A stretch of DNA of 64,000 bases from Setoptus koraiensis (lineage: Eukaryota; Animalia; Arthropoda). Shown here in pieces: positions 1-64,000 of the stretch. The position numbers were made by a program, and so were the translations under genes. Under the pieces are notes generated by a model. That model ran no database searches. It was not told the origin of the DNA and worked only from the letters and a program-made list of their open reading frames with translations. The stretch spans positions 9,362,001 through 9,426,000 of the forward strand of contig CM106586.1 in assembly GCA_048013815.1 (NCBI GenBank), in the 5' to 3' direction. Within the stretch, counting starts at the first letter, position 1. Every line of letters starts with the position of its first letter.

Positions 1-366
1 CTGGCTACTCATGCGTCAATAGCAGCCATCAATACAATGTAATAGCCGGCAAGCTGGCAAGTTGTTGTCACTGGCGAGCTTGTGTGTTTACACTCTGTAG
101 TGTGCTCTGTAGTGTGCTCTGTAGTGTGGAGTTGCAAACAAGGGCAACCCGTCAGATAACATTGCAGAGAATATCGCAGAGAATGACATTAGAGAGACAT
201 TGTTTTATTATCGCGGCCGCGGCAAGTGTGCGTCGACCACGCTTGAACTGTCATTTGGCTGTCAAACTGCATCGGCCTGTCAAACTGATACGAGCCATCA
301 TATGGCTCATATCATATTGGCCATATGATATGGCTCGTATGACGGCTGTGAGAACGGTGTGTGACT

Positions 367-470
367 TGCGATGACACTGTTGCGATGACACTGTCGCGAT
401 GACACTGTCGCGACGACAATGTTGCGATGACACTGTTGTGACGACACTGTTGCGATGACACTGTCGCACT
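367..470. repeat. Minisatellite, 14-bp unit TGCGATGACACTGT, about 7 imperfect copies
   Basis: Direct inspection. Confidence 0.9.
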
Positions 471-2222
471 GACGACAGTGTCATCACAACGGCGGCCGGC
501 AGCGTTGCGTCCCAGTGACAAGAGTCGGTTGGCCCTCGTTTGTGGCGGTGTGGTCAGTATCGGCATCCCTGGCGACGCTGCTGGCAACACCAACGGCATC
601 AGCTGTTCGTGACAGTTGCCCGACTGGCCGCGAACAGCTGAGCTCGGCGAGGGCCAGTGCGCAGGTTTCGAGTGGGCAAGTTTTATTGCGCAACAATGTT
701 TATTACAATGTTTATTTGTATCACTTTCATCGGGTTAATCGTGTAAATAATGCGCTCGTTTTGCCATTGTGCATGGCCAGTGGTCACTTGCGCAGTCACA
801 CTTAGTTGGCTGGTCAGCTGTTGTTGCCTAAACTGGCAAGTGGTGGGTGTTGCTGTACATATGTCTGTATATCTGTATAAATATCTGTATGTATCTGTGT
901 ACATCTGTTTGGCGAGCGATGATTGATTTCTCGGCCGGCCGGCCGGCCGGTGTTCGACGGCGGCGGCGGCAGCAGCAACTGTCAGAGGCAACTGTCAGAG
1001 GCAACTGTCAGTCGCAACACCAACAACAACAACAACGAGCCAATTTGACAATTGCCGCGCGCACTGACAGCGGCAATGGTCAAATTGACGGCGACATGGG
1101 CACACGGCCCAACGATCGCGCAGAGGCCATCAGATAGGCAGCGGATAAATGCGCACAGTGCGCGGACAGTCGGCGGCCAATAACGGCGAGCGCAATTTGG
1201 CGAGATTAGGTCGCTGTAGCAAATTGGACAAATGGTTGCAAATGGTCGCAAATGGTTGCAAATGGTTGCAAATGGTTAGCTAACAATATCTATCAGCTAT
1301 CAGCTGATGGCCGGCGAGTATTGCGCTCAATATTGAACTCAATTATGGCAAGCGGACAGACGAGAGCGATTAGTGTAGGAGATTAACTTAATGATACACA
1401 CCAACAACTGGCCGCTATCTGTTGAAAAATCTCTGCAACCAAATGGTAACATCTTACAAGTGTTGTTAGGGCTAATAAGCTGTGTTTTGGGCAGCAAGTG
1501 CGCGAGCAAAAATACTCGCTAAATACTCTCCGCTTGCTAAATAGTATTTTGTTGCGATAACGCGCTCGGGCCGGCCGATTCAAATCAGCGCGCTGTGGCA
1601 ATCGATTTGATGTGTCATTCGCCAATCCGATCGCTTAGCCAGACCGCAACAAGTGCCTTGCCAGCGAGCGACTTGGCTCGTTAGACGATTGTTGTCGCTC
1701 GGCTTACGACGCGCTGCCCGTTGCGACCGGCCGCTAACTGGCCGCCACTTTCAAGGTGTCCAATAATAATAATAATTCCGTTATCCAGCCGCCAGATTAT
1801 CTGACCATCAGTGCGTGTACAGTGTGCCGCTCGTACAGGAAGTTGTGCAATTATCGCCAATGCCATTGCCGATAACACAAACCGGCAACAGGTCGCTCTG
1901 ACAGGTTGTTGCCGTTACTGGCCGCCGTGTTGTGTCACTGTCGCCGTTGTGTCACTGCTAACTGCCCATGCCAGCCAACAGTGACGCAACGTGTCCACGC
2001 TACATGCTTATATGCTGCTTATGCTGCTTATGCTGCTTATATGTTGCGCAACTCACAGTTGGACTTGTCAGTTGGACGCTGTCGCTAATTTGTAAACACT
2101 GGTCCGCTGGTCAGCTGACTCACAGCTGACTCGCAGTTGTCAGACTTGAACTGGGCGGCCTTTTATCGGCTATCGGCATAAGGATCGCGGCCCGTCGCTC
2201 GGCCGACCGGCCCGCGCGATCC

Positions 2223-2301
2223 GATATCGACACACAGATATCGACACACAGATATCGACACACAGATATCGACACACAGATATCGACACACAGATATCGA
2301 C
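2223..2301. repeat. Minisatellite, 14-bp unit GATATCGACACACA, 5.6 perfect copies
   Basis: Direct inspection. Confidence 0.95.
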
Positions 2302-4739
2302 GGATAAAGGCCGACACGTCGCGCCATTGTTTTTGGCCACTAGATGGCCGGCATGGCGCACGTACACCGTTATGGTAACGGCGTCGTGAGCACCGTTATC
2401 GCATTGAATGTTATTATTAATATCGGCGGTTGGCGGCGCGACTTGGAATCGCGCAATCGTCATCACACTTGCCGATTGTGCAAATTGCACACGTTGCTTG
2501 GTTGGCGAACGGCGACTCGCGAGCCGCAATCGCGACCCGACGAGTGACCCTCGAACGAAGGCGATCGACAGCGGGCAGTCGTGTCACGGGCCGCCATCTC
2601 AAAGCCAACGATAACAATAATTAATTGGTCGGCCGTTGCAATTAGCGGCCGTGTCTCGATTGGTGGCGCCGCCGAGCGCAGTCACAGTCGCAGTCGGCGA
2701 GCTCGCTTGAGAGCGCTTGAGAGCGTTCATCTCCGCCGAGCTCGCACCGATTAATTGATTGATACACTGGCGAGCGCTGGCGAGGTGAGCCGCTCTACAG
2801 CCGCTCGAAAGTCGCTCGAAGCCGCTCGAAAGTCGCTCGAGAGCCGTCCGATGGCCGTCATTGTGTGTCCGTCGAGTATCATCAATGGCGAGCATGCTCG
2901 CGATGATCAATATTTGCCAATAATTGATATTGCGTCAGTCACTAATGCCTGGCCGACTCTCTAAACGCTGTCGGCTGTCGGCTGTCGGCTGGCACTGCTC
3001 AGTGTTCTGGTGGCTCGCAACGTGCGAGCGATCTCGCAATGGTCGGGGCCCGCCGAAATGGGTTCAATGCGTTGGTTCGAGCCGCTCTGGCCAGCGATCT
3101 CTCGGCTGGCCAGCGATCGATGGCTACCGAGCCAGCGACCAAGTTGCAAACTGACTGCAAATTCTGGCTCGCTGTCAGCGGGCATGCAGAGCGCGTCTTG
3201 GCCCATCATAGAGACATGGTGCAGTTTTCCAGGCGCCCTTATGCAACAGAATGCATTATGTTGCATAACAGCCCACAGTGACCAACAGCGAAATGGATCG
3301 GCCGCGATGGGCTCGCGATGGCGCCAAACGTGCCATTGCCGCCAACGGTCATCGAGTTATTTATTGCGAGCCGTTTATTGCTGCGACACGATTCTCGCCG
3401 GCCGCCGGTCAGTATATATTTTGGTCGAGATCGGCCTATTTCGGCCAAAATATATATCGCGCCACACTGGCCGCATTGGCCATGCTCGCAGTTCGGACGG
3501 TGTGAGCGGTCATGGCGAGCGGCGAGCGGCGAGTGGCAATTGGAGCTCGCACAAGTGGCCCGGTAATTGGCTCACCCAGCGAGAATCCGGCCACAGCCTC
3601 CATGATCCAATCGAACAGTCGACGTCGTGGAGGCTGCCGCCGGCTTTCGCTCGCCCGAACACACACACAATCATTGCTTCGTTGCCATTAAGGCATAATT
3701 TGCATATTGCTAACCAATATTGCACAGGCTGTGGCTGTTATTTGCTCGCTCGGCAAACTTTACATAAAACAAATTGCTCAACATGAATGGCGGCCCAATA
3801 TGGCCAACGCTCTATCTCGACGAGGCCGCTATTCCGGCCATTCCGGCCATGCAGGCTATTCCGGCCATCGAGCTATTCCGGCCATCGGACTATTCCGGTT
3901 ATCGGGGCTGTTGGCTGTTGTGGCGACTGCGTCCACTGCGAGCACCGCGAGACTCTCAAGTTGAGATGGATAACGAAGAATCGTTAGCGGACACGTCGGC
4001 GTATCTGGGCACCGGCAATTGGCAAGGCGATAAACACCGAAAATGGACAAAATCACTGCTCGTGATCCCTACATAATATTGTGGAAATACTGTTTATTTA
4101 CATATATATCATGCGCTCGACACCGGCCCGACATCGGCCCGACATCGGCCCGATACCGGCCCGACATCGGCCGTTCGAGCGGACGTTCGGCTCGGCGATC
4201 AAAGGGAAGCGATCAGCCTCACAGCTTCAGGTATCGACCGATACCTGGATACGGCGCTGCGGCGACAGCTGACACAGTGGCATGCAGATTATTAATGATG
4301 GGCATTAATGATCGGATTGAGAAATCATCGGCGGTTTGTTTCCACATTTGCAATCATTCGCGGCCAATGCCGATCGCTTGGCATGACTCGTCCGATCACA
4401 ACATGGCCGGCGAGCAGGCTTGCCGTCGACTGGAGGCTTGTTGCCGAATGGTCGGCTGGAGGCTTGCTGTCGAATGTTGTCGGACGAAAGCTCGTTGCTA
4501 CGATCGGATTTAGCCGGATGTGGCCGCAGTGCGCAGCCGGCCGACATATCCGATGACCACTGGGCAGGCCGGCCACGGCCAAGCGAGACGCTGGCGACTG
4601 GTCAGTGTGATACGTTTCGCATTGATACGATTTAATTCTTTAATCTCGCTCTCGTCTGCAACATGACCGCACTCTGGCCGCCAGAGGAAGCCACAAGCGA
4701 GTTTGTTGGCCGCGTCATGTGGGCCGCAAGCTCGCCTGT

Positions 4740-4912
4740 CGCGGTTGTCGCTGTTGTTGCTGTTGCTGCTGTTGTTGCTGTTGTTACTGTTGTTGCTGTT
4801 GCTGCTGTTGTTGCTGTTGTTGTGCGTCGGCCAACAGCAACGACAGCAACGACAATAGTAACAACAACAACGACAGCACCAACAACAACAACAGCATCAT
4901 CAACAACGACAC
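4740..4912. repeat. Opposed trinucleotide tracts (GTT/GCT)n followed by (AAC)n
   Basis: Direct inspection. The two tracts are partly complementary. Confidence 0.9.
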
Positions 4913-7900
4913 AGGTGAGCAGCCTGCGCCGGCGCGCCGCCAGACACCTGTTGCAGGGCCATGTTGCCGGCAGCAGCAGCGAGCCAAAGGTCAGCGGATT
5001 AAGCTGGATCATGAGTGACAGGCCCCAGATTAGCGAGAGCTGCCAGATTAACTGCAACTGTAACAGGCAGCATTATGTTTATAATGTGCGCATTATTGTG
5101 TGTTTATTATTATGCTGCACAAAATGCACAAAATGCGCAAAATGCACAAAATGCGCAAAATGCACAGAATGCACAGAGGGCGCTTGCGCAAAGTCGTTTC
5201 CGTTTCACGGTCAGCCATTCGGACACATGCGATTCGCATGATGCCAAGAACAACAGGTGAGCCGCCGTTACGTATCGGCTGTGGCAAAGTGCGCCGGCAA
5301 CGCGGCACAGGCGCAATGCGAAACCGTCGAGTTATGCAACTGGCGAAATACGAAACTGGCGAGTCGCGAAACGGGCGAGCTACGAAACGGGCGAGTTATC
5401 AGACGGCCTGTTTCAGACAGGCGAGTCGCAAGAGCAAAGAAGCGGCCGCTCGCGAATTTCTCGCCCGATGTATACTCGGCGATGTATACAAGTCGGCGGC
5501 GTTCCGCCAACAATTATCGTCATTGTGATGAGCATCAATTGATTAATGCTGTCATCGGCGTGAGCGCATTTGGTTGCACACAAATCGCAAGCTCGAATCG
5601 CATCCCGAATCGCATCTCGATCGCCAGTTGTGATTCGCGAGCTCGATCGCCAGTTGTGATTCGCGAGCGAGCTTCCGCCAGCATCATCAATCAAACCGGC
5701 CGCTTGTAATCCGCGCCGGCGAGCCAGCTCGCCCGGCCGACTCGCCCGGCTTATTTGGCCGGCCAGCATCGAGTCGGGCGGCGTAAATCACCGGCGTTCA
5801 TGAGCTCGTTTTTGAGTTTAGATCTGCGACAACGCAGCGCAACTTGAACTGCCAAGTTCATGCCAGTCGCTCATGCCGTGAACTTGATGCAGCGCCGATG
5901 CAAATCCGCAAAGCCGCGTCCGAATCGACCAACCAAACGAGTTCGAGTTGCGCCGTCGAGCTTGGCAACTTGAGAATCTCAAGTGCGCAGTCCACGTCAC
6001 ACAACGAGGCGAGAATATAGAATATTGTTCGTTCATTCGACAATTGTCATTTGGGCCACATCTGACTTTGGGCCGATTCCACCTGGGCGGCCGGCCGTTC
6101 TTTTCGAAGGGGGCAGCTGATCGCAACGGCACGTCATGCACAAATGACGTCATCGTCGTATATGTTTATATACATGACGTAACTGGTCTCTACGTAGCCT
6201 ACGAGTCGCAAGTCTCTGCCGGGTCTGGCGCGTGGGTGGCCTGCGATTGGCACGCACTCACACAAGTCAGTTGTTGACGCACTGTGCCATTGTTGCCGTT
6301 GTTGCCGCATTGCGTAATAACTCTATTGCCACGACAGTGTTCTATTTATGGAACACACACACACACACACACACACGCTAATTGGGCGACCTTTGCACTC
6401 CCCGCTGTCCCCAACTGTGCCCCGGGAGAGAGAGGGAGAGCGCGGGGGAGGGGAGATTGAATATTCGCGTGCCCACTGCAGCATGGCGAGTATGGCGAGT
6501 ATGACGAGTATGACAATGTTTGTTTCTCATGCGGCCCGAAAGTGATGACACAATCATCTCTGGCATAAGTTGAGTGACGTCATGATGCGGCTCAGCTGGG
6601 CCAGCTCGCTAATGAGCTGGCCAGCGGCGGCGGGCGCAACTGTCACGGCGCAACTGTCACTACGCAACTGTCAGCGGCGGCCCGGTGACAGTGGCCTATC
6701 AGCTGTCGGCGACTGTCACTTGTGGCGGTGCGTTTGGTCAGCTGACGCCGCTCGCAAGCCCGCAAGCCCAGCAGCTGACGGCGGCCCAAAGTGACAGCCA
6801 CCGCAAGTGACAGCCGCAACAACACAAGTGTCAGCCCCAATTGGGACAATTTGTGCTCAAAGCCGCCGTTGCCCAAACAGACCGTTAGAAGCCGTTGCGG
6901 CGAGTCATTAGCCTTGAGCGAATTCAATTGTTCATAGTTGTTGTCGCAGCAGTTGCAATGTCGCTGTTGCCACTCGGCCACTGGATACGCCAAAGTAATG
7001 AATAAATGAGAGCAAGTAGCGAGAGTTGATCTTGAATAACTGCCACCGGCTTGCGCAAAACGCCTAATGACAAGTTACCTGAGGAGCATATATTATTATT
7101 ATTATTATTATTATGTAACGGACATGCGGCGGGTATTGAGGGCGCGATAGATGAGATCGCGTCGTCCTCTGCTCGTCTGACAGATTAGCCAGTCAGTCGG
7201 TCAGCTGACTGCCTAATCTGAGCGATTGTGAGCGAGCGTCGAGAATAGAGTTGCACTGTCACTGTCACTTGTAGCAGGTGACTTGTACAGGTGACTTGTA
7301 CGGGTGACGCAACTACAGGTGACGCAACTACAGGTGACGCTACTATTATTGTGACTTGCACAGGTTAACAGCGCCGGGCAACAGCTGACAGTCGGCGAGG
7401 CGATCGAGATCGGCCACTGTGATGTGTTTATGTCTGATGTTTATCCTATCATTGTGTTGCCGTTGCCGTTGCAGCCGCCTCACACATTGTTGCTATTATT
7501 AACCTAAATTCCGTTTTTCGTCGGCCCGAGCTTGCCGAGCTCGCCGAGCAGCCGAGCAGCCGAACAGCCGAACAGCGGCGGCCATTCAGAGAGACAGTTG
7601 ACAATGAAGACAAGACACATTTGGATTAACGCATTCCAGTTCTAGCAGCTCCAGTGCCAGTGGCCGTCACTCGCACTGGCACAGCCAGAAGCGACAACCA
7701 ATCGTGCTCTCGTTTCAAACTTCAAGCCGCAACAGGTAACTCGGACAACACTGTTACGTAACCGCGCCGAGACACACACCGAGACAATGCGATTGAATGA
7801 TTAGCTCGTTCAATAATTATTGGTTGTCGTCCGCGCTGGCCGCCACCGGACCGTTGACGCTGGCCGGACTGTCGATGCTGACCGGACTGTCGATGCTGAC

Positions 7901-10529
7901 CGGACTGTCGACGCTGGCCGGACTGCCAGTTGCAGGGGCGAGCAACAAATATTACAAATGTGGTTGCATAGTTGCAGAGTTCAAAGGCTCAAGTGGCCAA
8001 AAATCACCGATTGATTGTTTGATTTGGCGGATAATTTTGGAAATTTCTCGCTCTCTCCATCAAACTCATCCTGTTCAACTGTGACTCTCGTGCCGTTTCA
8101 AAGCCGTTTTACTTTTGCCGTTTGCGCATCGTCGAAATGCTCTGAATTCTCGGATGCCCAAACGGCCAAAATAGTCGCAATCGAGCGTAGTCCGACAGGA
8201 GCTCCGCAGCGGCCAGCCGACCGGATGCCACCGACGGGGCTTTCAACAGAGTTTAGGTTGCTTTTAGCCGAGCTTTGGCTGCTTTTAGCTGTGCTGAAAG
8301 CGACCGAATCTTTGTGATTCGCCAGCGAAACAGGCCGATCAAATATTAATCAGGCGATCATTAATTAGTTGGTCTAAATTTATTATTTTTACGGTCGGCA
8401 GTGATAATTGTGACTGTGCTTGATTTGTTGTGTCGGCCGCACCGGCCCAACTAGTCGAGTTAATTAATTAGCTAATTAATTAACTGGCCAGTTGGCTAAT
8501 TGGCGTCGCTGCAGCAAGCGCGACCCGTGATTCGGCCCGATGACACGACGCTATCTAATCATGCAAATATTGTCCACTGTTACTAGCAGTCTGTTAGTAT
8601 ACAACAATTTGCTCCGCTTAAAATGCATTGCGTAACTGTCCTGTTGTCAGTATCAGCCTGATAGTATCAGGCTGATACTATCAGGGCCAACAGGTCATCG
8701 CCGGTGAGAGTTGCGGATAAACGGGGGAAATGGTGTGCAATTGGTGTGGAAAACTGGCCTTTTCGGCCGGCTTTGCCGGCACCACCAAGTGGGCGAATAA
8801 GTGAAACGTTGGCCAGATTGGCCCTTACTGGCGACCGCTGGTCACTAATGCCAGTAGTGGCCAGTAGTCAACTGGCGACTACCGGCGACTGCTGACACTA
8901 TTCAATAGTGACTATTGGCGACTATGAAATATCGCAAGTCTTCTCAGACCGTCCACTGACACTGGCTGGCTCTAAATCTTGCTCTAAATTTTGCTCTAAA
9001 TTTTGTTTGTCCGCAAACGACGCGGAAAACGTTTTCGCGTCCAGTCGCTCAGATGGAAAGTTTCAATTCGAAAGGCCAGAATCGAAAGTTTCAATCCGCA
9101 CTCTTGGGCCCCCAAACTTTTGAGTGAAAACTTTTGACTCAAAAGAGAACAAATTGCGTCAGCAACGAGAGAAAGCCGGAAAGCCGATGGAATTGCTTGC
9201 GCAATCTCGCTTGGCGAAATTGTGCGAGCGGCCGCTGGCAGCAACTGACTGTGGCGAGCAACTAATTGTGGCCAGCTAACAAGTTGCGACAATGACAATT
9301 GGCATGCTGGTTAGTTGGCGCCATTACATAAGCGAGCGTAAGTGACTCGCTTAGAGTGAGCTGTTAAACAGCGCGGTAATTACATAATGGCATCACATCT
9401 AATTCTATCCATGTCTGGCTGGTCGCTTGTGCCGGCCACCGGCTCCGCTGACCGTTACGCCGAGCCACAGGTGAATCTCGCCAGCCTGGTAACCTGGCCA
9501 GTGTGAGTGGTCAGTGTGAGTGGCCAGTGTGAGTGGTCAGTGTGAGTGGTCAGTGTGAGTGGTCAGTGGACAGGAGAGCGGCGGACAGGGCAATCGGGCT
9601 ACCCGATTCAGCTGTCGGGCGAGCGCGTAGTTGCATTGTGTTCGGCTCAGGTGCGCAAACTGCGCCCACTGATGCCGATATGCGGCCACCGATGCCGATG
9701 TGCGGCCGCCGATGCCGATATAAGGCCGACGGATATGGCCAGAAATATCACGGGTGGCCCGACGGCGCACAATAAGGCCACCGTTGGTCGCAGTTACAGT
9801 TGCCGGCATCATTATGTAATAATGCGGTCATTATTGCATTATGCCGCATTGTTGGCCGGACAGTGGCCAGTATCGGCATCGCGTCATTGCGCTCGCGCAT
9901 TGTTGGCCGCATCGCCGCATGCATTTGCATGAGAATCGCATCGAGCCGATTGCGTAATTGGGCCGCCCACTCACTCTCTCTCTCATGCGAGGGGTCGCCG
10001 TCGGATCACGCCAGTCACATCACGCCGGTCAGCGCGAGGACGAGTCACACAGGAAGCGAGCCATTTGCCATTTCGCCATTTCGTCATCTCGCCATTTTGC
10101 CATCTCGCCATTTTGCCATTTTGCCATTTTGCTATTCACGATTCATCAGTGACTCAGTGGAAGTGAGTGGCTGGCCGAGCTCAGATGAATCGCACAGGCG
10201 GCCGAAATGGCGAGACAGCGACGATACAGGTGAATAGTTAATGCCGGCCACCAATTGAATGGATTCAAACTGATTGAGAGGGTTCACTGATCTTTGCTCA
10301 TTCTCACTGCCGGCTCGCCGTTGCGGCTCGCGAGCCGCAGCAACGGGCCGCCGCGGCGCGCTTGTGTCGGGCCAGCCTCATCAACTGATAATCGCCAGTG
10401 CAAACAAGCGGCTGCCCGAAACTTATTTGGCCGCGATTGTGATGCCACCGCGCCGGCCAACAAATGCAAACACAACGGCGGCTCACACAGACCGCAAACT
10501 GGATCCGTCTCAACGATGGCCGCTCTCAA

Positions 10530-10665
10530 TTATCGAGACGCTCAATCGTCGAGACGCTCAATTGTCGAGGCTCGCAATCGTCGAGACTCGCAATCGTCGA
10601 GACTCGCAATCGTCGAGGCTCGCAATCGTCGAGGCTCGCAATCGTCGAGACTCGCAATTATCGAG
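10530..10665. repeat. Minisatellite, 16-bp unit TCGCAATCGTCGAG(A/G)C, about 8 copies
   Basis: Direct inspection. Confidence 0.9.
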
Positions 10666-11862
10666 AGTGACGAGGGCGACTGCGAGACGAGATTTGCATG
10701 CGAGCTCGCTGGCGTGCAATTGTTGCTGCAATCGTCCACCAGTCGCCACTGACTCGTGATACTTTTGCCCGCCGGGCCGGCACTTTTTGCGCATCGGGCG
10801 CATTCTGCGCACTGTCGGCGCCCGCCGGAACTCCGCATGCCGCACGGGCACCGGTCACCGCGAGCGACTCACTGCCAGTGAGTCACTGCCAGTGAGTCAT
10901 TGGTGACCAGTGAGCAGTTTGCTGTCGGTTTGTTGACAGTTTGCCGGCATTTTGTTGACAGTTTGCCGACGGTTTGCTGGCGAGTTGCCGACGGTTTGCT
11001 GGCGGGTTGCCGACGGTTTGCTGGCGAGTTTCGCCCAAAATCAGCGAAAATGTCACCGGTGCAGCGGCCGAGAACTGTGCGCATCTCAGTACCGAAAACG
11101 GGCGATCATTTGTGCGAGATTTATCCGCGCATTTGCATGCCGCACAAGCGAGCGAAAGCCCGAAGACAAACAATGGCGCCACTGTCGCTGTCGGCGAGCC
11201 GGTCTCGGCGGCGCCGGCATGCAAAGTTTGTTGTCCGGTCACCTGTTGGCGCTCGGTTGTGGCGCGGTCACTATGGCCACGACTGTGCGCTCGTTTGCAG
11301 CTCGCACTTGGCAAGCTCGCCAGTGGAATCGCGCTCACCCGGCCGCACCGCCACAACATGACAAGCTCGTTGCGAGGCTCGCTGCCGAGCTGTGCCCATC
11401 GAGTGCCACACCAATTGGACAGCGAGCAACAGCTGATTGTGGCAAGACCGGCGCATCACCGGCCGAACGCTCTTGTTTGGCGCTATTTGGTGGGCCGGGG
11501 CAAGCGTGCGAAAATTAGCCGCGACAGGAGAGAGCGAGCAAGCGAGCGAGCGAGAGCGGCCAAATGAATGCAAGAACAAGCAATATATTATAAATATTTT
11601 TTTTTATTTTATTTTATATGTATTGCTGACCGTTTCGCTTTTGTGAGATGAGAAATATTTGCTAAATTTGCGCGCCTTGCCACTGCAATTGCGCCGACTG
11701 CGAACACAACCGACGACTGGCCTGTGATACCAATAATACAACCAATAACAATCGTGATTGCTCGTCCTCTTGCCGGCCTGCAAGTTGCGTCATCGTGGCC
11801 GTTAGTTGAGTTGCGCATCGGCGCAGCTTGCGACAGGCTAAACAGCGTCATAATTGACAATT

Positions 11863-11913
<51 letters not shown>

Positions 11914-12636
11914 GCAACATCGAAACATCACACTGACTTGGCCGGAGCGCCGACAATGCGCAGAGATGGACAACGAGGGAATAACAAACAAACGGCCGCT
12001 CGCATACGAGCGCAACGGTTACGCAAGAGCTACGCGAGAGTTGCGCAACAGTGGTCAGGTTGCCTGTCGATGCGCCGGTCGGCGAGAGTCGGGCCGGCGA
12101 GTGGCCGCAAGTCGAGAGTCGAGAGTGCAGAGTGGACAGACTGACAGCGACAGTGTCCGATTGGGCACTGGCCGAGCGATGCTCGCCGAAACAAACTCAT
12201 TCGCCGAATAATATTCGGGGCTTATTTGAATCAAACTCGCTCTATCTATCTAATAACTGGCCAACTAATAACCGGCCAGACAGGTGAAAGTCGTGATGCA
12301 ACGAGTCGCAACAAACAAAGTTGAGCAAACTTTTGGTTTATATTTAATCACGCTGTTGGGCATTGTTGTGCTGGCTGGCTGGCTCGTTGGCTCGCTGGCA
12401 GTTTAAAAATTGCAGTTCAAAGTTTCAAAGTTTGCCTAGCTCAAAGCAAGCATGTTGCTCATGTCACAACGCAAACATGAGCCCGTTAGTTGTCAGTGCG
12501 GCCAGCAAAACATCTAGCCACGGCCGGCAAACAAGCCGCTCGCTGGCAAATGTCGCTGGCTCATGAAGCTCACAAGCCACATCGGCGCCACAATCGGCCA
12601 GTGACAGCGCCGCCGCACAATGACAACGATGACCAA

Positions 12637-12770
12637 CACATGACGCAACATATGATCGAACATATGAAGCAACGTATGACGCAACATATGATCGAACATG
12701 TGACGCAACGTATGACGCAATGTATGCTCGAACATATGACGCAACGTATGACGCAACATGTGATCGAAGT
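12637..12770. repeat. 12-bp unit array (CATATGATCGAA / CATATGACGCAA variants), about 11 copies
   Basis: Direct inspection. Confidence 0.9.
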
Positions 12771-15700
12771 TGTGATGGAGCACCAATTCGTCGGCTCGCA
12801 CAAATGATAATGATTTAATTATAACTTTTTGGCCAGCTGATTGGCCAGCTGACTGGCCGGCGGACAGCGGCGACGCTGACAGCAACTGTCAAACTAGTGA
12901 CATGGCTGTGTTGTCACATCGTATGACAGCTCTTATGACAATTGTGAGCCCAGCTGATCGCACTGGCCACTTGTGCTCCCAATCCGGCCAGTCTGGCCGG
13001 TGCGCCTCACAGTCTGCTGTCAAACAGCGGCTTTGCCATCGCATTTGCTCGTTGTGCATTGCGTAATATGCGCACTGCAACGGCTTCTGTACCGTGTGGC
13101 AGACAACGGGCTGCAGTTGGCCAAGCGGCAGTAATTAATTATCGTCATTTAGGTTAATTAGAGCGACCGCAATGTGCAATTGTGTTGGCTGTCATTGCCA
13201 GCTCGCTGGCGCAATGCGTTGCGCTTGACCGCCGGCATAATCGGCTCAGCCATGGCCATGCTGCCTTAACAACAACAGTGGTCAGCTTAACCAACTGACC
13301 ACTGGGCACACCACGCGGTTGCATCACACCGTTGCATCATACCGTTATGTCGTACCGTTATGTCGTACCGTTATATTAGACCGTTCGCTGGACCGTTTGT
13401 GGTGGCTGGCCGTGATGCGTGGCCACTTTGGCGTATTACGTAACGGCTGTGCGCATATATGCAAATCATGTTAAAGTGGCCAAATCACAGCCGACACAGC
13501 GCTCTCGGCTTGGCCTTGTTAATAACAAGTTGTTATTATCATTGCATCATATTATTTTTAGTATTATGCCATTTAATTGGCGTAGTGTGTCAACGGCAAC
13601 CGCGTCGGATTATCAATGGATTCAGTGCTGCGATGACATGTGTGCGACATGGGGCGCAAACTGGCGACTCGTTGCCGGCAACTTGTTGGCAACAAGACAA
13701 ACCGATAATCGCTATAAGCACCGATATAAACACTGTGCTGCCTGCTCAACAGACAGATTAATTGACAGAATTAATTGTGACACAATTAATTGTGTCACAA
13801 TTGGCGACACAATTCACCTGTTGTCGGCCGCTGCCCGATGAACGAGCTGGGGGCAATGTCAACAGCACACTGACAAGACACTGCCAACGCACTGTTAAGA
13901 CACGCCGAGCGCAACAATCCCGTCAACGGGTCGTTAACTGTAACGGTCAACGGCGTCGCAGTGCGCCAACCGTTAACCGGAGCAACAGGTGAAAAGTGGC
14001 GCCACATAAAGGGCGACATCAGCGACGACAACAAAGCGCTGCTGCTGCCGCTGCCGCAGCCGCAGCCGCGGCGTATAACGGTCATCGAGCGTCGTTATTA
14101 ACGACTCGTTAAGCCGATCGCTGGCTTGTATGTGGCTTGCAAACAAACAATAATAATGCCAGTTATATGTATATTTGCTATATCTCGCTGCATTTAGACA
14201 CAAGCACACATTCGCAAATACACATACGCAAACACCGATGCGAAGACCCCGATGCAAAGACACAAATGCATAGACACAAATGCCTATACAAATGCCCATA
14301 CACAAATACCTGTGCACAGGTGACCGCAAGCGGCGCCACTGCGGACAGCTAGACACAATTTGGCTTTATTATGAGCCGAATAATTATTATCATGCCATTA
14401 ATTATTGCGTACGCTGCCACTGTCAGTGAGAAGATGCCCAGTAGCCTAGATAGAGGCGGCCCGCATGGCCGCGATATCCACTCGTATCCACGCTGCGTCC
14501 ACTTGTATTTACGCTGCGTCCTATGGTCAGTGCGGCCATTGTTGGTCGGTTTATTAATTAGCCGCCATTATCGGCAATACCAGTTTACAATATAATAGTT
14601 TATAGTTTGCGCCGTCTGGCGACTGCATCAATGCGCCGCATACAGTTATGTAACTTGCCTTGTATGCAGTTATATAACTTGCGTTGTATACTATTATGCA
14701 ATATATAATGTCGGTGTGTCATGTCTTGGCAGCCAGGCCAACAAATATGCAAGCCGACTAACGTGGCCGTTGGCATACAAACATGACAATATAACATCAT
14801 CAATTTATGATGTCATGACTGGCCGCTGGCCGCTGCCAGCCGCCGCTGCCAACACAAACAACGCGCTGCCTCTACCTGTCCGCTCTGTCCACTGTGCTGG
14901 CTGTGCTGCCAGTGTCCACCTGTTGGCCGTGTCCAGCGCGTTGGTTGTGTCCACTGAGTGGACTGCACTGTGAGTGAGTGTGCCAGACAGCGCAACGGCG
15001 TTGCGTAACGCCGCTACCATCTAACGGTCAGACGGCTATTTGTGGCTGGCACAGGTAACCTGTGACAGCTTGCCAAGTGGTCGAACGTCGCTAATAATAT
15101 TTGCTTGTCGCAGCGACACACATTGCGGCGTCGACTTTTTGTTTGCAGCAAACAGCGAACAGCAAACAAAAAGAAGAAACTTTCCTCGAGAAAGTGAATG
15201 TTGCCGCAGCTCGGCAACGGCCGCGCAGCAGCGCTCCAGTTGCGCGCACAGTTGCGTCAGTTGACCAGTTCAGTCACTGGTCAGTTCAGTCACTGGTCAG
15301 TCACTTCGGACGCTGGCCAGTTCGAGCGATGGCCAGTTCGAGCGATGGCCAGTTCGAGCGATGGCCAGTCAAAACGCTGACCAGTGATAGATAGTCGGCG
15401 GATATTTTTCGAGGAATCGGTGCCAAGAGAGCGCTTATATGCACACATGCATACATTATATTATGTTATGCATGTTGTGCCCTTTTCAGCAAATAACTCT
15501 CGCACTAACAGCGGATGCGGCCGGACTTTTGCCTGACGACTTCTGCGGCCCATAACTTATACGCGCCTGAAATGAATAGGCGCGAATAGGCAAACAAGCG
15601 AAATAAACAAGCTATCCACGCATGAACTCGCGCATGATCCCACCGAAACATGAGCTGCATATCGACGAGCGGAAAGTCTCGTCATGCTATCATCGGATAG

Positions 15701-18426
15701 GCGACTTTGCGACTGGGCCACCACAAGGTATTCATATTCAGCCGGCGAGACGACATGAATATGAATACCGTGAATGTATTCATGTTGAGCCGGCGCCAAA
15801 TGAGCCGATGAGTTGGACGACAGTGGCCGTTGGCGAGAGTTGGAGTTAATGTAATCAGTGTTAATTAAGCGAAGGACGCGACTGAGCGGCGCAGCACAGC
15901 AACAAGTTCACCTGGGCTGTCTTGCCATGGCCGAGTGCTAGCTGGAATCCAGCGGCTGGATATTCACGGATATCACTTGCGCGTGAGCACATGTGATTCA
16001 CACTCGGATGTATCATGCAGCGGGATATGTGAGCGCAGGTGAGCACAGGTGAGCTCAGATGGGCTCAGGTGAGCACAGGTGAGCACAGAGGGGCACAGGT
16101 GAGGAGCATATGTGAGCGCTGCTTGCCAGAGATCGCGCCGGCGAGATAGCGGAATAACGGAATTGCGTTATTTCGCTGGCTGGCTGGCTGGCCGGCGACG
16201 ATGCAGCCACAGCCACACATTGGCGCTGGCGGCTTCCGGCGCGCTCATCGCTGATTAGTGGCGAGCCTCTGACAAGTTGCGATTGTGTGTGTGTGTGTGT
16301 GTGGCAACTAACGGCACAACACTCGAGACAAGTGCAACAGGTACACCTACCAACGGTACAGTTGCGCCGAGAGAGCGGCAACAGGTTGCAGCAAACAGGC
16401 GAGCAAACAAACAAACAAACAAACAAACAAACAAACGAACGAACGAACGAACAAACAAACAAACAGGTGAACAGTTGATACAGGTAGCAGCGATCAATAT
16501 CATGTGTCAATGGTAGGCCCAATGGTTAACTGGAGCTCGCCATGTCGAGCTCGCCATGTCGAGCTTGCCATGAGACCACCGCATCGATGGCGCCATTGTG
16601 AGCCAGGTGAGCCAGGTGAGCCGGGCGAGCAGCCGGGCAGACAGGTGAGACAACAGGTGAGCTGCGAAGGGGTCGGTTGTGAGCCAATTAGAGCCATTGA
16701 CAGAAGCGCCAATGGCTTGCCGCTATCTAATCGGCCCATCAGGCTATCGATTGTGTTTGTTGCCTGTTGGGCTGTTTGCCATCTCAAATCCACTGTTGGC
16801 TTTCACTGCACACGCTGCCTGTGAGTTGCGCAACGCAACCGCCGCGGCCAGCTAACGGAACTCACCTGTCGCTGTCTCAATATGGTTGCTCGCTGCAGTC
16901 GCTAATAAGTAACCACTGGCAACTAGTGCCGCATTGTGTGCCTTAAATCAGCGCTGCGTCACATATCATCATCGAGCGAGATGTTGCGCTCACTTCACAG
17001 CTAACTTATACCGTTATTCGCCATGAACACATGACGCAATAGCGACACTCAATGAGCTTGCCACTACTGTCACTACTGTCACTACTGTCACTACTGTCAC
17101 TACTGCGATACGTTACGTAAGACGATATGTAGCAGTTGTCTAATGGGATTATCACGGCTCAATCAGGCAACGCCGCGCAGTCAACCTGTCGCGCCAACGA
17201 CACTCGCAGTGACAAGACAGCGGCCCTTTGACAGCGCCAACAACAACAGCAACAGCAGCAACAACAACAGCAACAGCAACGAGAGCAACCTGCATCGATG
17301 TCGGATTGCCTTGATAAACAAACAAACATCATTAGCGTTCGTCGATTTCTCTCAATTCATTTCTGTTCGTTACGTCGAGCCGAGCCAAACCTCGTCGTTA
17401 TTGGCTGCGTCGATGCAGGTACCGTTAGTGCCGATCGTCGTCGGCGTCGCCGGCGTGTAATTTGTAGCAACAAGTATCTTATTATTATATTATACCGCGG
17501 TATTGTTGCGCGACAATGACGGAAACAGACCGACAGTCCGATTGGACGAAATCGAGACTCCATTATCGACAATTGAATCGCGCTCTGTGCTGCGCGCAAT
17601 CTGTGCCCTTATCATTCTGCGCCTCTTGGATGCCCGCTAGTCATAGCGTTCACAACGCTCACAGAGGCTTTGCCCGGCACATGTGCGTTGGCGCGGCGAA
17701 AAAACAAATGTTGTTTGCGCAGCATTTGGTCGCTTCTTTGCGACGCAATGTTGCTCGACGAAGAGGCGAGCTAGAAGCTCGAAGCTGAAAAGCTCGACAG
17801 AGTATCAAAGAGTACCTATCAAAGGAGTGATTTGTGAGCGACAGTGTTTGACGACATCGAGTGGCCGTTCGACAGGCCGTGCCTAACGGTGTCACAGCGA
17901 GCAATTTCTTTTTTGCGAATTCTTTCTTTTGGGAGGGCCGGCGGGCGCGAATTGGGGGGCGGGGGGGGGCACTGGTTGCATTGTTGCGCAACGTTTGTGC
18001 GGTGCGGTGCGATGCGATGCGCGCTAAACGAAAGCGACTCGATTATTTATATTGTCGATTTGCGCATCATGTTCGGCGCGGTCAATAATGATGATCGCGC
18101 AACATTGCACAACAACAACAACAACAACAACAACAACATTACATAACAACAACAATATTACATAACAATAATATTACACAATAACAATATTACATGACAA
18201 TAATACATTACGTAACAATACTGCGCACAACGATACGAGACAAGACGACTGGCCAGTTTGGGGCGTGCGCACAGGTAATGGCAAACAAATGAGCGCTGTT
18301 AGCGGGCCGATAATCAACTTTTGTTTGTTGTCGGCTCGCATGTGATGCCTATGATGCAGCACAAACCCGAGCGGCCGTTCGCGCCGATCGGACAATGGCG
18401 CAATGGCGCATTGTTGCCTTTGCTGT

Positions 18427-18458
<32 letters not shown>

Positions 18459-21400
18459 TTGTTGTTGCTGCCGTCGAGCAGTGATTGAGTTGCCAATGCC
18501 GCCATTAGCGGCGATTGGTCGCTATGGCAAGCGCCGTGTCGAGCCTGCCACAGCCAGCAGCGGTCAGCAGCGGCCGGCAGCGGCCGGCAAGCACTCGCTA
18601 GCGCGGCTAACGAGCGGCCCGAGCTCGGCGCCGAACAGCGCCGAACGGCAGCAACAGGTTTGCGTCAAAACGAGCCCGATTAAGCGACAGTGATTAGGCG
18701 CGTCTTGGCGGGCCGGCCCGACAATAAGTTGGTATCGTCATGATAACTCATTACGATAAGTAAAGTCATGATAAGTAAATAGCGCTCAATTAGAGGCTTC
18801 TGTCGCTGACGCAACAAGTGCTATTATGCCGTGTTCAGTGTTATTATTAGCCGCTGCACAAGTGGCGCCATTAGCGCTCATTGTTACTGATTGTTTAAAC
18901 ATGCCCCTGCCGCCGAATCAGTCAGGTCCGAATCAGTCAGGTCCGAATTAGTCAAGTCGCAATTGGTCAAGTGAGCTAGCCGTAAACTGCCTCAGCTCAC
19001 CTGACTCACCTGTGCCGTGCGCTGTCCGCCCACCACCGGAAGAGGGCGCGCGCGCTGCAAGTTTATATATACAGTTTGTATATACAGTTTGTGTATACAG
19101 TTTGTGTGTGCAGTTTGTGTATGCGCAAGCTTACAATCGCCTCATAAACTTAACTGAATTTTTTGACTTGACTTTTTCATTTTTGCCCTGGCAACATTTA
19201 ATTATTTGAGTATGTTGGCATTATCCGCTGTCGTAATCCGTCGATACAATTGTCGCTCGAAGCGACCATCCCCGGCCAACGGGACGAGCCAAGCGGCGAC
19301 AAATGGCCCGCGCGCCCAGCTGACCGGACAAGCGGACCGGGCGGACAGGCGGACAGGCGGACGAGCGGACAGGCGGACGGGCGCACAAGCGGACGAGCGG
19401 ACAGGCGGACGGGCGCACAAGCGGCAAAAAGCAACCAACAAGCGGCCGGTGACGCGATCATGATTATCCAATGTGTACTTATCGAGCGCGACGACATCCG
19501 CGTCGACAGCTGGCGAGCTGGGTCCACTTCCGGCTGGCACAACTGTTTACAGCTTACGCTGGCCAGCACACACACACGCCAACACTGGCTAACTAAGACA
19601 AAACAGGGCCAGCGTCAAACATAACTGTTGCATAACTCTTACATGACTCTCACACAGCAGCGCTACGTAACAGCGCCGCACAACAGCGTCACACAAAAAC
19701 CTAACACAACAACGTTGCGCAACAACGTTACATAACAACCTTGTTATGCAGCCGAGAGTGAGAGTGGCCGCAACACAAAGGATACATTTTTGCTACTGTG
19801 CTGTGTCCGCTTGCGGTCAGCTGTGCCGCTCACCTGGTCTCACCTGGTCGGCGCTGGTCGGCGCTGGTCGGCGCTGGTCAGCACTGGTCAGCACTGGTCA
19901 GCACTGGTCAGTGTTGCCTAGCTTGCCAACAGGCAACACAAAAGCCGCGGCGTATTGAGCCGTGTTTTTATTGTTTGCATTGTCGGCGCCAACGGGCCGG
20001 CTACCTGTTGATGTGGTTGCCGCTCATTTGTTTAATCTAATATGTCTATTGTTGCGCTCGTTGTGTCTGTTTGCCGTGCTTGTGTGTCTGTCTCGGCACA
20101 GTCAGCGCAATTTGCCATCCACAATTTGCTATTTACAATTTGTTATTTACAATTTGTTATTTGTTGTTGCTGTTGTTGTTGTCGTTGTTGCTGTCGTTGT
20201 TGTTGCTGCTGCTGTTTGTTGGTTGTTGTGCGGCTGGCGAGCTCGCGAGCGGCATTGTCATGTCGTTGTTAGCTGCTAACAACACTAACAAGTGGCCACT
20301 AACAAGCGCTTCTCGTGCACTTGTGCCGTCGATGCTTCGGTCGCCTCCATCGGCTTCTGTCCGGCTGTTGCGGCTGTCGTCGTCGTCGTCGTCGTCGTTG
20401 TTGTTGTTGTTGTTGTCGTCGTTGTTGTTGTTGTTGTCGTCGTTGTTGTTGTTGCCGTGCCGCCGCCGCCACTTAACATATTATGTAATGTTGCGTAATC
20501 ACGACACGACAACGTTGCACTGCAGTGTGCAGTTGGCATTATTAGCGCCACTATTGGCCGTAGCGCAACTGCTGCCGGCTGCCCGTTGGCCGGCTGCTGC
20601 TAATGAGCGCCGCTCATCATGACACGGCACGGAAACTGTCGCTACTGTCCGCTTGCGCAACCACCGTTAGCTAATGCCACCGTTATTCGGCACAGCAACA
20701 TGCAGTTGTGACGCAACGTTCAGTTGTGATGCAACGTCCAGTTGTTCGTGTTGGCCGCACAACAGGCTGCTTTTGTTGCCGGCGAGCAATTGTCAGATTG
20801 GCTCATACACACACACACACACACACTGTACATAACGTTACATTACGTAAGACGACACAATCAGGCGATGACAAACTTGTACGGCATGATGACGCAACCA
20901 GCATCGCAGCTCGGACATATCGACTCTAATAGAATCCAATCTAATAATACCCGACTACCGTCAAACCATACAAACTGGCTTTCCGCTGGCCGGCGAGTCG
21001 CCGACGCATCGGCAGCATCACTGTCACGGCGTTGCTCGCTTCGTCGTCGGGCCGGCCGCCTCATTGGTCGTCGGGCCGGCCGCCTCATTGGTCGCCGGGC
21101 CGGCGCGCGAAACGTCGGACCGGCGACCGGCAAGACGCATCCCGTGGGACCATCATCTGGTCGCTTCGGCCGAAACCGGCCCATTCTGAGGCGCTGTCCG
21201 GCGCTCCCGGCGGCCGCTCCAGCGGCCACAGCTCACCTGTCGGCGTTGTTGATGCGATGGCGGCGTTGCTGTTGTCGCAACTGGCGTTGTTGTTGTTGCG
21301 GCTGCGACCGTTTTCACTTGCACACTGCCGGTTGTAGTATGATACATGATGTAATATTTGCTGCGATATCGCCATGATTGGCGCCACAGTCGGCGGCTGT

Positions 21401-24216
21401 TGCCGGCTTGTTTTGTCCATTGTTTCGTCCGACGATCGAAGTGTTGTTTTCATTCAATTTTCTGTCTCAGCGACACAATACAACATTGTTGCGCTAATCA
21501 ACGTTGCACCGATCAACAAGTTGCAACTTGCCACCGCCGATTGTTGGCCGCAACTCGCCTGCGATTGTTGGCCGCAACTTGCCGGACTTTGCTGGCACAG
21601 GATCGAAAGGATCCCATCAGGACGTGCACTTGTCAGAGTTATTCCAGTTGGCACCGCAAGGGCAAGGCGTGGTGACGCAACACTAAGAAAGAACAAAGCA
21701 AAGCTGGTTACGTAATACGTAATCTGTCGGCTTTACTGGGCGCCTTATCGGATCAATCAATGCGCGTCGTCGGCGTCGGGCGAGAGCGCGCGCGCTGTCC
21801 GACGCTCGCCCGTCACAACCGGCCCGCCAATGCATCGAGCGCCGTCGTCTGGCCAGCACATACTGCACTACATACTGCACTACATACTGCATATATAATG
21901 TACCGTATACGTTGTATACGTGTGTCGCTGGTAGGTCAGCCAGCTTGTTGCGCAACTTCCGGCGCCGCCACTCGCACTGCCGGCCATCGTACGGACGGTT
22001 ACATAATATATATATAATATTACATGCTGGCCAGCTGCTCTCGCTCGGCGGCCGATCGGTAGCAAGCGGAGGGCTTAATCAACGACAACTGCTGTTGTTG
22101 TTGTTGTTGCTGCTGTTGCCGTTGTTGCTACTGGACGGTGGTTGGCGTTGTTGTGGCCGATCGACTGGACAAAGATCGATCGGATTGAGCGAGAGTGCGG
22201 CGCAAGAGCGATCATGATGAAAATAAAATGAAAAACAAAAATGACGATAATAATGACGATAATATTGATATCAAATGAGCGCGAGAGTGCCGATCGCACG
22301 ATCGTGATCAGCGGCTAATCACCATCGTGCCCGGATCTCGTTGCCATGGCTACCCGGCAGCTCGGCTACTTTGCCACTTGGTTTGCCGGCCGGCCGGCTG
22401 TCCGGCTGTCCGGCTGGCTGGCCGCAGCGTTGCGTTGAACGCAACACCAGGATGCGGGACCGAGAAACGCGGCCGTCGCCACTCAATTAGCCGCTCGGAT
22501 GGCCGCTCGCCGCTCGCTCTCATGGCTTCCGACGAGCGCTCGAAATTGATAGCTCGGAATCGACGACGCCGATTCAATTCGCGAATCACACAACAGCAAC
22601 GACAGCAACAACAACAACAACAACAACGACAACAGCAACAACAATGAGATTACTGTTCGCGGCGAATGAATTAATCAAAGTCATGACGACTCCGGCCGCA
22701 ATCAATTCAATGCCAGCCGCTCGCCGGCCCCCCATCCATCAATGCGCGATTTTGCGCCGGTTCGGCGGACTTGCGCCGACGGTCAACTGGCGACTTTCGA
22801 GCCGCAACATGCAATTGCTACCGTGATAGGCTATCCACTCTAGTGATAGCGCCATCGTGACGGTGCGGCCATTTTCGAAAGTGGCGCCCGGGCACCGACG
22901 CTCTCAAGCACGCCGGCCGTCGGTGCTTGAGAGGGGGCGCCACTTTCCGGACGCTGTGGCGAGCGAGCCGTCAGATGTGATACTTAATGGGCAGCATTAA
23001 TTATGGCCAATATGGCCGAATTGGAATTAATTCAACTGTGCCGTCTCGGCCGGCCGTCGCTATTATGTCGGCCGGCGTCGCAAGCGTGTCGGCCGCGGGT
23101 TCCGATGCCCGCAAGTGCATTAGCGTGTCCGGTCGGCGGACAGAGCCGGCGGCTTGCGAGCGGCCGGCAACTCGGAGCGGCAGCAAGTCGGCGGCAACCG
23201 AGAGCGGGTAGAAATTAATTGAGTCACTTGCACTGATGCGGCCGTCGGTCGGCCCGCTGCGTACTTGCGTCTGAGCAAAGTGTCGCTAGGCAACCACTTG
23301 CCGGCGGAAGAGCTGCCAGCGCATAACGGTCGATCGGCGGCGACGACGACAACAGCAACGACAACAACAGCAAAGCCAACAACAACGACAACGACGACGA
23401 CGACGACGACGACAACAGGTAGCCGAAAATGCGCTGTCAGAGCGGCAAAAGTGGACAGACTGGTCGAGCGCTGGCGAGCCGACGGCCGTTGCAAATTTGC
23501 TATTGGCCACTTGCTCGTCTTGCTTCGGCACGGTTTGTCGGCCTGCCAGCCGGTTGCTCGAGCGGGCGATGTGCGCGAGAGGGCGCCCGACGATGCGCCC
23601 GTCAGCCGGTCACTGTTTGGCCACTGGTCAGTGTCCAGTCAGTGTCCGGCGCCGAACAGTAAGCAAACAGTGAGCAAATGGCCAGTGATGCTGCCCTAAT
23701 GCGCGGCCGGCCAAACTGACAGACGGACGCTGCAACTGACAGACGCATATTGTGTACATGTTACATAATATGTGTATATGTATAAATTTATATGTATGAT
23801 GATGATGGCATAATGAAAATGATAATGGCGATAAATGGAGAGCGCGCTCAATCGACGCCAACAGTAAATTGACAGCAACAGTCAATTGACGGCAACAGTC
23901 AATTGACGGCAACAGGTAGACCACACAACAACACGGGCCCAGCGAGACAGCGAGACGCAATTATGAGCGGTCGGTCGGCGGGTAATGAGCGCCGCGAATT
24001 AGCCGCGGCCGCAGCCGCACCAAAGCTGCCCACTGACAAACTCACAGCGTAGCGCGGCTACGGTGAGTTTGTTGCGTAATGGGCCAATATTAACACACAC
24101 ACACACCGAATGTAAATGCAATAATAATAAATGAGCCAGCGGGACCGGCTGTCAGACGGTGGTGCGCGCTTGCGCCAACCGGAACTAACGGGCTGCGCAA
24201 GCACACCGACAGCATC

Positions 24217-24250
<34 letters not shown>

Positions 24251-27042
24251 GCGGCAGCACTGTCAGCCGGCAACGGTTGCCACTCAGCTGGCCAGCACTG
24301 ACAGCCACTGACAGCCACTGACAGTGGTCAGTCACACAAGTTGTGAGTCACAACTGACAGCATCGCCATTATTTACGTTATTGATTGCCGGCAGTAAAGC
24401 ACACACAGTGATGATATGATCAGCTGATAATTGTTGTTATCACAATCGAAGGTATTGATTTGATTTTGCGTGTTACGCAACACACTTGTTGGGCCAACTG
24501 CGGCGCGCAATTGCCGCCATCATCAATCCTTTGTTGCTGTGCGCTTGTTGTTGCTGTCGGCATGTCGTTGCTGTTGGCCGGCGGTTGCTGTTGTTGGCCG
24601 GTTGTTGTTGTTGGCTCGCTCTTTTTGGGCAAACTCGGCCGACAAACAGATATCGGGTTCGGTGTGTCGATCGGCCGACCAGCAGAGCACGCTAAGCCGC
24701 CGACACAGCCATCGAGTGCCGAGCGCGGCCGCCCGATCTCTGCGGCGTCCCGATCGGCGGCCCAAAACTCGAGCTCGAGCTCCATTTCCGCCACTGACCA
24801 CTGGTCAATTTGTTGTTGTGCGCTCGCATTCAATTGAGCGGCCAAAATTCGTGCCGTATCCTGGCAACGGCGACGTTATTTGAGCGCGCACTGGCAAACT
24901 TTGCTCCGACTCAGCTCATCACGAACTGTTGTTGCCGCTGTCGTTGTTGTTGTTGCTTTGGCCGCTGTCGTTGTTGTTGTTGCTTTGGCCGCTGTTGTCG
25001 CTGTTGCCGGCCAATTGGGCTCAACAGGGCACGCATACTCTCAGAGTATTGCTCGGCACAACATGCGCAATCTATTATGTGCCGATATGCCGTCGAGTTT
25101 CGCTGGTCGGTTGTGCGCTTGTGGTCGGCTGTTGTCGTAATCAAATGAAAAGCTGCCCGCCAAGGTGCGCGCGCTCTGTCGGCGACCGGCCGAGCCGCGC
25201 CGGCGCCGAGCGACAGTTGGACAGGCCAAGGATATGGCCGCGCTGAGCGGCGAGCGGCAAAAACTTTTCTTCGCGGCCGCCTGAGCTCGGCGAGCAAAAG
25301 TCCGTCGGTCCGTCGGTCCGTCGGTCTGTCGGCCCGCCGACCGGCCGGCCATCGGCCAATCAAGTGCGACTGTCCGAAGAGCGGCCCAGACGCTCTTTTA
25401 TCATCGAATTGATCGATTCCTCGCAACAACAACAACTTACAAACTACTTGTTGTTGTCTTGCGTTATTATCATTTGTGTTGCCGTTGTTGTCGCTGGTGT
25501 TGTTGTCGTTGTTGTCGCTGTTGTTGTTGTCGTTGTTTTCGCTGTTGTTGTTGTCGCTGCTGTTGCTGTCGTTGGCTTCGCCATTGCCGTTGTCGTTGTC
25601 GTTGTCGTTGTTGTTGTTGTTGTTGTTGGGCCATGTTAATAAGTTTCGTGACGACGGCCAAAAGAAGAAGAGTCGACCTGTGTGCGTGTGTGTCGGCCTG
25701 TCATCTGGTTGTTTGACGGCTGACTTTATATTTGACTCGACTGTCAGTGTGTTGCGCAACACACTGACAGTCGCACCAGCAACAACAACAACAACACACA
25801 CTGATGCAACAGCGCCGTTGCCGTGTGCTAGCCGCGTATGCAAATCGATGAGAAACAGCCACAGTGCACAGGTAATAACGGACAGTCAACAGGTATTAAC
25901 TGGCCGACCATTGCGACAGGTGCAAGCGAGAGTGACGCTCGGACCAAACAGTTTGGCGCCCAGAAACGACGTCTATTCAATTAGCGGCCTCGCTTTCGGG
26001 TCGGCGTTCGGTTCGGCGCTCGGTTCGGCGCTCGGTTCGGCGTTCGGTTGGCCAGCTCGGCCGGTTCGGCTAACTGGGCACGAACACGAACCACGACACG
26101 ACAGCGCCAACAACAACGACGACGACGACAATAATGACTGACAACAACATGACATTAGATAGCATCTAATTGCGCCAAGCCAATCAATCGTTTGTTGTCA
26201 TTTGCATACCTGAGCCGGCTTCCACTGCAACCCTATCGCTGCACGCGAGCGCCGTTGCAATATACTACAAACATACAACAAATACTACAAACGCTACAAA
26301 TAATATTACGAATACAGCTAATACGGCAAATACAAATAATGCTACAAATAATGTAAAGTGCACTTGTATACAAAATTGTTGTTGCGTCATGCGTTCGGGC
26401 GGCCGGCCGGCAAGCGCATGCCGCGGCCGCGGCCGCGGCCGCTAGACCGACTGTGTAACGGGCTAAACGGGACATAAACGGGACATAAACACATGCGTTT
26501 ATTGCGCGAATCGCCGGCCAGTTGAGCGGCCCGGCGATGTGGCCATTAATCTGGCGGATTTCGCTGACAAACTGGCAGCATTAATGGCGGCCACTTTGTT
26601 CTGATTTGGCCGGTTTAATTACCGCCATTAGGGCGCCATTGAGTTTTTTCGAGTGAGCTCATCATTCAAGCAGTTTATTTCAATGAGTGTATCCATCGAC
26701 CAATCCGATTTGGATCGGTCTGCACTGCAGCGCTCTGCAACGTCGGCCGGCCCGATGATGACCGGACGGCCGCGCTGACCGGCAGCCGACGGAGGCTCGC
26801 CGGTTCATTATTACCTATTATTGCAGCCCATTGCTGTTGTTGCGCAATAAAGCGCCCATCGTCGACAGCGATACAGCGGCGGCGGTCAGCGGTCGGTGGT
26901 CAGCGGCCACGATGATGCTGCCACCGTGCGTCCAATTGTATGCAAATTGATAGTGGAAATAACGAAATTACGGCCAATTGTTGGTCGGCCGGCTAGGCAC
27001 ACACACACACACAAGCGACCAGTTATCGCCGATAACTATATT

Positions 27043-27136
27043 GGCTAGATTGGCTAGATTGGCTAGACTGGCCGGACTGGCCGGACTGGCCGGACTGGCC
27101 GGACTGGCCGGATTGGCCGGATTGGCCGGACTGGCA
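27043..27136. repeat. 9-bp unit array TTGGCTAGA grading into CTGGCCGGA, about 10 copies
   Basis: Direct inspection. Stepwise unit change suggests serial slippage. Confidence 0.9.
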
Positions 27137-29659
27137 AGTGATCAACTGACAACGAGCGCCTAATGAGGAAGCTGCGAGCACATGAGTGAGCACAGTTAGT
27201 TGGCAGTCACAGCGGATCGCATCACGTAAGCGTTGCGTTACGTAAGCTGCAAACGGATGAGATAAGAGCGAGCAATTTTCGTATGGTCAGCCTCGTATCA
27301 GTGGCTGTATCAGTGGCTGTATCAGTGGCTGTATCAATAATTGTGTGTGTGTGTGTGTGTGTGTGTGCATTTATAAATAGTGTGAGCGCCAGTTTGTGAA
27401 TGAAAATAATCGACTCACCAGCTGATTAATTAGCTCAATTATTCATCGATAATGATTGATGTGAGTAACTTGTTAAACGCCGTTAAACACTTGCACTAAA
27501 TATAGACCGGGCCAGATATTTGCGCCAGATCAGTCAGCGTATCACACGATGTCGTGCTCGACTGCCGGCCACTGGCCACCCAACACTGTCCATAGACTGG
27601 CCACTGGCTCGGCGTGAATGTGAATAGTTTAAAGTATCAACTTGATACCATCAAGTGAATACAAACACACCGGAGATACAGTACACACACACTCTGTCTA
27701 GTGCCACAATGTGTGCAGATAACATCGACAAATCGGATATTCGCCGACCGGATCACGTTGGCCAGCCAACTGAACGGCGGGCCAAACCTGCTCGCCTGGC
27801 TCGCCAGCAGCTCACCGGCTCGCTGGCGCCACCGGCAACCTGTTGTCCGGGGTGTTGTTGCTGTTGCTACTGTTACGCAACGGCGCATAATAGCGACAGT
27901 TGCAGCAACGGCAACAGCAACAGTTTGCCAGCGACACTGATTTGAAAGTAAAATAAACACAACAACCCGCCTAGCCACTGGCTACACCCGCCGACAGGTG
28001 CCTCCGTATTGCGCTGTTGGCCAAAGAAAGTGACCATGCCTCACCTGTCGACGCGTCCCGTGTGTTTGTGTGAGTGGTCAGTTCGACTTGGATCGGGCTC
28101 GCTGCATCAGCGCAGTGCCGACGCGACGGCATGCAAACGACGGTAAGCGAGAGGCAATAAATGTAACGGTAAATCTACATGATGTGCGCAGACGGCAGCG
28201 GCATCCGTGTTGCCGGCGAGCTCGCCGACGTCGGGCCGGCCCGCAACAGCGCCGACATCGGGCAACATTGTTGCCTCTATGGCTCCCATTCGATTGATGA
28301 TGATTTAGCTGGAATTTTTAACGTCGAGCGTTATAAATAACCGCTCAACAGCGTCGATATGCGCGCTGTGTTTGCTTTTTATTGTGCCTATGCAAATTGC
28401 GGCCAGCTCTCTCACAATTGCTCTCACAATGGGCCCGTTGCTCGACTATCGCTGTTAGCGATGCTGCCATTGCTGCATCGGCAAAAGGTTGTTGCAAGCA
28501 GAAACAACAACAACAACACTCTGGCCTGGTGATCGATGCTTGTTAGTGGCCATCACATCACCATCACATCACCATTACATCGCCGGGGCATCGCCATTGC
28601 GTAAGCTCGCTCATCGGGCTGACTGATCTCTTCCTCTATAGATCAGCTGAATTGATTATATCGCTTGATTGGCCGTGTTGTTGCTGCCGCTTGGTCGCTC
28701 GCTCGCCTGGTCAGTCGCTCGCTCGCTTGGTCAGTTGGTCGCTCGCCTGGTCAGTCGCTCGCTCGCTTGGTCAATTGGTCGCTGGCTCGCTCAGAGTGGC
28801 CAAGTTGGCCGGACAGTGAGTGTGGGTGCTGATAAATTGATCGTCGAGAGGCGCACTGTCCAAATGTAAACACACAAACAATGAAAGATAATTGAAAAGG
28901 GGGCCTCAATCAAAATTGTGCCATGTTATTGCAGGCACACGAGCGACTATTGCAAATGACTGGCAGGCCGGCCGGCCCTGTTATTGGCTGCCGTTGGCGC
29001 AGTTAATTAAAGGGCCGTGTTTAATTAACTCCATTCTCGTTTGGCTCAATGGCTTGATTGGATGAAACGCTCGGCCAGTTGTGCGCTGTGCAATATTGTT
29101 AATTATTGTTTGTGCATGCTCTTGGCTCTCAAATTGAGAGTCTCAATAGGAGACTCAAAATTCAAAAACAATCGCCATCCACAATGAGCCTGCTCGCTAT
29201 CGCCATGCACGGTCTATGGACAGTCTATGGATAGGCTTCGGATGGTCGCTTGGCTCGAGCTTGTAATCAATCTTGTGCATGGCCAGTGGTCAGTGTTGTT
29301 TGCTGACCAGGCCAAGCGATAAACGAAATGCAAACGATCAGTGCACATCCCACGCCGCAACATGACACTTGTTGATCTCGCTGTTGCTGTTGATGCATTT
29401 TTGTAGAATTTTCGCCATAGACTCTTGGCAAACTTTTCACAAACTTTTCACAAACTTTCCGCGAGCTTTTCGCAAATTCTTCGCAGATTTTTCACAAATT
29501 CTTGGCAGACTTTTCGCAAACTTCTATTCGTTTCGATTGGTGCAGGCTGCTAAATTAGTCTGCCTTGCGACACTCTGCCGCTCTGTCTGATCAACCGAGT
29601 TATCATTAAACAACCAGACAGAGCGCACGAGTCAACAATGGCACCGTTATTGCACTCAC

Positions 29660-30149
29660 CTGAGGCCGGCAACGAGTCCAATTGGAGGGCTTCGGCTTCG
29701 CTCATAGTTGAACCATTACGTAACAATAACACGACGATAAATAATAACAATGACGAGGAATACATTTTTATCAAGCTCTTGTTGTTGTTGTTGTTGTTGT
29801 TTCTACTGGAACATGCTGAAGTTGCAGCTTCGTGACGAGCTGGCGCCTTGGCGACTTTTCTAGCGCTTCTATCGCTTCTATCGCTTGTAGTGGAAATGTT
29901 GTAGTAATTGTGTTGCTGCTGGCCAATCGTTACATTTTTGGCTGACTTGTTGCTGTTGTTGTTGTTTAATGGTAACTTTGTTGTTCGTTGCAAAACAGTT
30001 GCGGTATCAGTAGTGCATGGCGACGACATTGAATGATATCGGCAACGACGGTCATTATTGTGACACCAATCGTTGTTGCTGTCTTGATAATGGTGCCCGC
30101 GATGAAAATACGGATGATATTTTTTCTTCTTCTGATCTATGTAAGCCAT
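29660..30149 (-). CDS. Probable first coding exon of an unidentified secreted or membrane protein gene
   Basis: GCAGCCATGG start context with an in-frame stop just upstream. Low-complexity N-terminus, then MYSSSLLLFIVVLLLRNGSTMSEAEA (signal-like), ending at a consensus donor TCAG|GTGAGT. No downstream exon found. Confidence 0.4.
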
Positions 30150-31502
30150 GGCTGCTCCCGATCAGAGTGTCCGACGCTAGTCAGTTAGGTTGCTATTCTT
30201 CTTCTTCTTCTTCTTCTTGTCAGCTTCTTCTTTTGCTTCTTATTTGAAAACTTTAAACTAGCTTCTCTTGGAACATTTCTTCAACGGCCACTTTTCTTCG
30301 ATGCTGCTGTTGCTGCTGCGTGTGGCGGTGTTGTCACTAATTATGATGCAAACTGTTGGCGACACATACACACATTGTTAATTAATTTAATAGTTCATTA
30401 ACAATTGTTTGGAATGTTGATTGGCGATGTTGTGTGCGTGTGTGTGTATGACATCATCCGGCGACGATGCTCTCTCTTCTTGCAACCAACTCAAACTGTC
30501 CTGTCGTCTCAAACTAACTTGTCTCGGCGCGTCGCCAGCGCACGGTCTAACCAGAGCAGTTTCCTTTTTGCCCAATTGAGCATGCGCAACATCGCAACTA
30601 CAACAACAGCAACAACAACGACAGGTACATAACGGCATTCGGGGGGAAAAGAACGAACAACAGCACAAGCTAACCACTGGCAACCGTTACAATTGACTGC
30701 CCCCGTTGCTTGCTCTCACCTGTGCGAATGATGCGCGAATCGAGGCGCCACCTGTGGGCTTGCCAAGACAGCCAAGCGATAATACGGCCAGTGATGATGA
30801 AGGCGTCAACTCATTTGCAGCGGCCATTTGCATTATGCCGACAACACATCACAATCACTGTATCAGCAACAACAACAACAACAACAACCTGTTGCTGGCC
30901 AGCGAGGAGGAGAAAAAACAAAAAGAGACAAGAAAGAAAGAAGAACAAGAATTATTGCCATTATTGGACAGTGTGCAAGATGATTTGGTGTGTCTGGCGA
31001 CACCCATACTGACATCGATGTCACCGATGTCATTAGTTTCGTGTTTATAATGTTTGTCTTGTTGTTACAACACAAACATTTTTTACTCTCTTGGCCAGCC
31101 TATTTCAAATAGGCTATTTGTGTGTGAGTGTGATGAAACTCCCAAAGTCCACTAATACTAAACACTTATTACACTACTTTGTTTGTTGTCCAGCCAATAC
31201 AACTGACTGGCCAGCACAACAAACAAAAGATACGCTGCCACTGAGACGAACAACAGTTGCATCATTAGCCTAATGATATGTGCAATATTGCTGTTTATCT
31301 ATCATCAATATAGCTAGGCGTTTGAATTTGAATATTTGGCAACTTCAGTTAGGCCGTGGGGAAAGGGCGAGAAGAATACAGACAGTAAAGGTGGTGTTTG
31401 CCATTGCAATTAGGCTGCTGTCAGGGAGCGCGAGCGTTTTCCCTACTGCTCAGGTGCAAAATCGTCAATTTGTCTATAAAGCAGCAGCGGCAGCAAAGCT
31501 TC

Positions 31503-31783
31503 AAAAGCGTTCTCAGGCCCTCACTCTGTGACGTGAGGGAAGCGTCGAAAAGAAAACATCTAGACCGTATCTAATTGGATGGGATGGACTAGATAACCCG
31601 CTCAAGCAAATCGCGTAAGGTCAGACGACCGAAAGCCACACCGAATGCCTTGGAAAGTTGTCGTCAGCCCGACATCAGTGTGCCCTTGAAACTGTCCTCA
31701 CCGACCAATACTTGTCGATACTTGTAATCGTTACACATAAGCATAATTGTAAATATTTGTAACAGGTAACAGCGATATATTTT
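31503..31783 (+). ncRNA. Candidate structured non-coding RNA (Pol III type-3-like layout), identity unknown
   Basis: PSE-like TTTTCCCTACTGCTCAGG (about 31437), TATAAA at 31475-31480, three predicted stems, and no T4 run until about 31780. Not matched to a known family. Confidence 0.3.
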
Positions 31784-31860
31784 GTTGCGACTCAGGTGAA
31801 GCTGTTACCTGTCTGCATGTGTTATTGAGAATAGTCAGGTTTGTATTCTCTGGCAATAGT

Positions 31861-31862
<2 letters not shown>

Positions 31863-31891
<29 letters not shown>
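31863..31891. repeat. (GT)n microsatellite; similar tracts at about 6352, 16284, 27342 and 42197
   Basis: Direct inspection. Confidence 0.95.
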
Positions 31892-31895
<4 letters not shown>

Positions 31896-31983
31896 TTTAT
31901 TTATTTGTAGACACGGCGGGCTTACAAGCGCGCCCCCATCAGCATTTTGTAGGATGGAAATTCCTCGTTTGACAACCAATTCA

Positions 31984-33876
<1,893 letters not shown>

Positions 33877-34527
33877 TTACGTGCAGTGTTGCAGTGATAA
33901 TCAATAGCAGTGTTGTTATTATGATAGCAGTAGTAATATAACTATTCAAGAGTATTCTAGTGATTGCTAATTAGCAATGATGATAAATGTGTACTAATAA
34001 TAATAATAAATATCAGCTCAGGTAGTAATAGGTAACAATGAGGCATAGTTGTGCATTATACATGTAATAACAATTATACGATGCTGGCAATCATCTGATA
34101 CAATAATAACGGTAACTTGATTTACCTATTCAAACGTGCTAGACCTAGCCAATGTATACAACATTTTTAATGGGTAAATCTGTCGTTATCTCTCCCATTC
34201 GCTATTCCATACAACTGTGCACGCTTCTCTTGAGAATCACAACTAGAGCCTCGCCGATAGACGGCGCTCGTGGTACTTTTTTTATTTCACATATCACTGC
34301 CTCGGTTAGCAATTTTCCAAATGGATCATTCATCAGCTCCATGCACAATATCAGTACGTCTAATAAAGAAAAAACTCTTTTTACAGTACGCTATTAATTA
34401 CAATTCGACGGAAACAATTTAACAGTCGTGACAACTTTTTTAAGTTAGCCAAATGAACATTTAATTACAAAATACTCTACGTCATATTGTCGCATCTTTT
34501 CTTTTCGACAACAAAAGGCAAAAAGTA

Positions 34528-34599
34528 AGGACCAAGGCGGGTTTGAACCACCGACCTCTCGATCTGCAGTCGAATGCTCTACCACTGAGCTATTGGTCC
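34528..34599 (-). tRNA. tRNA-Cys (anticodon GCA)
   Basis: Minus strand GGACCAA TAGCTCAGTGGTAGAGC A TTCGA CTGCAGA TCGAG AGGTC GGTGG TTCAAAC CCGCC TTGGTCC T folds into a complete cloverleaf with A and B boxes and U73. A TTTTT Pol III terminator follows (plus-strand AAAAA 34520-34524). Confidence 0.96.
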
Positions 34600-34803
34600 G
34601 CTTCATGGAGGCATAAGAGACATAAATTGCTTTGTTCTTCATGCAACTACAACACGTTCTCAGCCGAAGCCAGTTATCAAGACTTGATCAAACTGTACAT
34701 CGTGCAGACCACATTCGAATACAACGGATATCTGTTTATTATTGTTTCCTCACAAATAAATCAAATGTAATTTTTATAATTGTTTCAGTAGCAGTGGTGG
34801 TAG

Positions 34804-37800
34804 TTAAGGCGATGCCTGAAACCTCCTTCTTCTAGGATGTGGGTAGGGGGGCTGTTGGTGATATTGGTTCTGCTGAGACTGGTGATGGTACAAATGTTGT
34901 TGCTGTTGTTGTTGCTGTGGCGTCTGGTGCTGAGACAAATGCGGATTGTGGTGGGGGTGCTGCAAATGAGGGTGCATGTGGGACGGACCGTGCGGATGCT
35001 GGTGCATCACATTATGCCCTTGTAAATGTGGAGTTTGATTTGGACCTAAATGTATAGAGGACGCGTGAGGATGTAAGTTGTTACCATTGGAAGCACTACC
35101 ACCACCACCTATTCCCATAGAGGGATGATGATATAAAGGTTGTGCATTAGATGCATGTGAGCGAGCGGACGATGAGATATGGTGATGATGGGGATGTTGT
35201 TGCATCTGCTGATGATGGTGCGGTTGTTGCTGGTGCATCATTGGCTGATGATTCATATAGATGTGAGAAGAGTTATGGTGTTGAAGGGGCCCATAATGAC
35301 TACTCGGGTGCTGTTGAGGTTGCTGCATTTGAGGTTGCGGCATTTGAGATTGTTGCTGATGCTGTTGAGCTGCTATTTGTTGTTGTTGCGGTTGATGGTT
35401 TAAGGATGATGAGGACGGCTGATGAGAAACGTCTCGATGTTGCTGCTGACTACCATCGGTTGGATTTGTTTTTCTGGATGATCTCCTCAATTCTTTCTTG
35501 TAGAACCTGTATAGTTTCTTTGGTTCATATTCAGTGAATTTAGCAACAAATGTCCATAGATAGTTACGCCATTCTTTCATCATTCTTTCGTCATTATGAT
35601 AATCCTGTAAACATTCGCCTATCCTTGCGCCAATCCTGGTCAAACAGCTACGAAATTCGCTTGATCTGTTGTCTATGCCTCTTGGTAAGTCACTAAGCTG
35701 GCCGATAATCTTCTTAGTGGGGCGCATCTTTTCTTTGCATTGTAGAAATATATCATCGCTCAGCTCACCTTGTATCACAGTTTTACTTGAACCACTTCTT
35801 CTATCACCATGTAATCTCTTTCTATCTGAAAGAGATAACTTGTTTTTATTTTCAAGTGACTTCTTAGTTTTATCTCGCCTATTCTCACTGATGAGAATGT
35901 CATTGGTTTTCTTATTTCGCCTTTTAGGCTCCTTTGTTGGATCTCTCGGCTTTCTAGGCTTTCTAACTCTAGAAGAATCTGATATGAGCTTCCCGTCTGG
36001 GCCAACTGTATTATTTTTGAGTATTCGAGCACCGGATTTCCTACGCTTTCTTACACCGGTATTCTCGTCATTAAGATCATCATCCATATCGCCGAGTTCG
36101 CCATCCGCAAATTTCCTTTTACGTCTCTTAAGTTGTTGTTGTGACTTTTTGGCTGCTTTCATAGCCAAGTATTCATTGATCGCTTGAGATTCATTCATGT
36201 TAAGAGGGCTAGAGAAACGTTTATTATTTCGTATGAGACGTCGAATCTCAGTCTCGGTATAACCTTGGATCAATTCTTTGACGACAGACTTGCTACCGGG
36301 AGGGCGACCTCTTCTCTTGGGCTTTCCATCATTCCCACCATCTGAATCATCACTGTGACCATCACCTTTGATCTTATTTGGATCGAATTCTTCGCCACTA
36401 TCTGAATTAGCACCGGATTGTTTTGCCGATCTCCTACTTCTAGGAGGAAGGTACATCTCCATTTGGGCTTGAATTTTTTCTTCTTCTTCGATTTTAGCTC
36501 TTATAGCATCTGGTATAATTGCATCCCAATCTTTTTCTATATTGTTACTGATGCCATTGTCTGTATTTCTCGGCAATAGAGTGCCATCAGCGGCAAATTT
36601 CGGTACAGAACTTTTAGTTGTAGGAGCTATGGTCGCAACTTCCTCCTCGTTGAAATTGAAACTAGCAATCTTGAAGGCAGATAGAAGCTCATTACCTACA
36701 GAAGGGGGACCCTCTTCCCGAGTTTCCGCTCTATTCAAAACTTCATCAATATCTAGATGAGGTTCTTCATCACCATCTTTGTCGCCCTCTTTGAATAATT
36801 CTTCTGCACCAAACTTCAATATTGCAGCTAGTTCCTCTTTACTTGATGGAGCGGATGCACCATTCCCAGAGCTGCTTCCTTTAGAAAGGACCGTTCTACC
36901 CGTAGTGTCCATTCTTTGGATCACAAGATGATCTAAGACCATTTTGCGTTTGGCCCTTTCAATAATATCCTCCTCAACACTTCCTTTTGTAACTAACCTG
37001 TAGATATTAACACGATTTTTTTGACCTATCCTATGGGCTCTAGCTTGCGCTTGCAAATCATTTTGTGGATTCCAATCAGAGTCAAATATAACTACAGTAT
37101 CGGCAGTTGCAAGATTAATACCTAATCCACCTGCTCTGGTTGAAAGAAGGAAACAGAAATCAGGAGAATCGCGGGCATTAAAATGATCCAACGCTTGACG
37201 TCTAATTTCACCGCGTAGGGATCCATCTAACCTTTGGAATGGAAATCTTCTGTAAGTCAAATAGTCGCTTAGAATATCCAGCATGCGTACCATCTGTGAA
37301 AAAATCAGTACACGATGTCCGGTTTCTTTTAGGCGGCATAGTAACTTATCTAATAATAATAATTTACCACTACCTCTGACGAGCCTCGGCAAAGGATCTA
37401 AATGGTTCAATTCATCTGTAGGCCTTATTAGTGAAGCGTGGTTGCAACATTTTTTAAGTTCCATCATAATGTTGACAAAACCAGACAAACTTCCTTTGAG
37501 ACCCTTAGACAAAGCCTTGTAATTCTTTGTCAGAATCCATTTGTAGTACTGTTTTTGCAAAGAGGTCATTTCAACTCTTAATAGCTGTTCTGTTTTAGAG
37601 GGTAGAGATTTTTCGACATCTTTCTTAACTCGGCGTAGTAGATAAGGCTCCAATTGTTTGTGAAGTTTTGAGTAACCTTTGTCCGCGGCATCGCGATGTT
37701 CATACTCAAAGTCATCCCAGGCTGGAAAATCTTGGGGCATGATAAAATGTAAAAGCGCCCATAATTCACGTAGAGAATTCTGCAATGGTGTTCCTGTAAC

Positions 37801-39639
37801 CAGTACGCGATGATTAGTATTAAAATCTATGAGAGATCTATATAATGATGAATCATCATTTTTGAGTCGATGAGCTTCATCGACTCCTAGGACAGCCCAA
37901 TTGATTGCCCCGAGCAAACTTTTATCTTTGAGTAATATTTCATATGTAGTTATCAGGACATTGAATTTGAGTCTTCTATTAGGATGGCACCACTCGTATG
38001 CTCTTATCATGCTGCGGGATGTAACATCGCCAAGATAAACTACAACATTCATCTCTGGTGACCAGTTATCAAACTCGCGTTGCCATGAATTCAAGGTTGA
38101 CAGAGGTACGACTAGAAGGAATGGACCGTGAAGATTGTGTTCGTTGAAAAGATAGGACAAGAATCCAATAGTTTGTATTGTCTTTCCTAAGCCCATCTCA
38201 TCAGCTAATATTACAGAGTTGTGTTTAGACCATGAGTGTGCTAGCCAGTTGAGACCATCCAGTTGATAATCACGTAATTCGAGATGAGGGCGCTGTTCCT
38301 GGTCCGGTTCGTCTTTATTGTGATCTTTCTCTTGATTCTTATCTGTTTGATTATCCAAATCTACATTACTTATATTTCCTAAATAGTGTGGCTGTTCTTT
38401 GAGGGCTACAAATTTTGGTCTATTACGCAAGACCTTACACATCTTACTGGGTATACAATGCGACTTCAGTCTTGTATAATACTCCTCTATTTTTTTCGGG
38501 AATTTCCTAACGATGATAGATCCATCTTCCCAGGTACATTCACTGTATGGTAGGCCTTGCCATTTGCAAAGATATTCAGTTTCATCCGCTGGTTGTTTTT
38601 TGGCATCGCTCGAGGATGATTCGCTTGAGGTGCCTGGCTTGTTAACTTCTTTGATTTTATTGTGTGATATGATTCGTTCGACGTCCATATGTTGCTGACG
38701 CAATTCTTCAGCCATTTCTTCTTGGCAATCATAGTATTCTATATCTTCTGGCGAGGCAGATTTTCGCCATTGTTTAAGCTCTTCGTCCCGTTTCCAGTAA
38801 GCCTCTATTTTTTTGATACTTTTTATATTGATGTTAGCCAGTGTTTTTTCACTTTCCCACGAATTGTGCAAATGTGACCAGCCCTTCCATTTGACGAAGA
38901 ATTGTATTTCCTTTTCTTCTGGTGGTAGCGAGGCCAGATCAGTTGGATTTGGGTCGCCATCAACTTCAACATTATAAGAAGCTGTTGCCGGACCAGTGGC
39001 TCCTATTTTGCCTAATCTATGTGTAAATATTTTTTCTACCGTTTTAACATCAGCTGGATCTTCTGTGTCGCCTGTAATATTGTCGGCTTGATTGGTTGAA
39101 TCCTCATATTCTAGTATATCATCACTATCTGTGTGATCCGAGTGTTCCTTATAGCTGACAATTTTTTTTGCCTGACGGCGCGATTTTGATCTATCACTTT
39201 GGTTTGATTTAGTTGAATTATTGTTGGCATTAGTAGTTGTTTGTTTACTCCTAGTATTTGTGACTCTTGTCCGACCCTTTCTCCTATTCCTTCTCTGACT
39301 ATTGTTCTTCTGTCTGCCCGGCAACGACGATGAACCATCTGAACCATAGTCATCATCACTCGAGGCTGAAACAGCTGATGTTGGATCATCATAACTATCA
39401 CCAGAATCATGATCTTGATCTTCTTCACTTTCAGTGCTTGATTCATCGGCGGTAGTTCTATCGTCGTCATAACTATCACCGGAATCTTCTTGGTCATCAT
39501 CATGATCATCTTCATCATCTTCGTCGGCATCATCATCGTCGTCTTCATCTTCAGTATCATCGTCATCTTCAGTATCATCATCATCATCTTCAGTATCATC
39601 ATAGCCTAAACGTCCCACGTCGACGCGTCTTGTAGCCAT
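34804..39639 (-). CDS. CHD1: Chromodomain-helicase-DNA-binding protein 1 (CHD1), 1611 aa, single exon
   Basis: Two chromodomains (FFVKWKGWSHLHNSWE; YLCKWQGLPYSECTWE), SNF2 ATPase motifs (ILADEMGLGKT, LGVDEAHRLKN, TGTPLQN), helicase C-lobe (LLSTRAGGLGINLATADTVVIFDSDWNPQNDLQAQARAHRIGQ) and C-terminal CHCT/DUF4208-like helix bundle (FLQCKEKMRP...WRNYLWTFVAKFT). Confidence 0.97.
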   Translation of the reverse strand: MATRRVDVGRLGYDDTEDDDDDTEDDDDTEDEDDDDDADEDDEDDHDDDQEDSGDSYDDDRTTADESSTESEEDQDHDSGDSYDDPTSAVSASSDDDYGSDGSSSLPGRQKNNSQRRNRRKGRTRVTNTRSKQTTTNANNNSTKSNQSDRSKSRRQAKKIVSYKEHSDHTDSDDILEYEDSTNQADNITGDTEDPADVKTVEKIFTHRLGKIGATGPATASYNVEVDGDPNPTDLASLPPEEKEIQFFVKWKGWSHLHNSWESEKTLANINIKSIKKIEAYWKRDEELKQWRKSASPEDIEYYDCQEEMAEELRQQHMDVERIISHNKIKEVNKPGTSSESSSSDAKKQPADETEYLCKWQGLPYSECTWEDGSIIVRKFPKKIEEYYTRLKSHCIPSKMCKVLRNRPKFVALKEQPHYLGNISNVDLDNQTDKNQEKDHNKDEPDQEQRPHLELRDYQLDGLNWLAHSWSKHNSVILADEMGLGKTIQTIGFLSYLFNEHNLHGPFLLVVPLSTLNSWQREFDNWSPEMNVVVYLGDVTSRSMIRAYEWCHPNRRLKFNVLITTYEILLKDKSLLGAINWAVLGVDEAHRLKNDDSSLYRSLIDFNTNHRVLVTGTPLQNSLRELWALLHFIMPQDFPAWDDFEYEHRDAADKGYSKLHKQLEPYLLRRVKKDVEKSLPSKTEQLLRVEMTSLQKQYYKWILTKNYKALSKGLKGSLSGFVNIMMELKKCCNHASLIRPTDELNHLDPLPRLVRGSGKLLLLDKLLCRLKETGHRVLIFSQMVRMLDILSDYLTYRRFPFQRLDGSLRGEIRRQALDHFNARDSPDFCFLLSTRAGGLGINLATADTVVIFDSDWNPQNDLQAQARAHRIGQKNRVNIYRLVTKGSVEEDIIERAKRKMVLDHLVIQRMDTTGRTVLSKGSSSGNGASAPSSKEELAAILKFGAEELFKEGDKDGDEEPHLDIDEVLNRAETREEGPPSVGNELLSAFKIASFNFNEEEVATIAPTTKSSVPKFAADGTLLPRNTDNGISNNIEKDWDAIIPDAIRAKIEEEEKIQAQMEMYLPPRSRRSAKQSGANSDSGEEFDPNKIKGDGHSDDSDGGNDGKPKRRGRPPGSKSVVKELIQGYTETEIRRLIRNNKRFSSPLNMNESQAINEYLAMKAAKKSQQQLKRRKRKFADGELGDMDDDLNDENTGVRKRRKSGARILKNNTVGPDGKLISDSSRVRKPRKPRDPTKEPKRRNKKTNDILISENRRDKTKKSLENKNKLSLSDRKRLHGDRRSGSSKTVIQGELSDDIFLQCKEKMRPTKKIIGQLSDLPRGIDNRSSEFRSCLTRIGARIGECLQDYHNDERMMKEWRNYLWTFVAKFTEYEPKKLYRFYKKELRRSSRKTNPTDGSQQQHRDVSHQPSSSSLNHQPQQQQIAAQQHQQQSQMPQPQMQQPQQHPSSHYGPLQHHNSSHIYMNHQPMMHQQQPHHHQQMQQHPHHHHISSSARSHASNAQPLYHHPSMGIGGGGSASNGNNLHPHASSIHLGPNQTPHLQGHNVMHQHPHGPSHMHPHLQHPHHNPHLSQHQTPQQQQQQQHLYHHQSQQNQYHQQPPYPHPRRRRFQASP

Positions 39640-40229
39640 GCTTTGTTATAAATGATGGTGCTCTTGTTGTTGCTAGTATTATTTATACACTTATTATTGA
39701 TAATGTGACAACAACGAGCACTGTTGTTGTATATTATTCCTGTATCCTTTATTATTATTATTATTGTTATTTAAATATTTATATTAAGGAGTTGTGAAAC
39801 GTGAAAATGCCTGATGACATTCAACAGTAATATAGTGCAGCTATTAATGTTTTAATGATTCTCGGTAATGAGCACTATCGCTAGTCTATTGCGAAAAAGT
39901 AACACATTTTTGCCATTTTTTAAAGCGCCAAACTTGAAATTCCTTTTTTTTTGCGACGCGACACAAACGCGCCCCCACAGCACAATCATTCCTCACGGGC
40001 ATGGCAAAAATGTGCTCTGTTGCAACGCGTCCTCCCTCTCAACGGGCATTGCCTAAACAACAAGTTCCATCCAATGTAAATACTTGATTGTTGTTATCGT
40101 TATTATTAAAGATAATTATTGTTTGCAATTCGTCATAAATGACCACCAGGCAACATTCCAGCATTACAACAGATCGAGCCTATTGCTTGTTGGCAATTTT
40201 AAAATACTCGGCAATAGGCCAGTGACACG
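39640..40229. promoter_or_regulatory. Bidirectional promoter region shared by head-to-head CHD1 and POP1
   Basis: 590 bp between two divergent start codons, AT-rich with a short CG-rich core near 39945-40030. No individual elements verified. Confidence 0.6.
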
Positions 40230-42008
40230 ATGACAACAACAAAACCGGCCAATGCCAGCACCACGACCAACGTGCCAAACCAAATAAACGTGCTCAAATT
40301 GATTGAATCGAGAATAGTCGAGATTAGGAAGTTGGACGCCGAATGCAAAAGGAAGGCACCCAAATTGGCATCTCAACGATTGCCAAGATTTATGCGACGA
40401 CGAGCAGCCAGTCACAATGTTAAGCGAATTCCAAAGTTTGCCAGGCCCCAGAAAGGGTTGATTGATGACAAGAAATCAACTAGAACTCACAAACTTTTAC
40501 TCAGATACCGACGCAGGAAATGCTTCAGAAAATGTAAACGGAGAAAAAAATCCAGGGGCACCAAGACGCCCATACACAATTGGCTGGCGAAACGTTTCAA
40601 AATGGACAAAGACACGCATTTTCCATTGGTGAACACTACAAAAAATCAGCGCAGTCTGTATCGGCAAGCTAGAGATAGTTGCGCCTATTTCTACGAGGCC
40701 AGTTTGCAACCTCTCAAAATCAAACTACAGACGAAAAGTCGAAATGTTGAGTCGTCTGTGAAATCTCTCAATAGACTATGCAATCCTGCCACCGGTTTCA
40801 CGTTCCTAGCGAACTGTATCAAAGATGGACAGTACGAAGTTTCAAGTAGCATCTACAGACTGGACCGTTATCCATTAGGTTTTATATGCCCTGTCAGAAT
40901 GACATACATGAATAAGACAACATTGCTTTTGTGGATACCTCAAGATAAGTTCGAGTCAGTATTAGAGCAAATAAAATTAGCTTTGAATGATCGCCCTACC
41001 AATGACGAAGCTGACAATGACGACGACGACGAAGTGTCTCTGGGATTGTTTCGAGCCAAAATGATGCGCTTCCGGTTGGTAGGACCAAAAAGTCCAGAAG
41101 AAGCCTCGAGGATATGCCCTTCTAATGTAGACCTGCGATCAAAACTGAGTAAACTAAGCCAGTCCTATCAGACGAGCATAGGAAGTCGAACTACAGTTGT
41201 CATGGAGCAACACCAAACAAGTATAACATTTATCCAATATAATAGTACGCCGATAATGATTGATGTAACCATTCCCATTAAGGCAAAAGGTAAATTGATC
41301 TGGTATGAATTGATTAAAAATAGATCTCATCTAATGGGAGGAATGAAGGACTTGGAGCTGTTGTCAATAAATCACCCCGAAATATCCCGTTACCCATGGT
41401 TCAACAAAGCTGACAGTGTTATTAACCATTGTGTCAATAGTAGGAAGATGATGGCCGAAATATTATGTTCAAATGGTGACGACGATAAGTTGAGTGAAGC
41501 ATTCGTTGTTCGCGACGAGCAATTTCTAGACAAGCTAACACATATGGGGCATTTTAAGAGTGTAAAGAGACTGTTGGAGGAGTACAAGAATATTATAGAT
41601 ATTGACAATGCTTTGTTGAATGTTGAGATAAGATTAGAAGGCAAAGGCAATGTAAACAAATATGATAGATTATTTATCGCAAAAAAGGAATGTTTGGAAA
41701 GGATTGTTGACGGACGCAAGAGCAACAACAACAACAAAGACGACGACGACGCTGGCGATGAAACCGTTGGCAACGCCACAGGGGATTGCGGAACATGTTG
41801 TGGCTTTATAGAGAATGGAGCATTCAGTATGTTCACTGGCTGCGAACGAGCTTACGGAGTGTTGAAATTAAATAGATTCGTCGAGTTGATTTCCAATCAG
41901 GCTAGGTTACCTGTTAGAATTGATAGATTCGACATGCGTGTCATGGTTCAGTTGAGCAAATCTGGCAATATATTGCGTCTGGCTGGGCTAGCGCCGATGC
42001 TTCAATAA
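40230..42008 (+). CDS. POP1: RNase P/MRP protein subunit POP1, 592 aa, single exon
   Basis: N-terminal POP1 motif QRLPRFMRRRAASHNVKRIP, HNWLAKRFKM (cf. HIWHAKRFHM), POPLD-like IDVTIP...LIWYELI...GG, and C-terminal CGFIENGAFSMFTG motif. Confidence 0.9.
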   Translation: MTTTKPANASTTTNVPNQINVLKLIESRIVEIRKLDAECKRKAPKLASQRLPRFMRRRAASHNVKRIPKFARPQKGLIDDKKSTRTHKLLLRYRRRKCFRKCKRRKKSRGTKTPIHNWLAKRFKMDKDTHFPLVNTTKNQRSLYRQARDSCAYFYEASLQPLKIKLQTKSRNVESSVKSLNRLCNPATGFTFLANCIKDGQYEVSSSIYRLDRYPLGFICPVRMTYMNKTTLLLWIPQDKFESVLEQIKLALNDRPTNDEADNDDDDEVSLGLFRAKMMRFRLVGPKSPEEASRICPSNVDLRSKLSKLSQSYQTSIGSRTTVVMEQHQTSITFIQYNSTPIMIDVTIPIKAKGKLIWYELIKNRSHLMGGMKDLELLSINHPEISRYPWFNKADSVINHCVNSRKMMAEILCSNGDDDKLSEAFVVRDEQFLDKLTHMGHFKSVKRLLEEYKNIIDIDNALLNVEIRLEGKGNVNKYDRLFIAKKECLERIVDGRKSNNNNKDDDDAGDETVGNATGDCGTCCGFIENGAFSMFTGCERAYGVLKLNRFVELISNQARLPVRIDRFDMRVMVQLSKSGNILRLAGLAPMLQ

Positions 42009-44789
42009 ATTGTTGTTGCGACTACTCATTGCCGACTATTACTGATAAGATAATTACAGCAGCAGCAGCGGCAAAATCAGCATGTCTCCCTCGGTAATGA
42101 TTATTATTTCTTTGACGACAGGTGTACACAATGTATGTGTCGACTTATGATCGATTGTTGTATCGTCTAGGCAACATTGTTTCAGGTTCTGAATCAGGTG
42201 TGTGTGTGTGTGTGTGTCGCAAAAACAATAACAACAAAAACACAACAACAACTAGCTCGACTGGCAGCACAACAGAGTCTGCAACAACGGCAAAAAATGA
42301 AAGTCTTTCTCTCGCATCTCGAACGCATAGAACGAATGACCATAGAATGAATGAATAACGGATGATTAAAACTTGTTCGCACAACAACAACAACAACAAC
42401 AACAAAAACAACAACAACGACGACAACAACAACAACGACAGGTAGATTCGCGCGGCGCGATTCTCTTGTAACGTTACGTAGCTTACGTAACGTAAGCGCG
42501 CCATCAATTCAGCGCGGATTTGTGTGTGTGTTGATTGAACATGAACACACAACACTGTTATTCAACTGTTGGCTATGTGTTACGTAACTCGTCATAAGAG
42601 TCATAAGAGCATGTTTCGTTTACCTTGCGAGCGTTTATCAATTATAATAATTCTGCTGTGTGATGCTCTTGTTGATATTATCGATGATACTTGTGCAAAA
42701 GTCTTCCGTCAATTGGTCTAGCATCGTTCATTTCCTACTTTTATTTGAGCTGGCATGACCAGTGAAGGCAGGCGAAAGAGATTTTCATGAACACACTCGA
42801 CACCGGCCGGCCGGCCGGCCGGCAAGCTGCCAGCGATTCGGGCCAGCGATGAACATGCACAATATGGCACTTGCATGGCGAGGGCCTTTCAACAACAGCG
42901 ACCACAACGACAACAGCGACGACTTGAACACAATCGGAACCAGTGATCTCATGACAAAAGTAGCCTGATGTTAGATTAAGACGAGACGGACAAAACGGCA
43001 ACAACGCAACAAGCTGGCAAACAATGCACTTGGTCAGCATCGGACACTTGCGAGATTTTGCCGCTGCTGCTGCTGTTGTCGTTGTGGCCGCTCAATGATG
43101 TTAGAGACTTGTCGTTGAAGGAAGCAAAGACAGAAAAATAATAATGATAATTCTGCTGCCTAGAGACTCTCTACTGGAGAGCCAGCTATTATCGCGTCCA
43201 TTGTTTGGTTTGTGTGGCGCTGTTGCCGGCCAAGGTGGCGCCAACAACTCAACTCTGGCTACCTGGTCGGCCGACTAGCTGACCAGCCGACCAGCTGACC
43301 AGCCGAGCAGGTAGCCGAATATCTTGGGACAGCATACTGCAATTTGATTACTGTTGTGTGCATGTTTTGTCACAATGCGTTGCTGATAGATGCTGGCATT
43401 ACATCATTTTGTTTGGTTGCTTACGCAACAGGTGACAACAAGTGACAAGTGTCACATGCCTCACTTCTATTCACTTCTATTCACTTCTATTAGCTGTCAC
43501 ATTGCAACTGGATCTGGTGGTCTAGCCAGACTGTGGCCGCCAGAGTAGTCGTGTGCAAGGCCAACCGAAAATGGGGCTGCGCTGCCATTACCAAGTGCGA
43601 GCAATTGCGAGAAAATCGCTGTCGCAAATGGAAGCGTAACAACGGTTTTGTTTGTCATTTGTCACATCGTTTCGCACAACTGATCTGTCGGTCTTGAATT
43701 CTGGTGGTCTGGCTGTCAGCACACACACACACACTGTGCACGAACTGAACAAAGTGAAATCAAAGTAACAACCTTCAAAATCCATGTATTAAATATCATT
43801 TTGTCGCCCACATTGAGCACGAAATAAAATGAGAGTTGTTCGCTTGTTTGGCACTTTGGTCGCATTGTTTGTAGTGTTGCGTAATGTGCACAAACACAAG
43901 GCGAGAGACAATAAGCTTCTGTTGGTAGCGGCGAATTATCGACATACCACTACTCATATTAACGTTATAGTAGTTATATCATAGTATTATATATACGTAT
44001 ATATATAGTAGGTTACGTAATAATTGGACATTAGACGATCATTGTTGCATCGCGCGCTGTGTGTTGCTGCTGTTGATTGTCGATGATCTTGAGCGATTGT
44101 TGTCGTTGCGCAAAGTTGTTTTATAGCGATACAACTATTTCACTAACAGTTGTCAGGCGCCCATTGTCTAGCCGAGCCAACCGGCTCAACTCGGCAATAA
44201 ACTCACTGGCGTCAGTGATGATCCGTGTGCGAGAAAATATGTGTCAAGTTGGCAGACATTCAATTATTATCTGCCACTGGGACACTGGCCACTGGCAGCC
44301 ATCTCACCGGCTCTGTTTTGAACAGACTGCTCTGCCCAGCGCCCTTATCCCTTATCGGATAAGTTGTCCGACGGGCTCATTCAGTGGGCTCATGCCAGCG
44401 ACTCGTTTAGTGGGCCCATTCAAGCCAAGCGATGGCTCGATGAGCGCCCATTCAAGTGACCGGCCATGTGATGGATTGAATTGGGCGCCCGATGGCCGCG
44501 CCATTCAATTCAATGCGCCGCATGCCATCCGGCAGCGACAAAAGAAAAAGGAAGAGAGAATCAAGTTTAAATACGTGACTTATTGCCCATGAGTCATGAC
44601 CAGTTGCCAAATGCCAACTGCCAACTGCCGACCAACGCCATTCTCTCTAGCTGACGACCAAAGATCACAGCCAACCAGAGATGCTGCAAACTCGACATTT
44701 TTCAATGAAAGTTGTTGCTTGAGAGTCACACATTCGCCACTCTTGGCACCTTACAGATCGCATCGTGGCCAATCGTTGCTGTTGCTGTC

Positions 44790-44821
<32 letters not shown>

Positions 44822-47456
44822 CAGTGTTGTTGTTGTCGGTGTTGTGGGCGCGCTGAGTGCATCATCGATCACGGGCAACTCGGCGCGTCGTGAGTGCACA
44901 ATGTGCGATATTGTCTATCTTTTATCGGTCGCTCCTCTCACCTTGCTCATGCTGCAACCACAGCAACGACAGCGACAACAGCGACCGACGACCGACGACC
45001 GACGACAACAGCAACAACGCCAACGACTTTCAACGCGGCCGCACTGATTGTTGGGCAACGTGATGCTTTTGTGTGTTTTTAATTCCTGGTATTTATCTGG
45101 CGCCTTGGCTGTCGTCGGCCACAATCGCTATAATTGACGAGCGAGTGTGTGCCCATATCAGTTGGCGGATCGCCGCTTGGTGAATTTATTAAGCGAATCA
45201 TCATTTATCATTGATAAGCGATCGTGTGCAACAGCGACCACATTGCACATATGGCACCTATTGCTCATTTTGGCAGCCAGCAAAACACTGCCAGTTGCAC
45301 CGTTACACAGGTGAAACAATGCACCTTGCTGCCCGGCGCTCACCAGCTCACAATAGGCTCGGCGGCCGCCAGATCCCAGACCGTTCACGCTGGCGAGACG
45401 CCGGCCGGCCGGCCGGCTCGTCTGGCCGACGCAACGGTCTTGCCAATCGATTGCCAGCTAACTTGTAAGTGAATTGTGAGCCAAATTTGAGCGGTGCACT
45501 TTGCGCCGGTACACTGTGCAAAACACCGTGTGTTTAACACAGTGCGAGTGCGTCCGGACTGCGACTGTCCGGCCGTCCGACTATACGACTGCTCGAGTGT
45601 CCGGCCGTCCGGCCGTCGGACTTTGCGACCGTGTGCGAGACTGTGTGCGAGACGGGGCATCAATCTGGCGCGCTCGTCCCGTTGTTCAAATGTCAAACAA
45701 TCACCGTTACGTAACATGATTGACTTGAGTAAACAAATTGATTGAGTGAGCACATTATCACTTTCTCAACTCAAGTGCCGCCGGTGTCGCTACTCATCGG
45801 CGAGAGACACTTGTTGCGATCGAAACTCTGCCAGCATCTCTCAGCATCCCTGCGACGTGCCACATTAATCCGGACCGGACCGGGCCGGCCCGGACAGAGC
45901 CGAGCGGAGCCGTGTGCGCAATTCGCAGAGTGCATGGGAGCTCTGACAATTGTGAGAGCGATGCTCAAATAACTCACAACTTGGCTCAAATAACATGGCA
46001 AGTTTGATTGAGAATTCATTGAGAAATTATTTGAATAATGCCAAGCCATAATAAAAACAACAAGTGCCGGCTTAACTGCTGTCGCTCGAGTGGTCGTGCC
46101 CGCCTCTGTCCACGCAATCCGTTATGCAAACCGTTATGCAATTTGTTATGCAATTTGTTATGCAATCCGTTATGCAATCTGTTCACTTGGCGTTATTTAT
46201 GGCGCGTAACAGCGCGAGCGCGCGCGCGCGCGCAACAATCCGCAAAGTCAGTCGGCTCACCTGGCTGGTTGGACCTTTCCAGTTGGTTTTAGCAGAAACT
46301 GCAGATAAAAAACTGTAAGACCGGACCGGACAGTCGAGAGAAGCGAGTGTCTTGAGTAAAGTGTAAGGGCACTTTACAACGGGAGTGGCCACTTGTTGCT
46401 CGACACACACACACTTTCACTCACAAGTCAGGCCAAGTGCTCACCTGTACAGTGTACAGGTGACTACTACAGGTGAGAGCGGACTACAGGTGAGAGCGGA
46501 CTACAGGTGAGAGCGGAGTGGATACACACTGCACAGGTGAGCAGCGGGGGAGGGAGGGGGCATTGGTGCGGTATTTGTTGTGAGTGCAGCCAGGAATTAG
46601 ACCTAACATAAACATAACGGCCTAGGATATGTGACGTAACGTAGGATGTTGCCTAATGCAGCCTGTCCAATGCGGCATGTGAGCTAGCCTCACCTGAGAT
46701 AGGCCGGCACAGGCACGGGCCATGGTCAGTGGCTTGGCTTGTTGTGATCTGAAAGTGAAAGATAGGCTAAAAGATAAAAGTGAGGGCCCAACAGCCAACA
46801 ACAGGCCGGAGTCGCTCTTGACGGCGCGCAAATTCGCCTATTGGGCACCGTCAGGCGGTGCTGTCGACACGCTCAGCCCTAACAGCTAAATAGATGAGAT
46901 GCAATTGTCGATATTTTCATTTTATATAAAACGTTGTATTATATTTCATAATTTAGTCAGTTTTGTTTTAATTATTCAAGCGGCAACACGCTGAATAATC
47001 TCTCTCGCATATTCGCTAGGCGCCCATTTAGGCAATCATTTATCACAGAATACATACATCCGCGTTCAGCGAGCCCCTTTTCGATCTGTCCATCTCTGCC
47101 CGTTTAGTTGCCCGTTAAGTTGCCCGTTAAGTTGCCCGTTAAATTGCCCGTTAAATTGCCCGTTAAATTGTCCGTTAAATTGTCCGTCCAATTGCCGAGT
47201 TGCCAATCAAGCCCCATTGCCGTCAAGTAGTATTATGGGGCCCATCAGTGTTGCGCTACCAGCACAATTACACTCGTCGACATATCGCTCAACGGAGCAG
47301 CAGGACAGCGGCAAAAAGCAGAAAAATAGTAGTAGTAATATTAAAAATAATATCAACAACAAGTCGCAACAAGTCAACAGACACCCAATCAGTAGTGAAT
47401 TGAAACAAATTAACAGCACATCGACTCACCCAATCACGCCAGACACAAAGCCAACA

Positions 47457-49388
47457 ATGAGAGCCACACTGAGAGCGGCCCGTCAGCCGAACCACCACGA
47501 GCCCAAGGGCAAAATAATCAACAAGTTGGCGCTCGTTCTGCTGTCAATCGTCATACTGGAGCTCGTGTTAATTGGTGATCAAGTTCAGCCGGTGAAGGCC
47601 ATCAAGAAGAAGATATTCCTGAAGAAACTGAAAAAGATGCTGCCCCTGCTGGCGCTCATCAAGCCCAAGAAGAAGATCATCCTGTTGCCGGTGAGTTTCC
47701 AACAATTTCGTATCCGTATATATAAATAATATCCGCCATTCATATGGATATTATATAGCTGCCATTGAATCAATGGTATTGGTAGCTCGAACAGAGGCTG
47801 TGTCGTAACTCTTTCTCTCGCTTCTCTCGCCCGTCCATTCGATCGCCCATTCGATCGCCCACTCGATCGCCCATTCGTTCGCAGATCCCCATTCCGATGC
47901 AAATGATGAAACAGAGCCACTTTGGCGGGTAAGTCCACTCAATTTCATTCACCTGTCGCGTGCCCAATCCGCTAATTGCCTAGCCGATAATTACTGCTGT
48001 GATTGCATGCCAACACTAACTTAACCGCTTGATTGCTTGCTTGCTTGACCGCCTGTCCGCTTGTTCGCCTGCCCGCCGTCGATCACGACGCAATCAAACT
48101 TTGCTTTGGTGCCCAAAAATAAACAAACAAACAACCGAAAAACCAACAAAACAACCGACAAAACAACCGACAAAACAACCAACAAAACAACCGACAAACC
48201 AACCGGCGACCAACCAAAAACACGGTGAACGAATAACGGTACGCGAATGTCGTGATTGTGCCGATTGCGCCAAACGTACGTGCACGTTTATTGGTTTATT
48301 GTGCGCTATGAAATTGTAGCCGGTACCCGACGGGTCCGTCGCTCATAATGCCCATGGGCCAAATGGACCTGAGCCAGCAGCAACCGCTCAAACCGCCCAC
48401 TAACAACGCGTATGACATGGGCTCGTCTAGCGCGCCCATGATGATGGGTAGCGTGTATCCAGAGGGCGGAGGCGGCAACGTCGGGTCGTCGGGCAACACG
48501 GGCCTCGATAGCGGCGTGCTGTCGTTGCCCCCTGCCGGCTCCACAATGCAAATGGTTGCGCCACCCACCACCATGACTATGACCATAACCGCTGGCGGTA
48601 GCTCCGAGGTCAGCTCTGCGCCGCCGTCTTTACCCACTTCCGGTGTGGGCATGATGGTGCCAGCGGCGGCGCCCGGGCCTTCGTCGCCGTTATTATTATC
48701 GCACTATCACAACAACAACAACAACAACAATGGGCCGTCGTCGGGCAATTTGCTGTCGTATCAGGCCGCGTCGGCTTCAGTGGCCCACGGCGATCCGTCC
48801 GGCGAGCTGTATTACTCTTCTCCGTACGGCTCCGGCGGCGGCGCCAGCCATAAAAATAACGCCAACAACATGCCAAACATAGCGCAATTGCAAAGCAAAA
48901 TTCAGACCAACAACAATCACGCCAGGTTGCGCTCACCTGTGCATTATGGTCAGCAGCAGCAGCAGCAGAATCACAACAGGCACCGGCAGCCGTCTTACGA
49001 CATTTCCGGTCAGCAGCAGCATCACCAGCAGCAACAGCAGCAGATGTCGATGCACGAGATAGAGATGGAGTTTTCGCCCTCGGCGCCCATACAACAGCAG
49101 CATCACCAGCAGCCCCTCAAACAGCAACAGATGATTCCCTTTTATCCCAGCGATTCCGAGCCGTCGCAATCCGCCTACAACTCGGTGGTTCATTTGCCGG
49201 TGTTGCACAACCACAACTACTATTCTGGCAAGCTAAACAACCAGCCCCAAACGAACAACAACAACAACCCAGAGCAACTGCAACAGCTGAGAGAGATCGC
49301 AGAGCCGAGCAAGTCGTCACTTCCGGTGCAGGCGCAACCCATCAAGTCGGTGGCGCACGCCAAAGTGACGTCGGCCGGCGGCTACTGA
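47457..49388 (+). CDS. Uncharacterised secreted protein, long isoform (448 aa). Exons 47457-47690, 47885-47928, 48320-49388
   Basis: Exon 1 has a hydrophobic signal (LALVLLSIVILELVLIG), then a Lys/Leu motif IKKKIFLKKLKKMLPLLALIKPKKKIILLP and donor CCG|GTGAGT. Exon 2 follows CGCAG, reads IPIPMQMMKQSHFG and ends in donor GG|GTAAGT (phase 2). Acceptor TTGTAG|C joins in frame to the 346-aa Q/N/P/S-rich ORF. Codons are GC3-rich. Confidence 0.8.
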
Positions 49389-50351
49389 GCGCCGTCTACT
49401 GGTCGCCATCTACTGGTCGCCATCTGAACTCGCACTAGCTAGCCAAACAAACAAACAAACAAACAACAAATTCATGTAAATAGATAAAATACAAATTAAA
49501 CTACCACCCGCCAAACGAGCGCTACTTGCACACGCTTGTTAGTCGACAATCGAGCTTTCGTTTGGCCCCGCTCGGGGCCCCACGACGCCCCGTAACGCGC
49601 GAACAGTTGGTGGTGTCACTGCATAATATAACTATAATTATTACAACTATAATCGCCATAATCACTATCGCAACTATCGCAACTATCGCAACTATTCGCA
49701 AGTGTCATATTCGCCGAGAGAAACAACCGCCGAAATCAAGCGCTTTCCAAGCTCTGAGCCGTCTCTGTTTGGGCGCCATTGTGCCGAGACAAACTCCAAT
49801 GACGAGACTCTGGCGATAAGAGGATATTAGAGCGGATCGCCCAACTAGACAACTAAACGACTAAACGACCAAACGACCAAACAACTAGACAATTAAATAA
49901 CTAAATAACTAAGAATATGACTAGAGAATACTACTGAAAATTAGCACAAACTGCTCGCATTGTGTGACTCGCTTTAACCCAAAACAATTGCTTGTTCCTG
50001 CTGCGCTGGCCACCGCAAAATACCAATATAATTACCGTCTTACCGCATATGTGTGGACATAATCCTAATCTATCCCTCCTCGTTTGATCCTTGTTTCCCC
50101 TTGTGCCCGCTGAACAATTGTTGCACCACCGACGTTGTTGCCACTTCCTGTTGTTAACATGTGATAACGCGTGGCCTCAATGAACACAACCGCTGTTAAT
50201 TGACCATTAATCGTCATCATTTTATCATTCACACGCAAAACAACATCCCACGACTTGACACAACAAACAAACAAACATACGAACGAACCCAATGCCTCTC
50301 TAATGAACTAATCATTAATTAACTCACTCACCTGTAACGACAACCTGTTAG

Positions 50352-50469
50352 CATGGACATGGGCATGGGTCTAGGTGGCATGGGCATGGGCATGGACTCC
50401 ATGGGTGGCTATGACATGCCGATGGGAGGCATGCAAAACATGGGCACGTACGACATGAGTGGCTACTGA
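50352..50469 (+). CDS. Alternative last exon of the 47457 gene (Met/Gly-rich, gives a 131-aa isoform)
   Basis: Acceptor CCTGTTAG|C in phase 2, matching the exon-2 donor. Reads (G)MDMGMGLGGMGMGMDSMGGYDMPMGGMQNMGTYDMSGY*. CTCAC branch-like motifs lie upstream. Ends GGCTACTGA exactly like the long exon. Confidence 0.7.
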
Positions 50470-51811
50470 TACAACTGCAATTAGTTAGTTATATGTTATA
50501 ATTAGCTAGTAATTAGTTAATTATTAGTTAATTACGTCACGTGTCGCGTTATTATGTGGCGTCATTGTTATCGTCGATATGGAATGAATAAGTGATTGCA
50601 CAACGATGAGACACAAAGTTTGTGTCTTGTATGTGTGTTTTGCCCATTATCATTATTACTATTATCGTTATTATTTTTATTTGGCAATTATCGAGCCCTC
50701 TTGCGGCCATCATCTACTACTAGTAACTACTACTGACCAATTAACTAATTTGTCCCAAACCAACCGCAACAACAACAAACACAACCAACAAACACAACCA
50801 ACAACCAACAACAACAACAACAAACAACAATGGCTGCTGGCCTTTGTCAACAATGCATTGTCGCATGATTATTGCAAACAATAACATCGAATGACCAAAT
50901 GACCCTAAACGCCGCTAAACGCCGACCAGCAAACAGCAGCAATCATCGCAGCCGCCAATTTACAAGACAAGTCGCCATTAGGATTAGCCCCATTTCACTG
51001 GACACTTGCTGGTTGGCGCCTAACAAGCTGACAAGCGGCGGCCAGTTGCAATAATTGCATAATTGGAGATGTTTCAGCAGATAACAATGCGCCACGGCGA
51101 ATGTTTGCGTGAGGCAAGTGTCATCATTATAAAGTTGTTATGCCGACGAGCATAATAGCGATCACAATTATAATCGGACAAGCGCCGGTCAAGACACAGC
51201 GCCAACATGAACTGCGACACCGACTGGCAGCCGTAGTAATTTCTGCAAACATGACTCAAATAAATCTGAAATATCATAGACATCGCCCGCTGCCGCATGC
51301 TCGTCGTCACCACTGGCTCATCCGGCGAAAATCCGGCGAAAATCCGACAAAATCCGACAAAAATCCGGCGAATATCTGACGAATATTTGTGCCGTTGTGA
51401 TGTATGCCTTGAGATATCACGGATTGGATGCGGCGGCACAGGTATCATGGCCACTCGGCAGCCCCCGTCGGACACAACATGCGAACAACATGTTCATTAT
51501 CCCAAATGTTGACGCAACCAAATGTTTACAACTTGAGCACACCAAATATTCACAACCGTTCGCAGATTATCCAGTTATTTATCCAGTTAGCCGCTTGTTG
51601 TTGTGCCACTTTAATTAGCCACAAACAAACAGCCACAAGCAATCCCTCAAATGTTATACCATGTTACGCAAGCGCATTGTTATCGTCTATTATTATATCA
51701 TCGATTACTATTATCATATCATTGATTACATGTTGTAATTGTTGAATTACACACACACACACACAAACATTGTGCACTTTTACTGTCTCTGTCCGCTTGT
51801 CTCCTTGACTC

Positions 51812-51864
51812 AACTTGCCGGCCCAACAAGTTGACGGTGAGTCAACTTGTTGGGCCGGCAAGTT
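51812..51864. repeat. Perfect 24-bp inverted repeat with 5-nt loop
   Basis: AACTTGCCGGCCCAACAAGTTGAC-GGTGA-GTCAACTTGTTGGGCCGGCAAGTT. Confidence 0.97.
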
Positions 51865-53611
51865 TCGCTGGTGAGAGTGGTCTCAATCGACTCGAGAGTG
51901 TCGAGTGTTTTGTTTATTATTCACTACTTATTGGCATGCTCATCGTGCCACCGTGCAAACGTATTGTTGTGCAAACAGTGGCGAATTATTTACATATAAT
52001 ATTCGTAATATTATTATGTAATATCATTACATAATAATATTCCGAAAGGCAAAACATTTGCAAATATTTGCCGTGCAGCCAGCCAGTGGCCGGCACAAAG
52101 TGCGCACTCCTGTTGCTGGCCACACAACCAAAACTTTTGGTTTAAAAGTGACTGCCGAGCGTCACCTCGGTCTCTCGATGTCCAGCGGCCGGTCAGACGG
52201 GCCGAGGCCGGGCACCGAGCGGCAACCGGTCGGGCGCACAGTGGCACTCGCCGGGCCGGCCGCTCACCGAATGTCTAGACAATGTGTCACGTTTGCGAGG
52301 GTGTTAAGCCGGCCTTCGAGTTAAGTGGCCGTTGGTTTTGTCATTTATAGCCGGTAAGCAATACTCGCTTGCCGTTGTTGGCGACGGTTGGCGTTGTTGG
52401 CGACGGTCAACAGCGCCGCCAACAACGGCCAGCGACAACAATGGGAAGCCATATTTGCACTTGTAATGGGTCGCTCTCTGAACTGTTTGTATATCATTTG
52501 TTTTGTGCCAACTGCAGGACAACAGCAGCAGCAGCAGCAACAACAATAAATAATGAGCAAGTGGATAATTCCTCGATCAACATTTGAACAATCAAATGCC
52601 AGCTTGATGAGATTTCGAGACTGGCGGCCAGGTGAGTTGGTGGCTGTTTGTGGTTGGGCACAACAACAATGTTTGTTCACGATTGGCTGCGATTGGCCAA
52701 GTGAAGCGCCAATCGTGATCAATAATCAATATTAACACAACGATATCTCAGAGATCTCACAAGAGACACAAACACACAATTTTGAACCCTCTCACGGGCT
52801 CCATTTGTGATTAACAAATTGCCAGCGAGTGTGCCAGCTTGCCAGCGCAAACAAGTTGGCCAAATTGAACAAGTTGGCCAAATTGAACAAGTCGGCCAAA
52901 TTGAACAAGTTGCTGGCCAACCTGATGGCCAGCTCAACAATATTGGTTGTCATTTCATCATGACAGCCAATATTGTTGAGCTTGAGTGGCCGCTAATGTC
53001 GACTAATCGCCCGACAGCGGCTCAATGGGCTCGCCACTGCTCGTCTGTATGGCAGCTCGGCCAATTGCTCTCCGCGGCCAATTGCTGCCATATAGCACAT
53101 ACTTGCGCTTGATGCATACGCCGCTGGCATATGGGCAGGCCATTTATGCAAATTAGTGCGACATTGTCGACATTGCCGACATTGCCGACATTGCCGACAT
53201 TGTCGGGCTTCACGTTGATTGACGGAACGACAACAAACGCGACGGCACTATTTGCAGCATGCGGTTGATTTGCGCGTTTCATACTATCGACGTTATACTG
53301 TCGACGTGATACTATCGACGCGATGCTATCAAATAACCACAAACGTTACGTAATCACAAACAGGGATACCCGGCACGAAATAGACATGCTCGAGTCACAT
53401 GCAACCCATAACTGGCGCACATTTGACCTTGTGTTGATATTGTTGCGGATATTCCGTTATTATTATTATTTTATCTATTTATTAATTATTAATTTGACTG
53501 TCTGACTGTGTCGTTTGACTCGGCAATATATTACAATGTGTATATTACAGTGTGTGGGCCAACCAGTATATGTTGGCAATATCCGCTAATTGCGACGTAT
53601 CATATTGCACC

Positions 53612-53658
53612 ACTGGAACATGTGTACTTGTTGTTGCAACAAGTACACATGTTCCAGT
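53612..53658. repeat. Perfect 22-bp inverted repeat with 3-nt loop
   Basis: ACTGGAACATGTGTACTTGTTG-TTG-CAACAAGTACACATGTTCCAGT. Confidence 0.97.
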
Positions 53659-54165
53659 AATGTAGACGGTTTGATACGATCGACGATGAGTCATAACGAG
53701 CAAATAATTATTATGATAATTATCACGATCAACATTTGCATGCTGACAATCGCTGACTGACGATTGATCGCTCTAATTGATTGCCCTTGGGCGACATTTG
53801 GGATGCCCGCGCTCGGTAGCGTATGCGTGGGCGACGCGGCCGATGTCGGTGCCGGCAGATATTAATTTATTGATGATATTATTATACTGATGATATCATC
53901 TGATATGTGTCGTTCATTATCTGACTATATCATTTTTTATCTCACTCATCGGGGTGCACCTCCACTTGACTCAACAAATCTGCGCATCGTGCGTCATGGT
54001 GGCAGCAGTCGAGACAGCCAGTTTGCGTCAATTAGCCAATTGCGTTAATTGGTCCAGTTCATTCGCTGGGCGTCCATTGGTCAGTTGCAATTAGCTAGTT
54101 TCAACAAGCGACACCGAATTAAATATAACAGAACACAAATTGGTATCGGTGCTGGCGCAAAAATC

Positions 54166-55438
54166 ATGATCGACCATGAAAATCGAATGGACATCACGCT
54201 CGTGGGCAGCGGTTTTCTGGGTAAGGCCATCAAAAACAGATCATCTGTCGGATTTCGGTGTGTCGGTTCAGTCGATCGCCGGCGAGGATAATGCGAGACA
54301 GAAAAACTAGACCCTCTCTGCTGAAAAACTAAACCCTCTCTGCTGAAAAACTCACCCATCGCCCCCAAAACCAGGTTGCTACTACTTTGGTGCCTTTTGT
54401 CTGCTGAGGCAAGTCTGGCCGGAACGTCCCTTCGCCAAAATAAGGGGCTGCTCGTCGGGCGGGTCAGTTGAGTTCGATTCAGTCCATTACGCGATCAATT
54501 CCGGTCAATTGATCGCGATCAATCGATGACCAGCCAGCCAATTGATTAATCAAAATGTATTGTTATCGTTCATTGTTTTCATTGTCGACAGAATAATGGC
54601 CGCCAGTGCCGCCTCAAACCTGTCGCTGGTGACCATAGCGGCCTCGTTCGGACAGTTCACCGTGCGCGTGAAAAAACTAATGATGCGTCTGGGCGTGGGC
54701 CGCACCCTGACCGATCTGGTGCGGGTCATGATAGCGGAATTGTTGCCCGACAACGCTCATGAGCTCGCCAGCGGACGCATAGATATTAATTTGACAAGAT
54801 TTTGGGACTTCCAAAATGTGAAAGCTTGCCATTTTGAAACGAAGCAGACCCTCGTGGACGCGGTAGTCGCGGGCGCCTTCATACCATTTTGGTCGGGCAC
54901 AATAATACCGCCCGTGTACAAGGGTGTACGATATATAGACGGCGGCTGGGCCTTCCACCAGCCAACAGAGGGCGACAACGGCACCACTGTTGACAAGACA
55001 GACGACATTGCAGCACAGGGCGTCAGTTCGACCGGATGCGCTCGCGAAACAGGTGAGCTGAGGCTCATATTTTGTCCGTACAGTGGCGAAAATCTGGACG
55101 TTTGTCCGCCGGATCGCAGCAGCAGCTTCGCGGTTCCGTGGTTCGGTGTACGGATGAACTTAAATTGGAAAAATTTCGTGCGAATGTTCAATTCGTTCGT
55201 GCCGCGACACTCGAGCGTCTATGAGCAATACATTGTCGGGGGCCACAGCGACATGAAGCGTTGCCTATTGGACAATTGTCACAATTTATTGAGATGCAAA
55301 CAATGTCGCGAGCGGGACAGCACCGGCCCATTGGGCTGTCTGAGGTGCCTGCTGCTGGTGGAGAAAGTGGACAATTTGAGGCTGCCCGACGAGATATTGA
55401 ACGCTTATCACAGCGCGGCCCGCGCCAAGTCAGATTAG
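54166..55438 (+). CDS. Patatin-like phospholipase/triacylglycerol lipase (PNPLA2/ATGL/brummer family), 329 aa. Exons 54166-54220, 54375-54462, 54592-55438
   Basis: Splicing by GT-AG rules (CTGG|GTAAG, CCAG|GT, GCGG|GTCAGT, GACAG|A) reconstitutes MDITLVGSGFLGCYYFGA (oxyanion Gly motif), GCSSG (GxSxG nucleophile) and YIDGG (catalytic Asp), with phases consistent (55+88+847=990 nt). The ORF track shows only exon 3. Confidence 0.9.
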
Positions 55439-56169
55439 GCCGACCGTCGGATTAGCCTAGCCGTATTTGTATCGCCAGAGAAAGTATTATCAAGTTGTAG
55501 TGCTGCAAACAGACTATCACAATTCGTCCATGTTCAGACGACTTAAATGATCGCAAAATATGCCCGCCGCTGACAACATTGAATGTGCCAAACTTTAGAC
55601 CGACTGTCATACTTACAAGACCAACAAGTGTATAAATTCATGAAAGTGCATGCATCCATCTACTGACTGTTCCCTGTGTCGCTCGATGTAAACAAAAATT
55701 TATAATGCACCATATTTACAAACCGATATTTAGAAAATTCACGATAAAACTATCGCACTTTAGATAAAACAAATATCAGATAGACACTGCAACGACGCCG
55801 AGATCGACACAACAGTCGACAGTGAGCCTAAAGTGTTCGAGCAACATTCGGCGGGAGGCCGACAATGTGAGTTGAAAGTAGTGCAAGTTAAAAGTCAAGG
55901 GTCCGAAATAGACTCTTGTGGAGTGAATCATCTATTGAAGGCATTTTCGCTAAAAATGTCGCTTTTAACTAAAAATATCTCTGGGCGATACGAGTCGTAA
56001 GCGATTTTGTCTTTCATGAAATTTGTCTAGGCAAACTAGTATAGTTAGAGAGAAAGCAGTGTATCAATAAATACTGAAATAAAGAAAAATCGACCAATCA
56101 ATATTGTTAGGCAGTATACAAATAATTAATAAAAAATCGACCCATCAGATTGATAAATTTTGATATTGA

Positions 56170-56952
56170 ATGATGAACTCGATCCATTTTGTTAGCATCG
56201 CTGCCGTTGCAGTGATACTGGTTGTGAGCCATTGCTCCGTAGTGATGAGCGAGAAAAGCATTTTTCTGCCGCAGATAAAAGGGATGAATGAAGAAATTGA
56301 AATGTGGTTCAATGAAGAGGAAACCATTGTGTCACAAATCACTCATGCTCTCAAAAAAGATAGTGAAGCTCGGCTTCAGACCAAGAAACATCACTGGCCA
56401 AAACTAATGCTGGAATTGCTGCAAGTGGCTACCGGAGTTTCGCCATCGAGCGCAGTTGATAGAGCAAACGTGGCACGTATTATTGACGGCCTGAAACATA
56501 ACGATGAGTCGGTGCGACAAGAGCTTTTGGGAAATCTAGAAAAATTTTTGGCAACAAAATACAGCTCGAAAGATCAGAGCGGCGACCGAAAAAAAAATGT
56601 TTACATTACTGAAAAGGATAGATTGTGTGTACCGTTCAGGCCAAAAGTCAATGCGTATTTCGATTACAGAAAAGCTGTCAAAATACTGTTCGCCATAAAG
56701 CAGAGGGAACGAATCGATGATGAGGAATTCTTCAATCGTATCATTTATACAAATGAACCTATCGCGCTGCTATACCCAGTTACAATGTTATGTGCGATAT
56801 TTGATTATGATATAGTGTCCGAAGGAAAAAGGGACGGATCTGATCTATCTCTCAGGTTTGATTTCAATATGACAGGCAATAATAATCACAGTGAAGTTGA
56901 AGATTGGCCCTTCCCAAGCTTCGATGCCCAGCGTTGGGCTCAACTAATCTGA
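56170..56952 (+). CDS. Orphan secreted protein, paralogue A (260 aa)
   Basis: Intronless ATG-TGA ORF with an N-terminal signal-like segment (FVSIAAVAVILVVSHCSVVMS). About 64% identical by hand alignment to the 58041 ORF. No family recognised. Confidence 0.88.
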   Translation: MMNSIHFVSIAAVAVILVVSHCSVVMSEKSIFLPQIKGMNEEIEMWFNEEETIVSQITHALKKDSEARLQTKKHHWPKLMLELLQVATGVSPSSAVDRANVARIIDGLKHNDESVRQELLGNLEKFLATKYSSKDQSGDRKKNVYITEKDRLCVPFRPKVNAYFDYRKAVKILFAIKQRERIDDEEFFNRIIYTNEPIALLYPVTMLCAIFDYDIVSEGKRDGSDLSLRFDFNMTGNNNHSEVEDWPFPSFDAQRWAQLI

Positions 56953-58040
56953 TTCTGGCCTCACGATTGCGAGTGTCGTCCGATTAGATTGAATCAAATA
57001 CAGCGATAGTATATTGATATCGGCTGTCGGAAGAGCACAAGAGTGACTTGTCTAGCCGGCGACAAATTGATAGCGATTGTTTGTAATATCAACAAATTGA
57101 ATAAATCATCTATTTCCGTTAAGAGAGCTGTGTCATCATCATTCGTCGTTGTCGTTGTCATATCTATGTGTAGCGATAACGGCTGTAGAGACCTCAAAAT
57201 TTTAACGACTTTACGTCACCTAGCGCCAAAGTGTAAAGTGACTCAGGGGGAAGGGGCACAGAAAAATTTTCGGTGTTTGGTGCAGCATCTATTGATATCA
57301 AATTGGTGAAAATCGGAACAACTTTTTTGGTGATTGCCTTATTGCAACTGCTGGTCCTTCGAATTTACCCGTTGACTTGATCTGGAAATCGAATACAAAT
57401 TGGGAGGATGATGACACATTGGATTTTAGGTTTCCATCGAGACCGACGAGCTGGCTTTGAGCCGAAATCAAAGTGTTAGACATGTAGTGTTAGTCATCAT
57501 ATTGAGATTGATGAGATCTTATTTCGGAAGCCGTGGATTGGAAGTTTTGCCAACGGTTCCCGACAGTGCATCGATATAGTCGATACCAAATGCACTGAGT
57601 TAGTTCAAAATTAAAGTATTGCGATCAGCCTTTATTTAGAAATAGCTCGACAACAAATGTCATACAGACACTGCAACGACGCCGAGATCGACATGAAAGT
57701 TGACGGTGAGATGGCCAGGCAATGAGGTTCGACAACGATCGTCAGTGCGTTCGAGCAACATTCAGCGAGCATGTGACGGCAATGTGAGTTGAATATAATG
57801 CAAGTTAAGGCTCTAACAAAAAGTAAAATAAACTCTTGTCGTGTGCTATCTATTGTAGATACTGTGCTCGAATTCGCTTAAAATATCTTTCGGGTTGTGA
57901 TATAACTTATATCATATAAGTAGTGCTCCGTAAATTTTGCCGACTTTCTCATGAAAACTTGCTCTCCATAAAAATTGGTATCGTCCCAGAGAAAGCAGCA
58001 TACCAATAATTAATAAAAATCACATTGTTAATATTGAATA

Positions 58041-58823
58041 ATGAACTCAATCAGTATGTTTAGTATCGGTGCTGTTGCAGTGATGCTGGTTGTGAGCCAT
58101 TGCTCCGTAGTGATGAGCGATGATGAGGACAGGACTTTTCTCGAGCAGATAAGTGTCATGAATGATTCAGTTGAAACATGGTACAAGGAAGAGGACACCA
58201 TTGCGTCACGCGTCAATCACGCTCTCCACTTAGATAGTGAAGCTCGGCTTCAGAGCAACAAATATCACTGGCCCAAACTAATGTTGAACGTGCTGCAAAT
58301 GGCTACCGGAGTGTCGTCGTCGAGCGCAATTGACAGACCAAACGTGGCCCGTATTCTAGACGGCTTGAAACGTAACGATGAGTCGGTGCGACAAGAATTT
58401 TTGGCCAATCTCGAGAAATATCTGGCAACAAAATACAGCTCTGACGACAAAAGAAGTGGCAAACAAAAAGAAAATGTTTTCATCACTGAACTAGATAAAC
58501 TGTGTGCACCATACAGGCCAAAATCTAAGTTGTATTTCTATTACGGTGAGGCTGTCGATGATCTACTCGATACAAAGCTGAAAGAACAGATCAGTGATGA
58601 AGAATTCTTTGAGCGTGTCGTTTATACAAATGAACCTGTCGCGCAGCTATACTCTGCTGCAATGTTGTGTGCGATATATTACTATGATACGGACACCAAA
58701 GTGGACGGATCTAATCTGTCTATCAAGTTCGATTTCACTGTGTCAGGCCATGATAATCACAGTGCAGTTCAAGATTGGCCCTTCCCGAGCTTCGATGCCC
58801 AGCGTTGGGCTCAACTAATCTGA
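58041..58823 (+). CDS. Orphan secreted protein, paralogue B (260 aa)
   Basis: Same architecture as paralogue A. Indels between the copies are in frame, and HWPKLML, NDESVRQE, YTNEP, MLCAI and DWPFPSFDAQRWAQLI are conserved. Confidence 0.88.
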   Translation: MNSISMFSIGAVAVMLVVSHCSVVMSDDEDRTFLEQISVMNDSVETWYKEEDTIASRVNHALHLDSEARLQSNKYHWPKLMLNVLQMATGVSSSSAIDRPNVARILDGLKRNDESVRQEFLANLEKYLATKYSSDDKRSGKQKENVFITELDKLCAPYRPKSKLYFYYGEAVDDLLDTKLKEQISDEEFFERVVYTNEPVAQLYSAAMLCAIYYYDTDTKVDGSNLSIKFDFTVSGHDNHSAVQDWPFPSFDAQRWAQLI

Positions 58824-59135
58824 TTCTGGCCTCACGATTGCAAATATCGCACGGTCACATTGGGTGAAACATAGCGAAAGTATATTGATATCGGCTGCCG
58901 GAAGAGCACAACAGCGACTTGCCTACAAGTTGATTAAGGTGTGGTGCGTATAAACGTGGACAACATTTCAAATGAATATTTGTCAATAAATATTGAGCGT
59001 ATTGTGTCAGCTGAGCTAACGGGTTAGTCATTAAATATTGCACTAGGTTGTTTTAATCATATCTTTTGAAAGAGATCAAGTTGAATCATAAGTTTTTCGC
59101 GAATAGGTTCACATGAGAACTGTTTAGATAATCAA

Positions 59136-59730
59136 TCAATGGATAGCTGCTAGGGGACCTTGCCTTGAGCACAATCAGACCCTCTTTTTACAAGAGCCGA
59201 AAGTACGGCGCACCACATCTGGGTCAATTGTACGGATACAATGTTTGATCCTAGAGATCAATTTCTCAATTGTATCTGGTCTATTATTGGTTGTCCATAT
59301 GTTGGACTTCAAAATAGACCAAAAGTCTTCAATCGTACTAGCCTGTGGCAAGCTCGTTGGATTGTCAACTTTAGGCACGTACTTGATGCCCAGATCTTGC
59401 AGTGCATTTAAAGTGGCTGCCGAATAATGGCACGGAGCCTTGTCGGCCCAAAAAATATAATTATTATCTTGATGATGTTCATCTATAAACTCTTTCAACT
59501 TAGGCAGGCATTTCTTGATGTAAATCTGGCTATTTAGAGCATTCTTGCTTTGATAAAAATAAACCTTAGAGATACCTCTCTCGGATCCGGCCAACCATAT
59601 GAGGACTTTTGGACAAAATTTTTGCTTCTGGCGATACTTAATATTAACTGGTGTGATGAGTAATAATTCTTATTTACAGTGTCCTCAAGTTGAATATAAC
59701 TTTCATCGTCCTGTATCACACTGTTGCATC
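59136..59730 (-). mobile_element. Decayed IS630-Tc1-mariner transposase, DD37E type (5'-truncated, one frameshift, one premature stop)
   Basis: QDDESY (first Asp), KQKFCPKVLIW, IFWADKAPCHY (second Asp, codon 59442-59444) and NPTSLPQASTIEDFWSILK (Glu, 59328-59330). Exactly 37 codons lie between D and E. Frameshift near 59660. TGA at 59175 is followed by an in-frame LCSRQGPLAAIH*. Confidence 0.9.
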
Positions 59731-60093
59731 GAAATAAAGGGTGGCCGCAAAATTACTTACCTTTGATAATTAGAAGCCTTCTGGCTGGCCGTTGCCAATA
59801 GTGCCTTGAGTGCACGGAAAGAGAGGAGGAAACATCATTCGATACACCGTGCACGGTAAAAACCACTTGGCAACACCGTCCAGACTATTACGCGACGGCG
59901 CCAGATTAGGATGGCAAACGAGCATCATTCAAAACAAATGCGATCAATCAACGCGAAAGTATTTTTGAAGCATGAAGTATTTTCGTTTTATTTGTATTGA
60001 TTAGAAAGTGTTACACATTTCATTTGCTCTTTCTTCACCCCATTCGACTAATTGTGTGGCAATGAGACGATAAACAGCAGAGACGATATTGCT

Positions 60094-61693
60094 AGCACTA
60101 ATACCATACTTTGGGTGTTCCATCGAATAGGAGCCAAGCCCGGGAGGATAGGAATATTAATAGCGGAAGGTAAGAGGAACACAAAGAGGAGAAAGAAAGA
60201 GAGAGGAAAAAGAAGAAGAGAGAGAGAGAAGGAAAGAGAAAAAGAGAGAAAGAGAGAAGGAGCGAAAATCATAAAAAACCAAATACTTCCCCGGCCGTTA
60301 GGATACAAAAAAAAATTTTTTAAAAGACAAAGGTCCGCGGAAGCCCTGTCCATTTTTCTTCAGATATTGGCGCCAAATTTAAAAATTCAAATGGCAGAAC
60401 AAACCCATTCTACCTCCTGCGGCAATCCTTCCTCCCCGCCGCCCGTTGTCGATCCCAACGACCTTCCCCAACAACCTCCCGTCGACCCACCGAGCGACTC
60501 GGATCCCCAAATGGTTATAGATTTAAACGCTGAGTTAGGTTCACCACCCTCATCCCCTATTGATCTCCCTCCTAACTCTTTACCCACGGCGACCTCTTCG
60601 TCAACTGAGATTGACGATGAGCTAGCCCCCTCGTCCTCCTCTGCAGAACGCTTTGACGCCCGAAAAATCCTTAGTTACAAGAACAAGGTTCGCGACGGAA
60701 AAGACAATTTCTTGGGTGTTCCATCGAATAGGAGCCAAGCCCGATTTTTTTCAAACTCGACACCTGGGCCCCGAAGGGGCCCCAAAGAACAAATAAAGTG
60801 GTCCGGAAGCGCGGAAATTTCTACTCCCGGAGATATGGAAAAATGCATTTTTCGGGCCTCACAGGGGTCTCAGACCAAGAATTTTCACGTGATTGTATAG
60901 ATCCTATCAATGTCTTTGTAGTTCAGTTGAATTTAGCTTCATAGAGCATCCAGACCTCCAGATAATAAACTTTAACTCCATGAACCACTCCCGGTCTACG
61001 TGATAGTAGTCTTATCGAACATCGCACGACTCTCCGTGTGTCGAGCACGCATTCGCATTGTTTCTGGTGTCCGGATGTGTGACAATTACTCGGCCGAAGG
61101 CCGGGGTTGTCGGTTCGGGCGAGGGTTGAGGGCGAAACCCTCAACCCGAGGCGAGGCAAGCTCGCGAGGCCGAAGGTCGAGTCGGTAAAGATCGAAAGAG
61201 GGTCCAGTATAGATGGAAGGTTGTGTAACGAAGTAAATTAGTGAAGAGTGGGGATATATCGCTTTATTCTAATCTCATCATCTGTATCAGATCTGCAAAT
61301 GGGTCGACCCCTTTTCTTGCACGCGCTAGGACTCGATGAGTGGTCTCACTAACTGCGGGAGCAGTCTCGCTCCGCGCCGCACTCAACGGTCACGCCTCTC
61401 CGGTTTGACTGCATTTTTCCTCTTTCCCGCGCTTCTGGGTATCATCTACCCTCGGCACAGAGACGCGAGTACCTTACCCGATGTCCGCGCGGGTGGGTAT
61501 CGCCGATTGTACCGTCAATATGCCGTCAAATACCCCGAAATACCCAGAATGCGGTGCCCCGGGTATCTCGGTAACGAAGAATTTCCGCACTTCCGGAATA
61601 CCCATTCGGGTATCAGAGCACTATACCCTACCCAAAAATACCCAAATTGGGCGTGGCTCCTATTCGATTGTACAACCCGGTATTTTTAGCGCT
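60094..61693. mobile_element. Composite non-autonomous DNA element with about 30-bp imperfect terminal inverted repeats and subterminal ATACCC/GGGTAT repeats
   Basis: GGGTGTTCCATCGAATAGGAGCCAAGCCC at 60113 and again at 60714. Inverted GGGCGTGGCTCCTATTCGATTGTACAACCC at 61649-61678. Many ATACCC/GGGTAT motifs at 61455-61650. No target-site duplication identified. Confidence 0.6.
60391..60710 (+). mobile_element. Possible 5' fragment of a non-LTR retrotransposon ORF1 (Pro/Ser-rich N-terminus)
   Basis: GA-rich leader (60170-60260), then MAEQTHSTS...PPSSPIDLPP...KILSYKNKV, which resembles LINE ORF1 N-termini. It is cut off at the second TIR-like copy. No diagnostic domain present. Confidence 0.3.
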
Positions 61694-61917
61694 TAATTTT
61701 AATTATTAGCGCTTAATTTCAATTAAGCGCTAATGATGTAGTGATGTTGGATCTTAAATAGAGGAGGCAATCCACACACAAGCATACAATTTTGAGTCAC
61801 GCCCCCTCCTTAGCACACAGAAAGCTACAGCCTGAATGAGACTTAAGTCGCTCCACCTCCCCAGCACACAGTAAGCTTCAGGAGGTCAATTATTTTGCTT
61901 TCCAACAGTGTGTGTCA

Positions 61918-62262
61918 TTGAGATGAGGCAAACAATGTCACGAGCAGGGCACTGGTGCAACGGGCACCCGTTCCGCCTGTCTGAGGTGCCCGCCGCTGGT
62001 GGAGAAAGACCCCGATTCGAGGATGTCCGACGAAATATTGGCCCATGCCCGACAAGCCCGACAGACCCGACGGGCCCGACAGGCCAGCCTTATGATGTAT
62101 TGTTTGTATTGTGACAGATTGATGCCAGGTCCGTCGCGCTGCTCGTCGGGAAGTGTCACCAAGTTGCAAAGAACGCTGCGAAGAGACTATCACGAGTTGC
62201 TGACGATTCACGCTATATTTAGAGCTATATTTAGACCAGCGACACGGCATAAATTCACATAA
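61918..62262 (+). pseudogene. Fragment of a second patatin/PNPLA gene (C-terminal part only)
   Basis: 61918-62045 aligns with 55289-55400: LR*GKQCHEQ...CLRCPPLVEKDPDSRMSDEILAH versus LRCKQCRER...CLRCLLLVEKVDNLRLPDEILNA. In-frame TGA near the start; catalytic half absent. Confidence 0.75.
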
Positions 62263-62403
62263 ATACAAGCTGCAAGCTTGCAGTTTGAGCCTTAGTTTGT
62301 GCATGCTCTCAAGGCTTTGTTCAAGTAATTTTGCTAGCAGTGATTTTCCCGAAATTTGCAGTTTTAATCCAAGTTCATCCCAGAGTCAATCTCAGAGTTG
62401 CAA

Positions 62404-64000
62404 ATGGCAATCCCCGGGTTGCGAATGTCGATTGAGCGCCACTTGCTGGTGGCTTTGATTGCTTTCTATTACAATTGTGATTTAATTTTGGTGCACGCGG
62501 GACCCGCGGCCCTAGTCCAGCTGATCAATCCCATGAGCATGGGGCTGTTTCTGGCGGACGGCGCCATGAATTTCATTGACTTTGCCAAGGAGTGGAAATT
62601 GTGTCCCAGCAAGCCCGCCGAGCTGCACGAGTGGGACACGCCGGACCGGGCCGCCCACGATTGGCCCGGCATGATCTTTTTCACGCCCGACACTCAGGAA
62701 GATCTAGAGATTTATTACGACAAGAACAGCGGCGGTTTTTTGGACCAGGACATCGGGAAATTCCTGGAGCGGGGCTTCAACAAAGACCTGCCCACAGTGA
62801 TGTATTTGCATGCCTTTACGCAACATCCGCACAGTCGCTGGCTAGAAACGGTTCGCCAGGACTACATTGATCTGCTCAAATGGAGCAACAACCAGCCAAG
62901 GATCAACCTGTTGTTCATGGATTTTAGCCACTTTGCCAAGCTCGGGTACGCGGGTTGCGCCCGTTGGGTACCGGCGCTGGGCAAAATACTGGCCCAGTTC
63001 ATTGATAAACTTGTACAGGTGAGCCAGATAGACCCGATGCAGTTGCATCTGGTGTCCTTTTCGCTGGGCAATCACATATGCGGCCTGGCCGGGCGCCTGT
63101 CTAACAGCACTATTGGGCGCATTACGGCCCTCGATCCGGCCGGCTGGTGTTTCAGCGAACGCTACAATCACGCCTACACCAAGTACGGGCTTAGGGCAAC
63201 GGACGCGTACCAGGTGGACGTGAATCATTTCGACAAGGACTTCTTGGGTAGTCGCGTACCCGTGGGCACAATAGACATATACATGAACGGGGGCGCCGCT
63301 CAGCCGGGTTGCGCAAGCGGCCGCAAGGCACTGGTGAACGCGGCGCTGGCCGTGAGCGGTCTGCGGCCGGGCAAATCGTATTGTGAGGGGCATTCGCGAG
63401 CGGCCGTTCATTCGGTGTACGCGGTGCAAGCAGAATGCCAGCAGATCGCCTACGAATGCTCGTCGTACGAGGCCTTCGAACAGGGCGAATGTGGCCAATG
63501 TGACGCAACAAACGAACAATGTTTCTCCACGAGCATATACGGAATCCAAGAGACCTGGTCCCATCGGCGTCAGGCGCCCCGTTCTTTCGCGAGCCACAAG
63601 AACATGTTTATCAAGACGGCGGCTCAGCCACCGTTTTGTGTGCAGCACTATCAGATTGTGTTGAAATTGAGGGGCCACAATGAGCCGGACGAGACAAAGA
63701 AACAGAGCCTGGTCAACAAGTTGTCGGCCGCCTTCAAGGCCAGTCAGCCGGTGCTGAAATTGTACGACACCGAATTCGAAGAATGGTTCGTCTCGGCGCC
63801 GGGCCAAATAGAGCACGAGGCCAAAGAATTGACATTCACGGCGCTTGCCATCGACTACAACAAAATGAGTGTTCGCGACACCCACAGCGCCATTCTCACT
63901 GTCAACAAGACACCCTATCAGGTGACACTGAAGAAACTGCTGGACAGCGTTGAATCCGTCGAGCTCAACTACATGAGCAATGCCGATTATGAGAAACGTC
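62404..64000 (+). CDS. Secreted pancreatic-lipase-family (alpha/beta hydrolase) lipase, open at the window end
   Basis: Uninterrupted frame from ATG 62404 to the end of the window (over 530 codons). Hydrophobic N-terminus, TVMYLHAF, LHLVSFSLGNHICGLAG (Ser codon 63061), IGRITALDPAG (Asp), VGTIDIYMNGGAAQPGC, CEGHSRA (His), Cys-rich AYECSSYEAFEQGECGQC, and PFCVQHYQI leading to a PLAT-like tail. Absent from the ORF track because it has no stop in the window. Confidence 0.93.
   Translation, partial: MAIPGLRMSIERHLLVALIAFYYNCDLILVHAGPAALVQLINPMSMGLFLADGAMNFIDFAKEWKLCPSKPAELHEWDTPDRAAHDWPGMIFFTPDTQEDLEIYYDKNSGGFLDQDIGKFLERGFNKDLPTVMYLHAFTQHPHSRWLETVRQDYIDLLKWSNNQPRINLLFMDFSHFAKLGYAGCARWVPALGKILAQFIDKLVQVSQIDPMQLHLVSFSLGNHICGLAGRLSNSTIGRITALDPAGWCFSERYNHAYTKYGLRATDAYQVDVNHFDKDFLGSRVPVGTIDIYMNGGAAQPGCASGRKALVNAALAVSGLRPGKSYCEGHSRAAVHSVYAVQAECQQIAYECSSYEAFEQGECGQCDATNEQCFSTSIYGIQETWSHRRQAPRSFASHKNMFIKTAAQPPFCVQHYQIVLKLRGHNEPDETKKQSLVNKLSAAFKASQPVLKLYDTEFEEWFVSAPGQIEHEAKELTFTALAIDYNKMSVRDTHSAILTVNKTPYQVTLKKLLDSVESVELNYMSNADYEKR

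Follow-up and report, generated by a model that had tools for sequence, protein, structure and literature searches.

Domain layout of the CHD1 gene in Setoptus koraiensis

Our analysis of a 64-kb stretch of the Setoptus koraiensis genome (here referred to as the window) revealed, at positions 34804 to 39639 of the negative strand, a CHD1 orthologue that the ORF list gives as one unbroken open reading frame of 1611 amino acids (aa) plus the stop codon. The encoded protein matched human CHD1 chain 9ear_W with 1177 bits in phmmer, and in a maximum likelihood (ML) tree of arthropod CHD1s it grouped within the chelicerate/acariform sequences. All features described below lie on the negative strand as well. 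Tandem chromodomains occupy approximately aa 225 to 420 (positions 38380 to 38967), where the Pfam Chromo model matched two stretches (E value of 5e-24) and where the phmmer alignment paired the protein with human CHD1 residues 123 to 477, including the KWKGWSH motif. They are followed by the SNF2 ATPase motor at aa 458 to 872 (positions 37024 to 38268), composed of SNF2-rel_dom (aa 458 to 736, E value of 1.4e-90) and Helicase_C (aa 759 to 872, E value of 1.1e-24). All motor motifs are there, namely GLGKT at residue 483, DEAH at 587, TGTPLQN at 615, and QAQARAHRIGQ at 863.

An acidic stretch with an AT-hook-like KPKRRGRPPGSK motif was located by alignment and hhalign at aa 1078 to 1125 (positions 36265 to 36408), directly N-terminal of the SANT region. 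This segment, which is kept across CHD1s in general, was recognized by hhalign with probabilities of 95.2 (A1 versus A2) and 99.1 (A3 versus A2). It is succeeded by a vestige of SANT consisting of helices 1 and 2 only (aa 1126 to 1161, positions 36157 to 36264; hhalign, PF18375, tblastn, and AF2), by a basic helical extension modeled by AF2 (aa 1162 to 1178, positions 36106 to 36156, beginning with KKSQQQLKRRKRKF), and by a K/R-rich linker of ~115 aa (aa 1179 to 1294, positions 35758 to 36105) that is disordered as judged from its composition and AF2 pLDDT values of 42 to 53. Over aa 1167 to 1290, the composition yields a net charge of about +21. The helical CHCT domain (DUF4208) spans aa 1295 to 1391 (positions 35467 to 35757; PF13907, E value of 6e-16), with the CHD1-like_C match itself at aa 1296 to 1382 scoring 59 bits against a cut-off of 28.3. 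This domain was modeled with pLDDT values of 93 to 97 and matched the human CHCT structure 2n39 both in phmmer (7e-21) and, as the sole significant hit, in Foldseek (TMt of 0.78). The translation ends in a low-complexity, Q/H/P-rich tail (aa 1392 to 1611, positions 34807 to 35466), in which contigs show repeat-driven alternative joints. Hence the chromodomains, the motor, and the CHCT domain are all matched by Pfam, the motor motifs are complete, and a single ORF runs across the site of interest, as a previous sequence-only reading of the locus had proposed.

Remnant and missing part of the SANT-SLIDE domain

The same reading had suggested that the protein lost most of its SANT-SLIDE DNA-binding domain through an in-frame deletion. 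Pfam, hhalign, AF2, and Foldseek agreed on the loss and left only 36 residues, aa 1126 to 1161. In the scan with SANT and SLIDE models that the reading had suggested as a check, PF18375 (SANT-HL1) scored about 15.7 to 21 bits, below its cut-off of 34.4, and PF23588, the CHD1 SLIDE/HTH model, had no match in the window protein in the Pfam scan. At an E value of ≤1, PF23588 matched 10 of 10 reference CHD1s and 0 of 18 members of the clade described below. The hhalign comparison of A3 with A2 recovered the vestige with a probability of 99.1; homology to the DNA-binding domain ended at aa 1159, and no profile homology was found past that residue. When four reference DNA-binding domains were used as tblastn queries, matches were confined to positions 36166 to 36279, and no SLIDE-like coding sequence was found elsewhere in the 64-kb window. 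The AF2 model placed one helix of the vestige at aa 1129 to 1138 and the start of the second at aa 1148, from where an unbroken helix continues to aa 1178 (pLDDT of 85 to 92); no secondary structure was predicted in aa 1179 to 1294. A Foldseek search with this model returned no SANT-SLIDE structure, only CHCT.

Landmark distances in the window protein were then compared with those in six reference CHD1s. The interval from WDxIIP to SANT measures 93 aa in the window protein (87 to 92 aa in the references), SANT helices 1 and 2 measure 36 aa in both, and the linker to CHCT measures 139 aa (76 to 163 aa in the references), while the remainder of the DNA-binding domain after SANT helices 1 and 2, 160 to 170 aa in the references, is not there at all. 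These distances are as expected if precisely the 160- to 170-aa domain core was lost and the linker kept its usual length, and they bear out the earlier estimate of ~150 to 180 missing residues. The missing ~165 aa comprise the third helix of SANT, the helical linker, and the complete SLIDE. In profile, structure, and length comparisons alike, the folded SANT-SLIDE core is missing, and the protein is, as proposed, a CHD1 that naturally lacks its DNA-binding domain.

The peptide highlighted in the sequence-only reading had been placed at the right coordinates, as it corresponds to aa 1124 to 1166 and the vestige proper to nucleotides (nt) 36157 to 36264; its second half, however, had been misassigned. 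The segment NMNESQAINEYLA, taken for the end of SLIDE, falls on SANT helix 2 in both MAFFT and hhalign (probability of 99.1), and NMNESQAINEYLAMKAAKK, read as the SLIDE C terminus, likewise aligns to SANT helix 2 (consensus KRLESIAxDAELQEK). Nor is there a clean SANT-to-SLIDE junction at nt ~36200, since the missing block starts only after aa ~1161. Of the proposed in-frame deletion, the continuous frame stands, but a single deletion event is not supported by the sequence: the vestige runs into a diverged basic helix and a disordered linker.

Distribution of the loss among mites

Alignment with other mite CHD1s, which had been suggested as a way to date the loss, showed that the absence is common to 17 distinct CHD1 sequences, Aceria tosichella among them. 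In ML trees, sequences lacking the domain fall into a single clade inside the acariform mites (SH-aLRT/UFBoot of 100/100), in which the window sequence is sister to the remaining members (99.2/100). On the basis of these sequences, the loss is ancestral to the whole clade and not peculiar to the S. koraiensis genome. We therefore consider it probable (about 0.8) that the window gene represents the orthologue of CHD1 in a mite of the eriophyoid (gall/rust) type and that the core of the DNA-binding domain was lost in the stem lineage of this clade. A tie of the loss to linker length or to a miniaturized genome, raised in the sequence-only reading, is speculative; CHD1 of another mite, Sarcoptes scabiei, which is also small-genomed, keeps both domain models.

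The 36-aa vestige is itself deleted in most clade members, with differing deletion boundaries, and the WDxIIP-to-CHCT interval shrinks to as little as 128 aa. Since the paired sequences P0001 and P0006 (91/94) differ in state and the boundaries differ as well, the vestige was lost at least twice within the clade; internal nodes are too weak for a full count of independent losses to be taken from the tree. A first quick tree, built from chromodomain-to-bridge columns, split P0003 from P0004 even though their motors are 96% identical, whereas the ATPase-core tree united them at 100/100, and for this reason we rely on no more than the clade as such and the basal position of the window sequence. 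The remnant is conserved at 56 to 58% among the window sequence, P0001, and P0002, and the K/R-rich linker shares only 27 to 28% identity with P0001 and P0002. The window motor is 84% identical to that of oribatid CHD1 and 90 to 91% identical to those of clade members, which, together with the complete set of motifs, indicates that the gene is under strong constraint. Across the 17 lineages, identity amounts to 85 to 98% in the ATPase and 60 to 66% in CHCT.

Such an absence might arise from an assembly collapse or mis-join that dropped a domain present in the real genome. Nothing positive speaks for this reading beyond the fact that support for the junction comes from contigs already assembled. 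At the junction, independent contigs bridge the site without gaps: a 10,482-bp Logan contig from X1 spans positions 34800 to 39484, a 5,074-bp Logan contig from X3/X4 spans 35554 to 39484, and across nt 36100 to 36270 these contigs of two independent studies have 0 gaps, with 2 to 5 base differences over 4 to 4.7 kb. Moreover, the site carries no repeat, and an equal or larger absence recurs in 16 further sequences that stem from different samples or species, one of which, P0001, was confirmed to encode this architecture in a single ORF on its own, unrelated contig. A collapse is thus refuted for practical purposes and the least probable of the alternatives. Slightly less improbable, though still very unlikely, is a strongly diverged SLIDE-like fold hidden in the ~130 K/R-rich residues after the SANT remnant, an outcome that the sequence-only reading had named as fatal to its claim. 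The region is indeed basic, like DNA-binding surfaces, and MAFFT sets a clade-conserved GPDG(E/K)PLP opposite the ILPDGDxKPQ near the end of SLIDE; hhalign, suboptimal alignments included, nevertheless lent no support to this motif as a SLIDE-end remnant and found no match to SLIDE columns. Pfam detected SLIDE, Myb, or HTH matches in 0 of 18 clade members (E value of ≤1), and neither the AF2 model, with its pLDDT of 42 to 53 and lack of secondary structure, nor Foldseek disclosed a SANT-SLIDE fold. In addition, the segment is conserved at only 27% within the clade and has the length of an ordinary SLIDE-to-CHCT linker, and the whole WDxIIP-to-CHCT interval of other members can be as short as the 128 aa noted above.

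DNA binding could also be supplied in trans, by a second CHD1/2-type gene, a split-off SANT-SLIDE gene, or a partner docking on the remnant or on CHCT. The conservation of the remnant at 56 to 58% would fit a kept protein contact, and in yeast, SANT region D1033-D1038 contacts the chromodomain-ATPase linker helix (PMC6118821). Yet the rest of the window holds no SLIDE-like coding sequence, each eriophyoid-type source yielded a single CHD1 and Aceria tosichella a single protein in a word search with aa 1040 to 1400, CHCT included, and neither this search nor the tree disclosed a domain-bearing sequence in or next to the clade. The remnant itself, moreover, is deleted in most members, and invertebrates normally have one subfamily-I CHD (PMC9113485). 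We consider supply in trans unlikely, albeit less so than the other alternatives. If the gene were decaying, or already without function, after loss of an essential domain, this would agree with yeast truncations suggesting that such a loss cripples the enzyme (PMC3155300). Such a relic is nonetheless highly improbable, as the 1611-aa ORF is intact with all motor motifs present, and conservation of the ATPase (85 to 98%) and CHCT (60 to 66%) across so deep a clade is incompatible with neutral decay.

Comparison with known remodellers and possible function

Our preferred reading thus remains a constrained CHD1 that lost the core of its DNA-binding domain. By descent, the mite protein is an orthologue of yeast Chd1, Drosophila Chd1, and human CHD1/CHD2. 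Tandem chromodomains, an SNF2 motor, a bridge and WDxIIP region, an acidic/RGRP segment, and CHCT are common to both sides, whereas the ~165 aa of the third SANT helix, the helical linker, and SLIDE are missing from the mite protein. The chromodomains, Snf2 ATPase, CHCT, and phylogenetic position of CHD subfamily I were hence all found, but not SANT-SLIDE. Its loss is unexpected, since SANT-SLIDE is regarded as a defining feature of the subfamily, whose SANT, SLIDE, and DUF4208 architecture was called "tightly conserved" in a survey of CHD evolution (PMC9113485). Engineered counterparts are the Chd1 1-1010 truncation, Chd1-Ume6, and Chd1-AraC/streptavidin, which likewise combine motor and chromodomains with removal of the native SANT-SLIDE and illustrate the capacities and limits of such a protein (PMC3155300, PMC4864466). 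These constructs are laboratory-made and most also lack CHCT, whereas the mite protein is natural, keeps CHCT, the basic linker, and, in this species, the 36-aa SANT remnant, and is maintained across a whole clade. In most organisms, SANT-SLIDE of CHD1 and of ISWI, a HAND-SANT-SLIDE remodeller with a related motor, reads linker DNA and spaces nucleosomes (PMC3155300). The mite protein is not an ISWI, as it has chromodomains and CHCT and no HAND, SANT, or SLIDE match in Pfam. The Snf2 motor of CHD1L/ALC1 belongs to the CHD1-like branch, and CHD1L/ALC1, too, lacks SANT-SLIDE; in phmmer, matches to PDB chains 7otq and 7enn were restricted to the motor (aa 452 to 970). CHD1L, however, has a macro domain and lacks chromodomains and CHCT, and the mite protein, with both of the latter and no macro-domain match in Pfam, does not fit this class either.

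Yeast Chd1 needs SANT-SLIDE to bind nucleosomes, to couple ATP hydrolysis to sliding, and to function in vivo, and when cut before the domain it loses detectable nucleosome/DNA binding, sliding, and stimulated ATPase activity in vitro (PMC3155300). A domain-less protein might therefore be nearly inactive unless compensated. On the other hand, a Chd1 motor with foreign binding modules in place of the native domain still slides nucleosomes (PMC4864466). In yeast and mouse, CHCT makes direct contact with Rtf1, and in vitro, CHCT also binds double-stranded DNA and nucleosomes (PMC12390759). The mite enzyme would still translocate DNA at SHL2 under chromodomain gating and may still reach transcribed genes through its chromodomains and a CHCT-Rtf1/Paf1C contact, but linker DNA would no longer be sensed or gripped by a folded module. 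An unspecific DNA tether might be provided by the RGRP motif and CHCT and, more speculatively, by the basic disordered linker. This would make the protein a nucleosome mobilizer or assembler that is coupled to transcription but does not sense linker length, with regular spacing left to other remodellers such as ISWI. The gene was found in no run on record as RNA.

We found no published description of a CHD1 without its DNA-binding domain in gall mites. Tentatively, and with rather less than even odds, the eriophyoid mites as a whole, a lineage rich in species, may organize their genic chromatin with a CHD1 devoid of any linker-DNA sensor or replacement. If so, a folded SANT-SLIDE would be dispensable for the essential in vivo job of CHD1 in an animal, and its loss may have lifted the lower limit of ~19 bp that the domain imposes on linker length, making unusually short nucleosome repeats possible in the 30- to 40-Mb eriophyoid genomes. 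Altered nucleosome repeat length or phasing would be the predicted chromatin phenotype in gall mites. With the domain deleted, the stump repeatedly eroded, and the motor 85 to 98% identical, the clade constitutes a natural separation-of-function experiment, and the high conservation of motor and recruitment domains makes it a natural test of what the DNA-binding domain is for. It raises the question of which CHD1 roles, among transcription-coupled nucleosome turnover, H3.3 deposition, and spacing, need linker sensing, and it supplies sequences for direct biochemical comparison of mite CHD1 with and without a grafted oribatid domain. Eriophyoid genomes have been characterized by "simplification by domain loss" (PMC7738191), to which CHD1 would add an example from chromatin.

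Domain content of the Setoptus koraiensis CHD1

The CHD1 gene occupies positions 34804-39639 of the window on the minus strand as one uninterrupted open reading frame (ORF) of 1611 amino acids, and its top solved relative is human CHD1 (9ear_W; 1177 bits). Pfam matched two chromodomains in the N-terminal part, SNF2-rel_dom (aa 458-736; E value of 1.4e-90), Helicase_C (aa 759-872) and the CHD1-specific C-terminal domain CHCT (PF13907; aa 1296-1382), in agreement with the sequence-only reading, which had described a continuous frame with chromodomains, ATPase and CHCT present. The N-terminus contains an extreme run of D/E residues (aa ~14-60; 39485-39640, minus strand), and the C-terminus is a low-complexity, Q/H/P-rich tail of ~210 aa (34807-35466, minus strand). 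Approximately 200 bp downstream of the stop codon, a tRNA-Cys(GCA) gene lies on the same strand (34528-34599), and the adjoining single-exon gene (31984-33876, minus strand) encodes a U2AF65-like triple-RRM protein with a long His/Asn/Ser-rich insert.

The stretch at 36165-36265, where an in-frame deletion of most of the DNA-binding SANT-SLIDE domain (DBD) had been proposed, codes for aa ~1125-1159. Pfam covers the CHD1 DBD by PF18375 (SANT and helical linker 1) and PF23588 (the CHD1/Hrp3 HTH, that is, SLIDE). In the HMM scan suggested by the sequence-only reading, PF18375 scored 15.7-20.9 bits, below its gathering score of 34.4, and PF23588 did not match the window protein at all. Similarly, the human DBD crystal structure 4b4c aligned convincingly by phmmer for its first ~25-40 residues only. 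We then compared landmark spacing with six SLIDE-bearing CHD1s (two oribatid mites, Halotydeus, Sarcoptes, Limulus and a vertebrate CHD2). The interval from WDxIIP to SANT measures 93 aa in the window protein and 87-92 aa in the references, SANT helices 1-2 span 36 aa in both (aa 1126-1161, 36157-36264, in the window protein), and the linker to CHCT measures 139 aa and 76-163 aa, respectively. The rest of the DBD, 160-170 aa in the references, is missing, close to the 150-180 aa originally estimated. These spacings agree with a loss of the DBD's folded core (SANT helix 3, helical linker and SLIDE) in which the flanks stayed in place along with a linker of ordinary length.

The segment NMNESQAINEYLAMKAAKK, previously taken for the end of SLIDE, aligns instead to SANT helix 2 (consensus KRLESIAxDAELQEK); plain comparison, MAFFT and profile-profile alignment ruled out a SANT-to-SLIDE-end junction there. 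When alignments A3 and A2 were compared by hhalign (probability of 99.1, E value of 5.5e-19), homology stopped at aa 1159, and none of the suboptimal alignments matched the SLIDE columns. A diverged SLIDE might still have been hidden in the K/R-rich region that follows; however, structure prediction and search gave no such fold. From a 28-sequence alignment that purposely included DBD-bearing CHD1s, AlphaFold2 predicted a short helix (aa 1129-1138), a single long helix (aa 1148-1178; pLDDT 85-92), a region devoid of secondary structure (aa 1179-1294; pLDDT 42-53) and the CHCT helical bundle (pLDDT 93-97). The sole significant Foldseek match in the PDB was the human CHCT domain 2n39, and SANT-SLIDE structures were absent from the matches. 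The linker (aa 1167-1290) contains 31% K+R, carries a net charge of +21 and is 27-28% identical between close relatives, compared with 90-91% for the motor. In a tblastn search of the full 64 kb with reference DBDs, the SANT vestige alone matched (36166-36279).

Integrity of the locus

It is very unlikely that the missing DBD reflects a collapse in the assembly, as the site contains no repeat and other species show a matching CHD1 architecture. At the level of assembled contigs rather than raw reads, Logan contigs from sequencing runs X1 (10,482 bp; 34800-39484) and X3/X4 (5,074 bp; 35554-39484) cross the region around 36200 without gaps and with only 2-5 substitutions, as the sequence-only reading had proposed to verify; this coverage excludes the first ~50 codons, the D/E run being passed over as a repeat. 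Run X7 leaves 36096-36257 uncovered. X1 comes from a different study than X3/X4. Although X3 and X4 are filed under separate studies and organism labels, their sets of contigs, their depths and their differences are identical; they probably represent a double deposition of a single data set and were therefore counted as one witness. Many alternative joints and loose ends occur over the Q/H/P-rich tail (34895-35377), probably because CAG/CAT-type repeats from other parts of the genome cross-match here or because of length variation. The joints at 34914-35377 fall in this repeat tail and have no bearing on the DBD loss.

CHD1 proteins without the DBD in mites

A word-seeded search with aa 1040-1400 yielded 51 proteins, of which 17 lack both PF18375 and PF23588 in precomputed annotation (P0001-P0008, P0010, P0011, P0013-P0018 and P0021). 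P0004 belongs to the eriophyoid mite Aceria tosichella, and P0001 is a single 1554-aa ORF on its own 11-kb contig. Both models are present in oribatid mites, Halotydeus, Sarcoptes, Limulus, insects and deuterostomes. A fresh scan detected PF23588 (E ≤ 1) in 10/10 references and 0/18 clade members. In a maximum likelihood tree of the ATPase core (LG+F+G4, 1000 UFBoot), the DBD-less sequences formed one clade (100/100) nested in acariform mites, with the window protein as sister of all other members (99.2/100); a second tree agreed on the clade. The absence first noticed in the window is shared across this clade. Grouping with A. tosichella in the tree suggests the label "eriophyoid-type". In both trees the clade stem is long (0.20-0.41 changes per site) relative to within-clade branches, suggesting that the CHD1 core went through a phase of rapid change near the time of DBD loss.

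The 36-aa SANT stump is retained in the window protein, P0001 and P0002 (mutual identity of 56-58%) and absent from the remaining members, whose deletion boundaries vary: some keep the acidic/RGR region, P0006 has lost ~110 aa including it, and in others the entire WDxIIP-to-CHCT interval is down to 128 aa. P0001 still has the stump and P0006, its nearest relative (91/94; motor 96% identical), does not, which implies more than one loss; support for internal nodes is otherwise weak, and we refrain from counting further losses. Directly before CHCT, where other CHD1s carry PMHxTANxEP...GDLDP, the motif EIPHSLPSCFRKSFSNFNNRE...VKKTVI.DELD is strongly conserved in all clade members (A1 alignment columns ~255-331, P0001-P0021) but the window protein, whose copy is mostly degenerate.

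A proposed remodeller without a linker sensor

By descent the window protein belongs to CHD1 (CHD subfamily I), but its architecture lacks the defining feature of the subfamily, the SANT-SLIDE DBD. A survey of CHD evolution described the SANT+SLIDE+DUF4208 (CHCT) architecture as tightly conserved, the sole exception it reports being the fission-yeast Hrp3 clade, which has lost DUF4208 (PMC9113485). Our literature search turned up no account of a naturally occurring DBD-less CHD1. "CHD1" is absent from the Aculops genome paper, the Floracarus preprint and the eriophyoid phylogenomics paper, and the text of the first two does not mention chromatin, nucleosome or histone; the Aculops paper remarks on a trend of "simplification by domain loss" (PMC7738191). 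A tie between DBD loss and genome miniaturisation is speculation; Sarcoptes CHD1 retains the DBD (PF18375 and PF23588).

Yeast Chd1 truncated before the DBD shows no detectable nucleosome or DNA binding, sliding or stimulated ATPase, and mutants of the DBD surface consume ATP without coupling it to sliding and do not function in vivo (PMC3155300). In addition to binding linker DNA, the DBD contacts the chromodomains, and its sterically restricted access to linkers shorter than ~19 bp was suggested to bear on spacing (PMC6118821). The Chd1 motor functions with foreign binding modules in place of the native DBD (PMC4864466), and CHCT binds Rtf1 directly, spreads Chd1 over genes and binds double-stranded DNA and nucleosomes in vitro (PMC12390759). 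The window gene was found in none of the RNA runs on record. Because its motor and CHCT are highly conserved, the mite CHD1 may be viewed as a functional remodeller that is coupled to transcription and has no linker sensor. Recruitment would rely on the chromodomains and the CHCT-Rtf1 contact, unspecific tethering could be provided by the RGRP motif, the basic helix, the basic disordered linker and CHCT, and the regularity of nucleosome spacing would presumably fall to ISWI-type enzymes.
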